Of a stretch of 64,000 nucleotides of DNA, positions 1 to 64,000 are shown in pieces (within the stretch, counting starts at the first letter, position 1; each line of letters begins with the position of its first letter). The position numbers and the translations under genes are program-made. Source of the stretch: a bacterium. GTDB lineage: Bacteria > Patescibacteriota > Patescibacteriia > JAHIZJ01. The DNA is taken from the NCBI GenBank assembly GCA_030699685.1, contig JAUYLJ010000027.1, positions 12,601 through 76,600 on the forward strand, read 5' to 3'. The notes below the pieces were generated by a model. That model saw only the letters and a program-made list of their open reading frames with translations, was not told the origin of the DNA and did not search any database.

Positions 1-523
1 TAAAATCTGCGTGTTTCAGTATTACAAAAAACTTTATAACCCTTTCTCCGGCTATGTTTTGGCCGGCGGCGGCGATGATACGGGAATTTACTATAGCGAT
101 CTTGGCGCGAGAAAATTCTGGTCATTGCTCAAAACGAGTCGGGACAAAATACGCCACGGCCAAGGGAAAGAGTTAATTTCAGGTTTTCACTCCCCCCTCT
201 CATACCAGTCGTACTATGACATGTGCAATCCTGATGGCGACTATAATTGTTTTCCTTTTTTGGAGGTTTTGAAAAATAAACAACTGTCAACCAAAAGGCT
301 GTTTCGGCATTATCAATCCATCGACATCCCAACCTTGGTGGTGTATGGGGGCAACGATGAATATTGTTACGATAATGTCCCAAAAGTCATGACCATACTC
401 AAAAACAAATGCCCGGCGCCGGAATTGTTCGTCTGGCGCGTCGTTCCTCAAGCTGATCACAGTTTTCACGGCCGCGAACGCGCCTTGGCCAATATAATTA
501 TCCGATGGATTCGAAAGATATGA
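1..523 (+). CDS. C-terminal fragment of alpha/beta-hydrolase-like protein (5' end outside window)
   Basis: ORF is open to window start; C-terminal Asp/His-containing motifs (GGNDEY, ADHSF) are typical of the alpha/beta-hydrolase fold; weak assignment. Confidence 0.35.
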   Translation, partial: KICVFQYYKKLYNPFSGYVLAGGGDDTGIYYSDLGARKFWSLLKTSRDKIRHGQGKELISGFHSPLSYQSYYDMCNPDGDYNCFPFLEVLKNKQLSTKRLFRHYQSIDIPTLVVYGGNDEYCYDNVPKVMTILKNKCPAPELFVWRVVPQADHSFHGRERALANIIIRWIRKI

Positions 524-1503
524 GATTAGAAAATCCAATATTCCAAACGGCTGATGTTACTGAAGAAGTTATCATTGAGCTTATCCAAAGTTCTCCACTT
601 CAGCGGTTGAAAGGCATCAACACCTCAGGATATCCTTTGCCTTTTGGAAAAAACATGACTCGTGACCGCTACAGCCACTCTATCGGCGTCTTCATGCTAT
701 TGCGGCAGTTCGGCGCTTCACTGGAAGAACAAATCGCCGGTTTAATTCATGACGTTTCACACTCAGCATTTTCTCACGCGATTGATTACGTGCTCGATGA
801 GGGATCGGGCGCCCACCAGCATCATCAAGATAACGTTCATGATGAGTTCGTCAGGAAATCAGAGATCGCCGATATCGTACGCCGGCACGGATTCAGCCTC
901 GATCGTTTGCTCAATGACGAAAATTTTCCACTGAAAGAAACGAAGCTGCCCGACCTGTGCGCCGATAGAATTGATTATTCGCTCAACGAAGCCCTCGAGT
1001 ATCTTAGTACGCCCGCAGAGACGATTCAAAAATTGCTCGACCGGCTAAAGGTCATCAACAGACAATGGGTATACGACAATCAGCCCGCGGCTCGACAGCA
1101 CGCGGAAATGTTTGCCGAACTCAACACAAAGCATTGGTCCGCGCTTACCGATGCCGCCGTATTCTACGCGGTGGGACAATACCTGCGCCATAGTTTGGAT
1201 AACAAATACATTGATCTTCATGACCTGTATACCACCGACAACGCTGTGCTGGAAAAAATAGCACCGCATCACAACGATGATAAAAAACTAGCGTTGCTAT
1301 GGGATCGAATGAATAACAAATACCGATACGTTAACGATCCGGATAACTATGAAGCAATCGTGGAAGTGAAATCTCGGGCGATTGACCCGCTCTTTGATGA
1401 CCGGGGAAGCATTCGCCGACTGTCGGACACCGATCCAAAATGGATGGATTTTGTCAGTAGGGAGCTTGTGCCAAAAAAATACTTTTTGAGATTTCTCGAA
1501 TGA
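505..1503 (+). CDS. HD-domain metal-dependent phosphohydrolase
   Basis: HS...IHDVSHSAFSH motif (HD signature); 332 aa; overlaps previous ORF end. Confidence 0.6.
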   Translation: MDSKDMRLENPIFQTADVTEEVIIELIQSSPLQRLKGINTSGYPLPFGKNMTRDRYSHSIGVFMLLRQFGASLEEQIAGLIHDVSHSAFSHAIDYVLDEGSGAHQHHQDNVHDEFVRKSEIADIVRRHGFSLDRLLNDENFPLKETKLPDLCADRIDYSLNEALEYLSTPAETIQKLLDRLKVINRQWVYDNQPAARQHAEMFAELNTKHWSALTDAAVFYAVGQYLRHSLDNKYIDLHDLYTTDNAVLEKIAPHHNDDKKLALLWDRMNNKYRYVNDPDNYEAIVEVKSRAIDPLFDDRGSIRRLSDTDPKWMDFVSRELVPKKYFLRFLE

Positions 1504-2129
1504 TGCGCATTTACGAAAATTATTATGATATCATTGTTCTTCCTCCGAAAAAAGTCCAGGACAAACTCATCGCGTTGAGCGAAAAACTAACGGGAGGTAA
1601 AGGTCTTTGGCAGCTGGGCGAGCGCGAGTATATCCCTCATCTCTCCCTATATCATATTCCCGTCAAACCAACGGATTTTGAACAACTGGCACAAAAGACA
1701 CGGGACGTGATCAGCCGCGTCTCCTTTGGAGAAATTCGATGCCAAAAAGCGGAAAAATTCGACCCACACAACTCTGTCTTCATCACGACAAATAATCCTG
1801 ATTGGCTGGTGAAACTTCATCAGGAGATTATTCAAAAAACACTGCCACTCTTCGACTGGTCTTACGACGTCAAAGGTATTTGGCATGCCGAACAGTTCCC
1901 CGACGAGGCGAGAGCAAACTTTGATCGTTACGGCACGCCCATGGCCGGTTCCTACTTCCAGCCTCACTTCACGTTGACTATCTTTCCGGACCGGAACACA
2001 ATGACCGAACGCTATTCAACATTTTCTTTTGAACCCTTTGCTTTCCAAGCCGATGAGGTAGCCATCGGCCAGCTGGGCGATCATATTCAGATCGCTTCGG
2101 TCATAAAACGCTATCCGAAAAAACAGTAA
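1500..2129 (+). CDS. 2H phosphoesterase family protein (LigT/2'-5' RNA ligase-like)
   Basis: two H-x-[TS]-x motifs (HLSLYH ... HFTLT); ATGA start/stop overlap with upstream HD gene. Confidence 0.5.
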   Translation: MMRIYENYYDIIVLPPKKVQDKLIALSEKLTGGKGLWQLGEREYIPHLSLYHIPVKPTDFEQLAQKTRDVISRVSFGEIRCQKAEKFDPHNSVFITTNNPDWLVKLHQEIIQKTLPLFDWSYDVKGIWHAEQFPDEARANFDRYGTPMAGSYFQPHFTLTIFPDRNTMTERYSTFSFEPFAFQADEVAIGQLGDHIQIASVIKRYPKKQ

Positions 2130-2458
2130 TGAAGTTTTTTGATCAAGTAAAATTGCATACCAAAAAAATCCCCCGCGGCCGGGTAGCCAGTTATGGGCAA
2201 ATCGCGGCGATGATCAGCACGCCCCGGGCCGCTCGTATGGTCGGCTGGTGCCTCCACACCATGGACGGCTTATCCGACGTTCCTTGGCATCGAGTAATCA
2301 ACAGCAAAGGATACATCACCACAAACTGTGAAACGCACACTTCCAGTGTTCAAAAACAGCTTCTCGAACAGGAAGGCGTGAAATTTATAAAAAAAGACGG
2401 GCTTTGGTGGACAGACATGAAACGATACCAATGGCGGTCACGAGAATCAGAAGTGTGA
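2129..2458 (+). CDS. alkyltransferase-like (Atl) protein, MGMT DNA-binding domain with Trp replacing the active Cys
   Basis: VPWHRVINSKG motif corresponds to the Ogt/Ada PCHRV motif with C->W, as in Atl proteins. Confidence 0.6.
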   Translation: MKFFDQVKLHTKKIPRGRVASYGQIAAMISTPRAARMVGWCLHTMDGLSDVPWHRVINSKGYITTNCETHTSSVQKQLLEQEGVKFIKKDGLWWTDMKRYQWRSRESEV

Positions 2459-2492
2459 GCCGCTGCTGGAGATACGCGGGCCCAAAAAACCC

Positions 2493-2520
2493 TTGACTTT
2501 ATTATATGCTTAGGTAATCT
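2493..2520 (+). promoter_or_regulatory. sigma70-like promoter candidate (TTGACT-16nt-TAATCT) upstream of 2581 ORF
   Basis: read from sequence; followed by GAGGAG RBS. Confidence 0.35.
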
Positions 2521-2580
2521 GTATTGTCAGCTGGCCGAATGAAAGGTGGTACGTATTCGCTCTTTGCTTGAGGAGAAATA

Positions 2581-3309
2581 ATGAACAAAGAGATATCGTC
2601 TGCTCCAATGCACTGGCAAAAGCTTGCCCTCGAAAGATTTTGGACACTATTGGAGAGGACACAACCGCGGGTTGAGCGCCTCTTGCACGAACCCCTACTG
2701 TCGATGATCTTCTCGCTTTTTTCCGACGGTCTGTGGGGGTTGCTGAACGACGATGAACGAAGCCTGGTCAGCTTCGAACTGACCTGGGCGGCCAGTCGCC
2801 AGTCGAGATGGGGTCAGGCTGACAAAATCCGGCTCATCTTGCGAACGATGACCGAGACAGAAGAATCTCCCTGGCTTCAGAATCAACTATTTCTCTTTAC
2901 TCAGGCAGCGAGAGAAGAAGAGATAGAGTACCCACGCGATCAGATTCCACGCCAAATCTACGAGGGCATCATCGCACGTTTCAGTACGCTGTTGCTCCAG
3001 TCGCCAGATGAGCAAGATCCTATCGCGCTGTATGATTTTGCCGTCCGGATCAACCGATACACCCGGTCATGCCGGAAGATCTTTGGACAATATGACTGGA
3101 AAACCCAACATTGGTACGGCGAAAAGCAGCGCATTCTGATGAGCTTAATAAGGCATTTCCCTCATACGGTCCAATGCCAAACTGATGGCAATTCGCTCCT
3201 AATCATCCCAAGGAAATTTGGCCCCCGAATTGGTCTGCATATACCGCAACAATATCTACCCGCCGATCTCCGCCGAAAGCACTTTCCCCTTTCCAAACCC
3301 GTCTCGTAA
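2581..3309 (+). CDS. hypothetical protein
   Basis: 242-aa ORF with RBS GAGGAGAAATA; no recognisable motifs. Confidence 0.5.
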   Translation: MNKEISSAPMHWQKLALERFWTLLERTQPRVERLLHEPLLSMIFSLFSDGLWGLLNDDERSLVSFELTWAASRQSRWGQADKIRLILRTMTETEESPWLQNQLFLFTQAAREEEIEYPRDQIPRQIYEGIIARFSTLLLQSPDEQDPIALYDFAVRINRYTRSCRKIFGQYDWKTQHWYGEKQRILMSLIRHFPHTVQCQTDGNSLLIIPRKFGPRIGLHIPQQYLPADLRRKHFPLSKPVS

Positions 3310-3382
3310 GTCGGGTTTTTGTTTACTCTCCTGCTCCATACCGACTACTTGTCTTTTCAATAGGGTTGCTAAGCATTCCCGA

Positions 3383-6300
3383 TTACTGTGTTTTTGAATA
3401 CCGTTTTTTCAGCCGATTACCCAAAGACTTCCAAACCGAGTACAGTACCGGGATGGCGATAAGCGTGCCCACGGTCGAGAAAATGAGGCCGGAAATGATG
3501 CTTGTGCCTAATCCTCGCCAGAACGGGTCCAGGATAGTCAGTGGCAAAATACCGCCAATGGTCGTAATGGAGGTGGAGAAAATCGGCTTGAAGCGGGTGT
3601 GTCCTGTCCGGACCAACAGGTCGGCAAATGACGCTTCAGGCATTTCTTCCCGGTACCGGTTGTAGGTAGCGATAAAGACGATCGCGTCGTTGACCACGAT
3701 TCCAACCAGAGCAATCACTCCCAGCCCGGAAATCATGTTCAGAGAGCTGCCGACTAGGAGTAAACCAGGAAACACGCCAATCAGCGCCAGCGGAACCGCA
3801 AATAGGATCAGTCCCGGTTGGATGTAGGAATTGAACTGATAGACCAGGATGAGGTAGACCAGTAGCATGGCCAAAAGGAAGACAATCTGGAGATTGCCAT
3901 AGTCTTCGGAAAAAGTGGCGAACAACCCACCAAAGATAATTCCATCCTTAGCTAGACCTAGTTCGACCAGCTTTTCCTCGGTGTAACGATCGCGGATTTT
4001 CTTTTCGATCGCTGCCGGGTCGGTGTCATCATCAACCGAGATGTTTACCGCGGCTACTCGGGAGCCGTTCAGACGGGCCAGTGAAGCGAGTCTTTCAACT
4101 TCCGATATCTCCGCCACCGAGTTCAAATCTGTCGTGCCGCCGTTCAGCGTCGGAACCCGGAGGTTTTGGAGATCCTCAATCGAATCGGTCGACTCATCAG
4201 CAAACGCCAGCTCTACGTCATCCGACACTCCGTCATCACGTATGACGATTGAACCTATTTTTTGCGGTGAAAAAACGGCATTTACCGTCCCGGCCGCGGC
4301 CAGGGAATTGACATTTTGGCTGGCCAATCGGTCTTGATCGAGATCAACTTCCACGGCCACCTGCAAGTCCGTCACGAGCGTTTCTTCAGTCTCCACTACT
4401 CCTTCTTCGTTGGCAAGAAACTCCGTCAAATCCGTGGAGGCGCGCGCCAGCGCTTCAGGATTGAGACCGAGAAACTCGACAATAATGTCGAATTCCGACT
4501 CAGGCGGCCCATATCCCGCAGGTTCGGCCACGATCTCTATGTCGTTCGAAAAATTCATCCTAACGAAGTTTAGCCGTTCATCCAGCTCGTCGTTGATCTG
4601 ATTGATGGTGATACCATCTTTTCGATCCTGAGGTGGAGTAAAGGTTGCCCAAACCAAACCCTCGTAGGTAAACGCAGTCTGAAAATGCGGCAGATCCACC
4701 ACTTCGGCCAAGGTCTGACGGAAAATCTCTTTTTGCGTCTCCGTAGTTGTGCCAGTCGGTGTCCGCAGCGTCACGAGGATGGTATCGGAATCATTTGTCG
4801 GAAACTCTTCGAACTTGAGTTGCGGAGCGAAGATTCCTAAACTGCCAAAGAGTAAAATAGCCGTCACCGCGATCACGCCGAATTTCCGCCAGCCGCTGGC
4901 GTAGATTCCCGTCATGAAATGCCGATAACCGCGGCTGAGCCAGTCAATAAAATTCTGTCCATAGTGGACAATGGCCGGAAGGACTAGGGCTTTTTCCCAG
5001 CCCCGAATCCGTGAGGCTCTCCGTTCTTCGTACGTCTGTTGGCGCAGAAGCCATCGGCCGAGCAAAGGAGTAATTGTCACCGCTAAAAAGTACGATGACA
5101 ATAACATAATGATAATGGTGTAGGGGATGAACTTCATGAACTCTCCCACTATCCCGCCAATCGATGCAAAAGGAATAAACACCACCACGGTCGTCAACGT
5201 TGCCGCGGTCACAGCTGGACCAAGTTTCATGATTGATGTCAGCGCGGCCTCACGCCGCTTGGCGCCTTTTTCTACCTCATGCACCATGCCCTCGGCGATG
5301 ACGATGGCATTGTCCACCAGAATTCCAAGAGTCAGAATCATGGCGAAGAGCGTCAGAATGTTCAACGTGAAGTCCATGACCGCCAACATAAACAGAGTAA
5401 TCAGAAAAACCATCGGAATGATCAGGGCCACCACGACTGCCGCTCTGAAATTGATGAAAAATAGTAATACGATCAGAATAAGAATCAGCCCCAGTAAACC
5501 GTTATTAAGCAAGGTAGAAATCTGATCCGTGATGAATGGTGAAGTGTCGTAAAGCACTACCAGCTCCATCCCCTCCGGCAAAACCACGCTCTGAATTTCT
5601 TCCGTTGTTTCCCGAACGGCTTCTGAGATCTCAATAATATCGCCATCGGCTTTTTTCAAAACCAAGAAATAGACCGCCTCTTTCACCTCAGCCGTACCAT
5701 CTTTCACGTAGCCGCCAAAAGTCACGGAGCTACCGGTCGCCTCACGGTTGAATTCCGCCAAATCGCCGAGCGTCACCGGACCGAAAGAAGTGCGGCGCAG
5801 GTCATCCAGCGACTGGACCGGAGCCTGGATGATGATGGATTTTTCCTGTCCGCTTTCTGTTTCGACCATACCCCCAGGTAGCGAAGTCAGCTGTGACTGG
5901 ATGGTACTTTTGACTAGATCATATGATAGACCAGCTTGAACGACAGCCGAAGCGTCAAGAGTGATGGTGATAACAAACTCATTGCCAGGGACAATATCGA
6001 TTTTCTCAATACCCGGCGACGCGGCAAGCAGCCTGGAACGAACCTCACTGGCATAATCCAGCATTTGGTTGATAGTTTGATCCTCGGTCGAAACCAAACC
6101 GAGTGAAAGCGACGGACCGGTCGGGTCCAATACCTCCACGCTTGTCTCCGCGTCGCTTGGTAAACCGAGTTTGGCCACTTCGGTGCTTAAAGTCTCGGCC
6201 GCATTTTCTGTCTCGAGCACGTCCTCCATCTCCACCGTAACAAAAGCAAAACTGTTGCTGATATTGGATCGCAAAGATTTCACGCCAGCCAGTTCGTCCA

Positions 6301-6535
6301 CGGCTTGTTCAACCGGGATGATCACTTCCTGTTCAATATCGGCAGCCGATGCGCCGGGATAGACCGTCTGGACAAAAATAAAGTTTGTGGGAATTTGCGG
6401 AAAATCCTGGCGTTGGTTATTGCCTACGCCCCAAAGCCCAGCCACCAGAATGGCAATCAATATGATGATTGTCACCCTGTATTTATCAATAAAAAACCGA
6501 GACCAACGAACCAAAAACGAATCAGAGCTTCCCAT
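3383..6535 (-). CDS. RND-family efflux transporter permease (AcrB/MMPL-like, 1050 aa)
   Basis: N-terminus FFIDKYRV...YPGASAADIE matches AcrB-type start; two 6-TM bundles with large loops; length typical. Confidence 0.8.
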   Translation of the reverse strand: MGSSDSFLVRWSRFFIDKYRVTIIILIAILVAGLWGVGNNQRQDFPQIPTNFIFVQTVYPGASAADIEQEVIIPVEQAVDELAGVKSLRSNISNSFAFVTVEMEDVLETENAAETLSTEVAKLGLPSDAETSVEVLDPTGPSLSLGLVSTEDQTINQMLDYASEVRSRLLAASPGIEKIDIVPGNEFVITITLDASAVVQAGLSYDLVKSTIQSQLTSLPGGMVETESGQEKSIIIQAPVQSLDDLRRTSFGPVTLGDLAEFNREATGSSVTFGGYVKDGTAEVKEAVYFLVLKKADGDIIEISEAVRETTEEIQSVVLPEGMELVVLYDTSPFITDQISTLLNNGLLGLILILIVLLFFINFRAAVVVALIIPMVFLITLFMLAVMDFTLNILTLFAMILTLGILVDNAIVIAEGMVHEVEKGAKRREAALTSIMKLGPAVTAATLTTVVVFIPFASIGGIVGEFMKFIPYTIIIMLLSSYFLAVTITPLLGRWLLRQQTYEERRASRIRGWEKALVLPAIVHYGQNFIDWLSRGYRHFMTGIYASGWRKFGVIAVTAILLFGSLGIFAPQLKFEEFPTNDSDTILVTLRTPTGTTTETQKEIFRQTLAEVVDLPHFQTAFTYEGLVWATFTPPQDRKDGITINQINDELDERLNFVRMNFSNDIEIVAEPAGYGPPESEFDIIVEFLGLNPEALARASTDLTEFLANEEGVVETEETLVTDLQVAVEVDLDQDRLASQNVNSLAAAGTVNAVFSPQKIGSIVIRDDGVSDDVELAFADESTDSIEDLQNLRVPTLNGGTTDLNSVAEISEVERLASLARLNGSRVAAVNISVDDDTDPAAIEKKIRDRYTEEKLVELGLAKDGIIFGGLFATFSEDYGNLQIVFLLAMLLVYLILVYQFNSYIQPGLILFAVPLALIGVFPGLLLVGSSLNMISGLGVIALVGIVVNDAIVFIATYNRYREEMPEASFADLLVRTGHTRFKPIFSTSITTIGGILPLTILDPFWRGLGTSIISGLIFSTVGTLIAIPVLYSVWKSLGNRLKKRYSKTQ

Positions 6536-6737
6536 ATGCTTTATTATTCATTTAAATATCACCGATTTCCACCGGCTGATTTTTTACTATACTCCAGAGT
6601 TTTTTCCTCGTCAATCCGAGCCTTTTTGACAAAAAAACTGTTTTCATCCATACTCAAGCGGTTATTTCTTAAAATCTGCGTCAATGTTTTTGGATCCTGA
6701 TTGCCCCTGTGGCGGCAGCTGCGGCTGCTAGCGTAAA

Positions 6738-6772
6738 CGCCCCTTTCGTAGGGGCGTTTGTTTGTTCAGGGG
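6738..6772. terminator. perfect 10-bp GC hairpin (AAACGCCCCT-TTCG-TAGGGGCGTTT) followed by GTTTGTTTGTT
   Basis: seen directly; lies in a divergent intergenic region, so role uncertain. Confidence 0.3.
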
Positions 6773-6813
6773 TGTAATATTTTGACAAGTGAAATTTTTC
6801 GAGGTAGCTTGAA

Positions 6814-7527
6814 ATGGTGCCAACGCCTAAGCCATACATCATAGAGCATCGAATTCAAACGACACACAATGTGATCGTTTTTAATCTTGAGCCGCAAGAA
6901 GGCGACGTATTCGATTTCCGGCCCGGGCAGTTCGTTATGGTAGCGCTTTATGGACAGGACGGACAGCCCCTGCCAAAAGCCAAGCCCTACTCAGTCTGCA
7001 GCTCCCCGCTGAAAAAAAGCCAGCTGCAAATCGCTTTCAAAATACAAGGTGAGTTCACAAATACGCTGGCCCAACTCAAAGCCGGAGACCGCGTCGGCAT
7101 TTCCGGCCCCTTTGGCGTCTTCACCTACGATGAGAAAAAAATGACTGAGGCCGTATTTCTGGCCGGAGGCATCGGCATCACTCCTTTCGTCTCCATGTTC
7201 CGCTACGCTACGGGAAAACAGCTGTCAAACTCACTGACTCTTTTGTTCGCCAACCAAACACCCGAAGATATTGTTTTTCTGGAAGATTTGCAGCTACTGG
7301 ACAAACAAAACCCACATTTCACCGCTCACTTCGTGGTGGAACGTCCGGAAGCGGATTGGCAGGGAGAAACAGGCCGCGTCAACAAGGCGATGCTAGAAAA
7401 ATATTGCCAGCCAGTTATGGGAAAGTATTTCTTTGTTTGCGGGCCGGACGGCTTCATTATTGCCATGACCGAAATACTGAAAGGATTGAGTGTCGACGCC
7501 GAACACATCAAGGTAGAAAAATTTTAG
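6814..7527 (+). CDS. FAD/NAD(P)-binding ferredoxin-reductase-type oxidoreductase subunit (sulfhydrogenase/DHOD electron-transfer-subunit-like)
   Basis: RPGQFVMV ... GGIGITP motifs of FNR-like fold; adjacent to 2-oxoacid:ferredoxin oxidoreductase genes. Confidence 0.6.
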   Translation: MVPTPKPYIIEHRIQTTHNVIVFNLEPQEGDVFDFRPGQFVMVALYGQDGQPLPKAKPYSVCSSPLKKSQLQIAFKIQGEFTNTLAQLKAGDRVGISGPFGVFTYDEKKMTEAVFLAGGIGITPFVSMFRYATGKQLSNSLTLLFANQTPEDIVFLEDLQLLDKQNPHFTAHFVVERPEADWQGETGRVNKAMLEKYCQPVMGKYFFVCGPDGFIIAMTEILKGLSVDAEHIKVEKF

Positions 7528-7540
7528 CAATACAAAACAG

Positions 7541-7574
7541 CGCGGGCGCCGATTCGGCGCCCGCGTTTTTGTTT
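7541..7574. terminator. bidirectional intrinsic terminator between convergent genes
   Basis: 11-bp GC stem CGCGGGCGCCG/CGGCGCCCGCG, loop ATTC, T-runs on both sides. Confidence 0.6.
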
Positions 7575-7620
7575 CTTGATTGTGTCTTGGTTTTAGGACC
7601 AACGCGTTACTCCCAAAGGA

Positions 7621-8475
7621 TTATTGGAACTGCTTCATCAGCCGGCTGATGTCTTGCTTGGGTTTTTGTTTCAGAAGACTAGTTGTGGCTAACTGCGGCA
7701 TATGCGACTCGTATGTCGGGCGTTGTTCCTGATAGAACACCCCAATCGCTATATTTTCCCAATCGCCTGATCTGACGTACGCCGCTTGCCGATCATTTGG
7801 CGACCATTTCTCATCTTCGAGCTTGTGGAGTTTTGGTTTGTAGCGCTCACGGATGTTCTCATCGTCAAAAAATATCACGCAGGGTTGGATGACTTCCACC
7901 ACGGCAAAACCCGGATGCGCGATCGCCTTTTCGTACAGTGCTTTGAGATGGGTCACTTCATCAGAATATCCGCGGGCGACAAAGGTGGCTCCGGCCGTCA
8001 GCGCCAGCTGCAAGGCGTTGAGAGGTTCATCAATCGCCCCGCTTAAAGCTGTCTTTGTTTTCTGGCCTGGTTTGGTGGTCGGCGAAGTCTGTCCCGTGGT
8101 TAAACTGTAACGTTCGTTATTATGAATGATAAAGGTCATGTTCACGTTGCGCCGGCTGGCGTGGAGAAAATGATTACCCCCCTCTCCCAAGCCTCCACCA
8201 TCACCGGCAATCGCCACCACCGTCAAATCATGATTGGCAAACTTGACTGCCGTGGCTACGGGTAGCGCTCGACCATGCAAAGAGTGAAAGCCATAAACAT
8301 TGTGCCAATTAGCTCCATTGCCACAACAACCGATGTCAAAGCTCATAAACACTTGATGCGGCTCCAGCCCCAGTGACACATAGGCCTGAGCCAACGCCGT
8401 CCACATACCGAAATTACCACAGCCCGGACACCAGGTCGGTTTGATATCGGTTAAGAAGTCTTTCTGGATAGCCAT
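7621..8475 (-). CDS. korB: 2-oxoacid:ferredoxin oxidoreductase beta subunit (TPP-binding)
   Basis: CPGCG...GDGG TPP-binding motifs, 284 aa. Confidence 0.8.
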   Translation of the reverse strand: MAIQKDFLTDIKPTWCPGCGNFGMWTALAQAYVSLGLEPHQVFMSFDIGCCGNGANWHNVYGFHSLHGRALPVATAVKFANHDLTVVAIAGDGGGLGEGGNHFLHASRRNVNMTFIIHNNERYSLTTGQTSPTTKPGQKTKTALSGAIDEPLNALQLALTAGATFVARGYSDEVTHLKALYEKAIAHPGFAVVEVIQPCVIFFDDENIRERYKPKLHKLEDEKWSPNDRQAAYVRSGDWENIAIGVFYQEQRPTYESHMPQLATTSLLKQKPKQDISRLMKQFQ

Positions 8476-8508
8476 TCAATTCAGAATTAAAAATACACAA
8501 TGAAAAAA

Positions 8509-10248
8509 TTACCCGAGCTTTTTGGCTTTGGCAATGATTTCATGAGGGAAAAAATGAGCGCCGTCGTATTTGAGGAAAACATCGTCCACTTTAATCCCGG
8601 TAGCGCCTCTCAGGAGCTCGGCAAACTGGCCTGTGGCGTTATTCTCGATCGCCACAAGCTTGCGCGCTCCGCTAACCGCGGTTTTCATCACCTTTTCAGA
8701 GATCGGCCACGGCGCGGATACATGAAGGTAATTCACGTTCTTCAACTCTTTCAGCGCTTCGAGCATCGGACCTTTTGTTGAGCCCCAACCGATGAAGGTC
8801 AGAGCGGCTTTTTTCGGTCCAATCAGCATCGGCTTCGGCAATTCCGCGTGGATACGCGACACCTTGCGAAAGCGTTTGTCTACCTGGCGGACGCGCTCAG
8901 GACCCTGGAACCCTTCGATAGTATACCCGCGCTCGTCATGCTCATCGCTGTTGGCCAGGAAAATCCCGTTGAGTTGACCGGGTACCGCTCGCGGGGAAAT
9001 GCCAGAGGTAGTGTGCAAATACCGCTTGTATTCCTTTATCTTAGTCAGTTGCGCGTCAGTCAGTCTGGCGCCGCGATCGACTGTAAATTTCTGGGTGATC
9101 GGAGCGATGGATTCGTGCGCCTCTGAGATATACTTATCGAGCAATAAAATAACTGGTATCTGATACTTTTCCGCGAGATTAAACGCCAATCCCGTCAACG
9201 GAAAGGCTTCAGACGCGTCGCCGGGTGCCAGGATCACTCTGGGAAACTCGCCATGACCGGCCCGACTGACATAGGCCAGATCACCCTGCTCGGTCCAGGT
9301 CGGCAAACCAGTGGCCGGACCAGGACGCTGCGACTCCACCAGAACCAACGGATTTTCAGTAACCGCCGTTAAAGACAGCGCTTCATTCATCAGCGCGAAG
9401 CCCCCTCCAGATGTCGCGGTCATCGTGCGTACGCCGGCAAACATCCCGCCGATGGCCATGTGAATGCCCGCGATCTCATCCTCTGGTTGAAAGACAAGCA
9501 TCCCCGTTTCATCAGCCCAGTTCATCATGTTGTGGAGAATAGAGGAAGAAGGGGTCATCGGGTAGGCCACGAAAAATTGACAACCAGCTGCCACCGCGCC
9601 GAGAGCCACTGTGTCATTAGCAGTAACCAGTATTTGAGAGCCGCGCTTCTTGGCCGGAGTCAGGGTAAAAGGAAAAGCCGCCGGATCAAATTCTTTCTGG
9701 GCATAGTGATAGCCGAAATCAAAAGCCTTCAGGTTCATCGCCACCACCTCTTGGCCTTTGGCGCTGAAAACTTCCTGGAGCGTGCGCTTGACGATATCCG
9801 GGTCATATTTCAGAAGGGCGGTAGTGGCGCCAATCGCTAATATATTGGCCGCGATTGGTTTTACCCCGGCAGACTCACTGAGTGTTTTAAGCGGCAACGG
9901 AAAGACTTTCCTGCCACGGACATTTTTCGCCTCAACCTTGAACTTGTCACTATCGTAAAGTATCGCGCCGCCAGGCACCACATCAGATAAACAGTATTCG
10001 TAGGCTTCTTTGGTCAGGGCGATCAATAGTTGATTTGGCTGATAGATGGCCGAGACCGGCGAAGTGGAAATACTCAGGCGATAGGTGACAAACTCACCGC
10101 GAATGAGCGATGGATACTCAGAGCTATCGAACGTGTAAAGGCCACCGCGAGCGCACGCTTTGGCAAAAATAAGTCCGGCCACCTGCTGACCGCCACCGGC
10201 GATACCGGCGATTTTCCATGTCAGTACTTGTTCAGAATCTTTCGGCAT
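8509..10248 (-). CDS. korA: 2-oxoacid:ferredoxin oxidoreductase alpha subunit with N-terminal gamma domain
   Basis: N-terminal GGGQQVAGLI gamma-domain motif plus POR alpha core; 579 aa. Confidence 0.8.
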   Translation of the reverse strand: MPKDSEQVLTWKIAGIAGGGQQVAGLIFAKACARGGLYTFDSSEYPSLIRGEFVTYRLSISTSPVSAIYQPNQLLIALTKEAYEYCLSDVVPGGAILYDSDKFKVEAKNVRGRKVFPLPLKTLSESAGVKPIAANILAIGATTALLKYDPDIVKRTLQEVFSAKGQEVVAMNLKAFDFGYHYAQKEFDPAAFPFTLTPAKKRGSQILVTANDTVALGAVAAGCQFFVAYPMTPSSSILHNMMNWADETGMLVFQPEDEIAGIHMAIGGMFAGVRTMTATSGGGFALMNEALSLTAVTENPLVLVESQRPGPATGLPTWTEQGDLAYVSRAGHGEFPRVILAPGDASEAFPLTGLAFNLAEKYQIPVILLLDKYISEAHESIAPITQKFTVDRGARLTDAQLTKIKEYKRYLHTTSGISPRAVPGQLNGIFLANSDEHDERGYTIEGFQGPERVRQVDKRFRKVSRIHAELPKPMLIGPKKAALTFIGWGSTKGPMLEALKELKNVNYLHVSAPWPISEKVMKTAVSGARKLVAIENNATGQFAELLRGATGIKVDDVFLKYDGAHFFPHEIIAKAKKLG

Positions 10249-10369
10249 GCTGACAGTATATCAGGAATTGCCCGTTGTACCAAACGCGGGTACCGCTGTT
10301 GATTTCCGGGCTCATTCATGATACCGTGCGAAATGCGGATGCCTAAAAACCTGACTTTCAATACGTCCC

Positions 10370-10750
10370 ATGGCAGCGAAAATTGTTCGAATACAATACA
10401 ATAAACTTATTCGCGACAAGGTGCCTGACAACATCAAGACAAAGGGCTTTGATGCCAAGACGCGCCGCCTGACCCTGAAGGAATTCAAGAAGGAACTGCT
10501 AAAAAAAGTCGGCGAAGAGGCCAGCGCTCTTCCCGGGCTAACTAGAAAATCTGAAATTATTGACGAGCTAGCCGACACGATAGACGTGATCGAAGAAATA
10601 CTGAGAACGTTTAAAATTTCCAAAAGAGAGATCGCCGTCGCCCAGAAAAAAGCAATGAAAAAGAAGGGTGGTTTCAAAAAACGAATCTATCTGTATTGGT
10701 CCGAGGACAGCGGATACCGGACGAACGAGCGGCGCTATGTAAATAAATAG
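10370..10750 (+). CDS. MazG-like nucleoside triphosphate pyrophosphohydrolase family protein
   Basis: N-terminal YNKLIRDKVPD and ELADTIDVIEEI motifs typical of small MazG-like house-cleaning NTPases. Confidence 0.5.
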   Translation: MAAKIVRIQYNKLIRDKVPDNIKTKGFDAKTRRLTLKEFKKELLKKVGEEASALPGLTRKSEIIDELADTIDVIEEILRTFKISKREIAVAQKKAMKKKGGFKKRIYLYWSEDSGYRTNERRYVNK

Positions 10751-10760
10751 TTGTCTAGAT

Positions 10761-12155
10761 ATGGGAGAACGACGATACGCGCAATCACTTGGAGATCAGG
10801 AACATATCCAGCGGGATATTGAAGATTCAGGCAACGCGCATGATGATGAAACGGCCCCAACCATCAGTACGCAGAAAGCTCCAGACTATAGCTCAAACAC
10901 CCCGCCTAATCCTGAACTACAACCGGCTGACATAGAAAGTTTGCGTCGCAAGGAAGCGGAACATACGCAAAGCGGCGAGGAATTTGATCAATTACTTGAG
11001 TACGATTATTATCAATTTGCGCGGAAACATCGCAAGCTGGATACAGTTTTTCATCCGGTTGTTGCACTCAGAAAAATACGAAAAAATCCGCCCTCGGAAC
11101 GTCAGAACGCTCTGAGAGAGTATAAGTGGAATCTCGCGACTCAGCGCCAAGCCTGGGCACAATGCCGATCGTTTTTGGAACGCGCCATTGAACACGAACA
11201 CGATGTCAGTGGGAGTGATTTGGAAGATATCGTAGAATGGTTTGCCGCAGATTTCGGATTTGACTCTGAGGCCAAAAACCAAGCATACGACCTGATCAGG
11301 TGGTACATCAATACCCGGCATAAAGTTATGGAAGTGTATTCGGAATATTCTAACAACCGCGAGCTGGTACAAGTGGTGACCGGAACGGATCCGGGTGACG
11401 ATACTGACCTGAGCGTATCTCCTGGACCCATGTCAATCGACATCGTCACCAATCAAGAGACCGCCAGTCGAATTTTTAATCACTCAGAAAACCCCGTGAC
11501 GGGTTTTAAATCACTTGGTTTTGCGGCCACTTCAAACGACGCAATTCCCTATACCGTAATCGCTTGGGACCGTCACGTTAGGAAAAACTTTCAGGACACT
11601 GAATCACATCTGGCAGACACGCGGCGGCATGAACATGAGCATGTGAAAAATTCATTATTCCTGAGGATCTTTGAGCGAAAGTATAATTCTGACGAATGCG
11701 ACAAACTCTATCGCCAATACCGGCAGGAAAGTGACAAAACCGTGAAGCACGAGCTGCTTGCCCCCCTGTTCTCCACAATATTGGAAGAAGCTTACGCGGA
11801 AGTAAAAAATGAGGTAACCGCATCTTTGCAGGAGCGAACCGCGCGGGAGCTGCGAGCTGACGCGGAGTATATGTTTTTCCGTGAACCGGGTGGTTCGTAT
11901 GACTTTTTAGAATATTGGAAAAATATAAAGCAGGAACAAAATAACACTGATTGGCAAAACGACACCAAGCGTCTTTTAATACAAGAATACGCCCAAACGG
12001 TCCGAAGAGCACTTGATGCTGTTGTTGATTTAGTGGAAGCCGGGGGCTACTCGGAAAAAGAAGCGGTAGCACTGTTGACCGACAAAAAGCTCCCTGAGTG
12101 GGGGAAAACAGTCGCCCGTTTACTGGATACAAAAAACAAAAAACGAAGTGTCTAA
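10761..12155 (+). CDS. hypothetical acidic protein (464 aa), contains HEHEH (HExxH-like) motif
   Basis: long ORF directly downstream of MazG-like gene; no TM; no recognised domain. Confidence 0.5.
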   Translation: MGERRYAQSLGDQEHIQRDIEDSGNAHDDETAPTISTQKAPDYSSNTPPNPELQPADIESLRRKEAEHTQSGEEFDQLLEYDYYQFARKHRKLDTVFHPVVALRKIRKNPPSERQNALREYKWNLATQRQAWAQCRSFLERAIEHEHDVSGSDLEDIVEWFAADFGFDSEAKNQAYDLIRWYINTRHKVMEVYSEYSNNRELVQVVTGTDPGDDTDLSVSPGPMSIDIVTNQETASRIFNHSENPVTGFKSLGFAATSNDAIPYTVIAWDRHVRKNFQDTESHLADTRRHEHEHVKNSLFLRIFERKYNSDECDKLYRQYRQESDKTVKHELLAPLFSTILEEAYAEVKNEVTASLQERTARELRADAEYMFFREPGGSYDFLEYWKNIKQEQNNTDWQNDTKRLLIQEYAQTVRRALDAVVDLVEAGGYSEKEAVALLTDKKLPEWGKTVARLLDTKNKKRSV

Positions 12156-12240
12156 ACATGTTTTTTCACGCCGGGATAACCCTTGCTTTTTGATAATAGA
12201 AATGGTATCGAGAGAAGGAATCATGGTTCATTTCTTCCGA

Positions 12241-12312
12241 GCGGGTGTCGTATAATGGTTATTATGGCTCCCTTCCAAGGAGCAGAAGCCGGTTCGATTC
12301 CGGTCACCCGCT
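12241..12312 (+). tRNA. tRNA-Gly(TCC)
   Basis: hand-folded cloverleaf: acceptor GCGGGTG/CACCCGC, anticodon loop CTTCCAA, T-loop TTCGATT. Confidence 0.8.
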
Positions 12313-12320
12313 CAGAGGGA

Positions 12321-13331
12321 ATGAAATACATTAATGTTTTGGCCGGAAAATATTCAACAATGAAAATACGGATTTTCGAAATACGTACCCTCCTAGAATC
12401 CAAGTTGAAAAAACTCGGATTCACGGCCAGTGAGTCAAAAATCATCGCGGACGAATACATTCAAGGAGAGCTCAAAGGAAAATCTTCTCACGGGATTTTT
12501 ACGTTTATTCGCGTTTATGAAAAAATTAAACGCCGCCAGCGAGGCCGCTACAAAATCATAATCAACAAAGCCGCTTACGCTTATATTGAGGGCAATAAAG
12601 ATATTGGACAAATTGTGGCCGACAAGGCAATCCGCTTAGCGATCAGCAAAGCGAAGAAAAGAGGTGTAGCGATGGTCGGCGGTGGAAATATTCAGGCATT
12701 TCTCCGGCCAGCCACCTGGGCCGAGATCGCTGCCAGGGAAAACATGGTCGCGTTGTGTTTTAATTTTGGCGGCGGACCACTTATGGCTCCAACTGGCGCG
12801 CGGGAAGCTATCCTGTCCACCAATCCAATCGGAATTGGCATCCCATACAAGCCCTATCCTTTCGTTATTGACATGGCCACGTCCAATAGAGCTTTTTATA
12901 ACGTACGCCTGGCTCGGAAATTGAACACAACAATCCCTAAAGACTGGGGTATTGACCGATGGGGCAAGCCAACGGCTGACCCGAACAAACTCGTGGCCGT
13001 CTTGCCTTTTGGCGGATACAAAGGCTATGCCCTGGCTCTGGCTCTTGAAATATTGACCGGACCGCTCGTCAAAACCAGAGTGGGCCGACGATCTGATGCC
13101 ATGCGCGGCTTTCTTTTTATTGTTATCGATCCGAAAGTATTCACGACGCGGAAAGAGTTTGACCGTGACATTCGCGCTCTGATTCGAGATGTTAAAACCG
13201 CGAAGAAAATCAAAGGCGTAAAAAATATTCTTATTCCGGGTGAACGAGCGTTCCAAACCGAGCAAGAAAGATTAAAAAGCGGCTTTTTTGACCTGGACGA
13301 ACGCGTTATTAACGAGATTCGTGTATTATAG
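12321..13331 (+). CDS. Ldh_2 family malate/L-lactate/sulfolactate-type dehydrogenase
   Basis: N-terminus ...GELKGKSSHG and overall Ldh_2 architecture; start ATG at 12321 has GAGGGA RBS, chosen over ORF-track start because 12183-12312 overlaps the tRNA. Confidence 0.7.
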   Translation: MKYINVLAGKYSTMKIRIFEIRTLLESKLKKLGFTASESKIIADEYIQGELKGKSSHGIFTFIRVYEKIKRRQRGRYKIIINKAAYAYIEGNKDIGQIVADKAIRLAISKAKKRGVAMVGGGNIQAFLRPATWAEIAARENMVALCFNFGGGPLMAPTGAREAILSTNPIGIGIPYKPYPFVIDMATSNRAFYNVRLARKLNTTIPKDWGIDRWGKPTADPNKLVAVLPFGGYKGYALALALEILTGPLVKTRVGRRSDAMRGFLFIVIDPKVFTTRKEFDRDIRALIRDVKTAKKIKGVKNILIPGERAFQTEQERLKSGFFDLDERVINEIRVL

Positions 13332-13337
13332 CTTCTA

Positions 13338-13457
13338 ATGGCTGATCCCATCCAGCTCCAAGTCGACGTCAAAGCGTTCATCCACTCGGAGGGAATGGGC
13401 AGAGAGTTGTTGGATTTAATTAGTACAGAGAATGCGGTAAACATCTTTGAACAATGA
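13338..13457 (+). pseudogene. 39-codon ORF resembling the N-terminus of the NUDIX gene at 14040 (partial duplicate)
   Basis: PIQLQVDVKAFIH vs IQLQVGVKAFIR of downstream NUDIX; about 33 nt of DNA similarity; stop overlaps the start of the next ORF (ATGA). Confidence 0.35.
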
Positions 13458-13981
13458 GAAAATACGGTTTTCTCTATATACTCCCGATTATCGTGGTCAT
13501 ATTTATTGGACTTTTGCTTTTTATTCCCGTTATTTACTCAGTATCATTTACACCCTCTGCTCTAAAAGGGGATCTTTTAAGAATATTCGATTCAACTACA
13601 GTTGAGATTAAACACGTTGAATTTCAGGTCGGCACAGAAGGTGGCGGCGCCGGTTTAAGTGGCGCTTCCTTGGAACAGGCGATATCTGAAATAGAGGATC
13701 ACTGGTTAGAGGTAAATGCAGAATTTACACATGCCCAGTCACGAGACGAAATGGAAGAGTTTTATGGTCAGGAGGCAACTGAAAGGTTTTTTAATGAGTT
13801 GGAACATAACAGAACGCTAGCAGAAAACGAAGGTCTACGATATCCAAAAGCCCATGTTCAGGGAAATCTATTTACACTTATACGTCTAGTATATAACCAT
13901 TCACAAGTTTCCTTTGTTACTTTTGATGTCTGCCGAAATATTTTAATTAGAGTATTGCCGCTTCAATCATGCGGATCGTAA
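13454..13981 (+). CDS. hypothetical membrane-anchored protein in an AT-rich insert
   Basis: N-terminal TM helix; visibly AT-richer than the flanks. Confidence 0.5.
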   Translation: MRKYGFLYILPIIVVIFIGLLLFIPVIYSVSFTPSALKGDLLRIFDSTTVEIKHVEFQVGTEGGGAGLSGASLEQAISEIEDHWLEVNAEFTHAQSRDEMEEFYGQEATERFFNELEHNRTLAENEGLRYPKAHVQGNLFTLIRLVYNHSQVSFVTFDVCRNILIRVLPLQSCGS

Positions 13982-14039
13982 TGTTCATCAGATTGTGTAA
14001 AATCATAGGTTGAGGTAGAAAGTAATAAATAACATTTCA

Positions 14040-14468
14040 ATGGACACATCAAATACAATCCAACTCCAAGTCGGCGTTAAAGCGTTTATCCGACGGGCAG
14101 ACGGAAAATTTCTTCTATTGAAGCGCGCCGAGGCTTTTGAGGGTGAAACAGAACCGCGCTGGGATATTCCGGGCGGGCGGATTGAGCCTGGTGAGCCGAT
14201 CCGTCAGGCGCTGGAACGCGAAATCAAAGAGGAAACCGGATTAACGCTTGATAGCGTCCAAGCCGTGCTCGAAGCCCAAGACATCCTGAGAGTTTCGGGT
14301 CGTCACGTGGTTCGCATCACTTTTCTGGCTACAATCAAAGACGGTGAGATGAAGCTGGATCCCGTCGAACACTCCGACGCACGTTGGGTCACCCTGGCGG
14401 AATTGAATCAATTGCATCACGATATGTATCTCGACCCGGTGATCAGCCATCCTTTGTTGGTAAAATAA
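14040..14468 (+). CDS. NUDIX hydrolase
   Basis: Nudix box GGRIEPGEPIRQALEREIKEETGL. Confidence 0.8.
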   Translation: MDTSNTIQLQVGVKAFIRRADGKFLLLKRAEAFEGETEPRWDIPGGRIEPGEPIRQALEREIKEETGLTLDSVQAVLEAQDILRVSGRHVVRITFLATIKDGEMKLDPVEHSDARWVTLAELNQLHHDMYLDPVISHPLLVK

Positions 14469-14639
14469 GAGGCTATGCGCTTGTCCCTGGGCTTATCTCC
14501 TGATCAACGCCCTCTTATACCATAGGGTCGCAAAACAACGCAAGCCAAATTGAAATGGCTTTTTTCTTCGTCACTTATCCACATGTCGTTTCTCGTCTTG
14601 CTGTTTTTCGCTAATCTGCTAGGGTCTTTGAGTATTTGA

Positions 14640-14800
14640 TAGAAGCGGTGATTGCGGGTATACTAGGGAAACCGAAACACCATACGACAGGCCGGGGAGA
14701 GTCAAACCGCGGCTGACCCCCTGTCGCACGGCCAGCGGCCCATTCAATGAAGACCAGGACCGGCCACGAGCCTCCATCGGGAACGGTACATCACCCATTG
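14640..14800 (+). ncRNA. possible cobalamin riboswitch-like element in the about 420-nt nrdJ leader (weak)
   Basis: AGGGAAACCG... and GAAGACCAGGACCGGCC resemble the B12-element core and B12 box; not a confident match. Confidence 0.25.
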
Positions 14801-14896
14801 AGGTTTTTTTGTCACCTCACAAGCCCTGGAATCCGACAACTCCAGATGGTTTCGGCCCCCCATCGACCATAATCTTTCATCCTAATCCAAAAACTC

Positions 14897-17359
14897 ATGA
14901 GCACCACACGCAATCAGAGTGAAACCACAGACAAGACTGATTTCGCCACCGCTTGGGATAAGGGCAGTGTTATTATTCCGGAAAAATTTCAAGCTTCGCA
15001 AAATTCGCTAGAGGTGTTTACCCGTCGTTACGCTTCAATCAAAAAGGACGGCACGAAAGAAACCCCCGAGGAAATGTGCCGACGGGTTGCCCACGCTCTG
15101 GCAATCGTGGAAACGGATTATGGCAAAACTCCCGACCAGATCAAACAAATTGAAGTGGAGTTTTATGGAATTTTGATGCGGAAAGAGTTTACACCGGCCG
15201 GCCGGACGCTCACCAACGCCGGAACGGAATTTCCCATTGTAGCCAACTGCATCGTTCTCAACATCCAGGATTCGATGGACAGTATTTTCACCACGCTGCG
15301 GGACGCGTCGTTGCTTCAGCAGGCCGGATCGGGACTCGGCTTTCCACTTCATCTGATGCGGCCGGCCGGATCCAATACCAAACGATCGCAGGGTCAAGCC
15401 TCCGGTCCCATTTCCTTTCTGAAAGTATACAACCAGTCTTTCGGCGTCATCAAACAGCAGAATCGCCATGGCGCTAATATGGCCGTCATGAGAGTTGATC
15501 ATCCCGACATTCTCGAATTTATCCATTGCAAAGAAAAAGAAGGCGAGATTAAGAATTTCAACATCTCAGTTGGGCTAACCAATGAATTCATGCGCGCCGT
15601 GGAACGAAACGACGGCGAACCGTGGTATTGCCAATGGAAAGACGAAAAGATAAAGCCTCGCCACATCACCCGCGACGGAGGAGAAACCGCCATCCAGGTC
15701 ACAGAGGTAACGATGACGGCCCGCGAGCTGTTTGACGAAATCATCGACGCCGCCTGGGGCAACGGAGAACCCGGCTGCGTCTTCCTGGACGCCGTCAATG
15801 ACACGAACCCCATCCCCGGACTGGGACGAATCGAGGCCTGCAACCCCTGTGGCGAGCAATTCCTGCACGACAGCGACGTGTGCAATCTTGGTTCAATCAA
15901 TCTGGAGCAATTTGTCACTGAAGAAAAGCGGATTGATACGGCCCGCTTGAAAGAAGTAACGCGCGCGTCAGTGCGCATGCTTGACAATGTCATCGATATC
16001 TCCAATTTTCCAGCCGAACGCGTCAACACGACCGCCCGAAACAACCGACGGGTTGGACTGGGCGTGATGGGATTTGCCGATATGCTGTATCAGATGGGTG
16101 TCGGCTACAACACCGAGGAAGGTCGGCAGGCCGCCGAGACCGCCATGGGGACGATTCAGGAAGCGGCCCATCAAATGTCCGAAGAACTGGCGGAGGAAAA
16201 AGGAGTTTTCAAAAATTACGATAAGAGCGTTTTCATCCAGCAAGGCCGCAAAATGCGTAACGCCGCGCTGACTACCGTCGCGCCGACCGGAACCATCTCC
16301 ATGCTCCTCGACGTGTCAGGCGGAGTTGAACCGTATTTCGCCCTGGCCTACCACTACAAAGGAATTCTGGGAGGCAATGTCCAACTTCACTACGTCAACA
16401 AGCATCTGGAAAAAGCGCTGAAAGACCGGGGACTGTACTCCGAAAAACTCATGGAACGGATCATTAAATCCGGCACGCTCCAGGACATTGATGAAGTTCC
16501 TGAGGATATAAAACAGACCTTCGTCGTAGCTATGGACATTTCGGCCGAAGACCATATCAAGATGCAAGCCGCTTTCCAGCGCCATGTCGATAACTCCATC
16601 TCTAAGACAATCAACTTCCCGAATTCAGCGACCAAACAGGACGTGATGGACGGCTACCTCCTGGCCTGGCGCTTGGGATGCAAAGGTTCGACTGTCTATC
16701 GCGATGGTTCACGCGAATTCCAAATACTGAATCTGAACGACGAAAAAAAGAAGAAAGCCGCTGAAGAGACGGACACTCAGACTAGCGATGAAGCAAGCCG
16801 GCCGACTATTAGCCCGCGCTCCCGCCCCACCGCGCTCCAGGGGGTCACGTACAAAATCAATACCGCTTATGGCAACCTTTACATCACCATCAACGATGAC
16901 GAGGCTGGGCTGCCATTTGAGGTCTTTGCCACGATCGGAAAAACCGGCGGCTTTTTCGCCGCGCAATCCGAAGCAATTTGCCGGCTCATCTCCTTATCGC
17001 TTCGCTCAGGAATCGACATTGCCGAAATGATAGAGCAGTTGAAAGGAATCCGCGGCCCCGATCCAAGCTGGTATGACGGCGGCCAAATTCATTCCCTTGG
17101 CGACGCCATCGCCCAGGTGCTCGAAAAGCACATCAAACGAGATCAGCTCCAGCTCGGCTTGACTAAAGATGAAAATAATAGCCCAGGAACAACTACCGCT
17201 CAGACCGAAACCGTGACTAAAATGGAAGTGAAGACTTCGAAGCGAATTTCCATTTCTGACACCGGTTACGCTCCAGTTTGTCCGGATTGCCACGGTAACC
17301 TCACCTTTGCCGAAGGCTGCATGAGCTGCAAAGCCTGCGGTTTCTCAAAGTGCGGGTAG
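14897..17359 (+). CDS. nrdJ: adenosylcobalamin-dependent ribonucleotide reductase, class II
   Basis: 820 aa; active-site CNPCGEQ region; C-terminal Cys-rich zinc ribbon CPDCHG...CMSCKACG typical of class II RNR. Confidence 0.85.
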   Translation: MSTTRNQSETTDKTDFATAWDKGSVIIPEKFQASQNSLEVFTRRYASIKKDGTKETPEEMCRRVAHALAIVETDYGKTPDQIKQIEVEFYGILMRKEFTPAGRTLTNAGTEFPIVANCIVLNIQDSMDSIFTTLRDASLLQQAGSGLGFPLHLMRPAGSNTKRSQGQASGPISFLKVYNQSFGVIKQQNRHGANMAVMRVDHPDILEFIHCKEKEGEIKNFNISVGLTNEFMRAVERNDGEPWYCQWKDEKIKPRHITRDGGETAIQVTEVTMTARELFDEIIDAAWGNGEPGCVFLDAVNDTNPIPGLGRIEACNPCGEQFLHDSDVCNLGSINLEQFVTEEKRIDTARLKEVTRASVRMLDNVIDISNFPAERVNTTARNNRRVGLGVMGFADMLYQMGVGYNTEEGRQAAETAMGTIQEAAHQMSEELAEEKGVFKNYDKSVFIQQGRKMRNAALTTVAPTGTISMLLDVSGGVEPYFALAYHYKGILGGNVQLHYVNKHLEKALKDRGLYSEKLMERIIKSGTLQDIDEVPEDIKQTFVVAMDISAEDHIKMQAAFQRHVDNSISKTINFPNSATKQDVMDGYLLAWRLGCKGSTVYRDGSREFQILNLNDEKKKKAAEETDTQTSDEASRPTISPRSRPTALQGVTYKINTAYGNLYITINDDEAGLPFEVFATIGKTGGFFAAQSEAICRLISLSLRSGIDIAEMIEQLKGIRGPDPSWYDGGQIHSLGDAIAQVLEKHIKRDQLQLGLTKDENNSPGTTTAQTETVTKMEVKTSKRISISDTGYAPVCPDCHGNLTFAEGCMSCKACGFSKCG

Positions 17360-17387
17360 ATTCGAAAAGACCGCTCTCCCTCCGGCC

Positions 17388-17966
17388 ATGAAGAAATTTC
17401 ATCGTCGCAAATTTAAGAAGCCAAGCACGGCACCTGCCCCTCGCGGGCTGGTGCTGTGGTATTATGGCGATGGAAAAGGCAAGACCACGGCTGCCATCGG
17501 CGTAGCCGTGAGAGCGCGTGGAGCAGGATTACGGGTATGCGTGGTTCAATTCATGAAAACCGCGAAATGGCTTTCACACGAACGGCAATCGCTCAAGATT
17601 TTGGGCATACCGGTCAAAATCCTGGGCTCGGGTTTCGTAGGGATTCTTGATGATAAGTCCACCGAAGCTGAGCACAAAAAACAAGCGCTGCTCGCTTTGG
17701 CGGAAACAAAAAAACTCCTTCTCTTGGGAAAGTATGATTTGATCGTGGCGGATGAAATAGGCAGCGCGGTGGATGAGAAACTGCTCAAGGTTTCGGACCT
17801 CGTCAGGCTGGTCAAATCTAAACCGAAGAAAACACACCTCGTCCTAACTGGTCATACGACGTATCCGACGCTCGAAAAGGTCTGTGATTTGATCACGCTC
17901 ATGAAGAATAAGAAACATCCTTTCTATACTGAAGGAATGTTGGCTCAGCGCGGCGTCGATTTCTGA
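17388..17966 (+). CDS. btuR: cob(I)alamin/corrinoid adenosyltransferase (CobA/BtuR/CobO family)
   Basis: YGDGKGKTTAAIG P-loop characteristic of CobA/BtuR. Confidence 0.8.
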   Translation: MKKFHRRKFKKPSTAPAPRGLVLWYYGDGKGKTTAAIGVAVRARGAGLRVCVVQFMKTAKWLSHERQSLKILGIPVKILGSGFVGILDDKSTEAEHKKQALLALAETKKLLLLGKYDLIVADEIGSAVDEKLLKVSDLVRLVKSKPKKTHLVLTGHTTYPTLEKVCDLITLMKNKKHPFYTEGMLAQRGVDF

Positions 17967-17967
17967 A

Positions 17968-18417
17968 TTATTTGAGCGCTTTTTTAGCGTCAGACCACAG
18001 GCTGTCAAAATTATTGCTTTGAGAAACTAGGATTTCACTGCCGTCTTTCCGTAGTCCCACAACCGACAAGCCTCTTCGCAAAAGCGCCATATTCTGCTGA
18101 AAAGCCGATCGAATAGCCTCTTCTTTATCCCGCTGTCGTTCCAACCCATCCGGCATTTCAAACTGAATCACCTGAAAACCATACTGATCCACATCTTCCT
18201 TCGACCATAGGCGCTGGCTGGCAGTTTTTAAAACGTACGTGACCTGAACCGTGACCTCCCTACCGGTGTAGGAATTATTCTTTGGATCCCACTCCTTAAG
18301 CTTCAGCTGATCGCCTTCAGCAATATCAAAATCTGCCACGCGCAGATCAAATTTTTTCTTACCATCAACGATAAACTGAAAAAATCCCGGCCAGCATTTT
18401 TTTACTATTGTGTTCAT
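17968..18417 (-). CDS. ASCH/PUA-like domain protein
   Basis: N-terminal domain resembles the ASCH fold (weak). Confidence 0.4.
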   Translation of the reverse strand: MNTIVKKCWPGFFQFIVDGKKKFDLRVADFDIAEGDQLKLKEWDPKNNSYTGREVTVQVTYVLKTASQRLWSKEDVDQYGFQVIQFEMPDGLERQRDKEEAIRSAFQQNMALLRRGLSVVGLRKDGSEILVSQSNNFDSLWSDAKKALK

Positions 18418-18426
18418 AAGACTATT

Positions 18427-19044
18427 TTAGCGGCGAGATGGAAGACCGAAAGGTTTCAACAGATTCAACACCGATACATACACGGCATTCGCGTCTACGG
18501 TAGCAACGTGGATCACGTGTTCCGCGTATTTCTTTTGACTGTCGACAAACTGCCTGTGCATGGGCCGAGCGACGGCATTGTTATAGTCATCGCTCTTGAA
18601 ATGAACGCGTCGCGACCAGCGAATATCATGTTCGGCTTCCAGCCAGATAGAGGTGCTGAGCAACTCCCGGATACGCGGATCGAATAAAGTAAAAAAGCCT
18701 TCTACCAACACGATGGGTTTGGGATGAAATTCCACGGGGATGCGTCGTCCCGTCTTGGCAAAATCTGGATTGAGTTTTTCGTTTTTGGTTTGAATAACAA
18801 CCGACTCTCCTTGCTGCAAGGCGCGAAGATCTGTAGTTAGCGCTTCAAAACGAATCGCATCAGGATGATCCCAGTTCTCAAATCCGGCGAGCTTCGGCAC
18901 TTCTTCTTTTGGTTTGAAGTAATCATCAAGCTGAACACAAGCAATTGTTTGCGGAAACTCATCCTGGAGCCTAAGACAAAGAGTGGATTTCCCCGCCCCG
19001 CTACCTCCGGCTATGCCTATAAGCCTGGATAAATTATCCTTCAT
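18427..19044 (-). CDS. udk: uridine kinase/phosphoribulokinase-family P-loop kinase
   Basis: GIAGGSGAGKSTL Walker A at N-terminus, about 205 aa. Confidence 0.65.
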   Translation of the reverse strand: MKDNLSRLIGIAGGSGAGKSTLCLRLQDEFPQTIACVQLDDYFKPKEEVPKLAGFENWDHPDAIRFEALTTDLRALQQGESVVIQTKNEKLNPDFAKTGRRIPVEFHPKPIVLVEGFFTLFDPRIRELLSTSIWLEAEHDIRWSRRVHFKSDDYNNAVARPMHRQFVDSQKKYAEHVIHVATVDANAVYVSVLNLLKPFGLPSRR

Positions 19045-19670
19045 GTGCTTTTCTGCTCATAATACCCGTGGCCGTCAGCAACAGCTTTTTCCATAAGCAC
19101 CACTGCCCGAGGTCCGACTGACCGAGCTAAGGGAATATACCACTCTTGAGCCTCCTGAAACCAGCGAGGAAATTTGTGTTGTGAGGGATGATCGGTTGGA
19201 ATACGCGGCCAGGAACGAACGTTGTCCAAAATATCCGCGCACTTTACTAAACGGACGTCATAATCAGCGTTCATCAGCTTTTGGAACTTTATTATTTTGT
19301 TCACTTGTTTCTCTTCTTCGCTTTCATTATCCGGACGCCGTCGAGTCAGCATATCCACCAATCTTACAACTACGGCATTGTATTTCTTCCGAATATCATC
19401 GATGGTCACCCTCGTATCTTCGACCACATCATGAAGCAAGGCTGCTATAATCAGGTTTGGATCATGCACGTGAAAATCATCAATCAAAATCCGGGCGACT
19501 CTGACCGGGTGGACAATATATTCAGCCCCTTCGTCTCGACGCTGTCCTGAGTGCGCATCGGCCGCGAGATCCCAAGCAGACTGAATATCTCTATCATCCG
19601 CCATATCGACTGACCGCAGAGAGCGCTCCAGGGCTTTATTTTGACTTGAGAGTTGAGAGAATGAATCCAT
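19041..19670 (-). CDS. HD-domain (p)ppGpp-hydrolase-like protein (RelA/SpoT hydrolase-domain homolog)
   Basis: HSGQRR...VHPVRVA...ALLHDVVEDT motifs; start moved to ATG 19670 because the track start overlaps tRNA-Ala. Confidence 0.6.
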   Translation of the reverse strand: MDSFSQLSSQNKALERSLRSVDMADDRDIQSAWDLAADAHSGQRRDEGAEYIVHPVRVARILIDDFHVHDPNLIIAALLHDVVEDTRVTIDDIRKKYNAVVVRLVDMLTRRRPDNESEEEKQVNKIIKFQKLMNADYDVRLVKCADILDNVRSWPRIPTDHPSQHKFPRWFQEAQEWYIPLARSVGPRAVVLMEKAVADGHGYYEQKST

Positions 19671-19674
19671 AAGG

Positions 19675-19750
19675 TGGTGGACCCTACCGGGCTCGAACCG
19701 GTCACCTCCGCGTTGCAAACGCGGCGCTCTACCAAATGAGCTAAGGGCCC
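19675..19750 (-). tRNA. tRNA-Ala(TGC) with encoded CCA
   Basis: GGGCCCTTAGCTCA...anticodon loop TTTGCAA...GGTTCGAGCC. Confidence 0.85.
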
Positions 19751-19753
19751 GAA

Positions 19754-20011
19754 TTACTCTCCAATCGGTGGCGTCAAGGAAATTGGATCGAAGTCAGCGA
19801 ACCACACTATAGCAGCTAATATAATTAATGCGACTCCCAGCAGTTGAAGCGTGAAGCGGGATCCTCCCAAGGTAGCCAGGATACCGCGTTCAGCCACGCC
19901 GATCCGGCCGGTGAAATCAATAAACCATTGAGGCTTGAGGGCGAGGGCAAAGCCTACGGCGAGCATAAGGAGTCCGACAAAAAAACGCATTACGTTGGCT
20001 GTTAATTGCAA
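19754..20011 (-). CDS. small membrane protein, hypothetical
   Basis: 85-aa ORF with 3 hydrophobic helices. Confidence 0.4.
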   Translation of the reverse strand: MQLTANVMRFFVGLLMLAVGFALALKPQWFIDFTGRIGVAERGILATLGGSRFTLQLLGVALIILAAIVWFADFDPISLTPPIGE

Positions 20012-20146
20012 AACTCGAGCTTGATCTTCAGTATACCCTTACGTCAGTGAAATTCAAAATTTCGAAAAAGCGAAATCTGCCGCGCTGTATTAATCATACG
20101 CAACCTTAATGAGTACCCCCGCCAATTAGTTGATGGATTCAACCCA

Positions 20147-20223
20147 TGGTGGGCGCGCCTGGATTCGAACCAGGGACCTTCTCGGTGTAAACGAGACGCT
20201 CTAACCAGCTGAGCCACGCGCCC
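20147..20223 (-). tRNA. tRNA-Val(TAC) with encoded CCA
   Basis: GGGCGCGTGGCTCAGCTGGTTAGAGC...loop TTTACAC...GGTTCGAATCC. Confidence 0.85.
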
Positions 20224-20234
20224 AATGATATATA

Positions 20235-20447
20235 CTATTGCCGCTCGGTTTGCGCTTTGCGTTTTTTAACAAAGATATACGCGCCGACACTGAGAACAGC
20301 CGCCATCCCCAAAACGATGGCATGATCGGGTTCGGCGATCAAGTGCCCTATCGTTGATATCAGCCCTTGCTTGTGTTCTCCGGCATGTGCCAGAACCACA
20401 GCGGGGCTCAACAATAGAAGAATTACTGGGAGCAGTGTTTGTTTCAT
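20235..20447 (-). CDS. small secreted/membrane protein, hypothetical
   Basis: signal peptide plus C-terminal TM. Confidence 0.4.
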   Translation of the reverse strand: MKQTLLPVILLLLSPAVVLAHAGEHKQGLISTIGHLIAEPDHAIVLGMAAVLSVGAYIFVKKRKAQTERQ

Positions 20448-20548
20448 AAGTCAGTTTGTTAGAAAATTCAGTGCTCATCCCAGATTCCGCAAGGGTTCAG
20501 CACGGGTCAAAAATGGTTTATGCAAAACCTACACGGCATAATCACCCG

Positions 20549-20634
20549 TGGTGCGGACGGTGGGACTTGAACCCACACGCTCTTACGAGCCTAGGCCCTC
20601 AACCTAGTGCGTATACCAATTCCGCCACGTCCGC
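20549..20634 (-). tRNA. tRNA-Leu(GAG), long variable arm, encoded CCA
   Basis: GCGGACGTGGCGGAATTGGTA...anticodon loop TTGAGGG...GGTTCAAGTCC. Confidence 0.85.
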
Positions 20635-20706
20635 AAATAGAATGATGTCACAGAGCCAAAACCCCGTACCAGAGCGTAGCGATCGGTACAGGAGAGTGGT
20701 ACAAGA

Positions 20707-21150
20707 TTATTTTCCGGTTGATACGATGGTTTCTTTCGGACTCCGCGCCTGTGAATCTCGAAGATAATAGAGCTTTGATCTCCGTACTCTCGCTTTTTTT
20801 ACCACATCAATTTTTACGATCAGCGGGGAATGGAGTGGGTAAATACGTTCCACGCCTATCCCACTGGCCATACGCCGCAACGTCATAGTCCCATTCACTC
20901 CACGACCATGTTTGAGCGCGATAATCATGCCTTCAAACACCTGGACTCTTTCTTTGTCACCCTCCGTCACCTTCTGATGAACGCGAATGGTCATACCGGG
21001 TTTCAAGTCGGGTAATGCCGGTGTGGTTGACTTTGGGGTTTCAGCCTTATCCTTCGCCTCTGATTTTGGCGTTTCCTTGGAACTTTCTTTTGCTGAAGAC
21101 TGTGGCTTCTCACCTTCAGTATTCTTGGCTGGTTTTTCTTCTGGGCTCAT
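20707..21150 (-). CDS. rplS: 50S ribosomal protein L19 with about 40-aa Lys/Glu-rich N-terminal extension
   Basis: [11 protein letters not shown]...[11 protein letters not shown] core matches L19. Confidence 0.85.
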
Positions 21151-21220
21151 ATTCGTAGTTTTCTTCGTTAACCCAATAAAAAATTGGCTAGAATGAGTAT
21201 AGCCTAGTCAAATCAATACG

Positions 21221-22150
21221 TCAATTCCTTATTTTTAGAGATTGCAGCACTTCCTGGTACGGTGCAGGCAAAGGGACGGAGAATTGTCGCCGATCGCCGT
21301 CAAGATCGGTAAATTCCAGCTCAGTGGCACAGAGAAATAGCGGCGAGGCAATTTTCAGCTTTCCGGACAATTTAGTTCGGTAGAGTTCATCGCCCAGGAT
21401 AGGATGTCCTAATCCGTGAAAGTGCGCGCGAATCTGATGCGTGCGGCCGGTGATCGTAGTCACCAAAACCAAACAGCATCCAACATACCGTCGTATGATT
21501 TCGTAGTGGGTCTCAGCGGATTTCACCCCTGGCTCTCCGGCGCGCCGGGCGGCCACGCTGGCCATGCGGCCGGTTTTCGACCGAGTGATAGCAAAAGTAA
21601 TCTCGCCCTGATCAGGCAATTTGTCTCCCAGAACGATCGCTTGATACTGTTTTTTCACCCGTCGTGCCTGAAACTGTTTTTTAAAATAATCAAAAGCTAA
21701 TTGTGTCCGGGCGACAATCATGAGACCAAACACTTCTTTATCAAGCCGGTGAACAATACCTGGGCGCAAAGGGTCATCACCCACTTTTGCCATTTCGGGA
21801 TAGCGATGAAGTAAACCGTTGACCAGAGTACCCGCGCCGTGGCTCCCGCCTGGATGCACTACTATCCCGGCCGGCTTGGAGACTACGGCGTATTGAGTAT
21901 GTTCAAATATGAGTGTCCACGGTACGCTTTTGTCCGGCTCAAGGCTCGGCTCCGCTGGCTTGGAAAAGTCCACCTGTATTAAGTCACCCGTTTTTACTTC
22001 GGTGTGAGGGGTAGGGAGACGATCACCAATTTTTATCTTTCCTTCGCCTATCAAACGTTGAATCCACGAACGGCTGACATCGGGAAAATTCTGTTGAAGG
22101 TATCGATCAAGCCGTTCGCCGCCTTTTTCGACTCTGAGTCTTTTGGCCAT
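21221..22150 (-). CDS. rluD: RluA-family 23S rRNA pseudouridine synthase (RluD-like) with S4 domain
   Basis: HRLDKEVFGLMIVA catalytic motif; start taken at MAKRLRV. Confidence 0.8.
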   Translation of the reverse strand: MAKRLRVEKGGERLDRYLQQNFPDVSRSWIQRLIGEGKIKIGDRLPTPHTEVKTGDLIQVDFSKPAEPSLEPDKSVPWTLIFEHTQYAVVSKPAGIVVHPGGSHGAGTLVNGLLHRYPEMAKVGDDPLRPGIVHRLDKEVFGLMIVARTQLAFDYFKKQFQARRVKKQYQAIVLGDKLPDQGEITFAITRSKTGRMASVAARRAGEPGVKSAETHYEIIRRYVGCCLVLVTTITGRTHQIRAHFHGLGHPILGDELYRTKLSGKLKIASPLFLCATELEFTDLDGDRRQFSVPLPAPYQEVLQSLKIRN

Positions 22151-23594
22151 AGTTGCGGGATAAATATTCAATTGCCTGGGAGCTAGTACGTATCTTTTTT
22201 TGCAGCTGGGCGAGACGGACGCGATGGAGTATTTCACCGATTCTCGGCCCAGGAGCTAACCCAAGTCTCGCCATAATATCATTTCCGGTTAATAAAATCT
22301 TTGGCCGGCGTCCGGAGCCGTATCCAGCTTTTCGGATCTCGCGCAAAACTTCCACTGTTTCATAAAAATTTCGTATTGAAAGGTTGCCATTTTCCTGACG
22401 GCTGGCCCACTGATCGGCAAAAATTAGCTGCAGCAGCTCTTGACCGGCAGAGTGAGTGAGAAAAGTTTCTTCAAGACGGGTTGGCGAAATCTGATGTGGC
22501 GGAGTAAATGTGATCACCAGATGGTTCCGCGCCAGCCATGAGATTCTCTCGGTGTTTATCAATCCATCATAACTAGACAAGCGCAGCCGGCGACAAATGT
22601 CAGCGATCAGACGAGCGCCAACTTCTTCATGGCCATAAAACGAATGGCCATTGCCGTGTAATGTTTTAGTATACGGTTTGCCAATATCATGCCACCAGGC
22701 TGCCAAAATCAATTCAACGCTAACGCCTGCCTTGGGAAACTGTTTGCGAAAATCCCGACTGAAAAGCGCTTCCACGGCTAATCGGCTGTGATCCCACACA
22801 TCCCCTTCGGAGTGATATCCCGGGCTTTGCGCGCAACCCTTCATATGAAGCGCTTCGGGAGCCAGTACGCGCAACACTCCGCTAACATCCAGCAAATCGA
22901 TGGCCTGCAGCGGATTAGCCTCCAAGGTCTTGAGAAATTCACGGCCGGCCATCTCGCGCGGAAGCCTAGGACTGCGGACAAAACCGGCCATCAATTTCAG
23001 TGTTTTCCATGTGTTATACTCAATTTCGAATCCCAACTGGACAGCAAAGCGGATCGCCCGAAGCAAACGCGAGTAATCTTCCTGAAACCGGAGTTCAGGC
23101 TGTCCGACCGTCCTGAGACGCTTGGCCGCCAGGTCGGACAAACCGCCGCAGGGATCAATTATTCTTTTCTTACGAAGATCAAAAGCCATCGCGTTGACGG
23201 TGAAATCCCGGCGTTGTAAATCCTGGGCTATGGGCAGTCGATGGTCTGACTGCACGTCAAAGTCCCTGTACCCGCCGGTCAGGCCGAGCGAGTGTTCGGT
23301 GCGGGGCAAGGCGATATCGACCGCGTCGTGCTGGGTTTGGCCTTTGGGGGTAAATTTAAACACGCCGAAATTCTTTCCAACCAGGTTTACCAACCCGTAA
23401 TCGCGGAGAAATTTCTCAAGGGTTTTAGCCGTCACCCCGCGCACGACAAAATCATAGTCATTTGACGGCCGGCCAAGCAGCATATCCCGAACCATCCCGC
23501 CAACCAGATAGACTCCAGCTCTAGGAAAGCGTTTGAGTAGGGATTGCAGCCAGAGGGGGGGTTTTTCCTTAAATATGTTAGTTGGTGCTTCCAT
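22107..23594 (-). CDS. cca: CCA-adding tRNA nucleotidyltransferase / poly(A) polymerase family with HD domain
   Basis: GGMVRDMLLGRPSNDYDFVV head domain; C-terminal HD domain. Confidence 0.75.
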   Translation of the reverse strand: MEAPTNIFKEKPPLWLQSLLKRFPRAGVYLVGGMVRDMLLGRPSNDYDFVVRGVTAKTLEKFLRDYGLVNLVGKNFGVFKFTPKGQTQHDAVDIALPRTEHSLGLTGGYRDFDVQSDHRLPIAQDLQRRDFTVNAMAFDLRKKRIIDPCGGLSDLAAKRLRTVGQPELRFQEDYSRLLRAIRFAVQLGFEIEYNTWKTLKLMAGFVRSPRLPREMAGREFLKTLEANPLQAIDLLDVSGVLRVLAPEALHMKGCAQSPGYHSEGDVWDHSRLAVEALFSRDFRKQFPKAGVSVELILAAWWHDIGKPYTKTLHGNGHSFYGHEEVGARLIADICRRLRLSSYDGLINTERISWLARNHLVITFTPPHQISPTRLEETFLTHSAGQELLQLIFADQWASRQENGNLSIRNFYETVEVLREIRKAGYGSGRRPKILLTGNDIMARLGLAPGPRIGEILHRVRLAQLQKKIRTSSQAIEYLSRNYGQKTQSRKRRRTA

Positions 23595-23626
23595 GTCATT
23601 ATTGTATCACAAAACAAAAAACCCAT

Positions 23627-24223
23627 TCAGGCGTGCGGGGGTGAATGGGTATTGCCATTGCGTGACCGCCAATTTGGCCCTAAACACTGTTCGATGACCG
23701 AGACCGGTACGTGCAGACCGGTTCGGACTACCCGGGGCAACCGGACAAGGCAGAATTGATCGCTTTCATGATCTGGTTCTATTTCCACGAATTCGGGGAA
23801 GCGTCGCAACAAAACGCTGATTGCGCGATTCTTCAATTGGAATGCTTGCATGCTTTCGTTGCCGCTTTGCCCGTCCGCCCACTCGAAACTGTGGGCCAGC
23901 TTATTCGCCAACGAGGCATAGTCAAAGATGTCGGTCGGCCTCCAATCCATACTGGGCAGATGTGCGGCTAAAGCAGACAAGAGCAAGGAAAGTTCGTCTA
24001 CAGGCAAACGGGAACCTGCCCTATCCAGGCATACCCACAAGAGATAGCGCCCGTTCTGCGTCTGAACTAGACGATGATGACCGCGATAGCGCCTCACCAA
24101 GGACTCGTAGTCGCCTACGGTCAAGCTGTGGCTTGGCTTATGAAAGAACTCCTGCACCACTGTACTAGAACCTGTATGTTTGCGATGGCGGCGTTGCTTT
24201 CTCGCACGTCGACTCATACACAA
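23627..24223 (-). CDS. hypothetical protein, GC-rich, Arg-rich N-terminus
   Basis: composition differs from neighbours; no recognised motif. Confidence 0.35.
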   Translation of the reverse strand: MCMSRRARKQRRHRKHTGSSTVVQEFFHKPSHSLTVGDYESLVRRYRGHHRLVQTQNGRYLLWVCLDRAGSRLPVDELSLLLSALAAHLPSMDWRPTDIFDYASLANKLAHSFEWADGQSGNESMQAFQLKNRAISVLLRRFPEFVEIEPDHESDQFCLVRLPRVVRTGLHVPVSVIEQCLGPNWRSRNGNTHSPPHA

Positions 24224-24343
24224 GCTCCTTTCAATCCTGTAAGCCTAGACGTCAATTCAGGAGCGGAGAAACGAACAATACCAAACAATCCCTTGTCGCG
24301 TCAAGGTAAGCCTATACTAGTTTAAATATGGTTATTCTACTCC

Positions 24344-24420
24344 TGGTGGGCGGCACAAGACTCGAACTTGTGACCTCCACAATGTCAATGTGGCGCTCTA
24401 ACCAGCTGAGCTAGCCGCCC
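24344..24420 (-). tRNA. tRNA-Val(GAC) with CCA
   Basis: GGGCGGCTAGCTCAGCTGGTTAGAGC...loop TTGACAT. Confidence 0.85.
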
Positions 24421-24545
24421 GCCAGAAGTAAAACTTACACCACTCTAGCAACTTTTTTACCTTTTTTCAAGGATGCAAAATCTGATAAGGCCACAGTTCT
24501 AGATCAATAGAACCTCGACATATCAACTCCACTTTTTTGTATCTA

Positions 24546-24621
24546 TGGTGGGTGCGGATGGATTTGAACCATCGACCGCAGCCTTATAAGGGCTGTGCTC
24601 TAACCACTGAGCTACGCACCC
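24546..24621 (-). tRNA. tRNA-Ile(TAT) (UAU anticodon) with CCA
   Basis: GGGTGCGTAGCTCAGTGGTTAGAGCACAGCCCTTATAAGGCTG...; anticodon loop CTTATAA. Confidence 0.7.
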
Positions 24622-24639
24622 ACCATAGATACACATATA

Positions 24640-24760
24640 ACAGAGTTGATATAAGCGTGGCGCTCTAACCACTGAGCTATGCACCCACCGCAAACAATCA
24701 AAAGGTGTCGATATAAGGGCTGTGCTCTAACCACTGAGTTTCGAGGTCCGGCCCTGCTAC
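24640..24760 (-). repeat. two degenerate tRNA 5'-half copies (through anticodon loop ...CTTATA) directly adjacent to tRNA-Ile(TAT)
   Basis: minus-strand GGTGGGTGCATAGCTCAGTGGTTAGAGCGCCACGCTTATA and ...ACTCAGTGGTTAGAGCACAGCCCTTATA, both lacking 3' halves. Confidence 0.5.
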
Positions 24761-24833
24761 ATTCGAGATTCCCGCGTCAATAGTTCGCACCTTCTTTCAG
24801 GTCCGAGAGTCGCGTAAATCACAGCGCCTGTGG

Positions 24834-25820
24834 TTATTTCTTCTGCGGCGAAACCTGGCGCCCGGACAGTCTCTCGGCCCATCCCACGATTTTACTCACT
24901 TTCTTCCCCGAGTCAAGCTCATTGAAGAACAGTGTCCAGGCACTGAACTGAAAAGCGGTAAGAATGGAACCAATGACAACAACCGCCATTATACCTATAG
25001 CCAGAAGAGAATAGATGAAGACTGAAGCAAAACCGGAATACTCAGCAGTATTCAAGATGATCGCCAATAGCAGAAAAGGAACAGCAATAAAGATAAGGCT
25101 AATCAACAACGCGGCGGCAACCACAAACGAAATCAGAAACAAGATGATGGCCATCTCAATGCTGGCCAACCAATTATTACTGAACAACTTGAACGCGTCA
25201 TGAACGGCTACTCCCAGTGGTTTATCGCGAGCGACAACATAGATCGCCGCGTATTTCGCTATAAACGCCAAAATAAGCGTAACGCCCAAGGATAATACCA
25301 GTAAAATTACCCCGACCGTCATGCCAAAGTACCCCGTCACAATGATCGACGCGAGCAATCCAGTGAGTATGAGAAAAAAATAATCAACAACTTTGGCGGC
25401 CGCGTAGATAACAAAATTGCGCCAGAAATAGTGCTGACCAACGGCAAAACTTACGTCGAACTTTACCGGTTTTCGTTTCGCAATCTCATTAGTCGCGTGA
25501 ACAATGCCGCCAACGGAAACCACTGCCAGCCACACCACTAATACCACCATCGCGAAGAGTATCAGGAGGGTGATGATGAGACCACCGGTCGTTTGTATCC
25601 CACCAAAGAGATCCGAAAAAGCCCCGCCGAAACCGCTGCGGAATAATTCCCTCCAGCTATCGAGAGACAAGGTACCGTCGGCGTGATTGGAATAGTTTCG
25701 GATAATCAGCTCTGCCTCCTGACCTATCCAGACGAGAAACAAGCCATAAAACCAAAGCGCCTTGTTCCGCCAAACCGTCTGCCAGGCTTGACGAAGTACT
25801 GTGCTGTAGACCGGGGTCAT
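24834..25820 (-). CDS. polytopic membrane protein, hypothetical
   Basis: 328 aa, at least 6 predicted TM helices. Confidence 0.5.
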   Translation of the reverse strand: MTPVYSTVLRQAWQTVWRNKALWFYGLFLVWIGQEAELIIRNYSNHADGTLSLDSWRELFRSGFGGAFSDLFGGIQTTGGLIITLLILFAMVVLVVWLAVVSVGGIVHATNEIAKRKPVKFDVSFAVGQHYFWRNFVIYAAAKVVDYFFLILTGLLASIIVTGYFGMTVGVILLVLSLGVTLILAFIAKYAAIYVVARDKPLGVAVHDAFKLFSNNWLASIEMAIILFLISFVVAAALLISLIFIAVPFLLLAIILNTAEYSGFASVFIYSLLAIGIMAVVVIGSILTAFQFSAWTLFFNELDSGKKVSKIVGWAERLSGRQVSPQKK

Positions 25821-25874
25821 AACTCCTCCTTCGATAGCCGAGATCGAATTTCTCCGATCAACGGAAGTAATTAT

Positions 25875-27716
25875 TTATTTTGACGCGACAAATAAGGATT
25901 GAAATTCGTTTTGCTCGATTGTCTCTTTGTCAAGCAGAATTTTCGCCACCTCATTGACTTTTGGCTTCATCTTGGCCAGAATCGCCCGCGCCTTCAGGTA
26001 GCACTTGCTGATGATAGACTGAATTTCTCTATCAATCTGAGCCGCTGTTTCTTCACCGTAGTCTTTCTGTTCGTGAATCTCACGACCAAGAAAAATCATT
26101 TCCTCGCGCTCACCGAAAGTACGCGGGCCAAGCGTCTCGCTCATGCCGTATTGGGTCACAAGCTTTCTCGCCAGTCGCGTGGCCTCTTTCAGGTCGTTGC
26201 TGGCTCCAGTAGTCACCTCTTTGAAAATCATCTTTTCAACCGCGTGTCCGGCCAACATGACGGAAATTTCATCAAGGAAGTACGACTTTGTGTGCATGTG
26301 CTTGTCTTCGGTGGGAAGCTTCAGCGTATACCCGGCCGCGCTGCCCCGGGACATGATAGAAACTTTCCGCACCGGATCGGCATTAGGCAGGCTTTGGGCC
26401 ACCACGGCGTGACCTGCCTCGTGATAGGCGGCAATCTTTTTCTCTTCCTTGGACAAAACATGGCTCTTGCGCTCAGGTCCCAGCATCACTTTATCAATAC
26501 TCTCAAGGCACTCGCTGATACTAACCTGCGTTTTGTTTCTTCTGGCTGTCAGGATGGCCGCTTCATTAAGCAAATTGGACAAATCGGCCCCGGAAAATCC
26601 TGGCGTTCGTTCGGCCAACATACGCAAGTCTACGTCTTCCGCCAATGGCTTGCCTTTGGAGTGCACTTTCAATATTTCTTCCCTGTCGCTTATATCGGGC
26701 ATATCAAGCATCACTCGGCGGTCAAAACGACCGGGACGCAACAAAGCCGGGTCAAGCACGTCGGGGCGGTTGGTAGCGGCCATGACGATGACATTAGTTT
26801 CATTGTCAAACCCATCCATCTCAACCAAGATCTGATTGAGGGTCTGCTCTCTTTCATCATGTGACCCGCCCAAACCAGAACCGCGCTGTCGCCCAACGGC
26901 GTCAATTTCATCAATGAAAATTATGCAGGGGGCAGTCCTGGCCGCGCGTTTGAAAAGATCGCGCACCCGTGAAGCGCCCACGCCAACAAACATTTCCACG
27001 AATTCTGATCCGGAAATATGGAAAAATTGTACATTGGCTTCACCCGCCACGGCCCTTGCTAAGAGGGTTTTTCCCGTGCCCGGAGGGCCAACTAACAGTA
27101 CACCTTTAGGAATTTTCGCGCCTAATGACAGAAATTTCTTGGGACTGCGGAGGAATTCCACCACTTCCTTCAGCTCTTCCTTCGCTTCTTTGACCCCGGC
27201 GACGTTTTCGAACGTAGTTTTTGTCTTCTGATTCGCCTGCTGCGACTCGCGCGCCCGACTCTGGCCGAATGACATGGCTCGGTTATTTGATCCCTGAACC
27301 TGGCGAAGCATGAAGTAGATAAACACGCCGATCAGCAGAAATGGCAATAGGAATGGTAATATTGCCCCCAGCCAGAATCCTAGTCCCGACTCGCCGCGGA
27401 TATCCACCGACAAAGCACGGATCTTCTCTCCGGCGACACCGTAATTTGTCAGCAATGCGCTTAGCGACTCTTCGGTTTCCTTGTTCGTTGTTTGCTTCGT
27501 GCCGTCTTTGAGCGTGATATTCAGCGTATTACCGGTCACTATCACTTCTTCAACATTTTCCCGCTCAACGGATTGAACAAACTCGTTCAAGGAAACTTCT
27601 CCCACGCTTTCGGTGGTAGTGCGATACAAACTGAATAATCCGCCCACGATCACGAAGATAATGATGAAGGCGATAAAGTTTCGTAACGCGCCGCGCATTG
27701 TACCTTTTTCTGCCAT
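25875..27716 (-). CDS. ftsH: ATP-dependent zinc metalloprotease FtsH
   Basis: [21 protein letters not shown]+ motif and HEAGHAV zinc site. Confidence 0.9.
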
Positions 27717-27831
27717 AGTTTAGTGCTGTTATTATACAGATTTTTAGGTCATCTGACAAACGTAGCCAAAGGCGGACTCTGTCTCTACCGAGACTAAGCG
27801 CGCCAGGCTGACACTCCGAAGCTGCCTATCA

Positions 27832-29061
27832 CTATTCTTGAGAGGATTCACTGGGCTCTTTTCCTGCTTCCGCACCGGCAACTGTTTCAGCCGAAGCCGC
27901 GCTCTCAGTTGCTTCTTTCGCTTTGTCCTTTTCTTCGCCCGATTTCTTTTCAAGAGCTTTCAATGACAGCCCAAGCCTGTGATGAGACGGATCAATGGAT
28001 AATATTTTGAATTTTTTCGTTTCGCCCTCTTTGACGATTTCTCCCGGATGATGAACCAGTTTGTGAGAAAGCTCGGAGATATGCGCCAAACCGTGAATAT
28101 CCTCGTCCAGCTCCACGAAGGCTCCAAACGGATTAAGTTTGAGCACCTTTCCTTCCACTACCTGTCCAACCGTGTAGCGCTTCATCGCTTCTTTCCACGG
28201 ATCGTCCATCAATTGCTTCATGCTGAGAGAAATCCTGGACTGGTCGAGGCTGATAATTCTCGCTTTGACTTCATCGCCGACATTGATAATCGTGCGCGGG
28301 TCATCGATGCGCTGCCAGGCCAACTCGGAGATATGCACCAATCCCTCCAGACCTTCACCAAATTCGACAAAGGCGCCGAAATCAACCACGCCCGTCACCT
28401 TGCCTTCAACTTCGTTGCCAACTTTGTATTGTTGTAAGGCTTCTTTCTGCTTTTCTTCCCAGGCTTGCTTTTCGGAAACTATCAGTTTTTCGTCCGATTC
28501 TTCCACGTCAATCACCCGCACTTTGAAAGCGCTGCCGATAAAACGCTGCAGACGCTCAAGAATCTTATCCTTATCTCCGCCTTCAACGCGGGGGTAGTGT
28601 TCGACGGTCAGCTGTGACACCGGCAGGAAACCCATCACGCGGCCAACCTTGATCATGAGACCGCCGCGATTTGCTTCAACGATTTCCGCTTCAACAATTG
28701 ATTCTTCTTCCATTAATGCAGTCAGACGATCCCAGGCCTTTTTATGGCCGGCTTGGCGGAATGAAAGCTCCAGCACGCCTTTTTCGTTTTCCAATTCCAT
28801 GACCGTTGCCTGCACTTTTTCTCCCACTTTCAAATCGGTATATTCGCCTGATTCGTCAAACAATTCACGGCCTCGCACCATGCCTGTATTCAATCCTTCA
28901 ATATCAACATGCACCTCGTTTTTTGAAACGCTCAATACCTCCCCGTCAACGATATCTCCCATTTGGGGGATCTTCAACAAACCTTGTTCCTCGAGTAATT
29001 TCCCCATCTCCGTTTGGGCGATGGGTGTCTCTTCTTTCGTTTTCTGCAATGATATTGCCAT
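27832..29061 (-). CDS. rpsA: 30S ribosomal protein S1 (four S1 domains)
   Basis: repeated S1 OB-fold motifs (G..V.G.V...G.FV..). Confidence 0.8.
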   Translation of the reverse strand: MAISLQKTKEETPIAQTEMGKLLEEQGLLKIPQMGDIVDGEVLSVSKNEVHVDIEGLNTGMVRGRELFDESGEYTDLKVGEKVQATVMELENEKGVLELSFRQAGHKKAWDRLTALMEEESIVEAEIVEANRGGLMIKVGRVMGFLPVSQLTVEHYPRVEGGDKDKILERLQRFIGSAFKVRVIDVEESDEKLIVSEKQAWEEKQKEALQQYKVGNEVEGKVTGVVDFGAFVEFGEGLEGLVHISELAWQRIDDPRTIINVGDEVKARIISLDQSRISLSMKQLMDDPWKEAMKRYTVGQVVEGKVLKLNPFGAFVELDEDIHGLAHISELSHKLVHHPGEIVKEGETKKFKILSIDPSHHRLGLSLKALEKKSGEEKDKAKEATESAASAETVAGAEAGKEPSESSQE

Positions 29062-29146
29062 TTTTTCTCACGTTAATAATTAGGCATGCGAAAATCCGCA
29101 GTACTACGTATTATATTGATGAAATCAATATTTTGCAAGAGTTCAG

Positions 29147-29950
29147 GTGAAGCTCCATCGTGTCTTTGACAAAAGCATGGAATTATGTTATTATACATAT
29201 ATGGCACTTTCCCCAGGACGAGTCAGCCAACAAACATTTATCAAAACATTGCGTGGTATTTCAAAAACCGGGCGAATTGCTGGTGTCGAAAAAGCGCTTT
29301 CTGAACAAGGACTCAAGCGCTTGATGGCCAAACCCTCGGTTAGTCGGCAAGAGATGCGCAAAGCGCTCAATACCTTGAAGGGCACTGATGGAGTAGCAAA
29401 AAGAACCGGCTGGCAAACGAGCCAGGTAATTAACCGCGCTTTGAAAGATGAAGCGAGCGCCAATCAGTCACCTCAGTCGGCCCAGCAAAAACTAAAAGAA
29501 ATAAAAGATCGCAACATCAAACAACGGCGCGGTAATGAACTGGCGGAAGGCCTGTTCAAGCGTCAGGGGTTAAGCCTCGAGGAACTTCGCGCATCGGCTC
29601 AGCGGGCGCATCAGCGCCAGGTCACAGACGCGGAAACTGGGATCAAAGCAGTTTCAAAAAAATACGAAAAGTCGGAAGCAAAATCTAGCAACAGAAGTTA
29701 CGTACCGGTTACCGGCCAGGGCAATAGTATTTCCAACATCCGTCGAGCCAGGCCAAACATCGAGTCATTTGAATCACGAGGCGCTCCCAAATACACTACT
29801 GACTCCAGATCACAACCAGACAATGACGATGAACCCGATCGAAACGAGAACGTCATCAGCAAGAATACGAAAAACGGGTCTGATAAAAACCAACCCAAAC
29901 AAGAACCTAATCTGCCGGAAAATCCTCCGGACGACATGGCGATTGATTAA
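29147..29950 (+). CDS. hypothetical basic low-complexity protein (true start may be ATG 29204)
   Basis: ORF divergent from rpsA; Lys/Arg/Gln-rich. Confidence 0.35.
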   Translation: MKLHRVFDKSMELCYYTYMALSPGRVSQQTFIKTLRGISKTGRIAGVEKALSEQGLKRLMAKPSVSRQEMRKALNTLKGTDGVAKRTGWQTSQVINRALKDEASANQSPQSAQQKLKEIKDRNIKQRRGNELAEGLFKRQGLSLEELRASAQRAHQRQVTDAETGIKAVSKKYEKSEAKSSNRSYVPVTGQGNSISNIRRARPNIESFESRGAPKYTTDSRSQPDNDDEPDRNENVISKNTKNGSDKNQPKQEPNLPENPPDDMAID

Positions 29951-30229
29951 CTCGTTGACGTAAACAGCCCTTTCTTGTTATGGCTGGGCGTTTTGTATTT
30001 CCTGAGGATCGCCACGGAACATTGTTGTGATTTGCTTCCGCGACTTCAACGCTTGAATTTTTGGAAATCTTTCCGTAAAAGGAGGATACTACACCTCAGG
30101 TACATTTACCGTTGGCACGATGCCATGCCGGAATTTTCCAAAGGGTCAACACGTTTCGAACTCAGATTTGGCGGGATGCGCCGCATGGACAAGTCTTTTT
30201 GTTTGCCACAACCTAAAGACAAAACCATT

Positions 30230-30568
30230 TTATTTTTTGAGTTTTATTGCAATATCGCGATTCAACCTCTCACGCAATGTTTCGAAGTAGGTTTTTTCAT
30301 CTCGCAAGAGCTCATCACAGAATGCCGCCACGTTATCGCCGGTAATCTCTAACACGGCTTTACCGTTTGCCGCACTCTCCTCAAAGAGGTCAAGCAGACT
30401 CTTGAATATGTCGATTGAAGCCGGCCCCGCGCCTCTCCATATATACTGTTTGATTTCATTATAAACAACGAGATAGTCATGCGGCAACTTTTTCGCTCGG
30501 GCTTCCGTTGCTCTCCACTCTTTTTTCTCTCCAATATCCCCGATGATTTTATTTAATAAGTTTCTCAT
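30230..30568 (-). CDS. DUF1048-like small protein (PadR-associated)
   Basis: immediately downstream of PadR gene; common pairing. Confidence 0.4.
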   Translation of the reverse strand: MRNLLNKIIGDIGEKKEWRATEARAKKLPHDYLVVYNEIKQYIWRGAGPASIDIFKSLLDLFEESAANGKAVLEITGDNVAAFCDELLRDEKTYFETLRERLNRDIAIKLKK

Positions 30569-30871
30569 TTACTTCTCCTTTAGAGCATTAATTGTTGATG
30601 CTATGAAGTTCCATTTTGCCCAAAAATGACGCAACTCCTCCCGTCCCGCTTTATTTAAAGTATAAAATCTGCGAGGCGGCCCCATATCCGAGGGCTTTTT
30701 TTCTATATTTACAAGTTTATTTTTTTCAAGTCGAACTAAAATAGTGTAGACCGTACCTTCCACAACGTCGGTAAAGCCTCGCTTGCGTAGTTGCTGCGTT
30801 ATTTCATAGCCGTAGGTCTTACCGCGGCCGATGATTTCAAGTACACAGCCTTCAAGCACGCCTTTGAACAT
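30569..30871 (-). CDS. PadR-family transcriptional regulator
   Basis: YGYEI...GTVYTILVRLEKNKLV winged-helix motif. Confidence 0.75.
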   Translation of the reverse strand: MFKGVLEGCVLEIIGRGKTYGYEITQQLRKRGFTDVVEGTVYTILVRLEKNKLVNIEKKPSDMGPPRRFYTLNKAGREELRHFWAKWNFIASTINALKEK

Positions 30872-31041
30872 TTCCGTAAGGTTTTCCAGGGTAATACTCC
30901 TTTCTCTAATATTAATAGCTGGTATATAGTCCTACTTACTACCACTATATCGTATCACGGAATAGTAAATATTGTCAATAGTACCAAAAAACCTGATGGC
31001 AGAGCGGCCATCATATCTTGAAAAACCTTAATTGTTTTGAC

Positions 31042-31116
31042 TGGAGCGGGAGACGGGATTCGCACCCGCGACCTCTTCCTTGGCAAGGAAGCGTTCTACT
31101 ACTGAACTACTCCCGC
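31042..31116 (-). tRNA. tRNA-Gly(GCC)
   Basis: GCGGGAGTAGTTCAGTAGTAGAAC...loop TTGCCAA...GGTGCGAATCC...CTCCA. Confidence 0.85.
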
Positions 31117-31149
31117 GTGATTTGAAAAATGAGTAAGCTGATCGAGACC

Positions 31150-31218
31150 CTGGCAGCGTTTCTACTAGTTGCGACCTCCCCGCCCGGGCGGGGCGTTCTA
31201 CCGCTGAACTACGCCCGC
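31150..31218 (-). pseudogene. degenerate tRNA-Gly-like pseudogene (intact 5' half, GC palindrome CCCCGCCCGGGCGGGG in anticodon arm, degenerate T-arm)
   Basis: 5' half GCGGGCGTAGTTCAGCGGTAGAAC matches tRNA-Gly; no pairing T-stem or acceptor 3' strand. Confidence 0.45.
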
Positions 31219-31321
31219 ATGTGTCTGTAGACTACTGCCCGGTAGAACCAAGTCCTGCGCCAGAGACACGAGGCTTTACCGGAAACCCCTGAATAAGAGT
31301 TTTGTCCCGCAGCCCACACTT

Positions 31322-31398
31322 TGGAGGCCAGGAGGGGATTTGAACCCCTGAATAAGGGTTTTGCAGACCCTCGCCTTAGACCACTTGGCTACCTGGCC
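31322..31398 (-). tRNA. tRNA-Cys(GCA) with CCA
   Basis: GGCCAGGTAGCCAAGTGG...loop CTGCAAA...GGTTCAAATCC. Confidence 0.85.
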
Positions 31399-31551
31399 AA
31401 TAGCCTCCAAAATGTGAGCACGGGATCCCGCCTTTCTAAAAATTATGAAAATTCTATTGGGCGGGACAAAACTTTACCGTACTACCCGGCGACCAGGCCG
31501 CACAATTCCATAGAATGCTGCACAACTAACGCAGTAGAACTATACCAATCC

Positions 31552-31590
31552 AAAACGAGGCGGTCAATGCCGCCCCGTTTGGTTCTGATA
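31552..31590 (-). terminator. intrinsic terminator downstream of 3D-domain gene
   Basis: minus-strand GGCGG-CATTGA-CCGCC followed by TTTTGG. Confidence 0.5.
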
Positions 31591-31597
31591 ACTTTTT

Positions 31598-32116
31598 TTA
31601 GAGAATTTCCATCCTGACCACACGCACTCCCCATTGCTTAGCCTCTTGCTTGCTAGGCATCCACATATCGACGTGGTGTAGGCCAGCACCGGTAGGCAGC
31701 CGGTCCTCGACTCTGAAGATTTGCTCTCCGAATACGTCGGGCATTCGTACTTTCGTGCCAAAGGGAAGGTGGTTGTAAGCAACAGTCCCTTTGCTCGTCC
31801 TTTTGCCCGAGGCGGTGATGAATGGGTCACCCTGGGTTTCGTCAGGCGAACTGGAGTACGCGGTCACTGTTAAGAGTATTGATTTTTTAGCAACTCGATC
31901 GGGAATTTCCGGTAGTCGCTCCGCTTGTGGCGTTTGTAATTCGTTGACTGCGTCCACGGCTACAAGCATTTCGTTCCGTTCGGCGATGGGGCGATCCTTG
32001 AGTACTTCCCCCAGAACTGCCTGCGGATAGATTAATTCCATTAGACCAAGTAACGCTAGCACTGATAATATTTTTCTTCGAGTCCTCCACCGACGGGTGG
32101 AAATCATAGGGTTCAA
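31598..32116 (-). CDS. 3D-domain (MltA/YuiC-like) cell-wall-associated protein with signal peptide
   Basis: TVTAYSSSPDETQGDPFITASG...GTVA...G 3D-domain motifs. Confidence 0.6.
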   Translation of the reverse strand: MNPMISTRRWRTRRKILSVLALLGLMELIYPQAVLGEVLKDRPIAERNEMLVAVDAVNELQTPQAERLPEIPDRVAKKSILLTVTAYSSSPDETQGDPFITASGKRTSKGTVAYNHLPFGTKVRMPDVFGEQIFRVEDRLPTGAGLHHVDMWMPSKQEAKQWGVRVVRMEIL

Positions 32117-32998
32117 TTAATAGTGAGTCATGAGTTTCCGCGTGATTACGAATTGGCGAAAACCCACCCCCCAAACAAAAAAATCCTGTTGTGTTGCAGG
32201 ACTTTCTCTTTCTGCCTCTATACTATCATGGGGGGATACTTCTGTCAATAATATTGTGCGACGCATACCGTGCCTACGATTTCTTGAGTGAAAGCGGGCA
32301 AGAAATTGGATGGGATCACTTTCGCGACCGTAATACTTAAAGGCGTTCTAATCGAACGCCTGAGCTGTTTTTGTATATGTCTAGAGGTGGTATACTTGCC
32401 AAATGAATGTAATTTCGGAACGAGATATCCAGCTAGATCAGAAAAACATCCGCTACACGCTCAAGGTCAGCCGGCGCGCCCGGCATATGCGTTTAACCGT
32501 GTCGTGCGAGGGGGCGGGTCAAGGAAAATCGGGAGAAGGTTAAAAAAAATAGACATGAGGCATTGGGAACATAAACAAAAAGGACTAACCAACGAGGGTC
32601 AGTCCAGGATCGGTACGCCGTCTTCAACTAGATGGCCGCCGGTTATCTCGAATGTGGCTGGATCAATCCGGCACCCCTTCCAGGTCCATCGCCGATAGAG
32701 CGCCGGAAGAAAAAAGATGTAAACGAAGTGACCCAAATGAACAATTGAAAGTCTGTAGAGATACATGGTCTCCTCCTATTGCAGAAGCCGCAGATTTCAG
32801 AATGACAAGGGATGTTATCACATATTTCCAAAACTGTCAATATCATGAAGTATTTCCCCTTGCACGCCTCTCTGGGTCAGCCTGCGCCAGGCTTCAGCTG
32901 ACTTAGTCGAGAGATATTTTATTATTAGGTCGAGAAATATTTACTTATTTTTCGAGCAAGGCGGTTTCATATTTATTTGCCCTATTAATTACCAAAGT

Positions 32999-33910
32999 GT
33001 GGCCGTCGGCACTTCTGATCCTCGTTATGGCGGTGAACTGATTGGCGCGAATATCAGTCTGAGTGAAGGCGACTACTTCCCCCAAGACACGAACGAACAT
33101 GTGGCGATTCTTGGAAAGAGTCTGGCTGAAAAAAACAGCCTTGGTGTCGGATCGAGTTTTACCGCCTTTACAGTCAGCATCACGGTCAGCGGTATTTATG
33201 ACGCCGGCAACGATTTCGCGAATAACTCAGTTATCTTCCCCATCCAAACTTTGCAACAACTTTCCTCGCAAGATGGACAAGTCACCTCAGCACTTGTCAG
33301 AGTAGATTCAGCTGATAACCTCGCTGCCGCCAGCGCCGCAATCAGCGCTCAGTTAGGCGATAGAGCGGATGTCATCTCTTCAGAAGACACGATCGCTCAG
33401 GTGATTGAACCACTTGAGAATATTCAAACTATTACAACAACGAGCCTTATTGGCGCGCTGCTGGCGGCAACTATTATCACCCTGCTGACCATGATCATGA
33501 TCGTACGCGAACGACGGAAAGAAATCGCCGTCCTCAAGGCAATTGGCGCGAGTGATCCGAGTATTGCCGGCCAATTTATGAGTGAGGCGGTGATGTTGAC
33601 TTTGCTTGGTGGAGTACTTGGTTCAGTGCTGGGCTTCATTTTCAGTAATCCTATACTTTCCTCACTGCTGCGTTCATCCAGCAGTGAATCGCAACTCGGT
33701 GCTGGACCAGCCAGAGGCGGGATCGTCCAATTCGCGGTGGGCGGTTTCAGAACACTTGGAAATAGCGTTCAAGATCTTCGAGCGGTGGTTGATTTCCAAC
33801 TCATCGCCTACGGCTTTCTTGCGGCCATTCTGATCGCGATTATCGGATCGGCATTTCCGACTTGGCTTATTGGTAGAGTTCGTCCGGCTGAAGTATTACG
33901 TGGAGAATAA
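32999..33910 (+). CDS. FtsX-like ABC transporter permease (MacB/LolE type), apparently lacking N-terminal TM1
   Basis: periplasmic domain followed by 3 C-terminal TM helices; GTG start is the first in-frame start after the TGA at 32846. Confidence 0.6.
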   Translation: MAVGTSDPRYGGELIGANISLSEGDYFPQDTNEHVAILGKSLAEKNSLGVGSSFTAFTVSITVSGIYDAGNDFANNSVIFPIQTLQQLSSQDGQVTSALVRVDSADNLAAASAAISAQLGDRADVISSEDTIAQVIEPLENIQTITTTSLIGALLAATIITLLTMIMIVRERRKEIAVLKAIGASDPSIAGQFMSEAVMLTLLGGVLGSVLGFIFSNPILSSLLRSSSSESQLGAGPARGGIVQFAVGGFRTLGNSVQDLRAVVDFQLIAYGFLAAILIAIIGSAFPTWLIGRVRPAEVLRGE

Positions 33911-33912
33911 GC

Positions 33913-34587
33913 ATGTTAACCGTACAAAAACTATCCAAAACATTCAGCAGCGGAAATAGCTCTGTCCACGCGGTCCATGATGTCAATTTCAACCTGGGAT
34001 CAGGCAAACTCGCTGCTATCATTGGGAAGAGCGGCAGTGGCAAAAGTACGCTTCTCGCCCTCCTTGGGACGCTTGATGAGGCTGACACGGGCAGCATTCA
34101 AGTAGAAAAAGATGATGTGACGCGCTTTAGTGAACAGGAGCTGCTTCGCTACCGCCGCTCGACGATTGGTTTCATCTTCCAAAGCTATAACCTGATCCCA
34201 AACTTATCCGCACTCGAGAATGTAATGCTGCCAATGGAATTTAACGGCCTGGCCGGTGAGAAACGAAAAAAACGCGCTATTCGTCTTTTAACACAAGTCG
34301 GTCTCACTGAAGATAAGATACAACGCCGCCCCGGCAAGCTCTCGGGTGGCGAGCAACAACGAGTGGCCATTGCTCGGGCTTTAGCCAATACGCCCAAGCT
34401 TATCTTAGCAGACGAGCCAACAGGGAATTTAGATACCCAAACGGCTAAAACGATTATTCACTTGCTGCACAATCTCGCCAAGACTGAACACGCCACTATT
34501 ATTATAGCGACTCATGACGCCGAGGCGGCACAACATGCTGATCAGGTGTTTCGCCTGCGAGACGGACGTTTAGCGCAAATTCGCTAG
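33913..34587 (+). CDS. ABC transporter ATP-binding protein (MacB/LolD-like)
   Basis: Walker [12 protein letters not shown], signature [15 protein letters not shown], Walker [12 protein letters not shown]. Confidence 0.85.
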
Positions 34588-34633
34588 CCACCTCATCAAG
34601 ATTTGTCTCAAATGAGGGTTGCCATGGAACAAA

Positions 34634-35206
34634 TTATTTTTCTTCGCTTCTACTCAAAGACGAGCGCTGCCGATTCCAGCCCAGAGCCCGCCGGTAGACA
34701 AATTCCGCCACCGCGAAACCAGCTGGCACAACAATCATGTTGCCAATCAAGTTTAGTTTGAGGAAGGGCAGCCCAAGATAATACGAGTACAACAAACCGC
34801 CCAGATTCTTTTCATAAAACGGGGTAATAAGCCAGACTCCGAAGTTAGTATACAGATAAAAGAATATGGAAAAGGCCATCCCCGCCCCAAAAGCGGCAAG
34901 AACAATTTTATTGTTCAAGCGCAATTTCCGCAAAAGCAATCCGGCCGAAGCTCCGAGAAGGAAAGCCGACCAAGTAAAAAGAAAGATGTTGGTATTGCCA
35001 ATAATCATATCAGATCCGAACATGATACCGAGAGGCACCAGCACAGCCCAGAAGCCGCCCAAATACGCTCCCGCCAGCAAAGAAAGCAGCGTGACAAACT
35101 CAACGTTGGGAGCAATATCAAAAACGGTTCGGCTTATGATGCCAAAGCCAACCAGAAAAAGTGCAATAATGAAACGCGGAGAAATAACTTGTTTCAGTGT
35201 CCGCAT
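34634..35206 (-). CDS. ECF-transporter S-component-like membrane protein
   Basis: 190 aa, about 6 TM helices, size and topology of ECF substrate-capture components. Confidence 0.4.
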   Translation of the reverse strand: MRTLKQVISPRFIIALFLVGFGIISRTVFDIAPNVEFVTLLSLLAGAYLGGFWAVLVPLGIMFGSDMIIGNTNIFLFTWSAFLLGASAGLLLRKLRLNNKIVLAAFGAGMAFSIFFYLYTNFGVWLITPFYEKNLGGLLYSYYLGLPFLKLNLIGNMIVVPAGFAVAEFVYRRALGWNRQRSSLSRSEEK

Positions 35207-35209
35207 AGT

Positions 35210-35662
35210 CTAGTTGTCCAGTTTCTCAAAAACAAACTCGATTCTATCGCCGGACCGCACAGTATATTGCCCCACTCCCACAGCGGCCTGTTCACCGTTG
35301 ACGTAAAAAATCCAGTATCCATCGGCTGTCCCATTGGCCAACGAACCTATCTTTTCGACTAACACGCCAAAGTCATACTCTTTCGTTTCCAATACAACTC
35401 CGGAATCCGTGGCCGCCAGCCGCAGCGCGTCCAGCGCCGTCAGGCTCTCTTCAGGGCGGAATGTATACGAAAGTTCTTCTCCACCCGTCACTCTCACCGA
35501 AACGGTATCTCGCAACGTAACCGCTCCGGCAACGCTCGATTGGGTACGATTCTGAAGCGAGGCGATATATTGTTTAGTGGCCGAAGAATACGAGGTAATC
35601 AGGATTGTGGCAAGAGCCCCAAACACGACGGCAATGAATAATATGACTGAATTGCGCTTCAT
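35210..35662 (-). CDS. DUF4430-like (transcobalamin beta-domain-like) membrane-anchored protein
   Basis: N-terminal TM plus about 110-aa domain; paralog of 35799-36236. Confidence 0.5.
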   Translation of the reverse strand: MKRNSVILFIAVVFGALATILITSYSSATKQYIASLQNRTQSSVAGAVTLRDTVSVRVTGGEELSYTFRPEESLTALDALRLAATDSGVVLETKEYDFGVLVEKIGSLANGTADGYWIFYVNGEQAAVGVGQYTVRSGDRIEFVFEKLDN

Positions 35663-35798
35663 AATTGACCCAAATCAATGATAATGGCTGGCTGTAAACG
35701 CGGCCAAGCGTCTGCAATTGGCCGATACTCTGCCGCACCCCAATAGTACTGGGCGACATACTCCTTGTCAATCTGTCGGCGAGAGAAAAATACCAGCG

Positions 35799-36236
35799 TT
35801 ATTCGTAACGATACTCTATAATATCGCCTTCATGTACCGTCAAAATATCCGGACTGGCGAGGCTCGTCTCCGAATTGACGTAGATCGACCATTCGCCCGT
35901 GCCGGCTTCGGTCACCCAGTTGCCGATTCGACGCAAAAGTACTTTCCCGGAAGCGTCCTCTTCGACGACATAGTCTATTCCCGCCACGCCCGTCGCCACA
36001 TCCAACGCTTCGAGGACGGTGCTCGCGTCATCGATCTCGAAATTCTGCCGAAGCAGCGTATTTCCTCCGACGGTCATCACTACGGTAGCGACCCGTATTT
36101 CAATGCCCGCCACCTCAGGACGCTGGATGGATTGCATTTCAAAATTCTTCTCAGGAGCGGCACCAAAAACAATCACAACAGCCGCTCCAATAGCGAGAAG
36201 GGTAACGCCTCCAAGTTTCCAAGAAGAACGCGGCAT
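35799..36236 (-). CDS. DUF4430-like protein, paralog
   Basis: same architecture and conserved TVL.AL....G....Y.G positions as 35210-35662. Confidence 0.5.
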   Translation of the reverse strand: MPRSSWKLGGVTLLAIGAAVVIVFGAAPEKNFEMQSIQRPEVAGIEIRVATVVMTVGGNTLLRQNFEIDDASTVLEALDVATGVAGIDYVVEEDASGKVLLRRIGNWVTEAGTGEWSIYVNSETSLASPDILTVHEGDIIEYRYE

Positions 36237-36238
36237 AT

Positions 36239-36577
36239 TTAGCGTGAAAAATGAATCTTGCGAATGTGAATCAGGAAGTATTCCAAAACGATTCTGATCA
36301 GGACAATACCGCCAAGAGAAATGAGTTTTTCGGAACTGGGAATCACCACGGTCAAAATAATATCACCGGCTAGAAAAAAATCCAGTCCGATGACTAGCGA
36401 ACGCATGATGTTGTCGAGAAACTTATTGAAATGCGTCGTCCGCTTCAGCATCGAGTGATAGACCATCAGTATCAGGTCGTACACTCCCCGCGCCACGCCG
36501 ACTACAATCACAATTACGCCAATAAAGGAGATGTATGGATTGACGGCTTCGACTATTGTGACGAGTAATTCTTGCAT
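36239..36577 (-). CDS. small polytopic membrane protein, hypothetical
   Basis: 112 aa, 3 TM. Confidence 0.4.
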   Translation of the reverse strand: MQELLVTIVEAVNPYISFIGVIVIVVGVARGVYDLILMVYHSMLKRTTHFNKFLDNIMRSLVIGLDFFLAGDIILTVVIPSSEKLISLGGIVLIRIVLEYFLIHIRKIHFSR

Positions 36578-36607
36578 AGACCTTTTTCAATAAGACGCTG
36601 TTGTAGT

Positions 36608-37354
36608 CTAAACCCGATCAAGCAATTGGTCAATTATTTCCCGGAAAGTTTCGAGCGGAATTACGCCGGGAACGATCGAGCCGTTGATAAAGAAAGTGGG
36701 AGTTCCAGCTACACCAGCTTCCAGCCCGGCCTGAAAATCCTCCAACACTTCATCTCGATGACGTCCCGAGTCAAGGCAGGTATTGAACTGCTGGACATTG
36801 AGACCGGCTTGCTGAGCATATGTTTTCAAATTGCTCGACTCCAAGGCGTTCTGGTTCTGGAAAATCCTGTCATGGAGTTCCCAAAACTTATCCTGCTCGT
36901 GAGCGCACTCTCCCGCCTCCGCCGCGATTTGCGCTTCGGGATGAACGCTCGTGACTGGAAAATCACGATAGACATAATGAATGTCTGAACCGTACTCCAG
37001 CATGATAGTCCGGACAATACCCGAAGCCTGCCGGCAGAAAGGACATTGGAAGTCTGAAAATTCCACGATTTGCACTTTAGCGTCGGCCGTTCCGGCACTG
37101 GGGTCGTCGCTCGTGACGAGAGTGTTCAAGGCTGAGGTAGCGGGGACGCTTGGAATGGAAGAATTAGGCGAGTCAGTCGAATACGCCAGATCCCGAAAAC
37201 TGCCAATCACTTCATACGCAAACCAAATCACCGTACCTAAAAATATGATTATCGCTCCGATAAATGATACACCCCACCAGGTGGCAAACCAGCGTTTCCG
37301 GGTTGATGGAGAAGTTTTTGATTTATTTATTTTTTTTGCCGCGCTCAAAGACAC
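36608..37354 (-). CDS. DsbA-family thiol:disulfide oxidoreductase, membrane anchored
   Basis: CPFC active site (FSDFQCPFCRQ), N-terminal TM. Confidence 0.75.
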   Translation of the reverse strand: MSLSAAKKINKSKTSPSTRKRWFATWWGVSFIGAIIIFLGTVIWFAYEVIGSFRDLAYSTDSPNSSIPSVPATSALNTLVTSDDPSAGTADAKVQIVEFSDFQCPFCRQASGIVRTIMLEYGSDIHYVYRDFPVTSVHPEAQIAAEAGECAHEQDKFWELHDRIFQNQNALESSNLKTYAQQAGLNVQQFNTCLDSGRHRDEVLEDFQAGLEAGVAGTPTFFINGSIVPGVIPLETFREIIDQLLDRV

Positions 37355-37360
37355 TCCTTT

Positions 37361-38041
37361 CTATACGCAATTATACGCCGGGTCATCATTAGTATTGTAG
37401 CACAGACAGAATGGAGGGTCGCCCCCACGCAGTTCATAATAGAGCGGGTGAGTGCCCATGTCATTTTCCGCCACCTCAGGAGTGGCTTCAATCCGGCAAT
37501 GCATCAAATAACTCTGTACGTTACCATTCGCAAATTCCGTTGGATCAACGACGTAGCGGCAGTTATGCGGAGAGTCGTAATTTTCAAATTCTCCCAGAGG
37601 GTCGAAGAAAACTCCACCGTGCAAATATTCGGGCGATAAGTATCCCTCAAGAAATCCGTATGAGTTGGAATTTTCGTATCGCAAATCGCCACTGAGATAG
37701 ATAATTCCTCCGCAACTCCCGTCCGGCTGGATATGCGCGTATCGGAAGTCCCAGCGTCTATCGCCCCACTCGCCCTCCGCGGCATCTCCTGGATATTTTT
37801 CGTTATTGTAATAATAGAGCTCGATTGCGGTCCGGTAAGAATCGAAGGTGCCCACACGGTAGGCGTCCCTGGCTCTGGCGCGCGTATTGCCCAAAGTGAT
37901 CAGCGCCAAAGTGGAAAGCAGGCTGATAATCGAAATCACCACCAGCAACTCAATCAGGGTAAATCCTTTGACCGGGGTGAATGATTGGTAAATGTTTTTT
38001 TGTGGCACGCGATTAGTCACTCCTATGGCCTCGGCATACAA
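37361..38041 (-). CDS. type IV pilin/pseudopilin-like protein
   Basis: class III signal KGFTLIELLVVISIISLLSTLALITLG; C-terminal Cys pair. Confidence 0.7.
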   Translation of the reverse strand: MYAEAIGVTNRVPQKNIYQSFTPVKGFTLIELLVVISIISLLSTLALITLGNTRARARDAYRVGTFDSYRTAIELYYYNNEKYPGDAAEGEWGDRRWDFRYAHIQPDGSCGGIIYLSGDLRYENSNSYGFLEGYLSPEYLHGGVFFDPLGEFENYDSPHNCRYVVDPTEFANGNVQSYLMHCRIEATPEVAENDMGTHPLYYELRGGDPPFCLCYNTNDDPAYNCV

Positions 38042-38721
38042 TCATACATCGAGTCGTCATTTGTATTGTAACAAAGGCAAAAAGGCGGATCTCCGCCAGT
38101 CAGTTCATAATAGAGGGGATGCCTCCCCATGTCGTTTTCCGCTAATTCGAAAGATTCTTCGAGCCGACAATGCATCAAGTACTTCTGAACGTTTCCTTCA
38201 TCATACCCCACTCCATTGTTTTCTCGATCGGGATCCTGACCTACATATTCCTCCACTACATAGCGGCAGTTATGAGGCGTATCCAAGCCGGGAATCATCA
38301 AAGGGTCTTCAAACACACCCCCACGTATATAATCAGGTGAAAGGTAGACTTCGAGAAAACCGTGAGAGGTGCTGTTTTCGTATCGAAGGTCGGGGCCATA
38401 AAATTCGGGAGAGCCGCAGGATCCATCTGCTTGGGGAGTGCCGTAGTGGAATTCTCCACGATCTCTTCCGAATGGCCCAATAGACTGATCACCCGGGTAT
38501 CTTCCATTGTCATAATAGTACGTCTCGATAGCCGACCGGTATGCGTCAAAGCTTGCTACTCGGTAAGCGTCTCGAGCTCTGGCGCGCGTATCTCCGAGAG
38601 TAATCAAAGCCAAAGTGGAAAGCAGGCTGATGATCGAAATGACTACTAGCAACTCAATCAGGGTAAAACCTGGAATACGTTTTGAGAGCCAAGATAGTTT
38701 CGATTTCCCCCTCGACATCAT
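38023..38721 (-). CDS. type IV pilin/pseudopilin-like protein, paralog
   Basis: IPGFTLIELLVVISIISLLSTLALITLG; C-terminal GGDPPFCLCYNTNDD shared with neighbour; start taken at MMSRGKSK. Confidence 0.7.
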   Translation of the reverse strand: MMSRGKSKLSWLSKRIPGFTLIELLVVISIISLLSTLALITLGDTRARARDAYRVASFDAYRSAIETYYYDNGRYPGDQSIGPFGRDRGEFHYGTPQADGSCGSPEFYGPDLRYENSTSHGFLEVYLSPDYIRGGVFEDPLMIPGLDTPHNCRYVVEEYVGQDPDRENNGVGYDEGNVQKYLMHCRLEESFELAENDMGRHPLYYELTGGDPPFCLCYNTNDDSMYDCMPRP

Positions 38722-39092
38722 ATAGACAGTATACTCCAGATAAAAAAATAAAAACACCCAGCAATAGGGTGTTTTTAATACCAACTTTTCTGGCCGGTCG
38801 AGGTAATGAGATAATGCCTCGCGAACGCGGGGTCAGCTGCAGTACATGATGCGCTTTGAGGAGACCCCGCCAAGGCGGGGAAAAAACGATCAGATCATAC
38901 AGCTGAATTCAAACCTCGAACCGGCCGGAAAAAATGGTTTCCGAAATCTTCTTCCAAGCACTTCATCGTACCGATGCAGCTCTTGGGAAAAGGTCCGAAT
39001 CCGCGCGTCCCACCAGTCGTTACCAGGGAACCGCGGATTCGGATTGTCGGCGAGATCATCGATACAAGGATCGAATTACCCGCCAGACGCCA

Positions 39093-39209
39093 TCACTTAC
39101 TCCACCTTCTTTCGTTCCGCCTGGAGATGAGCCAGGCGGCCAGAACGATGAGAGCGAGTGGCGCCCCGAAGAGCACCGCCGGGTGCAGGGAAGAAATCAA
39201 CTCACTCAT
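39093..39209 (-). CDS. 38-aa single-TM peptide with basic C-terminal tail (not in ORF track)
   Basis: MSELISSLHPAVLFGAPLALIVLAAWLISRRNERRWSK; RBS GGGAGGTAGAAC directly upstream. Confidence 0.45.
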   Translation of the reverse strand: MSELISSLHPAVLFGAPLALIVLAAWLISRRNERRWSK

Positions 39210-39212
39210 GTT

Positions 39213-39302
39213 CTACCTCCCATCTTGCATCAGCCGGTACCGTTTCCACCCGCCATAGCCGGTGAAATCGAAGAACACGATCTGTACGGCCAGCTGGGCC
39301 AT
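39213..39302 (-). CDS. 29-aa peptide (not in ORF track)
   Basis: MAQLAVQIVFFDFTGYGGWKRYRLMQDGR; RBS GGAGGTGA; stop overlaps the RBS of the next tiny ORF. Confidence 0.4.
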   Translation of the reverse strand: MAQLAVQIVFFDFTGYGGWKRYRLMQDGR

Positions 39303-39339
39303 CAGTCACCTCCTGTTCTCAACTGGATCCCGTAACTGC

Positions 39340-39750
39340 CTAAAAGTCCGACACGGACTCGCGGGTTCCTTCATCATCGTAGCTCATCCCCAATGTACGA
39401 ACCTCGCTTGGAGACAGAAGGGAATACACAACATAGCCTGCAGTCACGTGCTGGAAAGTTTCCAGCAGTGAAAACACCCGTCGTCCGTGGCGTCGCATCA
39501 TTTCCGCGTGGTGCGAACAAAGGACCGCCACATCACCATCAAGCTCATCCCGGCTGATGTTGTACATCTCGCTCGCCGGAGCGAGATGCTTGCAACCGCG
39601 AATAGCACACTGGAATTGAGTGATAGTGTTCGGACCGCAAGCGGCCCGGATGCTGCACAACTTCCAGCCGATTGTACCCTCCGGAATCAATTTGATTCCA
39701 TTGGGTTTGAGAACAAACACGAGCTTGGTCACTACCCGGAGCACAAACAT
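39340..39750 (-). CDS. hypothetical Cys-rich protein (136 aa)
   Basis: RBS AAGGAGA 7 nt before internal ATG; multiple Cys/His suggest metal binding. Confidence 0.5.
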   Translation of the reverse strand: MFVLRVVTKLVFVLKPNGIKLIPEGTIGWKLCSIRAACGPNTITQFQCAIRGCKHLAPASEMYNISRDELDGDVAVLCSHHAEMMRRHGRRVFSLLETFQHVTAGYVVYSLLSPSEVRTLGMSYDDEGTRESVSDF

Positions 39751-39926
39751 AGCTGATCTCCTTCCCACTGGGAAGACTGAAGCAAAATCAATCGAATGAA
39801 CTCCTGCTCAATCCATCACCTTGTACGGCGGTGAATTCGGGAGGAGGCCTGTCACGATCTCTTGACTGCCCTGAGGGGCAGGGTATAGTGAAGCACACGG
39901 TAGGAAGTGTCAATGAAGGAAAAAGA

Positions 39927-40247
39927 ATGTCCAAACTTCTCAAAAAGGAATACAAGGGGGTAAGTAATGACCGGTTGGCGCGCATGATCGCGCGGGGCTT
40001 TGTTGACGTGGATAAAAGGTTTGATGAAGTACATGCGGAATTGGCCACCAAAGCCTCGAAAGAGGATGTGCACGGAGTGGAAACTCGGCTGGACAGGGTC
40101 GAAACACGACTAACCGGAGTGGAAACTCGGCTGGATGGAGTAGAAACTCACATCAACGGCCTTGAATTCAAGGTAGACCGAGCGCTCTACTCCGAATACA
40201 CTCATCTAGAACGACGAGTCAGTCGGCTCGAAAAAAAGGCGGGCTAA
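39927..40247 (+). CDS. hypothetical protein with four tandem 7-aa (21-bp) VETRLDx repeats
   Basis: RBS GAAGGAAAAAG before ATG 39927; coiled-coil-like. Confidence 0.45.
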   Translation: MSKLLKKEYKGVSNDRLARMIARGFVDVDKRFDEVHAELATKASKEDVHGVETRLDRVETRLTGVETRLDGVETHINGLEFKVDRALYSEYTHLERRVSRLEKKAG

Positions 40248-40466
40248 TCTAAATATTCAACGCTGGGTATTACTGTGACATTGCGGTCATGAATTTTGTA
40301 TTTCTCTCCAGAATATTCATGCAATAAATACTCTGGAGAGCCCCGAACCATACGATAGTCCGGGGAAGGTGGAAAGCGGCAGGAACGCTTCCCGGAGGAA
40401 ATAGCGAGGAACTTTTTCAGCCTGCCGACCCGATCACCTGACCGAGCCGCTGAAAAAGGGAGGGGG

Positions 40467-40634
40467 TTACCGCTCAACCCTATAGAACCTGTGGCCGCTC
40501 CACGCCATCAGCGCGAGACCGCCCAGGATACCAAAAAGGCAAGCGCAGGCCGTCAATGGCCCGATCGGCCTGGTCAGCGTGACCAGCGACCCGAGAGTCG
40601 CCAGCTCACCCAGGACCAACAAAATGATGGACAT
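40467..40634 (-). CDS. 55-aa two-TM membrane peptide
   Basis: RBS TAAGGAGGGCACC before ATG. Confidence 0.5.
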   Translation of the reverse strand: MSIILLVLGELATLGSLVTLTRPIGPLTACACLFGILGGLALMAWSGHRFYRVER

Positions 40635-40654
40635 GGTGCCCTCCTTACCTGACG

Positions 40655-40870
40655 TTATCGGGTCGGCCGAAGCCTCCCGTTGCCGTAGGTGGTGAAGAAC
40701 CCGATACACACACCTACAAACGCCAGAATCCAGCCAAGTCTGCTGATGACCAACAGCTCCGGCTGGGGTTGACCTGCCACTCCCGTCACAATGACGGCAA
40801 TGACGGTCAGCGCCGAGAATCCCGCATAGGATTTGAACAAGAAGCCCAGAAACTCATTGACCCAACACAT
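40655..40870 (-). CDS. 71-aa two-TM membrane peptide
   Basis: RBS AAGGAGG 8 nt before ATG. Confidence 0.55.
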   Translation of the reverse strand: MCWVNEFLGFLFKSYAGFSALTVIAVIVTGVAGQPQPELLVISRLGWILAFVGVCIGFFTTYGNGRLRPTR

Positions 40871-40921
40871 CTTGTATGCCTCCTTACTAACTTCACCAGC
40901 ACCTGCCGAAAGAGTATTACA

Positions 40922-41125
40922 TCAATGACCCGACGCCTCAAGAAGCCGGACCACTTCATCCCAGTTGATCAGAGCAACCACGCCCCCGACCAACCCATAT
41001 GCCCACCAAAGTTTTGTGAAAACCGTGACGGGTGCTGCCCAATGGGCGCACACCATCACAGTCAGTACCATCAGCCCGCTAAACCAAAGGGCTGATTTGA
41101 AAACCCAACCGATAACCATCTTCAT
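40922..41125 (-). CDS. 67-aa two-TM membrane peptide
   Basis: RBS GAGGAGGAG before ATG 41125. Confidence 0.5.
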   Translation of the reverse strand: MKMVIGWVFKSALWFSGLMVLTVMVCAHWAAPVTVFTKLWWAYGLVGGVVALINWDEVVRLLEASGH

Positions 41126-41453
41126 GTCTCCTCCTCGTGAGGGTAAAACAAAATCTTCCAGCGGGGTAAGAAACCACATCCCAACCTCGAGATTCGAAGT
41201 TCGGACGCTTCCAAAGTCGTTCATCGCCGTATCGATGCAGTACTTTGGAAGTACCCGGCCAGAGTCGCGTGGTGCGAAACTGGCCGGGGCGGAACACTGT
41301 CAGCGTACACTCGGCGTTCCGCCAAGACGACGCTGGTGTTCCTCGTGAGTGACGCACGAACAGGTGCCCGTGCGACACTCTTCAGCATACGCAGCCTGGA
41401 GAGCGGCCACTAACGCGATCAATTGTTCCTTGTCCACTTCTCGCTCCTTTCTA

Positions 41454-41891
41454 TCACGCTTGCTGTCGGAGGCGCGAGCGGAGGCGTCGGAGCTGAGGTA
41501 CAACCAATAGGTCGTGCTCCAACTCTCGACATCGCCAGCGCGCTTCGGCGCGAAGGCGATCCGCCTCGCGCCGCTCTGACTCCTGGCGCTCCCACTCGAT
41601 CCGCTCCTGCTCTCGCAGAAGCCAAGCCTCGAGGAAGCGCTTGAGCGTGTCCGTCAGACGGAAAGCCCTCTCCGGCCTATGGTCGGAGCAGTAGGGGTAA
41701 AGATCACCCCCGGTCTGCCCGATGTGCGGGCAGAACACACGCCGCGCCACACAGACCTTCCCGCACTGGTAGCAGGCGAAGCTACCAGCGTTGGCATCGC
41801 TCAGGAGTCCACGCACCTCGGCCTCTTTGAAGGCCTTCGGTACGAAAAATCCTCCCTCGGACAAAACCATGATCGAGATAGAGAACAACAT
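41454..41891 (-). CDS. hypothetical Cys-cluster protein with Arg/Glu-rich C-terminal helix
   Basis: RBS AAGGAGG 5 nt before ATG; CYQCGKVC...FCPH...YCSDH. Confidence 0.5.
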   Translation of the reverse strand: MLFSISIMVLSEGGFFVPKAFKEAEVRGLLSDANAGSFACYQCGKVCVARRVFCPHIGQTGGDLYPYCSDHRPERAFRLTDTLKRFLEAWLLREQERIEWERQESERREADRLRAEARWRCRELEHDLLVVPQLRRLRSRLRQQA

Positions 41892-42390
41892 GCGTTCCTC
41901 CTTACTGACTTTTCCGGCGTCAGCTGCCGTTGTAGAGAAACCATTTTCTCTCCGCAGCCCTCATCACAAATAATGGTAGTGAAAAGCTTTGGAAGAAAGG
42001 GCGAGGAGGAGGGACCACGTCATTTGCAGCGGGCGCGATTGAGCCGATCGCCGAAGCTGCATGCGTTGGATATACACCCTCACTCCTCGCGTCGTTGTTT
42101 GCGTCCCGATATCTCGATCCGGACGCTCCTAAAATCGTTCTCCGACACAGACTTATTCGACAAGAATCAAGCGAGCTGCAAAATAATAACTTTATGAGAA
42201 CGACTTAAGGAGAATAAATTGTCAACGTTCATGCCGTAAGTGAATCCTCTTTTCAGCGCTCCTCCCAGAATACCGGGGAAACGCTGAAAAGGGAATTCGA
42301 ATCACGCGATGACTCGTCGTCAGCCGCGTCGATCTGGAGGTGAGAATGAACACAGTTATGACCCGGCTATGCCGAATGCTCCGTGTTCTA

Positions 42391-42645
42391 CCAGTTTCTT
42401 ATGAAAATCTTCAGTTCGCACCGAAGACAATCATCTCCGCTGGTTTCCTCCGCCTCCAAGTCGACGCGGATGACTAAGCAAAAGTTCTTAGATAAGGACA
42501 GTGATCTGGAGGAGAGATGGTGGAATCAGTTTGTTCCTTCCGAAGAAGAAAGCTCTGACTCCCACCAGTTTCTTATGAAAGTCTTCAGTTCGCACCGAAG
42601 ACAATCATCTCCACTGGTTTCCTCCGCCTCCAAGTCAGTGTCCTT
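42391..42645. repeat. two 72-bp direct repeats (3 mismatches) spaced 183 bp apart
   Basis: 42391-42462 and 42574-42645. Confidence 0.7.
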
Positions 42646-43212
42646 GCCCTCGGGTTTGGGGCGACCGGATTCGGTCCAATATATGTTCGTGACCGCCGGT
42701 CATACCGCCCCAAATTCGGGGACAAGCATTGCTGATGAGATTTCTCGACAGTGATCTCTCGACTTCGCTCGAGATTGATTTCCTCGCTCTGCGAGGAAAT
42801 CAAAAAGGTGGTGGCTCGCTATCGTGTTTTCCGTGGAGAAAAAAACACCGTAGCAAACCACCACCTTCATAGGATTGGTGTTTGGAATCGGCGGCCTTTC
42901 TCCTCAGAAAGCCGTTGCGTTGTAATGTGCCTCCGTTTGAAAACTTCCAGCGTAACCGCGCATGATAGCGCACCTGGCAAAACTTGTCAAGACCTCTCTG
43001 GAGTAGTTTCGCTAATATTAGGCAAGATAAATTACTTTTGAGAACTTAAAAAAACGACTACAAAAGGCCAAAATCTAGACCGTGTATCATTCAATATTAA
43101 TGTCGTGATCAGCGCCAGCCGTTTTTCCCTGCGGGCTTGAAGGCTCTGGCTACACACAACAATCCAGCTTTCTCCTCTATACTACCGTTCTGGTTTCCGA
43201 TACAATACACGC

Positions 43213-43644
43213 ATGCCGCCATCAAATAAAAATTTCCACGTCGGATTGAAAGCGATTATTCGTCGTAATTCTGAATTTCTGGGTGTCAAAAACACCCGCA
43301 ACCGCTACTGGACCCTGCCCGGCGGCCGGATCGAGGAACGCGACCTGGATTTGCCGGTAATCGAATGTCTACGCCGGGAGTTGCTCGAGGAGCTTGGTTT
43401 ACGAGCGAAAATTGAAATAGGTAAGGTATTTGACATGATTAAATACAAGACCTCTCCTGACGACCATTCGCCGAATCAAAAAATATTTCTGATATGCTAT
43501 GATTGTCAGTTCGACGGGGGTGAAATTGTGCTCAAAAAAGACGAGCTGGAACAATTTGAATGGCTCGATAAAGAAAACTACAAGCAATATGATTTCGGCG
43601 TACTGCAGAAAACAATTGATCGCTTCGTCGCGGAAAAACTCTAA
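43213..43644 (+). CDS. NUDIX hydrolase
   Basis: GGRIEERDLDLPVIECLRRELLEELGL Nudix box. Confidence 0.8.
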   Translation: MPPSNKNFHVGLKAIIRRNSEFLGVKNTRNRYWTLPGGRIEERDLDLPVIECLRRELLEELGLRAKIEIGKVFDMIKYKTSPDDHSPNQKIFLICYDCQFDGGEIVLKKDELEQFEWLDKENYKQYDFGVLQKTIDRFVAEKL

Positions 43645-43685
43645 CGCTTGCGTATTGTGAAAATAAGAGGCAGTATGAAAAACGT

Positions 43686-43720
43686 GCCGGGGTGGTGGAA
43701 TGGTAGACACAAGGGACTTA
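43686..43720 (+). pseudogene. tRNA-Leu(TAA) 5' part (acceptor, D-arm, anticodon stem through CTTA) with no 3' part
   Basis: identical to 43804-43838 of the intact copy. Confidence 0.7.
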
Positions 43721-43770
43721 CCCCGAACTACGATGAGTTCGGGGTACCCGGTACCCAACGCGGTTCCGGG
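43721..43770 (+). repeat. 50-nt GC-rich double-hairpin element, copy 1
   Basis: CCCCGAAC-TACGATGA-GTTCGGGG plus CCCGGTAC-CCAACGCG-GTTCCGGG. Confidence 0.8.
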
Positions 43771-43803
43771 TAAAATCCTTCAGCACATCACAACAAAAAG
43801 AAT

Positions 43804-43889
43804 GCCGGGGTGGTGGAATGGTAGACACAAGGGACTTAAAATCCCTCGACCACAAGGTCGTGCGAGTTCGAATCTCGCCCCCGGCACCA
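43804..43889 (+). tRNA. tRNA-Leu(TAA), intact, with CCA
   Basis: acceptor GCCGGGG/CCCCGGC, anticodon loop CTTAAAA, long variable arm, T-loop TTCGAAT. Confidence 0.85.
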
Positions 43890-43914
43890 ACAATGACAGC
43901 AGGGAGAGTATGGA

Positions 43915-44196
43915 GTGTGTATGTACTATGTGTATGTGCTTCGGGGCGTAACACAAGATCGTTACTACATCGGTCGTACCGAGAATCTTCAAAAGAGAAT
44001 CTCGCAACACAAAAAAGGGGAGGTTTGGACAAGCCGTCGACTTGGTGTTTGGCAATTAATGTTTTATGAAGCGTTTCTTGCCAAAGCCGATGCCATTCGC
44101 CGAGAGCGATACCTGAAAACAAGCAAAGGAAGATCTACACTGAATCTCATGCTTAGAGAAAGCTTGCGTCTCGTGGCTTACCCCGAACTACGATGA
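43915..44196 (+). CDS. small GIY-YIG nuclease family protein (YhbQ/UPF0213-like)
   Basis: YYVYVLRG...[20 protein letters not shown]...RRERYLK; stop codon lies inside hairpin copy 2. Confidence 0.7.
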
Positions 44197-44230
44197 GTTC
44201 GGGGTACCCGGTACCCAACGCGGTACCGGG
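44181..44230 (+). repeat. 50-nt GC-rich double-hairpin element, copy 2 (1 mismatch vs copy 1)
   Basis: preceded by CTTA, followed by TAAAATCC, as for copy 1. Confidence 0.8.
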
Positions 44231-44283
44231 TAAAATCCCTCGACCACAAGGTCGTGCGAGTTCGAATCTCGCCCCCGGCACCA
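44231..44283 (+). pseudogene. tRNA-Leu(TAA) 3' part (53 nt, identical to 43837-43889) with no 5' part
   Basis: seen in sequence. Confidence 0.7.
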
Positions 44284-44475
44284 AAACCTCACTACCGTGA
44301 GAATCCTTATTTTGATCGCAAAAACGTTTCGATGTCTTCCGCCGGGTACCACTAATATATTACCCTGGGCTTGACCGGCAACAAAACAAAATGAACAACA
44401 CCGGACAAAGACCCGTTTTTAGCGCCGCCTAAAAAAGACTGACGAAAAAGATCGGCAGGGTATCTGGCGTTAAAC

Positions 44476-45405
44476 CTATTTACGCTTTGGCGCTTCTTCA
44501 CTCTTCTCCGCCAGCGCGATCGGCATGACGATTTGCAGGGCGATGATGTTCAGCAGAATTTGATTGTTGTAGCTGAAGTCGCGACCTTTGTCTTTTTCGC
44601 CAAGGAAAATCGCTCCTATCACCCGTTCGCCCATAATAAGCGGCGCGGCCAACATTGTTTCTACCGAATACGGCGCGCGCAGGGATTTTTGTTTCCGATA
44701 CATTTCCTTCGTGACCACCACTTCGCGCTTGCTTTTGTAGACCAGGCCGAGAATCGGATCATCTTTCAGTCCAATTTTGAGATTCTTCATGAACTGGTTG
44801 TTTTCGTATCCACGCGCGTCATAAATTTGTATCCGATCCTCGTCGGGGTGGAAGAGGACAAAAGCGGCGCGGTTGGCCTTGATGATCTGTAATATTGTCG
44901 TCAGCACCAAATCAGTCAAATGATCGAGGTCTTCGTACGTTGAGGCAACTTTACTGGTCGTGAAAATCGTCATCAGCTTGTTGTTGGCGTGATGCAAACG
45001 CAAGTCAAGGTTGGCAATAACGTTCGCATATACCTTGCTGACAATTTGGGGGTAGTCTTCGGCCAGCTTGATGAAATCCTTGCCGCGAATTTCAATCAAA
45101 TCGCCTTCTTCCATCACTTCACCATTATGCTGGTGCTTTAACTTGGGTCCGGTCAAGGCGCTTTCCACCGCAAAATTATCCTTGCCTAGAAAAGCGAGGG
45201 TCTGCACTTCATTCTCAAAAACTCGATAGATATGGACTTTACCGCTCAAGACGATAAAAAACGAACGCCGCTGGTCGCCTTGTTCGAAAAGCACCTCGCC
45301 TTTTCTGTATTTCTTGATCGTGATGATCTTCGCCAGCACCTGCAGTTCAGGCGAACTCAAGCCATCGAAGACTCCGATCTTTTCAAGTATTTTTGTATCA
45401 ATCAT
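44476..45405 (-). CDS. cyclic-nucleotide-binding domain plus GAF domain protein
   Basis: Crp-like cNMP-binding beta-barrel motifs (RKGEVLFEQGD...FFIVLSGKV) then GAF-like C-terminal half. Confidence 0.6.
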   Translation of the reverse strand: MIDTKILEKIGVFDGLSSPELQVLAKIITIKKYRKGEVLFEQGDQRRSFFIVLSGKVHIYRVFENEVQTLAFLGKDNFAVESALTGPKLKHQHNGEVMEEGDLIEIRGKDFIKLAEDYPQIVSKVYANVIANLDLRLHHANNKLMTIFTTSKVASTYEDLDHLTDLVLTTILQIIKANRAAFVLFHPDEDRIQIYDARGYENNQFMKNLKIGLKDDPILGLVYKSKREVVVTKEMYRKQKSLRAPYSVETMLAAPLIMGERVIGAIFLGEKDKGRDFSYNNQILLNIIALQIVMPIALAEKSEEAPKRK

Positions 45406-45577
45406 ACTTTGTCTCTTGAGGACAGTATACCATGAATACTGATAAAAATCAATCTCAAAAAACCGAACGATTTGTAATTTCCGATAGTCAAAGCAGCGCT
45501 ACAAATTTTCGACTGTGCTCGAACCAAGATTCCTAACAGGCTCGGTTCTCAACGATGCCCAAATAGTATCAACTATT

Positions 45578-45766
45578 CTTCGAGCGAACCCTGTACCCGA
45601 GCGTGTACTCACGTGAGTGGTACAGGGGGAAGTCGAGAAGTATGGTTTTTGTTTGTCTCAACCAGGTTCTCGACTCCGCTCGAACAATATTATTGCTAAT
45701 TTTCTTCAAACGGACTTTATACCCGACCCTGTGCCACTCGCGCGAGTACAGGAGGAGTCGAGAAAA
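45578..45766. repeat. two about 63-bp imperfect direct repeats, each a hairpin (CCTGTRCC...GGTACAGG) with palindromic loop, plus inverted partial copy
   Basis: 45578-45640 and 45703-45766; TCACGTGA and ACTCGCGCGAGT palindromes. Confidence 0.5.
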
Positions 45767-45818
45767 AAGCCAGGCGAACTGCCTACACTGCCACCCAGTG
45801 TTGTATTTGGAGATTTGA

Positions 45819-46397
45819 TCATTTGTTTTCTTCATGACCAATTGATTTTGCCTTTTTCAAAATCTTTGGCAATTTCTGGAAATCTTCAATCAAAGTCTGC
45901 CGCAATCCGCCATGATACAGCGCGGCCGCCGGATGATACAAAGGCACATACAATCGCCCATGACGTCGGAAGACTTTGCCATGCTCTTGGGAGATTCGAA
46001 AGTCGGCCGGTAAAAACTGGTGCATAGCATGCCGGCCCAGGGTGACAATCAGCGTCGGTTTGATCACGGCGAGCTGCCGTTCGAGATAGGGTAAACAGGC
46101 AATAATCTCTTCCGGCTCGGGGTCGCGGTTGTTCGGCGGACGATGTTTAACTATATTGCCAATAAACACATCTTCTCGTTTCCAAGCTACCGACTCCAGC
46201 ATCTCGTTGAGAAACTTGCCGGCCGCTCCCACGAAAGGTTTTCCCTGTTTATCTTCTTCAGCGCCAGGTCCTTCGCCGATAAAAAACACATCGGCTTTTT
46301 CATTGCCATCACCAGGCACACCATGAGTGGCGTCTTTGAACAAGGGGCATTTGCGGCAATCATGAACCTCTTTCGCGATGTCGTGAAGCGTCTCCAT
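45819..46397 (-). CDS. udg: uracil-DNA glycosylase, family 4
   Basis: CRKCPL and GEGPGAEED motifs. Confidence 0.8.
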   Translation of the reverse strand: METLHDIAKEVHDCRKCPLFKDATHGVPGDGNEKADVFFIGEGPGAEEDKQGKPFVGAAGKFLNEMLESVAWKREDVFIGNIVKHRPPNNRDPEPEEIIACLPYLERQLAVIKPTLIVTLGRHAMHQFLPADFRISQEHGKVFRRHGRLYVPLYHPAAALYHGGLRQTLIEDFQKLPKILKKAKSIGHEENK

Positions 46398-46403
46398 GTT
46401 ACA

Positions 46404-46865
46404 TCACGCTTGGTGTATTCGTGCCATTTCCACTGCCGTCCAGCCGGCTTCGTATCCTTTGTTGTGTTTCCCGCGCGTCCGGGCGCGGGCGAGCGTCAGG
46501 GTCTGGCAGGTTAATACGCCAAAAATCACCGGCACTTTCGTATCAATTGCCACGCGCTGCAAACCATAACTGACTGATTGGGCTAGATACTGATAGTGGT
46601 CAGTTTTGCCTTTGATCAGCGCGCCCAGGCAAATGATGGCGTCGTATCGATTGTTTTGAGCCAGATGCTGGGCAGCCCAAGGCAGCTCAAACGAACCAGG
46701 CACGGCTATTTGAGTAATCCTGGCCGTCGCCACCCCTGCTTCACCCAGCGCCGTCATCGCGCCTTCACGCAGCGCCTGGGTAATTTCTGAGTTGAACCTG
46801 GCAGTCACCACGGCAAAACGAGAGCGGGGCGGGGCGGTGGTTTTTTTGATCGGCGCTGTTTTCAT
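46404..46865 (-). CDS. ribH: 6,7-dimethyl-8-ribityllumazine synthase
   Basis: RFAVVTARFNSEIT...lumazine synthase core. Confidence 0.8.
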   Translation of the reverse strand: MKTAPIKKTTAPPRSRFAVVTARFNSEITQALREGAMTALGEAGVATARITQIAVPGSFELPWAAQHLAQNNRYDAIICLGALIKGKTDHYQYLAQSVSYGLQRVAIDTKVPVIFGVLTCQTLTLARARTRGKHNKGYEAGWTAVEMARIHQA

Positions 46866-47455
46866 TTTTTTCTTGGTAAGTGTCTCTCTAAATACTTGGC
46901 CATCATGTCAACCTCGATATTGACCCGATCGCCCACCTTCTTGTGCTTCAAGATTGTGTGCTCCAGAGTAAAAGGAATGATGGCTACCTGGAATTTTGTA
47001 GTATCAGGGTTAAGCCCGGTCAAACTAACGCCGTCCAGAGCGATGAAACCTTTGTCAGCCACGTATTTCATCAGGCGCTTCGGTAATTCCACCGTCAATA
47101 TAATATCATGGCCCGTGTCGAATATATCCATAATTGAACCAGTGGCGTCAATATGCCCCTGGACGAGATGACCCCCAAGTTCGTCAAAAGGGCGAACGGC
47201 CGCTTCGAGATTCACTTTATCATCGACAGACAAAGACCGAAAGGTGGTTTTGCTCAGCGTCTCGCGGATCACTTCCACTCGAAATAACCCGGCTGATTTT
47301 TTGACCACGGTCAGGCAGGCCCCGTTGACAGCGACACTGCCGCTTTTTTTCAGCCGGGAAAGAATACGTTTTGCTTTGACATCAACCACCCAAGCGCGCT
47401 GGCGCTTGGTGATCGCTTGGATGGTGCCAATTTCATTAATGATGCCGCTAAACAC
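46862..47455 (-). CDS. ribE: riboflavin synthase
   Basis: MFSGIINEIGTI N-terminal lumazine-binding repeat. Confidence 0.8.
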   Translation of the reverse strand: MFSGIINEIGTIQAITKRQRAWVVDVKAKRILSRLKKSGSVAVNGACLTVVKKSAGLFRVEVIRETLSKTTFRSLSVDDKVNLEAAVRPFDELGGHLVQGHIDATGSIMDIFDTGHDIILTVELPKRLMKYVADKGFIALDGVSLTGLNPDTTKFQVAIIPFTLEHTILKHKKVGDRVNIEVDMMAKYLERHLPRKK

Positions 47456-47465
47456 GTTTGTAAGT

Positions 47466-47843
47466 TTATTGATTGTCGCGAAGAATTTTTTTCGCCCTGC
47501 TCACGTCGCGCCGAATTTCCCGAAGCAGTGGTGCTTGTGAACTAAAAGTTTTGATTGGCCGGATTTTTTTAACGATTCGGGCTTCAAGCTGTCTTCCGCG
47601 CGCGTTGCCGGTATAATCCAGGAGGTAGACTTCAATCTTGCGTTTTCTTTTGTCGCGGACAAAGGGCACTCCGATAATCACAATCGCTTGATAACGATTC
47701 TTTCCCAGCTCAGCCCAAGCCGCGTAGACACCGCTCGGCACCGGATGCCGCTGGAAGTATCGGCGGTCTAAATTGGCCGTCGGGTATCCCTGCTGTCCGC
47801 CATAGCCCTCGCCGCGGATCACTCGGCCTTTAACGAGTAGCAC
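47466..47843 (-). CDS. riboflavin kinase (RibF C-terminal-domain type, stand-alone)
   Basis: GRVIRGEGYGGQQGYPTANL...GVYA motifs. Confidence 0.6.
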   Translation of the reverse strand: MLLVKGRVIRGEGYGGQQGYPTANLDRRYFQRHPVPSGVYAAWAELGKNRYQAIVIIGVPFVRDKRKRKIEVYLLDYTGNARGRQLEARIVKKIRPIKTFSSQAPLLREIRRDVSRAKKILRDNQ

Positions 47844-48615
47844 GGATTTCTTTCAAAAAGCTTTTGTGCATGAGGCCATTGGAACCCAGGAAGTCTCGCG
47901 ACCGCGTATTCCAATCACGGCCGGCAAAGTCCGTCACCCTCCCGCCGGCTTCCCAGATCAAAAGCGCGCCACCGGCCACGTCCCAGATGGGAGGTTGCGG
48001 GAAGATAAATCCGTCCACCCGACCAGCCGCGACATAGGCGCATTCCAAGGAGGCGGATCCCAGTTGGCGGGTAATCTTTCCCCGAAGCTTCATCTGGGAG
48101 TGAATCTTGCTGTATTCCTTGATGGAAGAGCTGGAGTGACCATGGCAGGTCAAAATAAACGATTGTGCTAATTGTTTCGTGGGACGGACTCTAAGTCGCC
48201 GGCCGTTCAGCCAGGCACCCTGACCGCTCTGCGCGACAAACAGCTCCTTAGTCACCGGCGCGTACACAACGGTCAGGACCGGGTAGAGCTCATACATCAG
48301 CGTAATGGAAGTGGAAAAAAGAGGACTCTTGATTTCAAAGTTTGAAGTACCGTCCAAAGGATCCACTACCCAGACATATCCCGCGCGGCTGCCTTCCCGG
48401 CCCGATTCTTCACTGTAGATGCCATGGTCGGGAAACTGCTTCCGGATCGCCGACAAAATAATCTTTTCCGCGCCGATGTCGTATTTGGTGACGATTTCAT
48501 GGCGGTGTTTGTTCGTATAGGCCATCTCACGCTTGTGAAAACCTTCGAGGAGATAGCGGCCTGATTTCCGGGCTAATTGACTGGCAAAATGAATAATTGT
48601 TGAATAGCTGCTCAT
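47830..48615 (-). CDS. inositol monophosphatase family protein
   Basis: WVVDPLDGTSNF signature. Confidence 0.75.
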   Translation of the reverse strand: MSSYSTIIHFASQLARKSGRYLLEGFHKREMAYTNKHRHEIVTKYDIGAEKIILSAIRKQFPDHGIYSEESGREGSRAGYVWVVDPLDGTSNFEIKSPLFSTSITLMYELYPVLTVVYAPVTKELFVAQSGQGAWLNGRRLRVRPTKQLAQSFILTCHGHSSSSIKEYSKIHSQMKLRGKITRQLGSASLECAYVAAGRVDGFIFPQPPIWDVAGGALLIWEAGGRVTDFAGRDWNTRSRDFLGSNGLMHKSFLKEIRATR

Positions 48616-48617
48616 GA

Positions 48618-49310
48618 TTATTGCAACCTATAAGTTCCGTGTATTGTAGTTTTAGATGGATGACACACTGCGTTGGTCGAGATCAGGCATATTTCTTTCA
48701 CAGTTGTTTTTCCAATATCCATTTTTTTCAGCTTTTGAACCTTTTGAAAAAAATCTTTGTTGGGCTTAGCGGGAAAACGACTAATGGTTACGTTTCCAAA
48801 CATTACCTCAGTGTTATGGTATTTTTTGTTGTCAGTAATATTATGTTTGTTCATTTCCTCACGAATATCGAGAATGAGGTCACTCAGAATCTCTTCTGAA
48901 TAAGCGGGGATGGACAAACTTGTCGGTAATTCAAACAATCCCTGAAAATAAAATTCAAATGGATTGTGTCGTAAAGCCACTTTTTGCAAAACTTCTTTCA
49001 TTATTTTTATGTCCCGCTGGGAAAATGCAGGGGGATTGTGTATGGTTCGGACATTTTGAATGGTGACATGGAGAGACTTCGACAGGTAATAATACAGCGA
49101 TGGGTCACACTCCCGTAACGGCTGGATCAGCTTCTGTTTAATGGTGCCGTGCAGAGCAGGAGAAATAAATGAGACCACGGTCAAACAGATTCGATTGTCA
49201 GTGGCATAATCATCAACCATATCCACGATTTCAGAATGGCCTCGATTTTCCTTAAAACTTAACTCAATTTCTTCAATAAGCTGTTTTTGTCGTTTCTGAT
49301 AACGTACCAT
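48618..49310 (-). CDS. hypothetical protein
   Basis: 230-aa ORF, no confident motif. Confidence 0.4.
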   Translation of the reverse strand: MVRYQKRQKQLIEEIELSFKENRGHSEIVDMVDDYATDNRICLTVVSFISPALHGTIKQKLIQPLRECDPSLYYYLSKSLHVTIQNVRTIHNPPAFSQRDIKIMKEVLQKVALRHNPFEFYFQGLFELPTSLSIPAYSEEILSDLILDIREEMNKHNITDNKKYHNTEVMFGNVTISRFPAKPNKDFFQKVQKLKKMDIGKTTVKEICLISTNAVCHPSKTTIHGTYRLQ

Positions 49311-49312
49311 GT

Positions 49313-49966
49313 CTATAATTCAATCTCCTCTTGATCGGCCATAATCTTGTAAGGAACATTTACGTTTTGAAGCGCCCGTCTCATCACGCTCGTGTCTCTC
49401 AAAAATCTTTCGTTATGATAATGAATCGGGATAACCAGTTTGGGCTGGAGCCGAAGCGCATAGGCCGCCGCTTGGTTGGGAGAAAAAGTGACCGTGTCGC
49501 ACATCGGTAACAACAATACCTCAGCCTGAACCTGGGGATCGATATAAACTGTGTCGCCCGGATGGAGAATGGTATTATCAATCAAGAAACCAATCACTTC
49601 GGGCGGTAAATCACCGTTTGGCAAAGGTCCGTGCAATGACTGCACCCCGCGAATGGAACATCCGGCCACTGATCGTTCCTCGCCTGGCAAAAGCACGTCT
49701 GCGTCAATCCCAAGCTTCTCCTTCAACATTTTTTGAACGGGGGCGTTGGTTAACACAATCGGCGTATTACGTTCAACAATCGTACGGACGGCCTCAGGAT
49801 CAGCGTGATCTTCATGCTCATGCGTCAGTAATAGCACGTCGATTCCTTCCCAAGTGTCTGGAGTCAGGTTTGTATGTTCATACACAAAATATCCAGGATC
49901 AATCAAGATCCGTTTTTCTTTCGTCTCAATCAAGACGCAGGCTTGTGGATATTTGATGAGTTTCAC
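49313..49966 (-). CDS. metallo-beta-lactamase-fold hydrolase
   Basis: LLTHEHEDHAD motif. Confidence 0.7.
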   Translation of the reverse strand: MKLIKYPQACVLIETKEKRILIDPGYFVYEHTNLTPDTWEGIDVLLLTHEHEDHADPEAVRTIVERNTPIVLTNAPVQKMLKEKLGIDADVLLPGEERSVAGCSIRGVQSLHGPLPNGDLPPEVIGFLIDNTILHPGDTVYIDPQVQAEVLLLPMCDTVTFSPNQAAAYALRLQPKLVIPIHYHNERFLRDTSVMRRALQNVNVPYKIMADQEEIEL

Positions 49967-51294
49967 TAGCGAGGCGATAAAAGCTCTACACGATTATCAT
50001 CAATCTTGTCGACCGTGGCGGAGCGCATGTGTTTCATTTGTCTCAACACTGCTCCAACTAGGTACAGCGAACCGGTCACCAGTATCATATCATTTTTTCC
50101 CGCTGCTGTCTTGGCTTTTTTTAGCGCCGCAGCAATGGATGAAGTGACGTAGGCAGCCGTATGTATGCGCCGCAATATCTTTGGATCAACCATGCCGTGC
50201 AAGTGCGTTTCGGGAAAAATAATCAAACGGCAACGGGTAGCCAACCGCCGGATAATTGGCCGGTACTCTTTCCGCTCTTTCGCGGCGTAGATAATAATCA
50301 GTCGTTTGTTGTTGACGCGTAAATCGTCAAGCGTGCGGATAAGCCTGGCAATAGCCGGCAGATTGTGCGCCCCATCAAGGACAGTCAATGGCGAGCGGGG
50401 AACGATGGTGAAGCGGCCGGGAAATTGAACCGCTCTAAAACTGCGCAGGATAGCCTCCGCCGGAATCTGCGCTATCTCCCTTAGCATTCCAAAGGCCAGG
50501 GCAGCGTTGCGGGGCTGCTGTCTGCCAACCAGCGGAATAAAAGCCTGATACCGCCGCGATTCGTCGTCAATGCGAAAACTTGTTCCTTCTAAGGAAACGT
50601 TCAGGTGTTGTGTTCTGGGAAAAGGTATCAGCCGCGCACCAACTTGCAGGCAACGCGATCGAATCATTTTCTGGGCCATGCCTGAGTTGCTGCTTATTAC
50701 CACTGAACGGGCTTGTATTATCCCGGCTTTCTCTCCAGCGATTTTTTTGATTGTCGACCCGAGTATATGCGCGTGATCTCGGCCAATATCAGTAATCACC
50801 TTATAACGCAAACCAAGGGCGGTGGTCGCGTCCAAACGACCCCCTAACCCCACTTCAAATACCGCCCAGTCAACCTTTTCCTCGGCAAAATACAGCGCCG
50901 CCACTGCCGTCAGCACTTCAAACCAGGTCGGCCGGTCATGAATTCGCCTTTCTGCCTCTCCCACCTTCTGCGAAACCCTGGTCACCAGTTCTGCCAGGCG
51001 AGTCTGGCTGACTTCCCGTCCATTGATACGAAAACGCTCCGTGTACGAAACAAGATGAGGGGATAGAAACGCGCCCACGCGATATCCGGCGCCACGCAAA
51101 CCCGCCTCCAGCAACATGACTGTCGAGCCCTTGCCGTTGGTTCCCGCCACTTGGAAGCCTTTCAAGCGCCGTTCGGGCGATCCGAGTAAACGCAGCAATA
51201 GCTCAACCCGCTTTAAACTTAAATACTCGGCAACAGCCTGCCGGGGAAAAGCCTGCAACCATTCCACATAGTGGTCAAGTTCCCTATAGCGCAT
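49966..51294 (-). CDS. folC: folylpolyglutamate synthase/dihydrofolate synthase (Mur-ligase family)
   Basis: GTNGKGST P-loop, Mur ligase central and C-terminal domains, 442 aa. Confidence 0.75.
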   Translation of the reverse strand: MRYRELDHYVEWLQAFPRQAVAEYLSLKRVELLLRLLGSPERRLKGFQVAGTNGKGSTVMLLEAGLRGAGYRVGAFLSPHLVSYTERFRINGREVSQTRLAELVTRVSQKVGEAERRIHDRPTWFEVLTAVAALYFAEEKVDWAVFEVGLGGRLDATTALGLRYKVITDIGRDHAHILGSTIKKIAGEKAGIIQARSVVISSNSGMAQKMIRSRCLQVGARLIPFPRTQHLNVSLEGTSFRIDDESRRYQAFIPLVGRQQPRNAALAFGMLREIAQIPAEAILRSFRAVQFPGRFTIVPRSPLTVLDGAHNLPAIARLIRTLDDLRVNNKRLIIIYAAKERKEYRPIIRRLATRCRLIIFPETHLHGMVDPKILRRIHTAAYVTSSIAAALKKAKTAAGKNDMILVTGSLYLVGAVLRQMKHMRSATVDKIDDNRVELLSPR

Positions 51295-51314
51295 GGAGCG
51301 CGGGATTATGAATG

Positions 51315-52598
51315 TTACTTCTCGCTCCGGTCAGCCAAGAATTCAAAAACTTTGCGATTCAAAAGGATCTCCTCAAGACGGTCGCGATATTCCGGCGCAT
51401 CGACTTTGTTATACGTTTCCAGATCGTCTTTATACTGTTCTTTCTGTTTTTCCAGTTCGGAATCAATATCGTCCGAACTGACGATGAGATGTTCTTTGAG
51501 CCGGATCGCCCTAAGCACCAGCGCGCTCTTGATGCGCTTTGAGGCCTGATCGCGGAAATCTTTTTTCACTTCGTCTTCGCTCTTCTTCAACTGTTCCAGA
51601 TACTTCTCCCATTCCATGCCCTGTCGCTGGATGTTACCGCGCAGTTCATCAATCATGCGATTGAGCTCTGAATCGACCAGTACGTCGGGGATTTCTCCAA
51701 ACCTTGACGATTCAACAATTTCGTTCAACATTTCAAGTTCGAAGCGCTGATTTTCTCTTTCGCGCGCTTCCAGCTCAAGATTGTCTGCAATCCGTTTCTC
51801 CAAATCCTGCCTGGTTTTGAACGAACCCAGAGACTGGAGAAAGTCTCCGTCGACGGGAGGTAATTCAATCTGAAACACTGAGTTGCATTTTACCGCGCAG
51901 TCAACTTTTTTGCCGGCTAGATTCTTGCGAAAATAATTCTTGGGATACGTTAGCGGAAACTTTTTTTCTTCGCCCGTTTTCAGGCCAACAAGCTGGTCTT
52001 CGAGTCCTGGGACAAAATTGCCTTCACCGAGTACCATCGGGTGATTCTTCGTAATTCCGTCATCAACGGGAACATTGTCGAGAGAGATTTTCACGTCTAC
52101 CTCAACTTTATCGCCTTTTTGTGCCGGACGGTCCACTCGGGACTCCTTAGCCCGCATTTTCTGCAGCTGCAAAATAGTGTTGGAGATTTCTGATTCGTCG
52201 ATCTTGATTTCCTTGCGCTTGGCTTTGAGTGTGGAATAGTCTCCCAAAGTAATTTCAGGAAGTAAGGAGACCGTCGCGGTATAGATAAAAGGATTGCCCG
52301 GCGCCACTTTTGCCAAGTCAATTTGCGGTCGGCCGATCGCTTCCAGTTTCTGTTCCAATACCGCCTTGGGATAGGTTTCGCTTACGATATCCTCAGCCGC
52401 CTCCTGATAGAGCGCGGGTTCGCCAATACGTTGAACTACCACCGCGTAGGGAGCTTTCCCTTGGCGAAACCCCGGGATATTCATCCCTTCCGACAGGCGC
52501 GCGGCGGTTTTTTGCAAATATGGCTGCAATTCTTCAACCGGTATTTCTATCGTCAGCTTGACCATGGAGTTTGATTGCTTCTCTACGTTGACATTCAT
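51315..52598 (-). CDS. tig: trigger factor
   Basis: N-terminal MNVNVEKQSNSMVKLTIEIP ribosome-binding domain pattern; 427 aa. Confidence 0.8.
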   Translation of the reverse strand: MNVNVEKQSNSMVKLTIEIPVEELQPYLQKTAARLSEGMNIPGFRQGKAPYAVVVQRIGEPALYQEAAEDIVSETYPKAVLEQKLEAIGRPQIDLAKVAPGNPFIYTATVSLLPEITLGDYSTLKAKRKEIKIDESEISNTILQLQKMRAKESRVDRPAQKGDKVEVDVKISLDNVPVDDGITKNHPMVLGEGNFVPGLEDQLVGLKTGEEKKFPLTYPKNYFRKNLAGKKVDCAVKCNSVFQIELPPVDGDFLQSLGSFKTRQDLEKRIADNLELEARERENQRFELEMLNEIVESSRFGEIPDVLVDSELNRMIDELRGNIQRQGMEWEKYLEQLKKSEDEVKKDFRDQASKRIKSALVLRAIRLKEHLIVSSDDIDSELEKQKEQYKDDLETYNKVDAPEYRDRLEEILLNRKVFEFLADRSEK

Positions 52599-52709
52599 GA
52601 TTTTTCCAATACAAAATTTGACTTCTTAACAAGATCACGCTAAGCTTATCCCATCATTCACAATCTGGCAAGTTATACAGAGCGAATCATGCCACGGCAT
52701 GATTTGACC

Positions 52710-52872
52710 GGATTCTCAATGAGTCCGGAGGCACGAGGGATCTGGCCCTATGACTGCCCGGCAACCTGTTCTGACCTCAAGTCGGGATAAGGTGCTTCAT
52801 CCAGCCCGAATGATTCGGGGAAGATGACGATGCTTGACGCAAACGGCTTTCCTCGATGAGGAAGGTTTTTTG
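52710..52872 (+). ncRNA. SAM-I (S-box) riboswitch with terminator expression platform
   Basis: GAGGGATCTGGCCCTATGACTGCCCGGCAACC...AAGGTGCTTCATCCAGC...GAAGATGA matches SAM-I core (GAGGGACUGGCCCGAUGAAACCCGGCAACC...GGUGCCAAUUCCUGCAG); then TTCCTC-GAT-GAGGAA hairpin plus TTTTTT just before the RBS. Confidence 0.6.
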
Positions 52873-52890
52873 GTTCATTGGGAGGAAACT

Positions 52891-53085
52891 ATGAATGCCG
52901 TAGACTACGACTTTGATTGCGCAGTCAAACCCTGTGAGCAGAAGCTGCGCCACGATGATCCCAAGTGGCAGCCGAATGTCTGCGTCGGCCGAGGACACTG
53001 CCCGTGGTTCTCCTGCTGCAATTTGCAGCACAAGAACCCGCCATTACAACCCACGAGGCCGAAACGCGGCCGCATGTGTGTCTGA
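52891..53085 (+). CDS. 64-aa Cys-rich small protein (8 Cys), hypothetical
   Basis: RBS GGGAGGAAACT before ATG; followed by terminator. Confidence 0.45.
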   Translation: MNAVDYDFDCAVKPCEQKLRHDDPKWQPNVCVGRGHCPWFSCCNLQHKNPPLQPTRPKRGRMCV

Positions 53086-53100
53086 AGAAGGCCTATGAGC

Positions 53101-53130
53101 TAAGGAAGCGGTAACGCTTCCTTTTTGTTT
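53101..53130 (+). terminator. intrinsic terminator GGAAGCG-GTAA-CGCTTCC plus TTTTTGTTTT
   Basis: seen directly. Confidence 0.6.
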
Positions 53131-54119
53131 TACTGTTTGCTTTGAACCAGGCTTCGAACATCCGCGGTCTCATGATCATACTCATCCTCTATTTCCTGAC
53201 GCAGGATTTCTTCGATGATGTCTTCCAGAGTGACGATGCCAAGCAGTACGTTTTTTTCATTATAGACAAAAGCCTGATGCATCCGTTCCTTAACCAGCCG
53301 ATTGAGCAGTTGATCGAGTTTTTGTGCCGGGTCAATTTTGAAAATTTTCTTTTGCTGAAACACCTCGGCTAATTTTGTCCCAGGAGCAAGGCCGATAAGC
53401 TGTTTCGTATAGAGTATACCGACGATGACATCGAGGGTAAGGGCATAGACTGGTATTCTGGTAAAACCGTTTTGTTGTATCATCGTAAAAATTTTTGTAT
53501 CCAAAACTGTCTTAAGCTCAAGAGCAAAAACCTTTTCTCTTGGCGTCATCACCTGTCCAGCCTGAGCTTCGGAAAAATTCAGCGCCCCTTTGATAATTCG
53601 TTCCTCATCTTCGTCCAACGGGCTCCCAGGATGATCTTCGTGAAAGGCAACAATCTGCTCCAGTTCCTGCTTTGACCACACTATCGGAAGTTCCTCCCCA
53701 AGCGTTATGTCTAGCAGCTTGGCCATGGGCCATACTATCGGGAAAAATATAAATTGAAAAACTTTTACCACCCACACAGTCTTCGCACCGACCGTCAAAG
53801 CGTATCGTGAAATTGCCGCCATTGGTATGACCTCGCCGAAGACGACGATCAGACCGGTGGAAATCAAACTAGCCACCACCCCTGTCGCGATGGAACCAAG
53901 AAAGACTGCCAGCACGGAATTCACGGCTACGTTTCCTAGCAACAAGGTCGTCAGCAAGAGGCTGCCGTTTCTTCTCACTTGGTAGATTTTTATCGCTCGT
54001 TGGTCTCCCAAAGCGATTTTGCGTTCGAGCTCCGTCTTGCTCAAACTCAGCAGACCAAGAGTAAGACCCGAAAACAGCCCGGAGAGCAACACCAGCCCGA
54101 GAACAATAGCGATAGTCAT
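53130..54119 (-). CDS. CorC/HlyC-family transporter (DUF21-CBS-CorC domains)
   Basis: N-terminal 4-TM DUF21 region, tandem CBS, C-terminal transporter-associated domain. Confidence 0.7.
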   Translation of the reverse strand: MTIAIVLGLVLLSGLFSGLTLGLLSLSKTELERKIALGDQRAIKIYQVRRNGSLLLTTLLLGNVAVNSVLAVFLGSIATGVVASLISTGLIVVFGEVIPMAAISRYALTVGAKTVWVVKVFQFIFFPIVWPMAKLLDITLGEELPIVWSKQELEQIVAFHEDHPGSPLDEDEERIIKGALNFSEAQAGQVMTPREKVFALELKTVLDTKIFTMIQQNGFTRIPVYALTLDVIVGILYTKQLIGLAPGTKLAEVFQQKKIFKIDPAQKLDQLLNRLVKERMHQAFVYNEKNVLLGIVTLEDIIEEILRQEIEDEYDHETADVRSLVQSKQ

Positions 54120-54121
54120 GG

Positions 54122-54739
54122 TTATTCGGGAGGATACAATGAAGGCAAAGCGCCCTTAGTCAATCTGGCATACTGGCCATCGCTGGCGCGCGCAATAAAC
54201 AATTCGCCTCGATCTTCCACTAATAAATAGCGGCTGTCAGGCAACCAATATATCCTCTCTGGCCGATAAAACCACAAATACGGCCACACCAGTCCGTCTA
54301 TCAACGTGGAGTTTGTCTCCTCCTCAGTAATATGGAACTCGCGCTGTCCCATCCAGTCCCGAGAAACCGTGACGTTCATTTCTCCGTCCGGCGATAGGCC
54401 GCTTCCGACATACTCATCCATGGATCGCAATACCCCGGACATGTTCTGGCTTTGCTGATGAGCCCACTCACTCGTCGGCATGGACTGAATTTCTTCCAAA
54501 CCCGTACCGTCCGTATAGATGCCGGAAATAATCACCTCATTTCCGTTTTCTGATGAAACAAAAAACACTTTGAACGGACTGTTTTTCCAATCAAAAGCGT
54601 CAATACTGGCGGTCGTCAGATCATACTGACTGGCCCAAAACAACCCAACGCCTAACAAGACGACAGCCAGCGCCAGAATAAAAACGAAAATAAAAAGCAC
54701 CGGATGCTGGCGACGGCGGTAATGAAACGCTTCAATCAT
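54122..54739 (-). CDS. hypothetical membrane-anchored protein
   Basis: N-terminal TM; 205 aa. Confidence 0.4.
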   Translation of the reverse strand: MIEAFHYRRRQHPVLFIFVFILALAVVLLGVGLFWASQYDLTTASIDAFDWKNSPFKVFFVSSENGNEVIISGIYTDGTGLEEIQSMPTSEWAHQQSQNMSGVLRSMDEYVGSGLSPDGEMNVTVSRDWMGQREFHITEEETNSTLIDGLVWPYLWFYRPERIYWLPDSRYLLVEDRGELFIARASDGQYARLTKGALPSLYPPE

Positions 54740-54790
54740 ACCAGGCAGTATACTGTGAAATGCACAACTCGTAAATGTCCTAGCGTATTT

Positions 54791-56248
54791 CTAGTCAATC
54801 GGGCGCTCGTCCACGATTCGTTTGTCTTTCAACTCGGTCTCCATGCCGACCTTCTTCAGCAGGGCTTCAAGTTCGCCCTGTACTATTTTCACGCCGACAC
54901 CCACGTCTCCATAAACAGCGCGCTCCAAACGATCTTTGAGCGCCGCAAATTCCACCCCCGGTTTCGGGGCGATTTCCAGCACCAGTTCATCCAGACCGTG
55001 GGGATCATTATCTTTTTTTCGGATTGTCACCTGCCATTCATCCACTTCTTTCACCCCTGACAGCAGGGGATAAAAGTTGTTCATGTTTACCAGCTCGCCT
55101 TTCACCTTGGTCAAATGAAATTCCTTGATCTCCGATTTGCGCTGGATGTCGGGCCGGATCTGCGGCACGGTATTGCCACAACGCGGACACGGTTCAAATT
55201 CTATCCCTTTGCAGGTATCACCGGTTCGGTAGCGCACTACCACGGAGCCTCGCCAACCTAAAGAGGTGAACACGAGCTCTCCTGATTCACCTTCTTTGAC
55301 TCGATTTCCATCTTTATCAATTACTTCGAAGTACTCCAAATCCGGGTACAAGTGGTAGCCAGAATCCTCCGCGCACTGGATCCAGGCGGTTTTACCTTCA
55401 GTCATCGCATAGGTGGCATAAATCTTTGGATCGGTCGCGCCCATCTTCACCAGCAGTTCGCGTACCTTGTCCCGCAATCCCTGGCTGACACGCTCGCCGC
55501 CAAAGACAACGTGCTTCACCTGTGAGAAATCCCGATTTTGCTCGGCCGCGGCGCGCAGCACATGATAGCAATATCCGGGGATGAAGGTTAGCAAACCGGC
55601 TTTCAGCCGCTCAATCGCGTCGATGATCTTCTGAGTGCCCATTACTTTACCGCCGCCGGTCTGCAAGGAAGTCATACCAAGTTTTACCAAAGCGTTATAC
55701 GCCAACCAGAAGGCGAGATGCGGCGAATAGGGGAAACCATTGACCGCCAGCAAGTCTCTGGACACCTTAATCACGTTAAACATCCGTTCACCACTCTCTT
55801 TCAAAAGTTCCACATCGCGTTCCGAGTACGCGAACGGGGTGGGCAGAGCTGTCCGGCCCGTGGTGAAGTGCATGTGCACCGGTTTGAATTCCCGTTCCAG
55901 TTGCCGTTTGACGTCCTGGTGGGTGAGCTTGCCCCAGAGTATCTTGGCCAGCTGCGATTTCGGCGCATGGCGCTTGATCAGTTCTTCATCGGGCTGAAGA
56001 ATGAATTTCCGCGGTCTGGCGCGATCTTCTTCCGTCGGCGCAATATCATTCTTGCTGGTAAACGGGATCCTTTGCAGGTCTTCGAGGGTTTGAATATCCG
56101 AAAACTCTATTTTTTCTTTATGAAACATCTCCCGGTAATATGGGCTGTACGGAAGCAAGTGACGGACAAATTTTCGCAGGTTCGAGTTTTGCAAAGCGCG
56201 CAGCTCATCGGCTGGCATCCGCGAAAGTTTATTCCATGGAGTTGGCAT
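54791..56248 (-). CDS. phenylacetate-CoA ligase / coenzyme F390 synthetase-family adenylate-forming enzyme
   Basis: N-terminus SRMPADELRALQNSNLRKFVRHLLPYSPYYREMF matches PaaK-family start; start chosen at ATG 56248. Confidence 0.55.
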   Translation of the reverse strand: MPTPWNKLSRMPADELRALQNSNLRKFVRHLLPYSPYYREMFHKEKIEFSDIQTLEDLQRIPFTSKNDIAPTEEDRARPRKFILQPDEELIKRHAPKSQLAKILWGKLTHQDVKRQLEREFKPVHMHFTTGRTALPTPFAYSERDVELLKESGERMFNVIKVSRDLLAVNGFPYSPHLAFWLAYNALVKLGMTSLQTGGGKVMGTQKIIDAIERLKAGLLTFIPGYCYHVLRAAAEQNRDFSQVKHVVFGGERVSQGLRDKVRELLVKMGATDPKIYATYAMTEGKTAWIQCAEDSGYHLYPDLEYFEVIDKDGNRVKEGESGELVFTSLGWRGSVVVRYRTGDTCKGIEFEPCPRCGNTVPQIRPDIQRKSEIKEFHLTKVKGELVNMNNFYPLLSGVKEVDEWQVTIRKKDNDPHGLDELVLEIAPKPGVEFAALKDRLERAVYGDVGVGVKIVQGELEALLKKVGMETELKDKRIVDERPID

Positions 56249-56879
56249 GCGTGTGAGTAGAGGAAATAAATGTTTTGCCGGAGAGTTGGCCAATTTCCCG
56301 CATAATCCCGTCCGTGACTTGGCGCAGAAGAGTGTCGTCAATTGCGCGCCCGTAGGCATCAGGAAATTGCATTGGGCGGCCGAAAGTAATTCGCACCTGG
56401 CCTTGATTCAAGAATAGCAGCTTCAAGGACTCATGGAAAGTGCCGCTTGACGGGCCGCGAACGCCAACTGGAATGACCGGGCATCGACTTTGAAGCGCGA
56501 TCCGAGCAGCGCCGGTTTTACCAGGCAGTAATTTCGAGGAAGTGTTCCGCCTGCCCTCCGGGAATATACAGACCGATTCACCCGCTTTTAATTTTTTCAC
56601 CGCTATATCAATCACTTGAGATTTCGCGTCGCGGTTTATGGCAATAGTCGTCCCTCCCACCAGCCAGTAATACGCCTTGCGTACGGAAATAAACCAGATT
56701 TTTCTCCTGGCCCGATCAGTCGCCGGCAGCAGCATATATATGCCATCCAGAAAATCAATGTGGTTGGCGGCAAAAACACAGGCTTGGTCGCGAGGCACGT
56801 GATGCAAGCCGTCGATTGTCGCCGTGTGATTTTTTACTGCCCGTCCCGCTAAAAAACGGACTATCGGATAGAGCTTCAT
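56229..56879 (-). CDS. lysophospholipid acyltransferase (PlsC family)
   Basis: ANHIDFLDG (HxxxxD) and FPEGRRN motifs. Confidence 0.7.
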   Translation of the reverse strand: MKLYPIVRFLAGRAVKNHTATIDGLHHVPRDQACVFAANHIDFLDGIYMLLPATDRARRKIWFISVRKAYYWLVGGTTIAINRDAKSQVIDIAVKKLKAGESVCIFPEGRRNTSSKLLPGKTGAARIALQSRCPVIPVGVRGPSSGTFHESLKLLFLNQGQVRITFGRPMQFPDAYGRAIDDTLLRQVTDGIMREIGQLSGKTFISSTHTHANSME

Positions 56880-57517
56880 TCCGCGTAAGGATAGCTCTTA
56901 TGGCAAAGCCTGCCTACGGCAATCATCACTTCCTTCGTCATCTGTTCAAGTTCGTTTTTCGTCACCCCTTCAAGCGACCGCTTCGGATAGTGAATAGGCT
57001 CACCAAAACGCACGCCCAACATAGTGTCAGTAAGAAAAAACGTACGCAAAGCCTGACCGGTAGTGATAGTTGGGGGTGAAATAATCCCCGTCGGCACTAT
57101 CGGCGCTCCAGTAAGACAGGCGAGGCGAACGGCCCCGGTCTTGGCGGGCCGCAGTTTTTGGCTGTCGAAATTTCTATGCCCCTCGGGAAATATGCCGACA
57201 CAGTTACCCTGGTTAATTTTTTCAGCCGAAATCTCCAGCACCTTCGCCTTGTTCCCATCGTGCGGAACAGGAATCATGCCGAGCCAGCGGATGCCGATAA
57301 GGGGGCCGAAGAACCTGGTAATTTTGGCGTGAGTCAACCAATACGATTTCTGACCGAAGCGTGTCGCCAGACTAGCACCGATCATTGGCGCGTCAAGATA
57401 GCTGTTATGATTGGCAACGATAATGAAAGGCGGTCGCGGCAACTGCTCAATACCCTCGACGCGGATACGCCGGAGCAAGAGCGGGAATAGAGTTCGACGA
57501 AGCACTGGATAAGCCAT
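56876..57517 (-). CDS. lysophospholipid acyltransferase (PlsC family), paralog
   Basis: ANHNSYLDAP and FPEGHRN motifs. Confidence 0.7.
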   Translation of the reverse strand: MAYPVLRRTLFPLLLRRIRVEGIEQLPRPPFIIVANHNSYLDAPMIGASLATRFGQKSYWLTHAKITRFFGPLIGIRWLGMIPVPHDGNKAKVLEISAEKINQGNCVGIFPEGHRNFDSQKLRPAKTGAVRLACLTGAPIVPTGIISPPTITTGQALRTFFLTDTMLGVRFGEPIHYPKRSLEGVTKNELEQMTKEVMIAVGRLCHKSYPYAE

Positions 57518-57549
57518 AGCTTCCGGTGGACGGTAGCGACCGTCTGATG

Positions 57550-59544
57550 TTAAGCAATAAGTGACACAATAAGGAGAGCAACAATATTGAGGATTTTTAT
57601 CATCGGATTGATTGCCGGCCCGGCTGTATCTTTATAGGGGTCGCCAACCGTGTCGCCAGTGACAGCCGCCTGATGAGCCAGGGAGCCTTTGCCGCCATGA
57701 TGGCCTTCCTCAATATATTTTTTCGCGTTATCCCAAGCGGCCCCGCCCGTCGTCATGGAGATGGCAACGAAAATACCAGTAACGATACTACCGACCAGCA
57801 CGCCACCGAGCGCCACCGGCCCCAGCAAAAATCCAACCAGGATAGGCACGATAACCGGAATGAGAGCCGGCACGATCATTTCCTTAATAGCTGACTTGGT
57901 AACGATATCAACCGCTCGCGAGTAGTCTGCCTCTGCTTTTCCTTCCATCAAGCCTGTTATTTCTTTAAACTGGCGACGCACTTCGGTTACCACCGCGCTG
58001 GCCGCCCGTCCCACCGCTTCCATCGACAGCGCGCCGAAGAAGTAGGGCAACAAGCCACCAATGAAGAGACCGACCAAAACGTTCGGATCCGAGAGCAGGA
58101 ATTCATAGCTTGTTTCGGCCGTATCCAGCTCCTGGATATATGAAGCAAAAAGCACCAAGGCGGCCAAACCAGCCGAACCGATCGCGTAGCCTTTGGTCAC
58201 GGCTTTGGTGGTATTTCCAACAGCGTCCAATTCGTCTGTCACTTCGCGGACTTCCGGTGGCAGTTCTGCCATCTCGGCAATACCGCCGGCATTATCCGTG
58301 ATCGGACCATAGGCGTCGATTGCTACCACAATCCCTGTGAGGGAAAGCATGGAGACCACCGCCAACGCCACGCCATAAATACCGGCCAATGAATATGAAA
58401 CAAGAATTCCGGCCACAATGACCAATACCGGCCAAGCGGTTGATTTCATGGAAACTGCCAAACCGCTGATAATGTTCGTGCCGTGTCCGGTTTCCGACGC
58501 TTTGGCAATCTGGCGGACCGGCGGATATTTGCTGGAAGTGTAGTACTCGGTAATCATCACGATCGCCGCGGTCACGACAATTCCGATCAGCGTCGAGAAA
58601 TAAATTTCCCAAACGGAATACTCTCCCAGATCGCTCATCAGCCAGGAAGTAACGGGGTAGAAAGCGGCGGCTGCCAAAATAGCGCTGGCCGCCAGCCCTT
58701 TGTACATCGCCGTCATTATGCCTTTGCCTTTGCCCAATCTTACGAAAAATGTTCCGATGATCGAGGCAATGATAGAAACAGCGCCCAATGCCAACGGGTA
58801 GACCAGCGTGTTTTCGAAATTAGGAAACAAAAGCGATCCCAGCAGCATCGTCGCCACCACCGTCACGGCGTAGGTCTCATACAAATCAGCGGCCATGCCG
58901 GCGCAATCGCCGACATTATCGCCGACATTGTCCGCAATCACGGCGGGATTTCGCGGATCGTCTTCCGGAATTCCCGCTTCAACTTTACCAACCAGGTCAG
59001 CTCCAACGTCTGCGGCTTTGGTATAGATACCTCCGCCCAGGCGGGCAAAGACGGAAATCAGACTGCCGCCAAAACCCAAACCTACCAACGCGTTGATATC
59101 TTTGGTCAGGGCATAGAATCCAGCCACACCCAAGAGGGCTAGTCCAACTACCAGCATACCAGTGACTGATCCGCCATTGAAAGCGACCTTGAGAGCCGCC
59201 CCCATTCCCACTTTAGCTTGTTCGGCCGTGCGGATATTAGCGCGCACTGAAACATTCATACCAATATATCCAGCAACCGCCGATAATACGGCGCCGACCA
59301 CAAATCCGGCCGCTGTTTTAACATCGATAAAGACCCAAAGCAAAATAAACACGACCACGGCAATGGCCGCGACCGCTTTCGTTTGTCTATTAAGATACGC
59401 TTTAGCGCCGCTTTGGATGGCTGCCGCGATTTTTTGCATGCGTTCGTTACCTGTTGGTACGCGCAGGATTTGTCGAATTAACAACAACCCGTACAGTATC
59501 GCCGCGGCGCTGGCGGCCAATGCAAACCATAGTACACTGCTCAT
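57550..59544 (-). CDS. hppA: membrane-bound proton/sodium-translocating pyrophosphatase
   Basis: [17 protein letters not shown] and DNVGDNVGD signatures. Confidence 0.9.
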
Positions 59545-59562
59545 GGAAACGTGGTTTAATTC

Positions 59563-60957
59563 TTAACTCGCGTCCGGCTTCTTTTCGGCCGCGTCTTCTA
59601 TCTTGGGTTCCTCCTGGTCCGAATCGTTTTCTTTCGGTTGCGAATCTTCTTTTACTTCAATCTCAGCTTTCTGTTCTTTTTTGCCGTCTGAATCAACATC
59701 GACGCCTGTCTGCTCTTCTTCCTTAGCCTCGGCTTTTTCGTCTTTTGCCTTTTGCGGTTTCCTTCTAGCAGGTTCGGGCTCGCCCTCCTTCACGACGTCA
59801 ATTCTCCAGCCCGTCAGCTTGGCGGCCAGGCGCACGTTTTGACCGCCCCGGCCGATCGCTAGCGACAGCTGATCTTCTTTCACTTCAGCCAGTGCCGCTT
59901 TTTCCTCTTCTTTAATCATGACGCTTAATACCTTCGCTGGAGCCAGCGCGTTGATGATAAATTTCACCGGATCGTCTTCATGCTCCACGATATCAATCTT
60001 CTCGCCGCCAAGTTCGGAAATGACGGTCTGGACTCGCGTGCCTCTCTGCCCGACGCAGGAGCCAACCGGGTCGATATTGGGTTCGCTCGACGCCACGGCG
60101 ATCTTGGCCCGAGAACCGGCCTCTCGGGCAACTGCCTTAATCTCGACAGCACCCGAGGCAATCTCGGGAACCTCAAATTCAAATAATTTCTTGACTACCT
60201 CAGGATGCGAGCGGGACACAACAATCTCCGGACCTTTGGAGGCTTGATTGATGGTCACCAAGAAAAACTTCAACCGCAGGCCGATGTGATAGTTCTCAGA
60301 GTCAACTTGCTCCGAAGGCGGCATGATGGCCGTGGCGTCACCCAAATCCACGAAAATAAGACGTCCTTCAATCCGCTGGATCGTGCCGTTGATGATCTGT
60401 CCTTCCTTCTCTTTATAGCGTTCGAAAATAGTTTCGCGCTCAGCTTCGCGCAAACGTTGAATGATAACCTGCTTGGCCGTTTGCGCAGCCATCCGGCCAT
60501 AGGCTGCCGGCGGAAAAAGTTCCGCGCGGATTTCATCGCCGAATTTCGCTTCCTTGTTTTTTTCCTGGGCGGCTTTGAGTGTGATCATCGAACGCGGATC
60601 GTAGATCAGCACATCTTCTTCCTCGTCAGTTTCCGCGTCAGCTTTTTTATCCTCAATCTTCTCGGCCGCTTTCTTTCCCTCAGTGTGTTCGCTTTCACGG
60701 GCTTCACGACGAGCCTGGCGCTCCTCTTCTTGCCGCTCTATTTCTTCATCGGAAATATCCACGACAGTCTTCACGTCAAAAACGCGGCTGATGGCCGTCT
60801 CCGGATCGAATTCCACCACGATATTCTGATCCTTTTCACCAAAATCCTTGCGGTACGCAACCGCCAAAGCCGCTTCGATTGTCTTGATAACCGACTCTTT
60901 CGGGATATTTTTTTCCTCGCAAATTTGGTCAATTGCCTGGGATATTGGTGAGCTCAT
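59563..60957 (-). CDS. nusA: transcription termination/antitermination factor NusA with acidic/Lys-rich C-terminal extension
   Basis: N-terminal NusA domain, S1, two KH (GQRGTRVQTV, GRGGQNVRLA). Confidence 0.85.
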   Translation of the reverse strand: MSSPISQAIDQICEEKNIPKESVIKTIEAALAVAYRKDFGEKDQNIVVEFDPETAISRVFDVKTVVDISDEEIERQEEERQARREARESEHTEGKKAAEKIEDKKADAETDEEEDVLIYDPRSMITLKAAQEKNKEAKFGDEIRAELFPPAAYGRMAAQTAKQVIIQRLREAERETIFERYKEKEGQIINGTIQRIEGRLIFVDLGDATAIMPPSEQVDSENYHIGLRLKFFLVTINQASKGPEIVVSRSHPEVVKKLFEFEVPEIASGAVEIKAVAREAGSRAKIAVASSEPNIDPVGSCVGQRGTRVQTVISELGGEKIDIVEHEDDPVKFIINALAPAKVLSVMIKEEEKAALAEVKEDQLSLAIGRGGQNVRLAAKLTGWRIDVVKEGEPEPARRKPQKAKDEKAEAKEEEQTGVDVDSDGKKEQKAEIEVKEDSQPKENDSDQEEPKIEDAAEKKPDAS

Positions 60958-61030
60958 GGATGGGTGATTGGAAAATAAGTTAATTGGCTACTGGCGCGGC
61001 GATTTGATGTCGTCGTTTGGGTAACAAAAA

Positions 61031-61063
61031 AACTAGTCTACTCAACTAGTTACATGACTAGTA
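61031..61063. repeat. three ACTAGT hexamers at 13-bp spacing upstream of nusA
   Basis: 61032-61037, 61045-61050, 61058-61063. Confidence 0.4.
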
Positions 61064-61348
61064 TATACCAAGGAAGCTATTTTTTGCAAGACCTGGCCAC
61101 TGATACCATTTGGTCAAAGCTTTCGATTTGACTGGATACTGCCTACCCTGAATCGACTTTCAAACTACGCCCGATCACACTGGGTGAGCGAAGAAATCAA
61201 TCCTGAATTGCGAGAGTTGTTTGCGCCCTTTATCGCTCGATACAATGTTCAAACTCAAACGTAAAATTCCAGCAATGCCGGACCTGGCAATTCTTTATAC
61301 TCAAAAAGCTGGCGGGTTGCTACCGCCAGCTATTGTCTGAGAATGATA

Positions 61349-62509
61349 TTACTTTAAATCAGGCGGAGGCGGCGGGAAGAGCTCATCGGGCTGTCGAGTC
61401 GATGAAGAACCGGATTTGTCATTATCTTCTGACTTATCTCCTCGTGAACGGCGGACAAGATTGTCGATAATGACGATCAGCACTACCGCTAACACCATCA
61501 AACCGACAACCAGGGGCCAGTTGCCCGACTCGTCATCGTCGGTTGAAGCCGCGGCTTCATCAGCGCCCTCATTCGTATTCTCATCAGTTGATTCGCTGTC
61601 GCCATCTTCATTATTCTCTTCAGTCCCGTCGTCGTTATTTTCATTCATGGACTCGTCTGAAGTATCTCCTTCGATGGACTGGCCATTAGAATCGTCAACA
61701 GTTTCGTCAAGCTCTTCCGTTGTTACATCGTCCGTCTCATCATTGGTGGCAGTTTCCTCACCCTTCACTACGGGCTCGGTTGGATCAGGCTCAACATCGG
61801 GAACAGCGAACTCAACTATGCCGGACATGACGCTTTGTTTGCCATCAGGATCGATCGCCACAGCGCCATAGGTATGACGTCCCGGAGTCAAGTCATAGAG
61901 TGTGCGGTAGGCGAAATTGGCCACACCCGACTCGTGGTTTTTGACTGTGAACTGCCCGTTAAATCTGCTATCGATAAAAATTTGCACCAACGAATCATTG
62001 ACTGCCACACCAACCAGCCAAGGACGCTGCTTCGTAGTCGTTGGATTCACTACGGTATCAAATACCACTGGCGCCGGCATTGGCTGTTCCACGCTAAAGC
62101 GCAATACATCAGACCGGCTACTATCTTTTCCGTTGGGATTTTCCGCGATGGTGTACGCGGTGTGTGACCCCGGTTTCAGATGCAAGAACGGTTCGTAAGC
62201 AAAATTCCCGACACCAGACTCGTCATTTGTCACCATCAGCTGTCCGTTGAAGGTTCCATCAATAAACACTTTGACCAAAGAGCCGTTGAGAGCCAGGCCG
62301 GTAATCACCGGCTTGCTTACCGCTACCGAAGTTCCGTCAGCTGGAGCCAGCATCGTGGGCGCTGGATAAACAGGCTCTTCGTCCCCTTCAACCGCCACCG
62401 TCAATACCGGCGTCATCGCCAGACTGACCGCTACAAAAAAAACCAAGGCTCTGGCGATACTTGGTCGATAATCCCTCCGAAACGCTTCGAGAAAATTTAC
62501 TCGAATCAT
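61349..62509 (-). CDS. cell-surface protein with two tandem about 95-aa repeated domains, acidic linker and C-terminal TM anchor
   Basis: VFIDGTFNGQLMVTNDESGVGNFAYEP... repeated as IFIDSRFNGQFTVKNHESGVANFAYRT...; DE-rich region; C-terminal TM then PPPPPDLK. Confidence 0.5.
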   Translation of the reverse strand: MIRVNFLEAFRRDYRPSIARALVFFVAVSLAMTPVLTVAVEGDEEPVYPAPTMLAPADGTSVAVSKPVITGLALNGSLVKVFIDGTFNGQLMVTNDESGVGNFAYEPFLHLKPGSHTAYTIAENPNGKDSSRSDVLRFSVEQPMPAPVVFDTVVNPTTTKQRPWLVGVAVNDSLVQIFIDSRFNGQFTVKNHESGVANFAYRTLYDLTPGRHTYGAVAIDPDGKQSVMSGIVEFAVPDVEPDPTEPVVKGEETATNDETDDVTTEELDETVDDSNGQSIEGDTSDESMNENNDDGTEENNEDGDSESTDENTNEGADEAAASTDDDESGNWPLVVGLMVLAVVLIVIIDNLVRRSRGDKSEDNDKSGSSSTRQPDELFPPPPPDLK

Positions 62510-62562
62510 GTGTCCTGTTTCTGTTAATAATATCCGCTTTCACCCCTCCACAATGCGTTGGT

Positions 62563-62976
62563 TTACCATCTTACAGGGTAGGTCGTTTGACCGTCAAGCG
62601 ATGATTCGGGCATGGTAATGGCCACGTTCGGTAACCAGTCTAAGCTGCCGAAGCATGCCTGTGGATGAAATGCCAGTCCAATAATATCTACCTGCCAGTG
62701 CGTAAATTTAGGATGTTTTCGGATCCATTCTTGGCCGAATGATGCTAACCTTAGCAGTTTTCTATGATAGATAGCCTCCAAAGGCGGCCCGTATTTTTTT
62801 GAAGAACGCGTTTTCACTTCTACGATAATCACAGTTTTTCCACTGCCACAAAGCAAGTCAGCCTCATTTCTTCCACAGCGAATATTTCGGCCAATAATCG
62901 TGTATCCCGCTGCGCGATACCAGACTTCAGCCAGCCTTTCACCGTGATTTCCTAATGCTTTTTTGGACGCAAACAT
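62563..62976 (-). CDS. YraN-family (UPF0102) endonuclease
   Basis: GERLAEVWYRAAGYTIIGRN...IIVEVKTRSS. Confidence 0.7.
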   Translation of the reverse strand: MFASKKALGNHGERLAEVWYRAAGYTIIGRNIRCGRNEADLLCGSGKTVIIVEVKTRSSKKYGPPLEAIYHRKLLRLASFGQEWIRKHPKFTHWQVDIIGLAFHPQACFGSLDWLPNVAITMPESSLDGQTTYPVRW

Positions 62977-63021
62977 GGCGCAGTGCTTCTTTCCCCTGCC
63001 GCCTTTGTTATCTACTAAATT

Positions 63022-63591
63022 TTACCCTCCCGTAGACGGATTGACAAACACGAAGCCATAGTGAAACGGACCAGCCTCAAACGCTTCCAGTTGTTCAAAT
63101 CCGAGATCCTTGGCCATTGCCTGAATTCGCTCTGGAGGGATACGATCTTTTTCGAGCGGGCCGAAAGGCGCCCCATGCGGCTTCCAGTCCACGACCAGCA
63201 GCATGGCTTCGCGCTTCATCATCCGCTTTGTTTCTTGAAAAATTTCTTTTTGCTTTTTTGACTGGAACAACATGTTTATCAGCAGCGCGCGATCAAGCGA
63301 GGCGGTGGCGATTTTCGTGGCCTGATATATTTCTAAATTCGACCAGACAGTCCGCACATTATTAATGCCTTGCATCCTGGCTTTGCTGATGACGCTGGCC
63401 AGAACCGACTTCAAAATATCAACCGCGTACACTACTCCCTTGTCGCCAACTTTCTTAGCTGATTGTAAAGTGAAGATGCCGCTGCCGCCGCAACCTAAAT
63501 CAGCCACTGTCATGCCAAATGAGACGTTGGCTTTCTGAATAAGTTTTTGGGCGTCAAGGAGTTCGTTTCCTCCGGGAATACGGTCCACCAT
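63022..63591 (-). CDS. class I SAM-dependent methyltransferase
   Basis: VADLGCGGSGIFT motif I. Confidence 0.65.
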   Translation of the reverse strand: MVDRIPGGNELLDAQKLIQKANVSFGMTVADLGCGGSGIFTLQSAKKVGDKGVVYAVDILKSVLASVISKARMQGINNVRTVWSNLEIYQATKIATASLDRALLINMLFQSKKQKEIFQETKRMMKREAMLLVVDWKPHGAPFGPLEKDRIPPERIQAMAKDLGFEQLEAFEAGPFHYGFVFVNPSTGG

Positions 63592-63611
63592 GGTAGCTAC
63601 ATTATACCATG

Positions 63612-64000
63612 TTATTGCCGCCCTGACAACGTTGACGACAAAGCGAGTCGTATGGGCTGGAAACTTTTTCGATGGATCTCGCAGACGCCAAATTTCTTTA
63701 TCGCTCGCGAATGAAATTCCGTGCCATAGCCTTTATGCCGTGCGAATCCGTAATCGGGAAAGGTCTGCCCCGCTTGCGACAACAAGTAATCCCGAGTCAC
63801 TTTTGCCATCACCGACGCGGCGGCAATCGACCGCACTTTCGCGTCACCGTCAATAATGGAAATTGTTGGCAAAACATGCCCCAGCTTAAGAGCGTCAATG
63901 AGCAACGCCTCCGGCCGAATTGCCAAACGACCCACCGCCCTGTTCATCGCCAGCGTATTGGCGTACTGGATGCCGAAGGCGTCGATGGTCTCCACGTCAA
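63612..64000 (-). CDS. rnhB: ribonuclease HII, C-terminal part (5' end beyond window)
   Basis: SIAAASVMAKVTRD...HKGYGT...H motifs. Confidence 0.75.
   Translation of the reverse strand, partial: DVETIDAFGIQYANTLAMNRAVGRLAIRPEALLIDALKLGHVLPTISIIDGDAKVRSIAAASVMAKVTRDYLLSQAGQTFPDYGFARHKGYGTEFHSRAIKKFGVCEIHRKSFQPIRLALSSTLSGRQ

Follow-up and report, generated by a model that had tools for sequence, protein, structure and literature searches.

The phage enzyme SegB is a GIY-YIG homing endonuclease that recognizes a motif in the tRNA T-loop. It cleaves tRNA genes internally or at their end and leaves 2-nt 3' overhangs. SegB spreads with neighboring tRNA genes and can generate tandem copies of a segment that includes tRNAs, and its homologues are statistically co-located with tRNAs in phages (PMC2330249, PMC13096335). 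More generally, tRNA fragments derived from integrated elements are common in prokaryotes (PMC9897764), and Patescibacteria carry tRNA introns at position 35/36 (PMC13011429).

We analyzed a 64,000-nucleotide stretch of Patescibacteria DNA, hereafter the window, in which partial copies of a tRNA gene lie beside the intact gene. The locus contains the following features.

23627-24217 (or 24223), minus strand: 196-aa lineage-specific conserved protein of unknown function, with its own promoter-like site
24344-24420, minus strand: intact tRNA-Val(GAC), called by ARAGORN, with complementary leader and trailer (20 nt, 85%)
24513-24529, minus strand: GAGTTGATATGTCGAGG, downstream of tRNA-Ile, in which the inverted complements of the two junctions directly adjoin
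24538-24633, minus strand: complementary leader and trailer of tRNA-Ile, which lengthen the acceptor stem to a 19-bp perfect helix including CCA
24546-24621, minus strand: intact tRNA-Ile(UAU), the innermost live copy, called by ARAGORN (77.4 bits)
24643-24652, minus strand: junction after frag1, ATATCAACTC, which forms a perfect inverted repeat of 10 nt with 24520-24529
24650-24689, minus strand: frag1, tRNA-Ile positions 1-37 preceded by 3 nt of leader (-3 to 37)
24704-24711, minus strand: junction after frag2, TCGACACC, read from the sequence
24712-24738, minus strand: frag2, tRNA-Ile(UAU) positions 11-37, matching the live gene at 27/27 positions

The tRNA-Val/tRNA-Ile(UAU) pair had been recognized in an earlier, sequence-only reading, and ARAGORN calls both genes on the minus strand. 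That reading had also described two copies of a tRNA 5' part ending in the anticodon loop at ...CTTATA. Both copies are real and terminate at anticodon-loop position 37. They had been placed 3' of tRNA-Ile, which is wrong: because the gene is on the minus strand, they are located upstream (5') of it, in the same orientation. Alignment to the intact gene confirmed their origin, since frag1 matches it at 24/25 positions across positions 1-25 (acceptor and D arm) and frag2 throughout. Neither ARAGORN nor Rfam folds them into a tRNA, and Rfam has no family for them. The UAU anticodon is a trait of the clade, found in 9 related loci. tRNA-Ile(UAU) is a known alternative AUA decoder in bacteria without tilS (PMC3575796); a literature search on lysidine in Patescibacteria found nothing relevant.

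The three copies of tRNA-Ile are arranged head-to-tail at a spacing of 62-65 nt, with 25-28 nt between copies. The pattern GGTTAGAGC-N6-CTTATA occurs exactly 3 times in the 64 kb, compared to 0.06 expected. TRF found no tandem array in the region, and the sequence upstream of frag2 (24739-24751) bears no relation to the tRNA. No 3' half matching the fragments is present anywhere in the window, where the 3'-half pattern was found only once. A search of viral contigs with the junction pattern GGTTAGAGC-N6-CTTATATCRAC returned no match. Across the region, an independent Logan assembly matches at 99.98% identity. An assembly artefact was ruled out: the architecture recurs in independent assemblies from different studies and samples, and the junction sequences are unique.

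The layout of the locus is nested: just past the live tRNA-Ile lies sequence that can pair with each fragment junction. For frag1 this is the 10-nt repeat, and for frag2 it is TGTCGA at 24515-24520, the complement of TCGACA in the junction. No 3' shells stand between the two complements in 24513-24529, where they would be expected. Both junctions share TC(A/G)AC, and the frag2 junction resembles one in the relative L015 (TCGACACC vs GCGATGACC). The region is predicted to fold into a tRNA capping nested helices (-105.8 kcal/mol, z = -6.0).

The fragments are mosaic in their identity to the live gene. In frag2, the perfect match is located beside unalignable sequence. In frag1, the anticodon-stem strand, CCACG, differs from the live gene at 4/5 positions, and these account for 4/5 of all its differences. 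This strand equals that of tRNA-Ile in L017, and the allele is also 28/30 identical to L004.

Comparison with relatives indicated that the arrangement is not confined to the window. In the syntenic loci L014, L015, L017 and L019, 5' fragments upstream and/or 3' fragments downstream accompany intact tRNA-Ile and tRNA-Val. Across the clade, live tRNAs with complementary leaders and trailers are enclosed by broken shells that derive from older copies of that tRNA; this nested anatomy recurs at several tRNAs and in several genomes. Leader/trailer helices of 10-15 bp are restricted to genomes with nested fragments. They are maintained with differing sequences in five genomes, in Ile and Val alike. 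The more distant L004, L009 and L012 have plain tRNA-Ile genes without helices or fragments; these are the only plain genes, and among loci with exactly matching synteny an empty tRNA-Ile site was not found. The relatives' fragments are heavily interrupted by unrelated GC hairpin insertions. Fragment number, extent and sequence differ in every genome, even between L014 and L015, whose flanks are 96-99% identical. In L014, other alleles are live, and the tRNA-Ile and tRNA-Val that are live in L015 remain only as pieces around them. Allele replacement has taken place between two near-identical genomes, at both the Ile and the Val genes, and the two differ by out-of-register recombination between live gene and fragment. 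The differences at this site consist of tRNA cassettes and hairpins and include no cargo genes.

A full arrangement survives elsewhere in the window, at tRNA-Leu(UAA). Here the order is 5' half, hairpin pair, intact tRNA, GIY-YIG gene, hairpin pair, 3' half.

43686-43720, plus strand: outer 5' half, tRNA-Leu(UAA) positions 1-35, 100% identical to the inner gene
43719-43772, plus strand: GC-rich hairpin pair inserted in the anticodon in the order CTTA, hairpin, TA, hairpin, TA-AAATCC; a second copy is at 44179-44232
43804-43889, plus strand: intact inner tRNA-Leu(UAA)
43921-44196, plus strand: GIY-YIG nuclease gene inside the split tRNA-Leu, 91 aa, catalytic domain alone (PF01541, E 7e-15)
44231-44283, plus strand: outer 3' half, tRNA-Leu(UAA) positions 34-86, 100% identical to the inner gene

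The outer halves overlap by the dinucleotide TA and flank a 510-nt insert that holds the intact tRNA-Leu and the GIY-YIG ORF. The hairpin-pair insertions are flanked by 2-nt duplications (TA, CA). Judged from the sequence, these are compatible with 2-nt staggered cuts and may hint at them. No Rfam family matches the hairpin pairs, and the window contains no group I intron at or above the Rfam gathering threshold. The orthologous site, between GAF and SpoU/Nudix genes, is found in all three states. It is empty in L104, with the target intact, reduced to a relic 5' fragment in L100, and occupied in the window, L102, L103 and L105, where the GIY-YIG gene is present.

Two further tRNAs in the window have partial copies.

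31193-31218, minus strand: tRNA-Gly(GCC) 5' fragment, positions 1-26, upstream of the intact gene (31042-31116)
31284-31304, minus strand: tRNA-Cys 3' fragment, positions 36-56, downstream of intact tRNA-Cys (31322-31398)

In the tRNA-Gly(GCC) fragment, the GC hairpin CCCGCCCGGGCGGGG is found in place of the anticodon arm. The intact tRNA-Cys is bracketed by an inverted repeat.

The nuclease is minimal. Its GIY-YIG domain spans residues 3-76 of the 93-aa form, with no fused DNA-binding domain. The closest solved relative in the PDB is the single-domain UPF0213 protein BH0048, which is uncharacterised. The nuclease has no NCBIfam match, and tblastn against 50,697 phage records gave none. Homologues of the nuclease were examined in 80 metagenome loci. 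In 49 of these a tRNA lies no more than 300 bp away, on the same strand in every case (49/49), which establishes a tight linkage between nuclease and tRNA. These 49 loci represent 13 anticodons, and tRNA-Ser(GGA/GCU) makes up 36 of them. In many of the homologue loci, a 5' partial tRNA copy comes first, then GIY-YIG, then the intact tRNA. At the Ile locus, tblastn detected neither the nuclease gene nor a recognisable remnant, so that the link of the Ile fragments to a GIY-YIG enzyme is drawn by analogy with these other loci. A literature search on GIY-YIG and tRNA in CPR/Patescibacteria found nothing relevant.

Taken together, the analysis suggests that the Ile fragments are probably relics of homing-type tRNA-replacement cassettes that have lost the nuclease and have been reshuffled by unequal recombination. 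A small cassette would enter the resident gene for the tRNA that it carries, in loop-coding DNA; at the Ile locus the insertion point would be the anticodon loop, at position 37. The cassette would consist of a complete tRNA with inverted-repeat leader and trailer, sometimes with a small GIY-YIG gene and a GC-rich hairpin pair. By analogy with known homing enzymes, the nuclease would cleave naive tRNA genes, and repair would then copy the cassette in. The resident gene would be broken and its function taken over by the cassette's tRNA, and the cell would survive because the cassette brings a working copy. Repeated insertion would lead to nesting in the manner of Russian dolls, with the innermost copy alone alive. 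Later unequal recombination between the live gene and older shells would cause fragments to be gained, lost and mosaicked. The Ile locus would represent the relic stage, because the nuclease gene and 3' shells are gone, and tRNA-Leu(UAA) the intact occupied stage. The anticodon stem of another allele in frag1 points to allele replacement, not to decay of a local duplicate. Today, frag1 and frag2 probably have no role beyond a longer pre-tRNA leader.

Several observations count against the cassette reading. Any target site would remain in the intact inner tRNA, which would expose the host to self-cleavage. At 10 and 6 nt, the inverted repeats of the Ile locus are short; they are also A/T-rich, in contrast to the GC-rich cassette ends of the relatives (CCCGCC...GGCGGG). 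The absence of 3' shells at the Ile locus, the lack of an empty tRNA-Ile site in the same synteny, and a nuclease with a catalytic domain only and no phage similarity weigh in the same direction.

The ORF next to the tRNA pair had been described as a GC-rich, compositionally distinct orphan with an Arg-rich N-terminus. The Arg-rich N-terminus is present. The composition is near-normal, 54.3% GC vs 49.7% in the window, and GC3 is 59% vs 58% in the FtsH gene. Nor is the ORF an orphan: it is 30% identical (E 3e-21) to the ORF in the same slot in L014/L015, and its family has about 9 further representatives. A word-index homology search gave only the ORF itself; the homologues came from direct comparison and an exhaustive HMMER search. 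NCBIfam has no match to it. In L107 and L108, no tRNAs are located near the homologues, and the idea that the ORF is part of a cassette, or island cargo, was therefore dropped; its synteny is also conserved. The ORF is separate from the tRNA debris.

The sequence-only reading attributed the repeated partial copies to serial site-specific integration and excision, by which prophages or islands would leave att copies at the anticodon loop of tRNA-Ile. Its core, repeated mobile-DNA debris at the anticodon loop of a variable locus, agrees with our findings; the integrase mechanism does not. The anticodon loop is reportedly a known class of integrase crossover site, tRNA fragments derived from elements are common, and the locus varies among close relatives. 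However, integrating elements normally leave 3' parts downstream, whereas these are 5' parts upstream. The spacers of 25-28 nt are free of cargo, the junctions are nested inverted repeats and not direct att repeats, and the adjoining ORF is a conserved syntenic gene. The flanking genes encode a membrane protein, FtsH, a CCA-adding enzyme and RluD, and Pfam scans of about 50 window ORFs detected no integrase, recombinase or transposase domain. A look-up of the exact CCA-adding enzyme sequence returned no record. With no integrase, cargo or att-type layout, serial integration by an integrase is unsupported and appears very unlikely. A purely local tandem duplication of a ~64-nt unit (leader plus 5' half), followed by decay and involving no mobile element, would fit the head-to-tail order and 62-65 nt spacing. 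One breakpoint inside the gene would leave exactly one intact copy, at the 3' end. The shared TC(A/G)AC is expected if one junction was copied, and out-of-register recombination is observed between L014 and L015. Local duplication leaves three things unexplained: the inverted complements downstream of the gene, the association with GIY-YIG genes, and the 3' fragments that follow intact genes in L017, L015 and L105 as well as the Cys and Leu genes of the window. The foreign stem strand of frag1 and the negative TRF result also argue against it, and we regard it as unlikely. Unequal recombination belongs to the best explanation but is insufficient as the origin of the fragments.

The fragments and inverted repeats could instead function in the pre-tRNA, with the helices serving as processing sites (e.g. 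RNase III-type) or the 5' halves acting as mimics that regulate maturation. The stable predicted fold, the maintenance of leader/trailer helices despite differing sequences and the similarity of the frag2 junction to that of L015 are in line with this. In addition, the outer shell must be transcribed in some cassettes, because these, such as the L015 tRNA-Val cassette, have no room for their own promoter. Against a function, fragments vary in number, extent and sequence across every genome, those of relatives are full of unrelated GC hairpins, and distant relatives have plain tRNA-Ile genes. The covariation itself cannot tell RNA helices from terminal inverted repeats at the DNA level. Such a role is improbable in our estimation. 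Position 37/38 is the canonical site of introns in archaeal and eukaryotic tRNAs, and the 5' halves of split tRNAs in Nanoarchaeum are followed by sequence that can pair with another region. The Ile fragments break at 37/38 and each is followed by complementary sequence, and tRNA introns exist in Patescibacteria, raising the idea of split or intron-containing genes whose 5' halves are spliced in trans or cis to a 3' half, as in some Archaea. No partner 3' half and no group I intron were detected in the window, however, and frag2 lacks the 5' strands of the acceptor and D stems. Splicing would bring no gain, because every copy has the anticodon of the intact gene. Bacteria are not known to have the splicing endonuclease. 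The probability of this explanation is close to nil.

The cassette reading can be extended, tentatively and at somewhat less than even confidence, to a new class of selfish element in Patescibacteria. Such an element would combine a minimal GIY-YIG nuclease, a two-fold-symmetric GC-rich hairpin pair and a spare tRNA copy, and would insert with a 2-nt duplication at loop-coding positions of tRNA genes or at the CCA end. Successive invasions would nest tRNAs and drive rapid turnover of alleles, with tRNA genes exchanged horizontally among these reduced genomes. If this is correct, selfish cassettes repeatedly disrupt essential single-copy tRNA genes in the tiny genomes of Patescibacteria and put their own substitutes in place, a route of tRNA turnover and horizontal exchange undescribed for cellular genomes. 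It would explain the fragment-littered tRNA annotation of these genomes, their mosaic tRNA alleles, and tRNA loci that break metagenome assemblies. The SegB paradigm would no longer be limited to phages: its bacterial version would have a far smaller enzyme and would add a new hairpin-pair DNA element. In a narrower sense, the Ile fragments are relics and not att sites, and the ORF beside them is an ordinary conserved gene.

Among known systems, the att-border tRNA fragments of islands, prophages and archaeal plasmids and viruses are similarly dead partial copies beside an intact tRNA. They are a by-product of mobile DNA, and their breakpoint may be in the anticodon loop, as at the Ile locus. 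These are normally 3' parts located downstream across kilobases of integrase-bearing cargo (PMC9897764), whereas the Ile fragments are 5' parts located upstream, 25-28 nt apart, integrase-free and framed by nested inverted repeats. Among archaeal disrupted tRNA genes, the Caldiarchaeum tRNA-Thr model likewise places a 5' fragment of one allele upstream of an intact gene that represents another allele; a mobile element is held responsible, and the population is heterogeneous. Fragment and gene are separated there by a 1.8-kb element that encodes a recombinase, and spliceable introns are found in the intact gene (PMC3293823). The Ile locus is bacterial and has no recombinase, and the separating units measure tens of nucleotides. 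The group I tRNA introns of Patescibacteria are found in the same phylum and in the anticodon loop (35/36 there, 35-37 here), occasionally with homing endonuclease genes (PMC13011429). In contrast to these, no group I fold was detected here, and rescue would come from the spare tRNA in the insert, not from splicing. As with the free-standing SegB of T4/T6 in its tRNA gene cluster, the GIY-YIG gene is located among co-oriented tRNA genes. SegB is a phage enzyme and, like I-TevI, has a fused DNA-binding domain, whereas the enzyme described here is a 91-aa catalytic domain in a cellular Patescibacteria host. The Ile locus itself, unlike SegB loci, retains no nuclease gene. tRNAs nested in halves of the same tRNA, with symmetric hairpin pairs at the junctions, are undescribed for SegB and distinguish the arrangement reported here.

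ARAGORN calls nine tRNA genes across the window. The tRNA-Ile(UAU) and tRNA-Val(GAC) genes are among these and lie beside two partial copies of tRNA-Ile:

24344-24420, minus, tRNA-Val(GAC) (ARAGORN; Rfam 68.9 bits)
24546-24621, minus, tRNA-Ile(UAU) (ARAGORN; Rfam 77.4 bits)
24689 to 24650, minus, fragment 1: three leader bases and positions 1-37, identity 24/25 over positions 1-25
24738 to 24712, minus, fragment 2: positions 11-37, identity 27/27

The sequence-only reading placed the fragments 3' of tRNA-Ile. Because the gene is on the minus strand, they are actually upstream of it, in the same orientation. Both end alike in ...CTTATA, at anticodon loop position 37. Alignment establishes these partial copies as real. 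The GGTTAGAGC-N6-CTTATA motif occurs three times in the 64 kb against 0.06 expected, and the Logan assembly of run SRR13727534 covers both fragments (99.98% identity over 5.4 kb). Neither ARAGORN nor Rfam scores or folds them as tRNAs, and the tRNA-Ile 3'-half sequence has no second copy in the window. Four of the five differences between fragment 1 and the live gene fall in the anticodon-stem strand (CCACG). The same strand is found in the tRNA-Ile of the syntenic relative L017, and fragment 1 matches the tRNA-Ile of another compared locus, L004, at 28 of 30 positions. Judged from these differences, fragment 1 is not the live gene's sequence in decayed form. tRNA-Ile(UAU) itself is found in nine related loci and is therefore a clade trait. 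In bacteria that lack tilS, this tRNA is documented to decode AUA (PMC3575796).

Perfect complementarity between leader and trailer lengthens the acceptor stem of the live tRNA-Ile to 19 bp; in tRNA-Val, too, leader and trailer are complementary. Additional inverted repeats surround tRNA-Ile. ATATCAACTC, the 10 nt including and following the end of fragment 1, is a perfect inverted repeat of GAGTTGATAT, just downstream of the tRNA-Ile trailer. The 6 nt after fragment 2, TCGACA, have their complement, TGTCGA, immediately beside the GAGTTGATAT site. As a single strand, the region folds into a cloverleaf atop nested helices (-105.8 kcal/mol, z = -6.0). The complementary junctions and the fold give the order shell 2, shell 1, live gene, shell 1 closing and shell 2 closing, each shell being a dead older copy around the live tRNA. 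The 3' halves of both shells are deleted.

Complementary leaders and trailers reaching 10-15 bp past the acceptor stem, with the encoded CCA buried, are present at 24538-24633, 24335-24433 and 12229-12330, and in the syntenic relatives L014, L015, L017 and L019. The paired sequences vary from one genome to the next, and the feature may represent conserved pairing or else terminal inverted repeats. The helices occur in exactly the genomes with nested fragments, namely the window and these four relatives. In more distant relatives tRNA-Ile and tRNA-Val are without them; in L004, L009 and L012 the fragments are absent also.

The window comes from a Patescibacteria MAG. Its nearest genomes, whose adjacent membrane protein is 52-53% identical, share its gene order: S1, FtsH, membrane protein, tRNA-Ile, tRNA-Val, (ORF), CCA enzyme, RluD and L19. 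All of them contain 5' pieces upstream and/or 3' pieces downstream of intact tRNA-Ile and tRNA-Val, frequently broken by GC-rich hairpins. In L015, an older tRNA-Val harbors, exactly in its anticodon loop, an intact tRNA-Val with a 13-bp inverted repeat. The intact tRNA-Val of L017 has its positions 1-15 copied on one side and, on the other, its positions 56-78 copied at 100% identity. The sequence-only reading proposed comparing sister genomes for island content at this tRNA. Variation is found even between the near-identical L014 and L015, whose flanks are 96-99% identical, yet whose tRNA-Ile and tRNA-Val both differ; what varies is tRNA cassettes and hairpins, not cargo genes. Of the live tRNA-Ile of L015, L014 keeps just positions 1-23, and another live allele comes next; the live tRNA-Val of L015 persists there as positions 1-17 and 23-77 around another live tRNA-Val. 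This is direct evidence of recent replacement of both genes, and it shows that a live gene recombined out of register with an older shell.

The ORF on the other side of the tRNA pair was described as a compositionally distinct GC-rich orphan:

23627-24217 (23627-24223), minus, ORF with an Arg-rich N-terminus

The Arg-rich N-terminus stands; the other attributes do not. GC content is 54.3% (window mean 49.7%), and GC3, at 59%, resembles that of FtsH and the neighboring membrane-protein gene. A word-index search returned only the ORF itself. A 183-aa ORF of L014/L015 is 30% identical (E 3e-21) and occupies the same slot, the interval between tRNA-Val and the CCA-adding enzyme, and an exhaustive HMMER search added about nine family representatives. 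It is therefore an ordinary, conserved, lineage-specific gene, and these homologues rule it out as island cargo. NCBI annotates only a 126-aa version (P0001); the homologue alignment favors the long form of about 196 aa, with the Arg-rich N-terminus at its start.

A nested tRNA with a nuclease gene is found at tRNA-Leu(UAA):

43686-43720, plus, outer tRNA-Leu 5' part, positions 1-35, 100% identical to the inner gene
43804-43889, plus, intact inner tRNA-Leu(UAA)
44231-44283, plus, outer tRNA-Leu 3' part, positions 34-86, 100% identical to the inner gene

The anticodon of the outer gene (43686-44283, plus) is split by a 510-nt insert. Within this insert lie the live tRNA-Leu and an ORF of 91-93 aa that encodes a GIY-YIG nuclease domain (PF01541, E 7e-15). 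The same 52-nt GC-rich hairpin pair, set between CTTA and AAATCC, is found at both junctions. tRNA-Cys has an inverted repeat on both sides and then a copy of positions 36-56 (31284-31304, minus). tRNA-Gly(GCC) is preceded by a pseudo-copy of positions 1-26 (31193-31218, minus), with a GC hairpin, CCCGCCCGGGCGGGG, in place of the anticodon arm. Rfam finds no group I intron in the window. Elsewhere, a ribonucleotide reductase ORF with a TSCPD domain (14897-17359, plus) has two separate matches to the barrel domain model, possibly reflecting an insertion such as an intein.

Orthologous tRNA-Leu(UAA) sites were located through the adjacent GAF-domain protein (65-68% identity). In relatives, the GAF gene lies on one side, and a SpoU methylase gene and then Nudix on the other. 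The window (43644-43686) is without the SpoU-type gene of L100, L102, L104 and L105, and Nudix abuts the outer tRNA-Leu half. L104 has an empty site, its plain gene lacking both fragment and nuclease. It is occupied in L102, L103 and L105 by fragments, hairpin pairs, an intact tRNA and a GIY-YIG ORF 48-56% identical to that of the window. L100 has a relic, a 5' fragment and hairpins without nuclease. Such states at one orthologous site are expected for a homing-type element, and the Ile locus of the window matches the relic state.

A metagenome scan with the 91-aa GIY-YIG protein gave 80 loci (43-59% identity). A tRNA gene lies within 300 bp in 49 of them, on the same strand in 49/49. These tRNAs represent 13 anticodons, and 36 of the 49 are tRNA-Ser(GGA) or tRNA-Ser(GCU). 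Many nuclease loci contain partial tRNA copies, often 100% identical, typically in the order 5' partial, GIY-YIG, intact tRNA. L011, a Patescibacteria locus from the first scan, has this arrangement at tRNA-Lys, and also a tRNA-Arg cassette bounded by an inverted repeat. The best solved relative of the protein is BH0048, a single-domain UPF0213 protein; no homologue was found among 50,697 phage records.

The paired hairpins of the window (43719-43772 and 44179-44232) have about 74 distinct copies in the compared loci L020-L099 (for example L047:869-923 and L044:4522-4866) and match no Rfam family; L044 has a 5-copy tandem array. Every hairpin combines a ~10-bp stem with a 6-nt loop (ACGTAG/ATGTAA, then CAACGT/TTACAT). 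Covariation is seen in the stems, and the second hairpin mirrors the first. The pairs occupy tRNA genes at the CCA end, the anticodon loop or the D loop, have a duplicated TA, CA or GCCA on their flanks, and travel with GIY-YIG genes. In relatives, GC-rich inverted repeats whose ends are shared, CCCGCC(T)... and ...GGCGGGCAG, enclose the tRNA cassettes (L017:7025-7046/7204-7221, L014:7515-7535/7672-7692, L019:7075-7092/7171-7187, L011:1677-1696/1772-1790). The dead tRNA fragments are strewn with short solo hairpins of this kind, such as TCCGCC-AAA-GGCGGA, which look like empty cassettes. A different type of disruption is found in tandem tRNA-Ser copies (L056:371-990, L047:1006-1165), where the T loop is interrupted by a GA-rich insertion of ~40-45 nt (GCGACCGAAGGGAGGCGGAG...GAGCAC, between GGGTTCG and ATCC) in copies otherwise 100% identical to the intact gene.

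The best-supported interpretation is that the Ile fragments are two shells from tRNA-cassette insertions, with later nuclease loss. A cassette with a spare tRNA, and at times a nuclease gene, would insert in loop-coding DNA of a resident tRNA. The nuclease gene would subsequently be lost, and new cassettes or unequal recombination would add shells; the fragments in the window may be two of these. The sequence-only reading instead proposed serial site-specific integration and excision at a tRNA gene. We give an integrase model of this kind hardly any weight, because it predicts 3' fragments downstream and cargo between repeats, both absent at the Ile locus, and an integrase gene, whereas Pfam finds no integrase, recombinase or transposase in about 50 window ORFs.

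Purely local tandem duplication accounts for the head-to-tail order of the fragments. It is nevertheless unlikely, since it leaves unexplained the foreign anticodon stem of fragment 1, the inverted complements downstream of tRNA-Ile, the 3' fragments at other loci and the link to the nuclease; TRF detects no array. That the nested helices have a function as RNA is unlikely: the fragments vary in number and content from genome to genome, near-identical ones included.

The Ile fragments themselves are relics, and their significance is the process they reveal. In the literature we found nothing on tRNA genes nested within tRNA genes, on bacterial tRNA loci with an embedded GIY-YIG family that consists of the catalytic domain only, or on the tRNA-associated hairpin pairs, and a recent survey of Patescibacteria tRNA introns mentions none of these. 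That mobile DNA gives rise to tRNA fragments is already known (PMC9897764, PMC3293823), as is the linkage of GIY-YIG nucleases to tRNA genes in phages. Phage SegB recognizes a tRNA T-loop motif, cuts tRNA genes with 2-nt 3' overhangs, and spreads and amplifies tRNA genes (PMC2330249, PMC13096335). With SegB as the model, we infer a homing step at Patescibacteria tRNA genes, in which the nuclease would cut a naive tRNA gene and repair would copy the cassette in.

Follow-up and report, generated by a model that had tools for sequence, protein, structure and literature searches.

The segment at positions 38742–43022 of the window (the whole 64-kb stretch of DNA that was analysed) is explained best, with a probability of roughly 55%, as a hypervariable envelope-protein locus of a Patescibacteria clade, gated by a novel RNA leader. 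The leader RNA is previously undescribed and ~1 kb long. The architecture and conservation of the locus, the structure of the RNA (by covariation), and the contrast in composition and Shine-Dalgarno (SD) usage were established directly.

The slot in related genomes

Nine related Patescibacteria genomes, some of them closely related to one another, were compared. In all nine, the slot between the NUDIX and DsbA genes was occupied by a gene array of 3–10 kb, with SpoU and tRNA-Leu beyond NUDIX on the far side. The arrays consisted mostly of co-oriented genes without Pfam domains, and their gene content varied by genome. The encoded proteins were secreted, transmembrane (TM)/coiled-coil, beta-rich, or pilin-like, and signal peptides or TM segments were present among them. 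Array GC was above core/flank GC in 9/9 genomes (by 2–9 points), and the offset scaled with the GC of each host. In the three relatives checked for GC3 and SD sites, GC3 was 0.72–0.77 for array genes vs 0.54–0.59 for core genes, and SD sites preceded 21 of 30 array genes vs 6 of 36 core genes. Since an equivalent GC-elevated array was present in all nine relatives, the composition is a property of the locus.

Each array opened with a near-consensus promoter beside a TAATATTA palindrome, followed by ~0.85–1.1 kb of conserved structured RNA. Between the relatives L004 and L036, the non-coding flanks were 80–87% identical, whereas the first gene had just 28% protein identity. The first-pass annotation had suggested horizontal acquisition close to the tRNA-Leu locus. 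The block as such was indeed absent from the relatives, but the equivalent array, promoter, and leader in the same slot of all nine contradict a one-off insertion next to a tRNA. The island is separated from the tRNA-Leu locus by the NUDIX gene and therefore does not border the tRNA. Neither tRNA fragments nor an integrase were found at the island flanks. The flanking genes are housekeeping genes, and in the window two pilin genes separate the island from DsbA.

Promoter and leader RNA

All promoter and leader elements are on the minus strand. A predicted sigma-70-type promoter (TTGACA-17-TATCAT, 42962–42990), directed from NUDIX into the island, matched 11 of 12 consensus positions and was the top match in the region. 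Alignment A1, which covers four genomes, showed no variation in the TTGACA and TGCGCTAT blocks, and the remaining five leaders also have a promoter that matches. The palindrome CCTAATATTAGCG (43010–43022), located ~20 nt upstream of the -35 box, occurred in one to three copies at the same position in 9/9 genomes. It is a candidate operator, presumably bound by a protein.

The leader begins with domain D1 (42801–42955; MFE z-score -6.0), in which a purine box (GAGGAGAAAG, 42895–42905) precedes a terminator-like 22-bp hairpin and its U tract (42801–42868); the apical loop of the hairpin is pyrimidine-rich. The hairpin and U tract were present in all nine genomes, each having at least four U after the hairpin, and compensatory changes were seen at 13 of 25 pairs. 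Pairing of 8–12 nt between the purine box and the apical loop is possible in 9/9 genomes; in the window, the box is A-rich and the loop U-rich, so the two match. Element E2 (42640–42725) is a long hairpin; its GGUCAC..GGACCG core is conserved, and compensatory changes occur at 12 of 25 pairs (seven genomes; MFE z-score -3.8). Downstream of the module M described below, hairpin P6 (42246–42293, inverted repeat I4) was 78% identical to L005 12852–12902. Element E3 (42103–42230) consists of the invariant single strand GAACGUUGACAAUUU, a covarying stem, and then GGAGCGUCC with a small hairpin. It was 79% identical to L003, had compensatory changes at 7 of 13 pairs (seven genomes), and preceded the first SD-led gene at a short, roughly constant distance. 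A second, partial copy of E3 was found at 41177–41251. None of the leader RNA elements had a match in Rfam 15.

The direct repeats that had been reported as 72 bp long were present, but they measured 89 nt (42374–42462 and 42548–42636, 91% identity) and are two copies of M, a multi-helix module of ~130–150 nt. Model R1, which was built from the relatives alone with the window sequences excluded, matched copy A (42496–42643) at 42504–42636 (E = 5.5e-8) and copy B (42324–42469) at 42332–42462 (E = 2.7e-9). Copy A is composed of a closing stem P0/P1 (GGAGG/CCUCC), helices P2 and P3, hairpin P4, and a P5/P5a arm; its MFE fold agreed with the model (z-score -6.05), and copy B had a z-score of -8.26. 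In the relatives, R1 matched one to three copies each, sometimes with a gene between copies. Across the M family (16 copies), 94.2% of cells were paired vs 37–43% in slid controls, and 22 of 35 pairs were compensatory (0/500 shuffles as high), these pairing counts being somewhat inflated by an alignment fitted to the model. Several internal helices had compensatory changes, and unpaired bases were conserved as well. The repeat-bearing zone had been called non-coding, but it was not recognised as the structured RNA that it is; no other functional element of the region is as conserved or as well supported.

An alternative in which the leader works on its own, as a large or multi-part non-coding RNA with a trans-acting function, and the variable genes just happen to lie downstream in a recombination-prone spot, is unlikely. 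Such an RNA could be an sRNA of ~150–200 nt that stops at the D1 terminator, or an ornate ~1-kb RNA similar to GOLLD and ROOL, which have been reported near tRNA genes and variable genes, as is the case for this leader. The canonical-looking hairpin and U tract that end D1 in 9/9 genomes would suit such an RNA, as would the strong structure and covariation of the elements, and the D1-E2-M-E3 order and sequences, which far outlast the downstream genes in conservation. However, M copies are also found between array genes in L005, L033, and L038, and the spacing of E3 to the first SD-led gene is near-constant; cis action therefore fits better. The Rfam models for GOLLD, ROOL, OLE, HEARO, and raiA gave no match to the leader even at E ≤ 10.

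Even less probable is an integron-like cassette array, in which a site-specific or structure-specific recombination system would move whole genes in and out, with M, E3, and the E4 element of the relatives as its recombination sites, read as DNA and not as RNA. The mostly co-oriented, Pfam-less genes behind a single strong promoter are consistent with this, as are the structured repeats between genes (M, and E4 with at least six recurrences in L038) and the cassette-like indels between the L004 and L036 arrays. Nevertheless, no tyrosine or serine recombinase was present within ~10 kb of any locus, the R''/L''...L'/R' organisation of integron attC sites is absent from these elements, and most window genes are closely packed with no repeat between them. 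A recombination hairpin would not require the compensatory changes in several internal helices of M or its conserved unpaired bases, features that functional RNAs typically have.

Composition and borders of the island

The GC-rich island of ~4 kb claimed in the first-pass annotation was confirmed by windowed computation. GC was not uniform: it was 0.540 in 38785–42800 vs 0.497 across the whole window, the highest among all 4-kb windows (outside windows: mean 0.496, SD 0.014, maximum 0.530). The abrupt switch after the pilin genes was seen as described, with GC rising just past the pilin gene from 0.47 (38500–38999) to 0.54 (38750–39249) and reaching a maximum of 0.636 at 41250–41749. The excess is modest (~4 points) and falls mainly on third codon positions. 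Near-consensus ribosome-binding sites were, as stated earlier, mostly absent from native genes. Across the 64 kb, GGAGG preceded the start codon of an ORF of 25 aa or more by 4–10 nt in 18 cases, which represent ~13 separate sites; island genes account for six of these sites (at 39093, 39213, 40467, 40655, 40922, and 41454). The density of GGAGG/CCTCC was 5.9 per kb in the island vs 1.8 overall. In composition and translation signals, the segment thus differs from the core genome, as had been noted.

The genuine island genes are mostly on the minus strand. Spurious long ORFs had been pointed out on both strands, and the long ones on the plus strand (38934–39335, 40965–41348, 41679–42197, and 42383–42754) are spurious and show no GC3 signature. 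The extent of the island was revised: the unit is limited on the right by the predicted promoter and candidate operator at ~43022, instead of 42800, and on the left by a strong intrinsic terminator (38742–38777, minus strand; 11-bp stem, then T7) that marks the end of the island right beside the pilin gene.

Genes of the island

All tiny ORFs listed in the first-pass annotation exist, including the one with 21-bp repeats. The first minus-strand operon starts with p145 (41454–41891; SD AAGGAGG, GC3 0.74), the first gene after the leader, which encodes a Cys cluster and then a long Arg/Glu-rich helix (residues 81–144, the sole confident part of the AF2 model). A search of 5.8 billion proteins returned only the self-match, and hhalign pointed to a weak relationship of p145 with the p136 family (probability 61%, E = 8e-5). 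It is followed by p45 (41300–41437; SD-like AAAGGAGCGAGAAGTG, GC3 0.59), which may encode a Cys-containing peptide of 45 aa from a GTG start codon and is the weakest gene call of the island, and by p67 (40922–41125; SD GGAGG, GC3 0.60), p71 (40655–40870; SD TAAGGAGG, GC3 0.69), and p55 (40467–40634; SD TAAGGAGG, GC3 0.79). Of the TM counts given previously, hydropathy supported two segments each in p71 and p55 and one in p38, while p67, a small membrane peptide with no homologues found, has one or two. After p55, the last gene of this operon, hairpins are located at 40412–40480 (terminator-like site at 40464–40480).

The second minus-strand operon starts with p136 (39340–39750; SD GGAAGGAG), a small Cys/His protein with the distant homologues P0015, P0017, and P0018 (E = 5e-8 to 6e-4), the first of which sits in a related array; no match was obtained in Pfam, PDB, or fold comparison. 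The adjacent tiny genes p29 and p38 (39093–39302; GC3 0.80 and 0.74) both have GGAGG 6 nt from ATG, and the SD of p38 is within the end of p29. The p38 peptide has a basic tail, and neither gene had family matches in Pfam, PHROGs, PADLOC, or NCBIfam. On the plus strand, cc106 (39927–40247) has its own predicted promoter (39862–39889, 10/12 positions) and encodes a small coiled-coil protein with a 21-bp tandem repeat (40080–40149, 3.3 copies by TRF). It had 168 homologues in a widespread DUF7310/DUF2730-type coiled-coil family across unrelated bacteria. Given the opposite-strand gene and the internal hairpins, the island is not one simple operon.

A recently acquired, membrane-active foreign island (phage holin/lysis, Hok/Fst-type toxin, or peptide toxin with immunity) is very improbable. 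The raised GC, the foreign-looking SD usage, several peptides of 38–71 aa with one or two TM segments, the near-orphan ORFs, and the coiled-coil matches of cc106 to PHROGs and, below threshold, to XhlA would all agree with it. Against this, the arrays of the relatives share the compositional offset and SD usage, scaled to host GC, and the adjoining leader is vertically conserved. No phage, plasmid, or viral-contig similarity was found for the island DNA. As reported in the first pass, no integrase, transposase, toxin, or defence domain was detected (Pfam, PHROGs, PADLOC, NCBIfam), nor were an endolysin, att duplication, PADLOC match, or toxin family. The single significant PHROG match was that of the cc106 coiled coil to phrog_12015 (no function annotated); this and the XhlA match span the coiled coil alone, and cc106 lacks the XhlA TM segment. 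The phage lysis/holin module proposed earlier has no support, and neither has a Hok/Fst-type toxin: the peptides matched no known family, and no sign of an antisense RNA was seen. The ORFs are without recognisable enzymes and no classified system fits, as originally stated.

The SD-led ORFs of the island appear to be coding: all have GC3 > GC1 > GC2 (GC3 0.59–0.80), unlike overlapping alternative ORFs, the SD-to-ATG spacing is 4–8 nt in each, the packing is tight and operon-like with p29–p38 coupling, p136 and cc106 have real homologues, and the initiation region GTYAG(G)TAAGGAGG is common to three genes. The least probable reading of all is that most tiny ORFs are not genes but non-coding or decaying GC-rich DNA with chance SD-like boxes and ORFs, despite the plentiful spurious ORFs on both strands, the lack of homologues for p29, p45, and the TM peptides, and the GGAGG-type purine boxes that also have a structural role in the RNA leader, which is why GGAGG alone is no proof of a ribosome-binding site.

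Proposed function of the locus

In the gated envelope-protein locus proposed here, the conserved strong promoter with its upstream palindrome would fire away from NUDIX, and the non-coding structured leader (D1, E2, one to three M, P6, and E3; ~0.85–1.1 kb) would be transcribed ahead of lineage-specific, GC3-rich, SD-led genes. In the window, these would be the two minus-strand operons (p145-p45-p67-p71-p55 and p136-p29-p38) and the opposite-strand coiled-coil gene, with the strong terminator at the end. The promoter, the transcript ends, and the D1 read-through are predictions made from sequence. The raised GC3 may result from biased gene conversion, from selection for expression, or from exchange with another gene pool.

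The order and sequences of D1, E2, M, and E3 were much better conserved than any downstream gene, and the conserved non-coding elements may provide flanking homology through which the genes of the slot could be exchanged or diverge rapidly. On the sole basis of their hydrophobic segments and the proteins encoded by the relatives, we infer that the small proteins of the window are envelope-associated accessory factors and not a toxin/lysis module. The leader would act in cis as a gate that determines how strongly the variable set of envelope proteins is expressed, working either through attenuation with read-through of the D1 hairpin or through RNA processing and stabilisation by M and E3.

Composition, extent and gene content of the island

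The GC content of the stretch at 38785-42800 is 0.540, compared with 0.497 for the whole window, and it is the top-GC 4-kb stretch there (4-kb windows outside it: mean 0.496, sd 0.014, maximum 0.530). Computed in windows, GC rises directly past the pilin gene to reach its maximum of 0.636 at 41250-41749, in agreement with the first-pass annotation, which had described an abrupt switch after the pilin genes to a GC-rich island of about 4 kb carrying tiny ORFs led by Shine-Dalgarno (SD) sequences. All the ORFs listed there exist. The credible ones, most of them minus-strand, are each preceded by a GGAGG-type SD 4-8 nt from the start codon; 6 of the approximately 13 such starts in the 64 kb fall inside these 4 kb, and the density of GGAGG/CCTCC is 5.9 per kb in the island versus 1.8 per kb overall. 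The SD-led ORFs have a coding signature (third-position GC, GC3, of 0.59-0.80 with low GC2) that is absent from the long overlapping plus-strand ORFs. Integrase, transposase, toxin and defence domains were found in the island by none of Pfam, PHROGs, PADLOC and NCBIfam, as had been anticipated.

The region first delimited was kept but its ends were moved: the unit reaches from approximately 43022 to a strong minus-strand terminator at 38742-38777, and a NUDIX hydrolase gene separates it from the tRNA-Leu locus. Three likely units were recognised. The first (minus strand) runs from a promoter at 42990 through a leader and the ORFs p145, p45, p67, p71 and p55 to hairpins at 40480-40412, the second (plus strand) is the coiled-coil gene cc106, which has a separate promoter (39862-39889), and the third (minus strand) comprises p136, p29 and p38 and is closed by the terminator. 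The initiation region GTYAG(G)TAAGGAGG is common to p145, p71 and p55. By hydropathy, p38 has one transmembrane (TM) segment, p55 and p71 two each, and p67 one or two. A 21-bp tandem repeat occupies 40080-40149. The direct repeats reported as 72 bp in a non-coding zone do exist, with a length of 89 nt, 91% identity and a spacing of 174 nt, and the zone proves to be a structured leader RNA that is conserved. Next to the island, the 253-aa pilin ORF (38023-38784) is listed with a TTG start that overlaps the terminator, and its true start is probably an ATG near 38724 (MMSRGKSK...); the two adjoining pilin genes are paralogues, with DNA identity of 75-78% in blocks.

In a search of 5.8 billion proteins, p145 matched only itself. 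A full HMMER search with p136 against 1.84 billion representatives returned three small relatives (P0015, P0017 and P0018, E = 5e-8 to 6e-4), which have in common a domain of ~55 residues with the pattern F-x-C-x(4)-C ... G-x-(L/V) ... C-x-(R/H)-(H/D) ... (F/Y)-x-L. The large repeat proteins P0014, P0016 and P0019 were rejected as relatives, as they look like Cys-rich repeat artefacts. P0015 is encoded on a short contig (L041) beside a homologue of a TM protein from the array of the related genome L004, and is therefore taken as part of the same kind of array. The p136-family profile aligns to residues 17-90 of p145 (hhalign probability 61%, E = 8e-5), so that the two proteins may be distant paralogues. 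Pfam, PDB-sequence and fold matches are absent for both: AF2 is confident in p145 only for a long C-terminal helix, and its model of p136, moderately confident in its core domain, gave nothing significant in Foldseek against PDB, where the sequence-profile search was empty as well. The cc106 family consists of widespread small heptad-repeat coiled-coil proteins of the DUF7310/DUF2730 type, and its likeness to XhlA and PHROG is confined to the coiled coil.

The same slot in related genomes

The window comes from a Patescibacteria (CPR) genome, and the nearest loci are in Patescibacteria MAGs. Relatives were reached via the neighbouring cNMP/GAF gene and NUDIX homologues, which gave eight further distinct genomes (L003, L004, L005, L033, L034, L035, L036 and L038; L039 is a duplicate of L038). 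One flank is common to all (trigger factor, FolC-like ligase, riboflavin genes, UDG, cNMP/GAF, tRNA-Leu, usually SpoU, and NUDIX), and the other (DsbA, DUF1622 and Fe-S proteins) was found where the contig extends that far (L004, L005, L034 and L036); the window's own flanks agree with these. The interval between the NUDIX and DsbA genes, here called the slot, opens in every genome with ~1 kb free of genes, followed by 3-10 kb of mostly co-oriented genes without Pfam domains, the content of which varies by genome. The island in the window is one instance of this slot. Some array proteins are common to certain relatives (L004_222/L036_208, 81% identity; L035_192/L038_196, 46%; L004_315/L036_276, 28%), but none of the relatives' array proteins is like a window ORF, and 30 related loci searched by tblastn with every island protein yielded no matches.

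Signal peptides, TM segments or coiled coils are present in many of the relatives' array proteins, and some are pilin-like, with an N_methyl motif. Several array proteins of L033, L035, L036, L038 and L004 combine a signal peptide with a beta-rich sequence ending in an aromatic residue (...KLDY, ...KLNF, ...SFSYSF); these C-termini resemble outer-membrane beta-barrel ends, which is odd in bacteria thought to have no outer membrane.

Array GC exceeds that of the genome's own flanks by 2-9 points in all nine genomes, at any host GC (for example, 0.48 versus 0.41 in L005 and 0.59 versus 0.51 in L036). In three relatives, GC3 is 0.72-0.77 in array genes versus 0.54-0.59 in core genes, and an SD core lies upstream of 21 of 30 array genes versus 6 of 36 core genes. 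Because the offset is seen in all nine genomes, together with the GC3 and SD contrast in these three, the foreign-looking features appear to be maintained at the locus across the clade, which speaks against a single transfer from one donor of constant composition. The proposed horizontal acquisition near tRNA-Leu is thus not supported in the form of a one-off insert: an equivalent GC-elevated array occupies the same slot in nine genomes, and NUDIX lies in between. Recombination-associated GC bias, selection on expression and exchange within a clade-wide gene pool are candidate causes of the composition.

In the close pair L004 and L036, non-coding flanks and RNA elements have 80-87% DNA identity, whereas the first array gene (L004 13120-13980) has 28% protein identity, the gene after it is 81% identical, and whole genes have been gained or lost between the two. 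The pattern suggests diversifying selection, with divergence that is extreme and confined to single genes, or allele swapping or replacement via the conserved flanks.

Structured RNA elements of the leader

By blastn, identity to relatives is 73-79% in parts of 42100-43050, compared with only ~67% for the proteins of the same relatives. Leader features were defined by alignment and inspection of all nine leaders and are read on the minus strand. A palindrome around TAATATTA (43010-43022 in the window) occurs in 1-3 copies per genome, and the promoter TTGACA-17-TATCAT (42990-42962) agrees with the consensus at 11 of 12 positions. The first RNA element, D1 (~42955-42801), consists of a purine box, GAGGAGAGAG (GAGGAGAAAG in the window), and at its 3' end a hairpin of 22 bp whose apical loop is rich in pyrimidines; four or more U come after it in all nine genomes. 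Compensatory changes are found in 13 of 25 pairs of the hairpin, and the minimum free energy (MFE) z-score of D1 is -6.0. The purine box is able to pair over 8-12 nt with the apical loop (and upper stem) in 9/9 genomes, a homopurine-homopyrimidine complementarity of a kind that arises easily; the window's A-rich box is complementary to its U-rich loop.

The next element, E2 (42725-42640), is a long hairpin with compensatory changes in 12 of 25 pairs. Beyond module M lie the hairpin P6 (42293-42246), also present in L005, and E3 (42230-42103), in which a nearly invariant single strand, GAACGUUGACAAUUU, is followed by a stem with 7 of 13 pairs covarying and then by GGAGCGUCC; a partial second copy of E3 at 41251-41177 precedes p67. 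Two further candidates were rejected: a small conserved ORF at 42150-42240 (MNVDNLFSLSRSH...), as its frame is lost in L004 and the block is the covarying stem, and the TTGACA within E3 as a second promoter, as no genome has a suitably spaced -10 box. Between E3 and p145, a 39-aa ORF with a GTG start (41964-42083, minus strand) has GAGGAG 5 nt upstream and may encode a leader peptide or have arisen by chance.

Module M is present in the window in two minus-strand copies (42643-42496 and 42469-42324). A covariance model, R1, built from four M copies of L003, L004 and L005 only, recovers both with E-values, rough for such models, of 2.7e-9 and 5.5e-8, and finds M once more in L005 and 1-3 times per genome in L033-L038. 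In a 16-copy alignment, 94.2% of cells are standard pairs, versus 37-43% when partners are slid by 1-3 columns, and 22 of 35 pairs have compensatory changes. The covariation score is 0.544, compared with 0.04-0.09 in the slid controls, and none of 500 shuffles reaches the observed values; the alignment was fitted to the model, which favours the model, but the margin is large. Single-sequence MFE folds of the window copies give the same helices (z-scores -6.05 and -8.26). The module has a long closing stem (P0 plus an invariant GGAGG/CCUCC P1), a purine-rich joiner (GGAGAAGAGA), helices P2 and P3 (CUGA/UCAG), a hairpin P4 with the loop GGGYUNNNACU, and an arm P5 enclosing GAGC-UUCG-GCUC and an AAA bulge.

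The copy number and order of M vary, as do those of E2. SD-led genes lie between M copies in L005, L033 and L038, which associates the module with gene starts instead of making it a single leader domain. A mobile repeat of the MITE or REP type was considered and rejected: within the 64 kb, M is found at this locus only, and copies inside one genome show compensatory differences in P0, P2 and P5. In some relatives another repeat, E4, lies behind many array genes. It is a hairpin of ~50 nt (CACCCGAGCGKUUCAGUGC...UGCUCAGGUGAG) found in L038 (e.g. at ~9167, 8543, 7476 and 6124 of the locus), L035, L034 and L033, often after a variable hairpin and ahead of an AT-rich AATTCAAAATTAAGAATTC motif; it is not recognisable in the window.

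An independent Logan assembly of the same sample (SRR13727534; L001 and L002) was compared with the window at 40607-42437 and 33001-39937. It is interrupted precisely at the module M repeat (42437) and close to the coiled-coil repeat (39937-40607); the MAG assembly and synteny with relatives are what support contiguity over both places.

With Rfam 15, cmscan assigned no family to the window leader (41800-43300, E<=10) or to the L033 and L038 leaders (E<=1), returning only chance miRNA-type hairpins, and the window had no Rfam match besides tRNAs. The models of GOLLD, ROOL, OLE, HEARO, raiA, riboswitches, ribozymes, RNase P, tmRNA and 6S RNA did not match the leaders; RNase P, tmRNA, group II intron, yybP, hammerhead and others, raised by sequence resemblance, were accordingly dropped.

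The tRNA-Leu locus and the promoter in other CPR genomes

On the far side of NUDIX are a 5'-half copy of tRNA-Leu (43678-43720), a 65-nt two-hairpin element (43717-43781, and again at 44177-44241), an intact tRNA-Leu(taa) (43804-43889), a 93-aa GIY-YIG gene (43915-44196, Pfam E = 7e-15) and a 3'-half copy (44231-44284) identical to the 3' half of the intact gene. The arrangement at 43678-44284 looks like a GIY-YIG cassette with a tRNA-Leu of its own, placed inside a second tRNA-Leu copy. The tRNA fragment repeats flank only this GIY-YIG segment, and with no integrase present a tRNA-integrated island or prophage was set aside. The tRNA-Leu is plain in L003-L005, and the GIY-YIG gene is also there in L038 and L039. 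A SpoU-type methylase gene follows NUDIX in 8/9 relatives' loci (L003 is the exception) and is missing from the window, where the rearranged tRNA-Leu/GIY-YIG segment (43645-44475) occupies its place.

Metagenomes were scanned with the pattern TTGACA-N12-TGCGCTATNNTG-N4-GTTA, which gave 27 loci (L006-L032), mostly before unrelated sequences and not true homologues of the leader. This suggests a strong promoter type of general use in CPR bacteria, with TGCGC conserved directly ahead of the -10 box. In several of these loci (L016, L019/L027, L024, L028 and L032) a long leader free of genes precedes small genes that are SD-led and GC3-rich, and L016 and L019/L027 also have repeated GAGGAGAGAG boxes, which hints that purine-box leaders at other CPR loci are a wider phenomenon.

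Interpretation and comparison with known systems

The slot is conserved in the clade, compositionally distinct and hypervariable, and is headed by a conserved promoter and covariation-supported RNAs outside Rfam. We consider, at a probability of about one in four, that it is an undescribed gene-cassette expression system, in which leader and inter-gene RNA modules govern a changing set of surface or membrane proteins. In the preferred reading, a hypervariable envelope-protein locus behind an RNA gate, the leader would act in cis. The D1 hairpin and U tract resemble an attenuator, and RNA polymerase would reach the array by reading through it; M and E3 lie short distances ahead of SD-led genes and could control processing, stability or translation. 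In the cassette system, a master leader (D1, E2, M and E3) together with repeated M and, in relatives, E4 would govern read-through, processing or translation, and these elements may double as sites of gene exchange. The array products are probably envelope-associated, judging from the membrane peptides in the window, the secreted and pilin-like proteins of the relatives, and the DsbA gene next door.

Riboswitch, attenuator and antitermination leaders (tandem riboswitches, EAR of the Bacillus eps operon, put of phage HK022) are alike in having a covarying multi-helix 5' leader, an early terminator-like hairpin with a U tract, tandem modules and a long multigene unit downstream, and here M, D1, E2 and E3 are conserved structures with covariation in the 5' leader. 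Unlike these, the present leader has no Rfam match, M has no adjacent expression platform, and the downstream genes have no common function hinting at a ligand.

An independent trans-acting RNA is an alternative to a leader acting in cis. GOLLD, ROOL and OLE are likewise several hundred nt long, multi-domain, covariation-supported, and near tRNA and variable genes; in contrast to them, the RNA described here is modular, M recurs between genes, there is an internal terminator-like hairpin, and their Rfam models do not match.

Another alternative is an integron-like cassette system without a recognisable integrase. As in integron cassette arrays, one strong promoter stands at the end, co-oriented, mostly promoterless small orphan genes lie behind it, folded repeats separate some genes, and gene-sized indels distinguish relatives. 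No IntI was found: the divergent gene is NUDIX hydrolase in 9/9 genomes, and no recombinase is among the called genes within ~10 kb. Neither attC palindromes (R''/L''...L'/R') were present between the window genes at 41454-40467 (gaps of 16-174 nt) nor an attI site. In contrast to attC, M is multi-helix and E4 a simple hairpin, most window genes have no repeat between them, and the repeated elements behave as selected RNA structures. DGR, retron and bridge RNA were dropped, with no reverse transcriptase or recombinase gene nearby.

That the ORFs are non-genes would fit their scarcity of homologues and not their coding signature; the genes look coding and are near-orphans. A foreign lysis or toxin module, the reading first offered for the small membrane peptides, has the least support, with no significant holin or endolysin match in Pfam or PHROGs (best, Phage_holin_3_6, E = 0.52), no match of the DNA at 38785-43200 in phage and plasmid collections, and nothing in viral contigs scanned with the operator and promoter pattern. 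The pair p29/p38 had been called Hok/Fst-like, and p38 (38 aa) does have a single TM segment and a basic tail and follows a tiny overlapping or adjacent ORF. Unlike Hok/Sok and Fst, it comes without antisense RNA, fold-back regulatory elements or an Rfam or Pfam family (searches of p29 and p38 in Pfam, NCBIfam and PADLOC returned nothing), and it is the last gene of a three-gene operon in a larger array.

Among known variable loci, the SAR11 HVR regions and Prochlorococcus islands of streamlined free-living bacteria, which code for functions of the cell surface, similarly occupy a fixed slot between housekeeping genes near a tRNA gene, with content that varies among relatives and is rich in envelope or secreted proteins without known function. 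The slot described here differs in opening with a conserved promoter and ~1 kb of structured RNA, in its mostly co-oriented genes, which are GC3-rich and SD-led in contrast to the core, and in having no glycosyltransferase-type surface-modification genes. The vsa, vsp and vpma loci of Mycoplasma are also variable surface-gene clusters of a minimal genome with highly conserved 5' non-coding sequence; they work by recombinase-driven inversion among genes in both orientations encoding repetitive lipoproteins, whereas no recombinase, inversion layout or lipobox proteins were found here. Hypervariable surface-protein islands and structured leaders are each already known, and their combination here appears to be undescribed, as no description of it was found in the literature.

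Genomes of Patescibacteria are tiny and the cells live attached to other microbes, and their surface and membrane proteins are thought to set host range and survival. The easy reading that high GC and a nearby tRNA make a foreign island is corrected, the odd composition being a locus property that is maintained vertically. The slot is a fast-evolving but conserved chromosomal site with its own style of codons and translation signals, and it adds several new covariation-supported RNA motifs outside Rfam, of which module M is the clearest. It is also a defined place in the genome at which the variation and regulation of envelope proteins in these organisms can be studied. If it is indeed a gene-cassette expression system, M would be a new class of functional RNA (riboswitch, ribozyme or protein-binding platform), and similar purine-box leaders downstream of this promoter type in other CPR lineages would make it a widespread trait of these episymbionts.

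Follow-up and report, generated by a model that had tools for sequence, protein, structure and literature searches.

Organization of the locus

The window analysed here is a stretch of 64,000 nucleotides, and within it a tRNA-Leu(UAA) gene lies in two pieces on either side of an intact gene for the same tRNA. Read along the forward strand, the locus consists of the relic 5' half of the gene, a double hairpin (E1), the intact tRNA-Leu(UAA), an ORF for a GIY-YIG nuclease, a second double hairpin (E2) and the relic 3' half (Table 1). Self-comparison and ARAGORN reproduced the half-genes, the hairpin copies and the identities claimed in the original prediction. The relic 5' half is identical to the intact copy at 35 of 35 positions (self-comparison and BLAST), with the repeat reaching 43 nt at 93% identity, and the relic 3' half at 53 of 53 (BLAST), where the repeat is one base longer (54/54, to 44284). 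The 5' half also fits positions 1-36 of the tRNA-Leu(UAA) profile, and ARAGORN makes no tRNA call there. When the locus was checked for three complete tRNAs, ARAGORN called one tRNA-Leu(UAA) only, the intact copy, which is presumably the functional one, carried inside the cassette.

Table 1. Features of the interrupted tRNA-Leu(UAA) locus (window positions)
Feature	Position	Strand	Remarks
Relic 5' half of resident tRNA-Leu(UAA)	43686..43720	+	positions 1-35; ends ...GGGACTTA in the anticodon loop
E1 double hairpin, 54 nt	43719..43772	+	TA-CCCCGAACT ACGATG AGTTCGGGG-TA-CCCGGTACC CAACGC GGTTCCGGG-TA; first TA shared with the end of the relic 5' half
b', eroded anticodon stem-loop mimic (3' side)	43773..43787	+	AAATCCTTCAGCAC; compare AAATCCCTCGACCAC of the real 3' half
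Intact tRNA-Leu(UAA), encoded CCA	43804..43889	+	ARAGORN; Rfam RF00005, 61.4 bits
Stand-alone GIY-YIG nuclease gene	43921..44196	+	91 aa from ATG; Pfam PF01541, E 6.5e-15
a', short anticodon-loop mimic (5' side), gCTTA	44177..44180	+	just 5' of E2
E2 double hairpin, 54 nt	44179..44232	+	both stems perfect
Relic 3' half of resident tRNA-Leu(UAA)	44231..44283	+	TAAAATCCC...CACCA; profile positions 35-87

Some of the lengths given originally need correction. There is indeed a spacer between TAAAATCC and the intact tRNA, of 25 nt and not 23. The ORF, first put at 94 aa, encodes 93 aa from a GTG at 43915 or 91 aa from the ATG at 43921, the latter being the start that agrees with the homologues; its stop codon (TGA, 44194-44196) does fall at the loop of the first E2 hairpin, as had been noticed. 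The mimic b' is part of a 65-nt repeat that comprises E and its flanks (CTTA...TAAAATCC[T/C]TC), and an equivalent AAATCY follows E1 in nearly all related loci, just as an equivalent of a', GGACT(TA), precedes E2 in them. A Logan assembly contig from the same organism breaks inside the relic 3' half.

The position of the break, 34/35 in the anticodon loop, fits the classic group I intron site to which attention had been drawn, while the ribozyme is absent. At the Rfam gathering score the whole window yields tRNAs only, with no intron and no small ribozyme, and in the region 43300-44700 neither a group I intron (RF00028) nor a small ribozyme, again only tRNAs, is matched even at E<=10. A group I intron was therefore discarded on the grounds of the Rfam search and of a core of 50 nt. 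A hammerhead-like 'CGATGAG' spotted by eye was likewise dropped, given that the Rfam search lends it no support. No integrase or transposase domain occurs in the eight nearby ORFs scanned, and no HUH domain or recombinase in the nearby ORFs scanned.

The nuclease

The nuclease is a member of the GIY-YIG superfamily by its Pfam score, which is above the cut-off. Its AlphaFold model is a single domain (pLDDT 86.6), and the nearest solved structures are UPF0213 BH0048 and Slx1, followed by the catalytic domain of I-TevI. Residues Y5, Y16, R26, H30, E62 and K66 are invariant across 67 homologues, and since these are the catalytic residues the enzyme of the window is probably active. The homologues are mostly 80-90 aa long. 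The protein consists of the catalytic domain only; the separate DNA-binding region of I-TevI and of Seg-type homing endonucleases is absent.

With 15.6 bits the nuclease stays below the cut-off (56) of the NCBIfam model for group I intron endonucleases, and it matches none of the NCBIfam models above their cut-offs. In the protein collection searched the best match has 62% identity, and at E<=1e-10 the family comprises 7,656 cluster representatives. For this UPF0213/YhbQ-like GIY-YIG family of about 85 aa we found no assigned function in the literature or in NCBIfam. That the nuclease plays a role in the cassette we infer from its genetic linkage to the target gene, and from that linkage only. 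We also considered a phage origin and rejected it: E has 0 matches in viral contigs, and tblastn with the nuclease gives 0 matches in 50,697 phage records. The only PHROG match to the nuclease is weak.

Recurrence in related genomes

The same parts are found at about 60 independent loci, almost all of them in Patescibacteria, with the usual order 5' relic - E - GIY-YIG - intact tRNA - E - 3' relic. The order in the window, where the tRNA precedes the nuclease gene, appears to be a lineage-specific variant of its clade, inherited at a syntenic site. Two kinds of search lead to these loci. A protein search with the nuclease, which is independent of E, returned 48 homologues, and at all four distinct loci fetched from it a tRNA-Leu(UAA) abuts the nuclease gene, together with a relic 5' half and E. 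DNA pattern scans, which are independent of the nuclease, returned 13 genome loci and 43 metagenome loci, most of which have the nuclease gene beside E. The number of chance matches to the first DNA pattern was estimated roughly by hand as <1; one match to it, in the cyanobacterium Alkalinema (L012), has no tRNA, no such hairpins and no nuclease, and was taken as chance. In the canonical form the nuclease gene starts 5-30 nt after E. The host organisms of the loci are bacteria. An intact, uninterrupted tRNA copy is present in cis at nearly every locus, and about 40% of the E-bearing loci are without a nuclease gene in the sequence covered (L013, L020, L033, L046, L047, L052, L053 and others).

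Each nuclease subfamily is paired with its own hairpin type and its own tRNA. A paralogous subfamily (28-39% identity) acts on tRNA-Cys(GCA), and its cassettes (L069, L070, L071) have the same composition of relic halves and intact inner tRNA. Here the double hairpin is a different one of 31 nt, placed exactly at 34/35 as a clean insertion without duplication.

Given that the window comes from a metagenome-assembled genome, and that short-read contigs break at the repeat, one has to ask whether the arrangement is an artefact of assembly or binning, or perhaps a local tandem duplication without any mobility; the identity of the copies in the window is indeed what a recent duplication would leave. 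In our opinion this is scarcely credible. The junctions are unique sequence and the architecture is seen in >50 independent assemblies (NCBI, JGI, ENA and Logan), which together exclude an assembly artefact, and a local duplication cannot yield inner tRNAs that are foreign to the relics or nested relics of different sequence.

In the literature searched we found no description of a cassette made of GIY-YIG gene, tRNA and hairpins. A paper of 2026 that deals with patescibacterial tRNA introns is silent on both GIY-YIG and hairpins.

The double-hairpin element

The hairpin element that was originally described occurs exactly twice in the 64 kb (43721-43772 and 44181-44232), with zero occurrences expected by chance and one mismatch, in the second stem. 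The description as a double hairpin with a single mismatch holds, and the length is better given as 54 nt (TA-24-TA-24-TA). Each copy folds into two 10-bp hairpins; as DNA, E1 and E2 have dG of -17.7 and -20.8 kcal/mol with z of -3.7 and -5.3 (more exactly -5.25 for E2). Folded together with the relic, E gives two plain hairpins and no bulge-helix-bulge (BHB).

The architecture TA+24+TA+24+TA is kept in all 60 copies of E. Two palindromic 24-nt units are arranged in it with two-fold symmetry and act as inverted repeats. Hardly any variation is seen in the centre GGGTACCC and in the TACCC/GGGTA ends. The stems covary: 98.2% of stem cells are paired, double changes occur in 10 of 20 pairs (108 cells), and none of 500 shuffles matches this. 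The changes are almost purely Watson-Crick, with scarcely any G-U. Within a locus, the copies are near-identical in each of the nine loci that have two or more; from locus to locus the stem triplets differ.

As to position, the site of 56 of the 60 copies is the tRNA-Leu(UAA) anticodon or a short sequence that mimics it, and the same fraction (56/60) is flanked by GGACT on the 5' side and AAATC on the 3' side. Copies outside tRNA genes are rare (L030, L045, L059, L063). Three of these four have 5-bp direct repeats around them (GAATT in L030, TAATC in L059, AAATC in L063), and the tRNA copies have none; insertions there show a fixed 5' motif (A)CTTA followed by the hairpins, with no duplication. 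The original prediction placed the element in the anticodon with a 2-bp TA duplication. The site is right, and the duplication is ambiguous because the TAs also close the hairpin stems; in addition, the tRNA-Cys version has none. A transposon that duplicates TA is for the same reasons unproven. The suggested resemblance to integron attC sites turned out to be superficial, since E is a symmetric pair of perfect hairpins and none of the eight nearby ORFs scanned has an integrase domain; attC was dropped as a candidate.

It could be argued that the hairpin came first, that is, that E is an autonomous miniature element (MITE-, REPIN- or double-hairpin-like) moved by an enzyme encoded elsewhere. 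It would prefer the exposed DNA loops of tRNA genes and kill these genes, the tRNA duplicate would be a host rescue, and the GIY-YIG gene would be a separate hitch-hiker or a host nuclease for processing hairpins. The many loci with E and no nuclease gene, the four non-tRNA sites with their direct repeats and the tRNA genes broken by E alone (L033, L052) all speak for this. So do single units that are gained or lost: L023 and L024, whose sequences around the locus share some 99.5% identity, differ by one 29-nt hairpin unit, in L003 and L002 units are nested inside each other, and other hairpin families occupy the D- and T-loops of relics (L011, L013, L021, L047, L049, L070). Behaviour as a unit, which was part of the original suggestion of a miniature hairpin element inserting at TA, is therefore borne out; an independent genome-wide repeat is not, and the TA duplication is not established.

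Indeed, E does not show the many copies per genome of a dispersed repeat of the MITE, REP or DHE (double-hairpin element) kind. Both copies in the 64 kb are at this one locus; essentially no others are found in about 130 kb of related loci, among the genome loci scanned E-type units occur at tRNA-Leu only, and the eight longer related contigs checked have one E doublet site each. Moreover, independent hitch-hiking does not explain a nuclease gene that starts so close to E and has a hairpin and a tRNA specific to its subfamily, nor does rescue by duplication account for the cases in which inner tRNA and relics are foreign to each other. We therefore consider this explanation rather unlikely.

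Relic halves, inner tRNAs and turnover

At many loci one relic half pairs with the other, and yet both differ from the inner tRNA. In L004, for example, the halves are mutually complementary (GGGCGAG/CTCGCCC, ACGGA/TCCGT), while the inner tRNA has a different sequence (GCCCGAG...). Identity between relic and inner tRNA ranges from 100% down to about 65-70% (24/34, 25/35, 33/47 and 35/51 are examples). L043 holds three different tRNA-Leu(UAA) sequences, nested, with relic A1 pairing with relic B1; further loci with multiple relics are L002, L032, L041, L055 and L058. Relics that are unlike the inner tRNA, and relics of two to three tRNA-Leu genes at one locus, indicate that the cassette arrives repeatedly from outside. 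The early suggestion of a GIY-YIG mobile cassette that copied the tRNA is thus essentially backed by the comparison of loci.

The system is also lost. In L021, a syntenic relative, both the nuclease gene and the anticodon E are gone. A clean empty site was not seen among the syntenic relatives of the window, all of which bear some form of the system. The features of a homing-type element are present, namely a constant site, foreign inner tRNAs, nested relics and loss of the cassette in a syntenic relative; among close relatives, however, none turned up with a site that is strictly empty. Relics decay, being truncated or carrying extra hairpins in their D- and T-loops.

The solo genes L033 and L052 raise a different possibility, that the interrupted genes function at the RNA level, with E excised from the precursor tRNA by a protein-dependent bacterial system, or with the halves joined in trans as in Nanoarchaeum. 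In both, the halves are still mutually compatible and a good promoter and a terminator have been kept, and between them the halves differ at 2 of 83 positions, compared with 6 of 54 in E and some 7-20% in the flanks (our own count). It may be added that 34/35 is the classical intron site (PMC13011429) and that a gene for a LigT-like RNA ligase/CPDase lies 3' of the cassette in L004 and L005. Nevertheless, we judge this very improbable. There is no Rfam intron or ribozyme match at E<=10 and no BHB to be seen by eye; nearly all loci have an intact copy in cis; relics are truncated or full of extra hairpins; the Watson-Crick covariation with hardly any G-U is unlike RNA selection; and the E stems of L052 contain mismatches. 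Pairing in trans, which had been proposed as a split or permuted tRNA arrangement, does not hold up either. E1 and E2 are direct repeats that are 73% 'complementary' through their internal palindromes only, and the register leaves the halves apart; the relics are decayed and the hosts bacterial. For lack of a BHB, and given direct-repeat leaders and bacterial hosts, an archaeal-type tRNA intron or split tRNA was also rejected.

Proposed explanation

In our opinion the locus is probably, though by no means certainly, one complete selfish cassette, intron-like, non-splicing and homing, which targets the anticodon loop (34/35) of tRNA-Leu(UAA). It has the form E - (nuclease gene and intact tRNA-Leu(UAA), in either order) - E. 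The nuclease, with its catalytic domain only and its place nearest to the structure-selective Slx1/UPF0213 branch, would break a tRNA-Leu(UAA) gene in the DNA of its anticodon loop or close beside it; alternatively it might break the extruded hairpins of E. The break would be mended by recombination from a copy that bears the cassette, with the conserved tRNA halves serving as homology arms. Since the insert could not be spliced from an essential tRNA, only cassettes that carry a replacement tRNA would survive. E would most likely be the dimer-binding or cleavage structure of the nuclease and also the boundary of the cassette, and every event would duplicate or homogenise it. The truncated forms (5' relic-E-GIY-tRNA; tRNA-E-3' relic) and the duplicated ones could stem from repair in other registers and from subsequent recombination of relic halves with inner ones.

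The near-identity of E1 and E2 as direct repeats in every two-copy locus can be read in another way. A circle or segment with nuclease and tRNA might integrate by recombination at E into a tRNA gene that already bears E, either by crossover between E copies or by staggered nicks flanking E, which would duplicate E and a few bases. This would resemble an attachment-site cassette, or an IS200/IS605-type transposon with single-strand hairpins that goes in 3' of CTTA. The mimics a' and b' do look like the target (in L043, a' repeats the relic 5' half at 17 of 18 nt, and b' of the window resembles the real 3' half over about 15 nt); L033 and L052 resemble the empty site of such a system (A-E-B) and the free a'-E-b'-like unit of L045 its junction; the two-fold symmetry of E is that of sites for dimeric enzymes, and the closest relatives of the nuclease are structure-selective. 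However, GIY-YIG enzymes are hydrolytic nucleases, and we know of none that transfers strands or recombines DNA conservatively. The nearby ORFs scanned showed no domain of a recombinase or HUH transposase, the scheme requires a dead tRNA gene as its target from the start, and relics with a one-sided E (L004; in L016 E1 is partly deleted) fit break repair equally well. We regard recombination at E as unlikely.

Returning to the homing cassette, there are points that do not sit well with it. Classical GIY-YIG homing endonucleases need a DNA-binding domain for site specificity, and this protein of 83-91 aa has none. Target and inner tRNA share one anticodon-loop sequence, and in the window the inner tRNA is identical to the relics, so that a sequence-specific enzyme would cut its own cargo too. 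A plain homing model has no need of E or of the mimics a' and b'. The roughly 40% of E-bearing loci with no nuclease gene in the sequence covered, and the failure to find a strictly empty site near the window, also count against it. Furthermore, much of the distribution could be due to vertical inheritance at a single tRNA-Leu(UAA) gene, followed by local rearrangement.

We also state, tentatively and as something we would doubt rather than expect, a bolder alternative: either the Slx1-like GIY-YIG protein and the symmetric double hairpin form a new DNA mobility machine that recognises structure, or L033 and L052 are functional with E as an intervening sequence. Such a machine would recognise extruded hairpins or the cloverleaf loops of tRNA genes rather than sequence, and would put hairpins and cargo into tRNA-gene loops, with serial replacement of tRNA genes in reduced genomes as the outcome. 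The second arm taken by itself, that the solo interrupted genes are functional and E is a protein-dependent bacterial tRNA intervening sequence, would in our view be a considerable surprise.

Relation to known systems

Like the Seg proteins of T-even phages, for example SegB in the T4 tRNA gene cluster (PMC2330249), the nuclease is a GIY-YIG protein encoded outside introns and near tRNA genes. Both are thought to spread together with linked markers by break repair ('intronless homing'), and both carry linked tRNAs. However, Seg enzymes have at least about 200 aa and a DNA-binding domain, whereas the cassette protein (83-91 aa) is catalytic only and closer to Slx1/UPF0213. Unlike Seg genes, the cassette lies inside a tRNA gene, ends in double hairpins, leaves relic halves and has no phage relatives that we found.

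Group I introns occupy the tRNA-Leu(UAA) anticodon loop at 34/35 in cyanobacteria, plastids and some other bacteria (PMC13011429). The cassette is in the same gene and, within the TA ambiguity, at the same point, and both insert precisely with no clear target duplication. Some tRNA introns also carry homing endonuclease genes, comparable to the nuclease gene of the cassette; HNH, PD-(D/E)XK and LAGLIDADG genes have been reported in them, and no GIY-YIG (PMC13011429). The intron is spliced by its ribozyme, whereas the cassette has none and relies on a second intact gene to restore function.

E itself may be compared with the DHEs of fungal mitochondria (Paquin et al. 2000, cited in PMC10085805), which are short, G+C-rich and made of two adjacent hairpins. 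They are, like E, apparently mobile, located in or beside RNA genes and conserved across species, and are, unlike E, dispersed, multi-copy and organellar, with no linked enzyme. E is bacterial, has one target site, is symmetric and strictly 54 nt long, and is linked to nuclease and tRNA genes.

'Fractured genes' (PMC2677866) have a gene for a GIY-YIG or Vsr-like endonuclease between the halves of a host gene, and a conserved hairpin just upstream of the endonuclease start, as in the cassette. Their halves remain functional by way of split inteins or subunit assembly; the halves around the cassette are dead, a full replacement is carried and the hairpin is at both ends. The split and disrupted tRNAs of archaea such as Nanoarchaeum equitans (PMC3978253, PMC4090602) also consist of halves that break in the anticodon loop with G+C-rich sequence attached. 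There the halves are the sole copy, with complementary leaders and a BHB for the splicing endonuclease, and none of this is true of the cassette.

The cassette may also be compared with genomic islands and prophages that use an essential tRNA gene as landing site and restore its function with tRNA sequence that they bring. These integrate by tyrosine or serine integrases, usually at the 3' end of the gene, and duplicate only the overlap; they bring a replacement for the displaced part of the tRNA, and the displaced fragment stays at the far end. For the cassette, no integrase domain is found in the nearby ORFs scanned; it breaks the gene in the anticodon loop, supplies a complete tRNA and leaves the two halves in place.

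Implications

Introns and inteins splice out, and integrase islands rebuild the end of the gene. If our explanation is true, the cassette represents a third way to invade an essential gene, in which a whole spare copy is brought and the old gene is left in pieces. It would give a biological context to the small UPF0213/YhbQ-like GIY-YIG family, and the 54-nt hairpin pair, strictly symmetric and covarying, lends itself to tests of how a minimal GIY-YIG domain finds its target. Repeated horizontal replacement of tRNA genes in reduced genomes would affect the use of tRNA genes and synteny as markers. On the practical side, clusters of tRNA half-genes and hairpins around the tRNA genes of Patescibacteria can mislead tRNA annotation and break assemblies.

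The tRNA-Leu(UAA) gene is not the only one in the window with such remains: relic halves also lie at its tRNA-Cys and tRNA-Ile genes, which makes three relic loci in the window.

Anatomy of the locus

The tRNA-Leu(UAA) locus holds what we call a cassette: a double-hairpin element (E, 54 nt), a nuclease gene (G), an intact tRNA gene (T) and a second E, all sitting in the anticodon loop of a resident tRNA gene, of which a 5' half (A) and a 3' half (B) are left as relics. The original prediction of a scrambled locus (half, hairpins, intact tRNA, GIY-YIG ORF, hairpins, half) matches the region exactly, and its particulars hold as well: the second hairpin stretch repeats the first with one mismatch, the ORF encodes a GIY-YIG protein and stops in a hairpin loop, and the 3' part is identical to the intact copy (see table). 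Rather than several independent complete tRNAs, ARAGORN calls a single tRNA-Leu(UAA) in the window. The hairpin stretch occurs twice in 64 kb, both times at this locus, where chance would give none; each copy forms two 10-bp hairpins that fold well below shuffled controls. In the Logan assembly of the same organism a contig breaks inside the 3' repeat, which is the behaviour expected of a real repeat in short-read assembly.

Features of the tRNA-Leu locus, of elements outside tRNA genes and of other tRNA relics (window positions unless a locus is named)
Feature	Position	Strand	Remark
tRNA-Leu(UAA) 5' relic half (A)	43686-43720		first 35 nt, CTTA at end
E1 hairpin stretch	43721-43772		G+C-rich, two hairpins
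TAAAATCC, then 25-nt spacer	between E1 and intact tRNA		
Complete tRNA-Leu(UAA) (T)	43804-43889		ARAGORN; Rfam tRNA, 61.4 bits
GIY-YIG ORF (G)	43921-44196		Pfam E 6.5e-15; stop inside loop of next hairpin
gCTTA, then E2 hairpin stretch	E2 44181-44232		one mismatch to E1
3' relic (B)	44231-44284		54/54 identical to 3' part of intact gene
E outside tRNA genes	L030 1506-1559		5-bp direct repeats GAATT
E outside tRNA genes	L059 3319-3372		5-bp direct repeats TAATC
E outside tRNA genes	L063 1184-1237		5-bp direct repeats AAATC
E outside tRNA genes	L045 1600-1653		flanks GGACCT...AAAGTTC, mimic of anticodon loop
Two 5' relic parts of tRNA-Ile(UAU)	24657-24738	minus	upstream of intact gene, 24546-24621
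3' relic fragment of tRNA-Cys	31284-31321	minus	directly after intact tRNA-Cys(GCA), 31322-31398

The stop of the NUDIX gene and the start of the relic half are 41 nt apart (43645-43685); a SpoU methylase gene, which lies between the two in the syntenic loci L021, L023 and L025, is missing here. At about 39000-42000 and at 42383-42754 the G+C content is raised (0.56-0.58 against about 0.48), and this stretch holds short overlapping ORFs only, without a Pfam match, one of them with the peptide FLMK[IV]FSSHRRQSSPLVSSASKS twice.

A family of cassettes

The arrangement is a family and no one-off. Starting from nuclease homologues at 45-62% identity and inspecting their contigs, we found that in all distinct loci fetched (L002, L003 and L004-7) the nuclease gene adjoins a tRNA-Leu(UAA) gene and is preceded by a tRNA-Leu 5' half ending in CTTA and a double hairpin of the same form as in the window, in other sequence. 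A DNA pattern of the hairpin with its tRNA flanks, run against bacteria and archaea with one genome per species, returned 13 loci, 12 of them in Patescibacteria-type genomes and one a chance match; the hairpin alone, without flanks, returned 43 metagenome loci and none among viral contigs. The wider search that had been proposed, for the element and for GIY-YIG paralogs beside tRNAs, recovers the same architecture in many Patescibacteria-type loci.

Under uniform annotation of all loci the canonical order is A - E - AAATCY - G - T - GGACT - E - B. Truncated forms (A-E-G-T, T-E-B, A-E-T) and forms with additional relics (T-E-B-E-B; A-E-G-A-E...) are both common. The T-then-G order of the window recurs in L038 and in L025 and L023/L024, which are syntenic with it (UDG - cNMP/GAF protein - [locus] - SpoU - NUDIX); since the syntenic relatives have it in common, it is a variant of this clade, passed on at one fixed site.

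Two observations concern the surroundings of other loci. At L004 150-450 a tRNA-Leu(CAG) gene is nested in an older tRNA-Leu gene, split in the D-arm, without hairpin or nuclease gene. Directly 3' of the cassette in L004 (3438-4004) and L005 (3351-3917) lies a 2H-phosphoesterase / 2',5' RNA ligase-like gene (PF07823, PF13563), which may be a coincidence.

The double-hairpin element

All 60 collected copies of E read TA + 24 + TA + 24 + TA. The first unit is CCC nnn ACC / ACGTRG / GGT n'n'n' GGG; the second is built alike, with the reverse complement of that loop, so that E is two-fold symmetric around a near-invariant GGGTACCC. The copies were gathered with a filter of at least 7/9 stem pairs, a bias towards pairing though not towards compensation; among 39 distinct copies 98.2% of stem cells are paired, and changes on both sides occur at 10 of 20 stem pairs (108 cells), which no shuffle reached and which collapses in slid controls. 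Nearly all changes go from one Watson-Crick pair to another and G-U is scarce. This pattern of substitutions favours a DNA hairpin or cruciform, or copying that regenerates the palindrome, over selection at the RNA level.

GGACT precedes and AAATC follows 56 of the 60 copies; these flanks are the anticodon loop of tRNA-Leu(UAA), as a real half or as a short mimic (a' and b' for its 5' and 3' sides). In the window and in the related contigs and genome loci scanned, E is not a genome-wide repeat. Beyond the TA ends of the four copies outside tRNA genes, three have 5-bp direct repeats.

Copies within one locus are near-identical (9/9 loci with at least two copies), and stem triplets differ between loci. 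Flanks are copied too, 17/18 nt for a' in L043, and also b' in the window. Together these indicate duplication or conversion of E, with a few flanking bases, at each event. Around the locus L023 and L024 are about 99.5% identical; near L023 position 5513 they differ by 29 nt, one hairpin unit (CCCAGAACT CCACGC AGTTCTGGG), which is a recent gain or loss.

Solo tRNA-Leu(UAA) genes broken by E alone are present in L033 and L052 (at 260-400 and 193-330, respectively, counted from one end of the contig), each with its own promoter TTGACT-17-TATAAT and a terminator; no nuclease gene or intact tRNA-Leu(UAA) copy was found within their 2.3 and 6.9 kb of sequence. Their tRNA halves differ at 2/83 positions and their E at 6/54. 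A second hairpin family, CCTGCCTGYCGGCAGGCAGG, is found in relic 5' halves of unrelated lineages, inserted in their D-arm (L021 about 4990-5230, L047 1010-1040, L049), and hairpins occur also in T-loops of relics (L011, L013, L025, L070). A hairpin at window 40341-40365, CCCCGAACCATACGATAGTCCGGGG, has CCCCGAAC and TACGAT in common with the first E unit, either by chance or because it is a stray unit that has decayed.

Outside origin of the inner tRNA gene

In L004 the two relics pair without mismatch in acceptor and anticodon stems, and they differ in sequence from the inner tRNA, which has compensating pairs of its own. Across loci the identity of relic half and inner tRNA runs from 100% down to about 65-70%. 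A dead relic cannot keep its self-complementarity while one position in three changes in a selected gene, hence the inner gene must have been brought in from outside. The order in L043 is A1 - E - G - T - a' - E - B1 - a'' - E - B0, with A1 and B1 pairing and with a different tRNA-Leu sequence in each of T, B1 and B0; this nesting requires two or more invasions, one after the other. The window relics equal the inner gene in sequence: the event was recent, or the donor conspecific, or the copies have been homogenised since.

The nuclease

The window protein is a bare catalytic domain with invariant Y5, Y16, R26, H30, E62 and K66. Its structure model is confident (pLDDT 86.6), and the closest solved structures are the UPF0213 protein BH0048 and Slx1, followed by the I-TevI catalytic domain. 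Slx1 is a structure-selective nuclease for branched DNA. A profile of both nuclease subfamilies (see below) shows that the family is a very large one, with matches to 7,656 cluster representatives at E<=1e-10. A domain scan found no integrase or transposase domain in the eight nearby ORFs that it covered.

Counterparts at tRNA-Cys and tRNA-Ile

The same layout exists at tRNA-Cys(GCA). In L069 (380-1340) a relic 5' half, ending in CTG, is followed by a double hairpin of 31 nt, and here too one loop is the reverse complement of the other. The gene of a paralogous nuclease and an intact tRNA-Cys come next, then another copy of the hairpin and a relic of the 3' part. This nuclease subfamily (28-39% identity to the window protein) has homologues in 92 clusters, and L070 (1250-2060) and L071 (1400-1950) repeat the layout, with TCCCGC-TRC-GCGGGA TCTSGC-GTA-GCSAGA as the double hairpin of all three. 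In L070 the relic halves pair together and differ from the inner tRNA-Cys. Insertion into tRNA-Cys is unambiguous, between positions 34 and 35 and without duplication. By analogy, the tRNA-Leu insertion would likewise be at 34/35, and the flanking TAs would be stem-closing pairs. The earlier placement of the element in the anticodon stands, as a fixed anticodon-loop site, and the proposed TA duplication is unproven.

In the window, the tRNA-Ile(UAU) relics (positions 11-37 at 100% and 1-25 at 96% identity) each stop at CTTATA, within the anticodon loop, and a spacer of about 25 nt comes next; neither a hairpin nor a nuclease gene is present at 24657-24738. The same kind of replacement seems to have affected a third tRNA here. 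The tRNA-Cys relic covers positions 36-56 (20/21 identical) and is preceded by GGGCTGCGGGA and then CAAAAC, which resembles a decayed Cys-type double hairpin of the kind in L069-L071. Another small GIY-YIG gene, without an adjoining tRNA, lies between infB and rbfA at L071 780-1040, with a 16-nt inverted repeat on both sides (CCCCACACCTAATGAG / CTCATTAGGTGTGGGG).

Proposed mechanism and known systems

We regard the anatomy, the fixed site, the foreign cargo, repeated invasions and rapid hairpin turnover as established, and each nuclease subfamily goes with its own hairpin type and its own tRNA. In our opinion, the nuclease would break the DNA of the anticodon loop, or E, and repair would copy the cassette from an occupied allele with the conserved tRNA halves serving as homology arms; the insertion would be viable thanks to the tRNA that it carries. 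Exactly the truncated forms seen would result from pairing of the invading or captured strand with the inner tRNA and not with the relic, and recombination between relic and inner halves could produce the duplications (L002, L023, L041) and losses (L021). The symmetry, conserved base, centre and loops of E would agree with a site that a dimer binds or cuts.

We found no description of a GIY-YIG, tRNA and hairpin cassette in the literature; that its mechanism is new in itself we consider unlikely. By the features that define them, group I introns, archaeal split tRNAs, attC sites and dispersed MITEs do not include the cassette, and the nuclease, having no DNA-binding domain, is not a classical GIY-YIG homing enzyme. 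The working of the cassette is most like that of a free-standing homing endonuclease gene, such as SegB of T4 in a tRNA cluster (PMC2330249), for which 'fractured genes' (PMC2677866) are a further likeness. It uses the same classical site as the group I intron of tRNA-Leu(UAA) (PMC13011429). In bringing a replacement it resembles integrase islands in tRNA genes, and the double-hairpin elements of fungal mitochondria (PMC10085805) are a parallel to its pair of hairpins.
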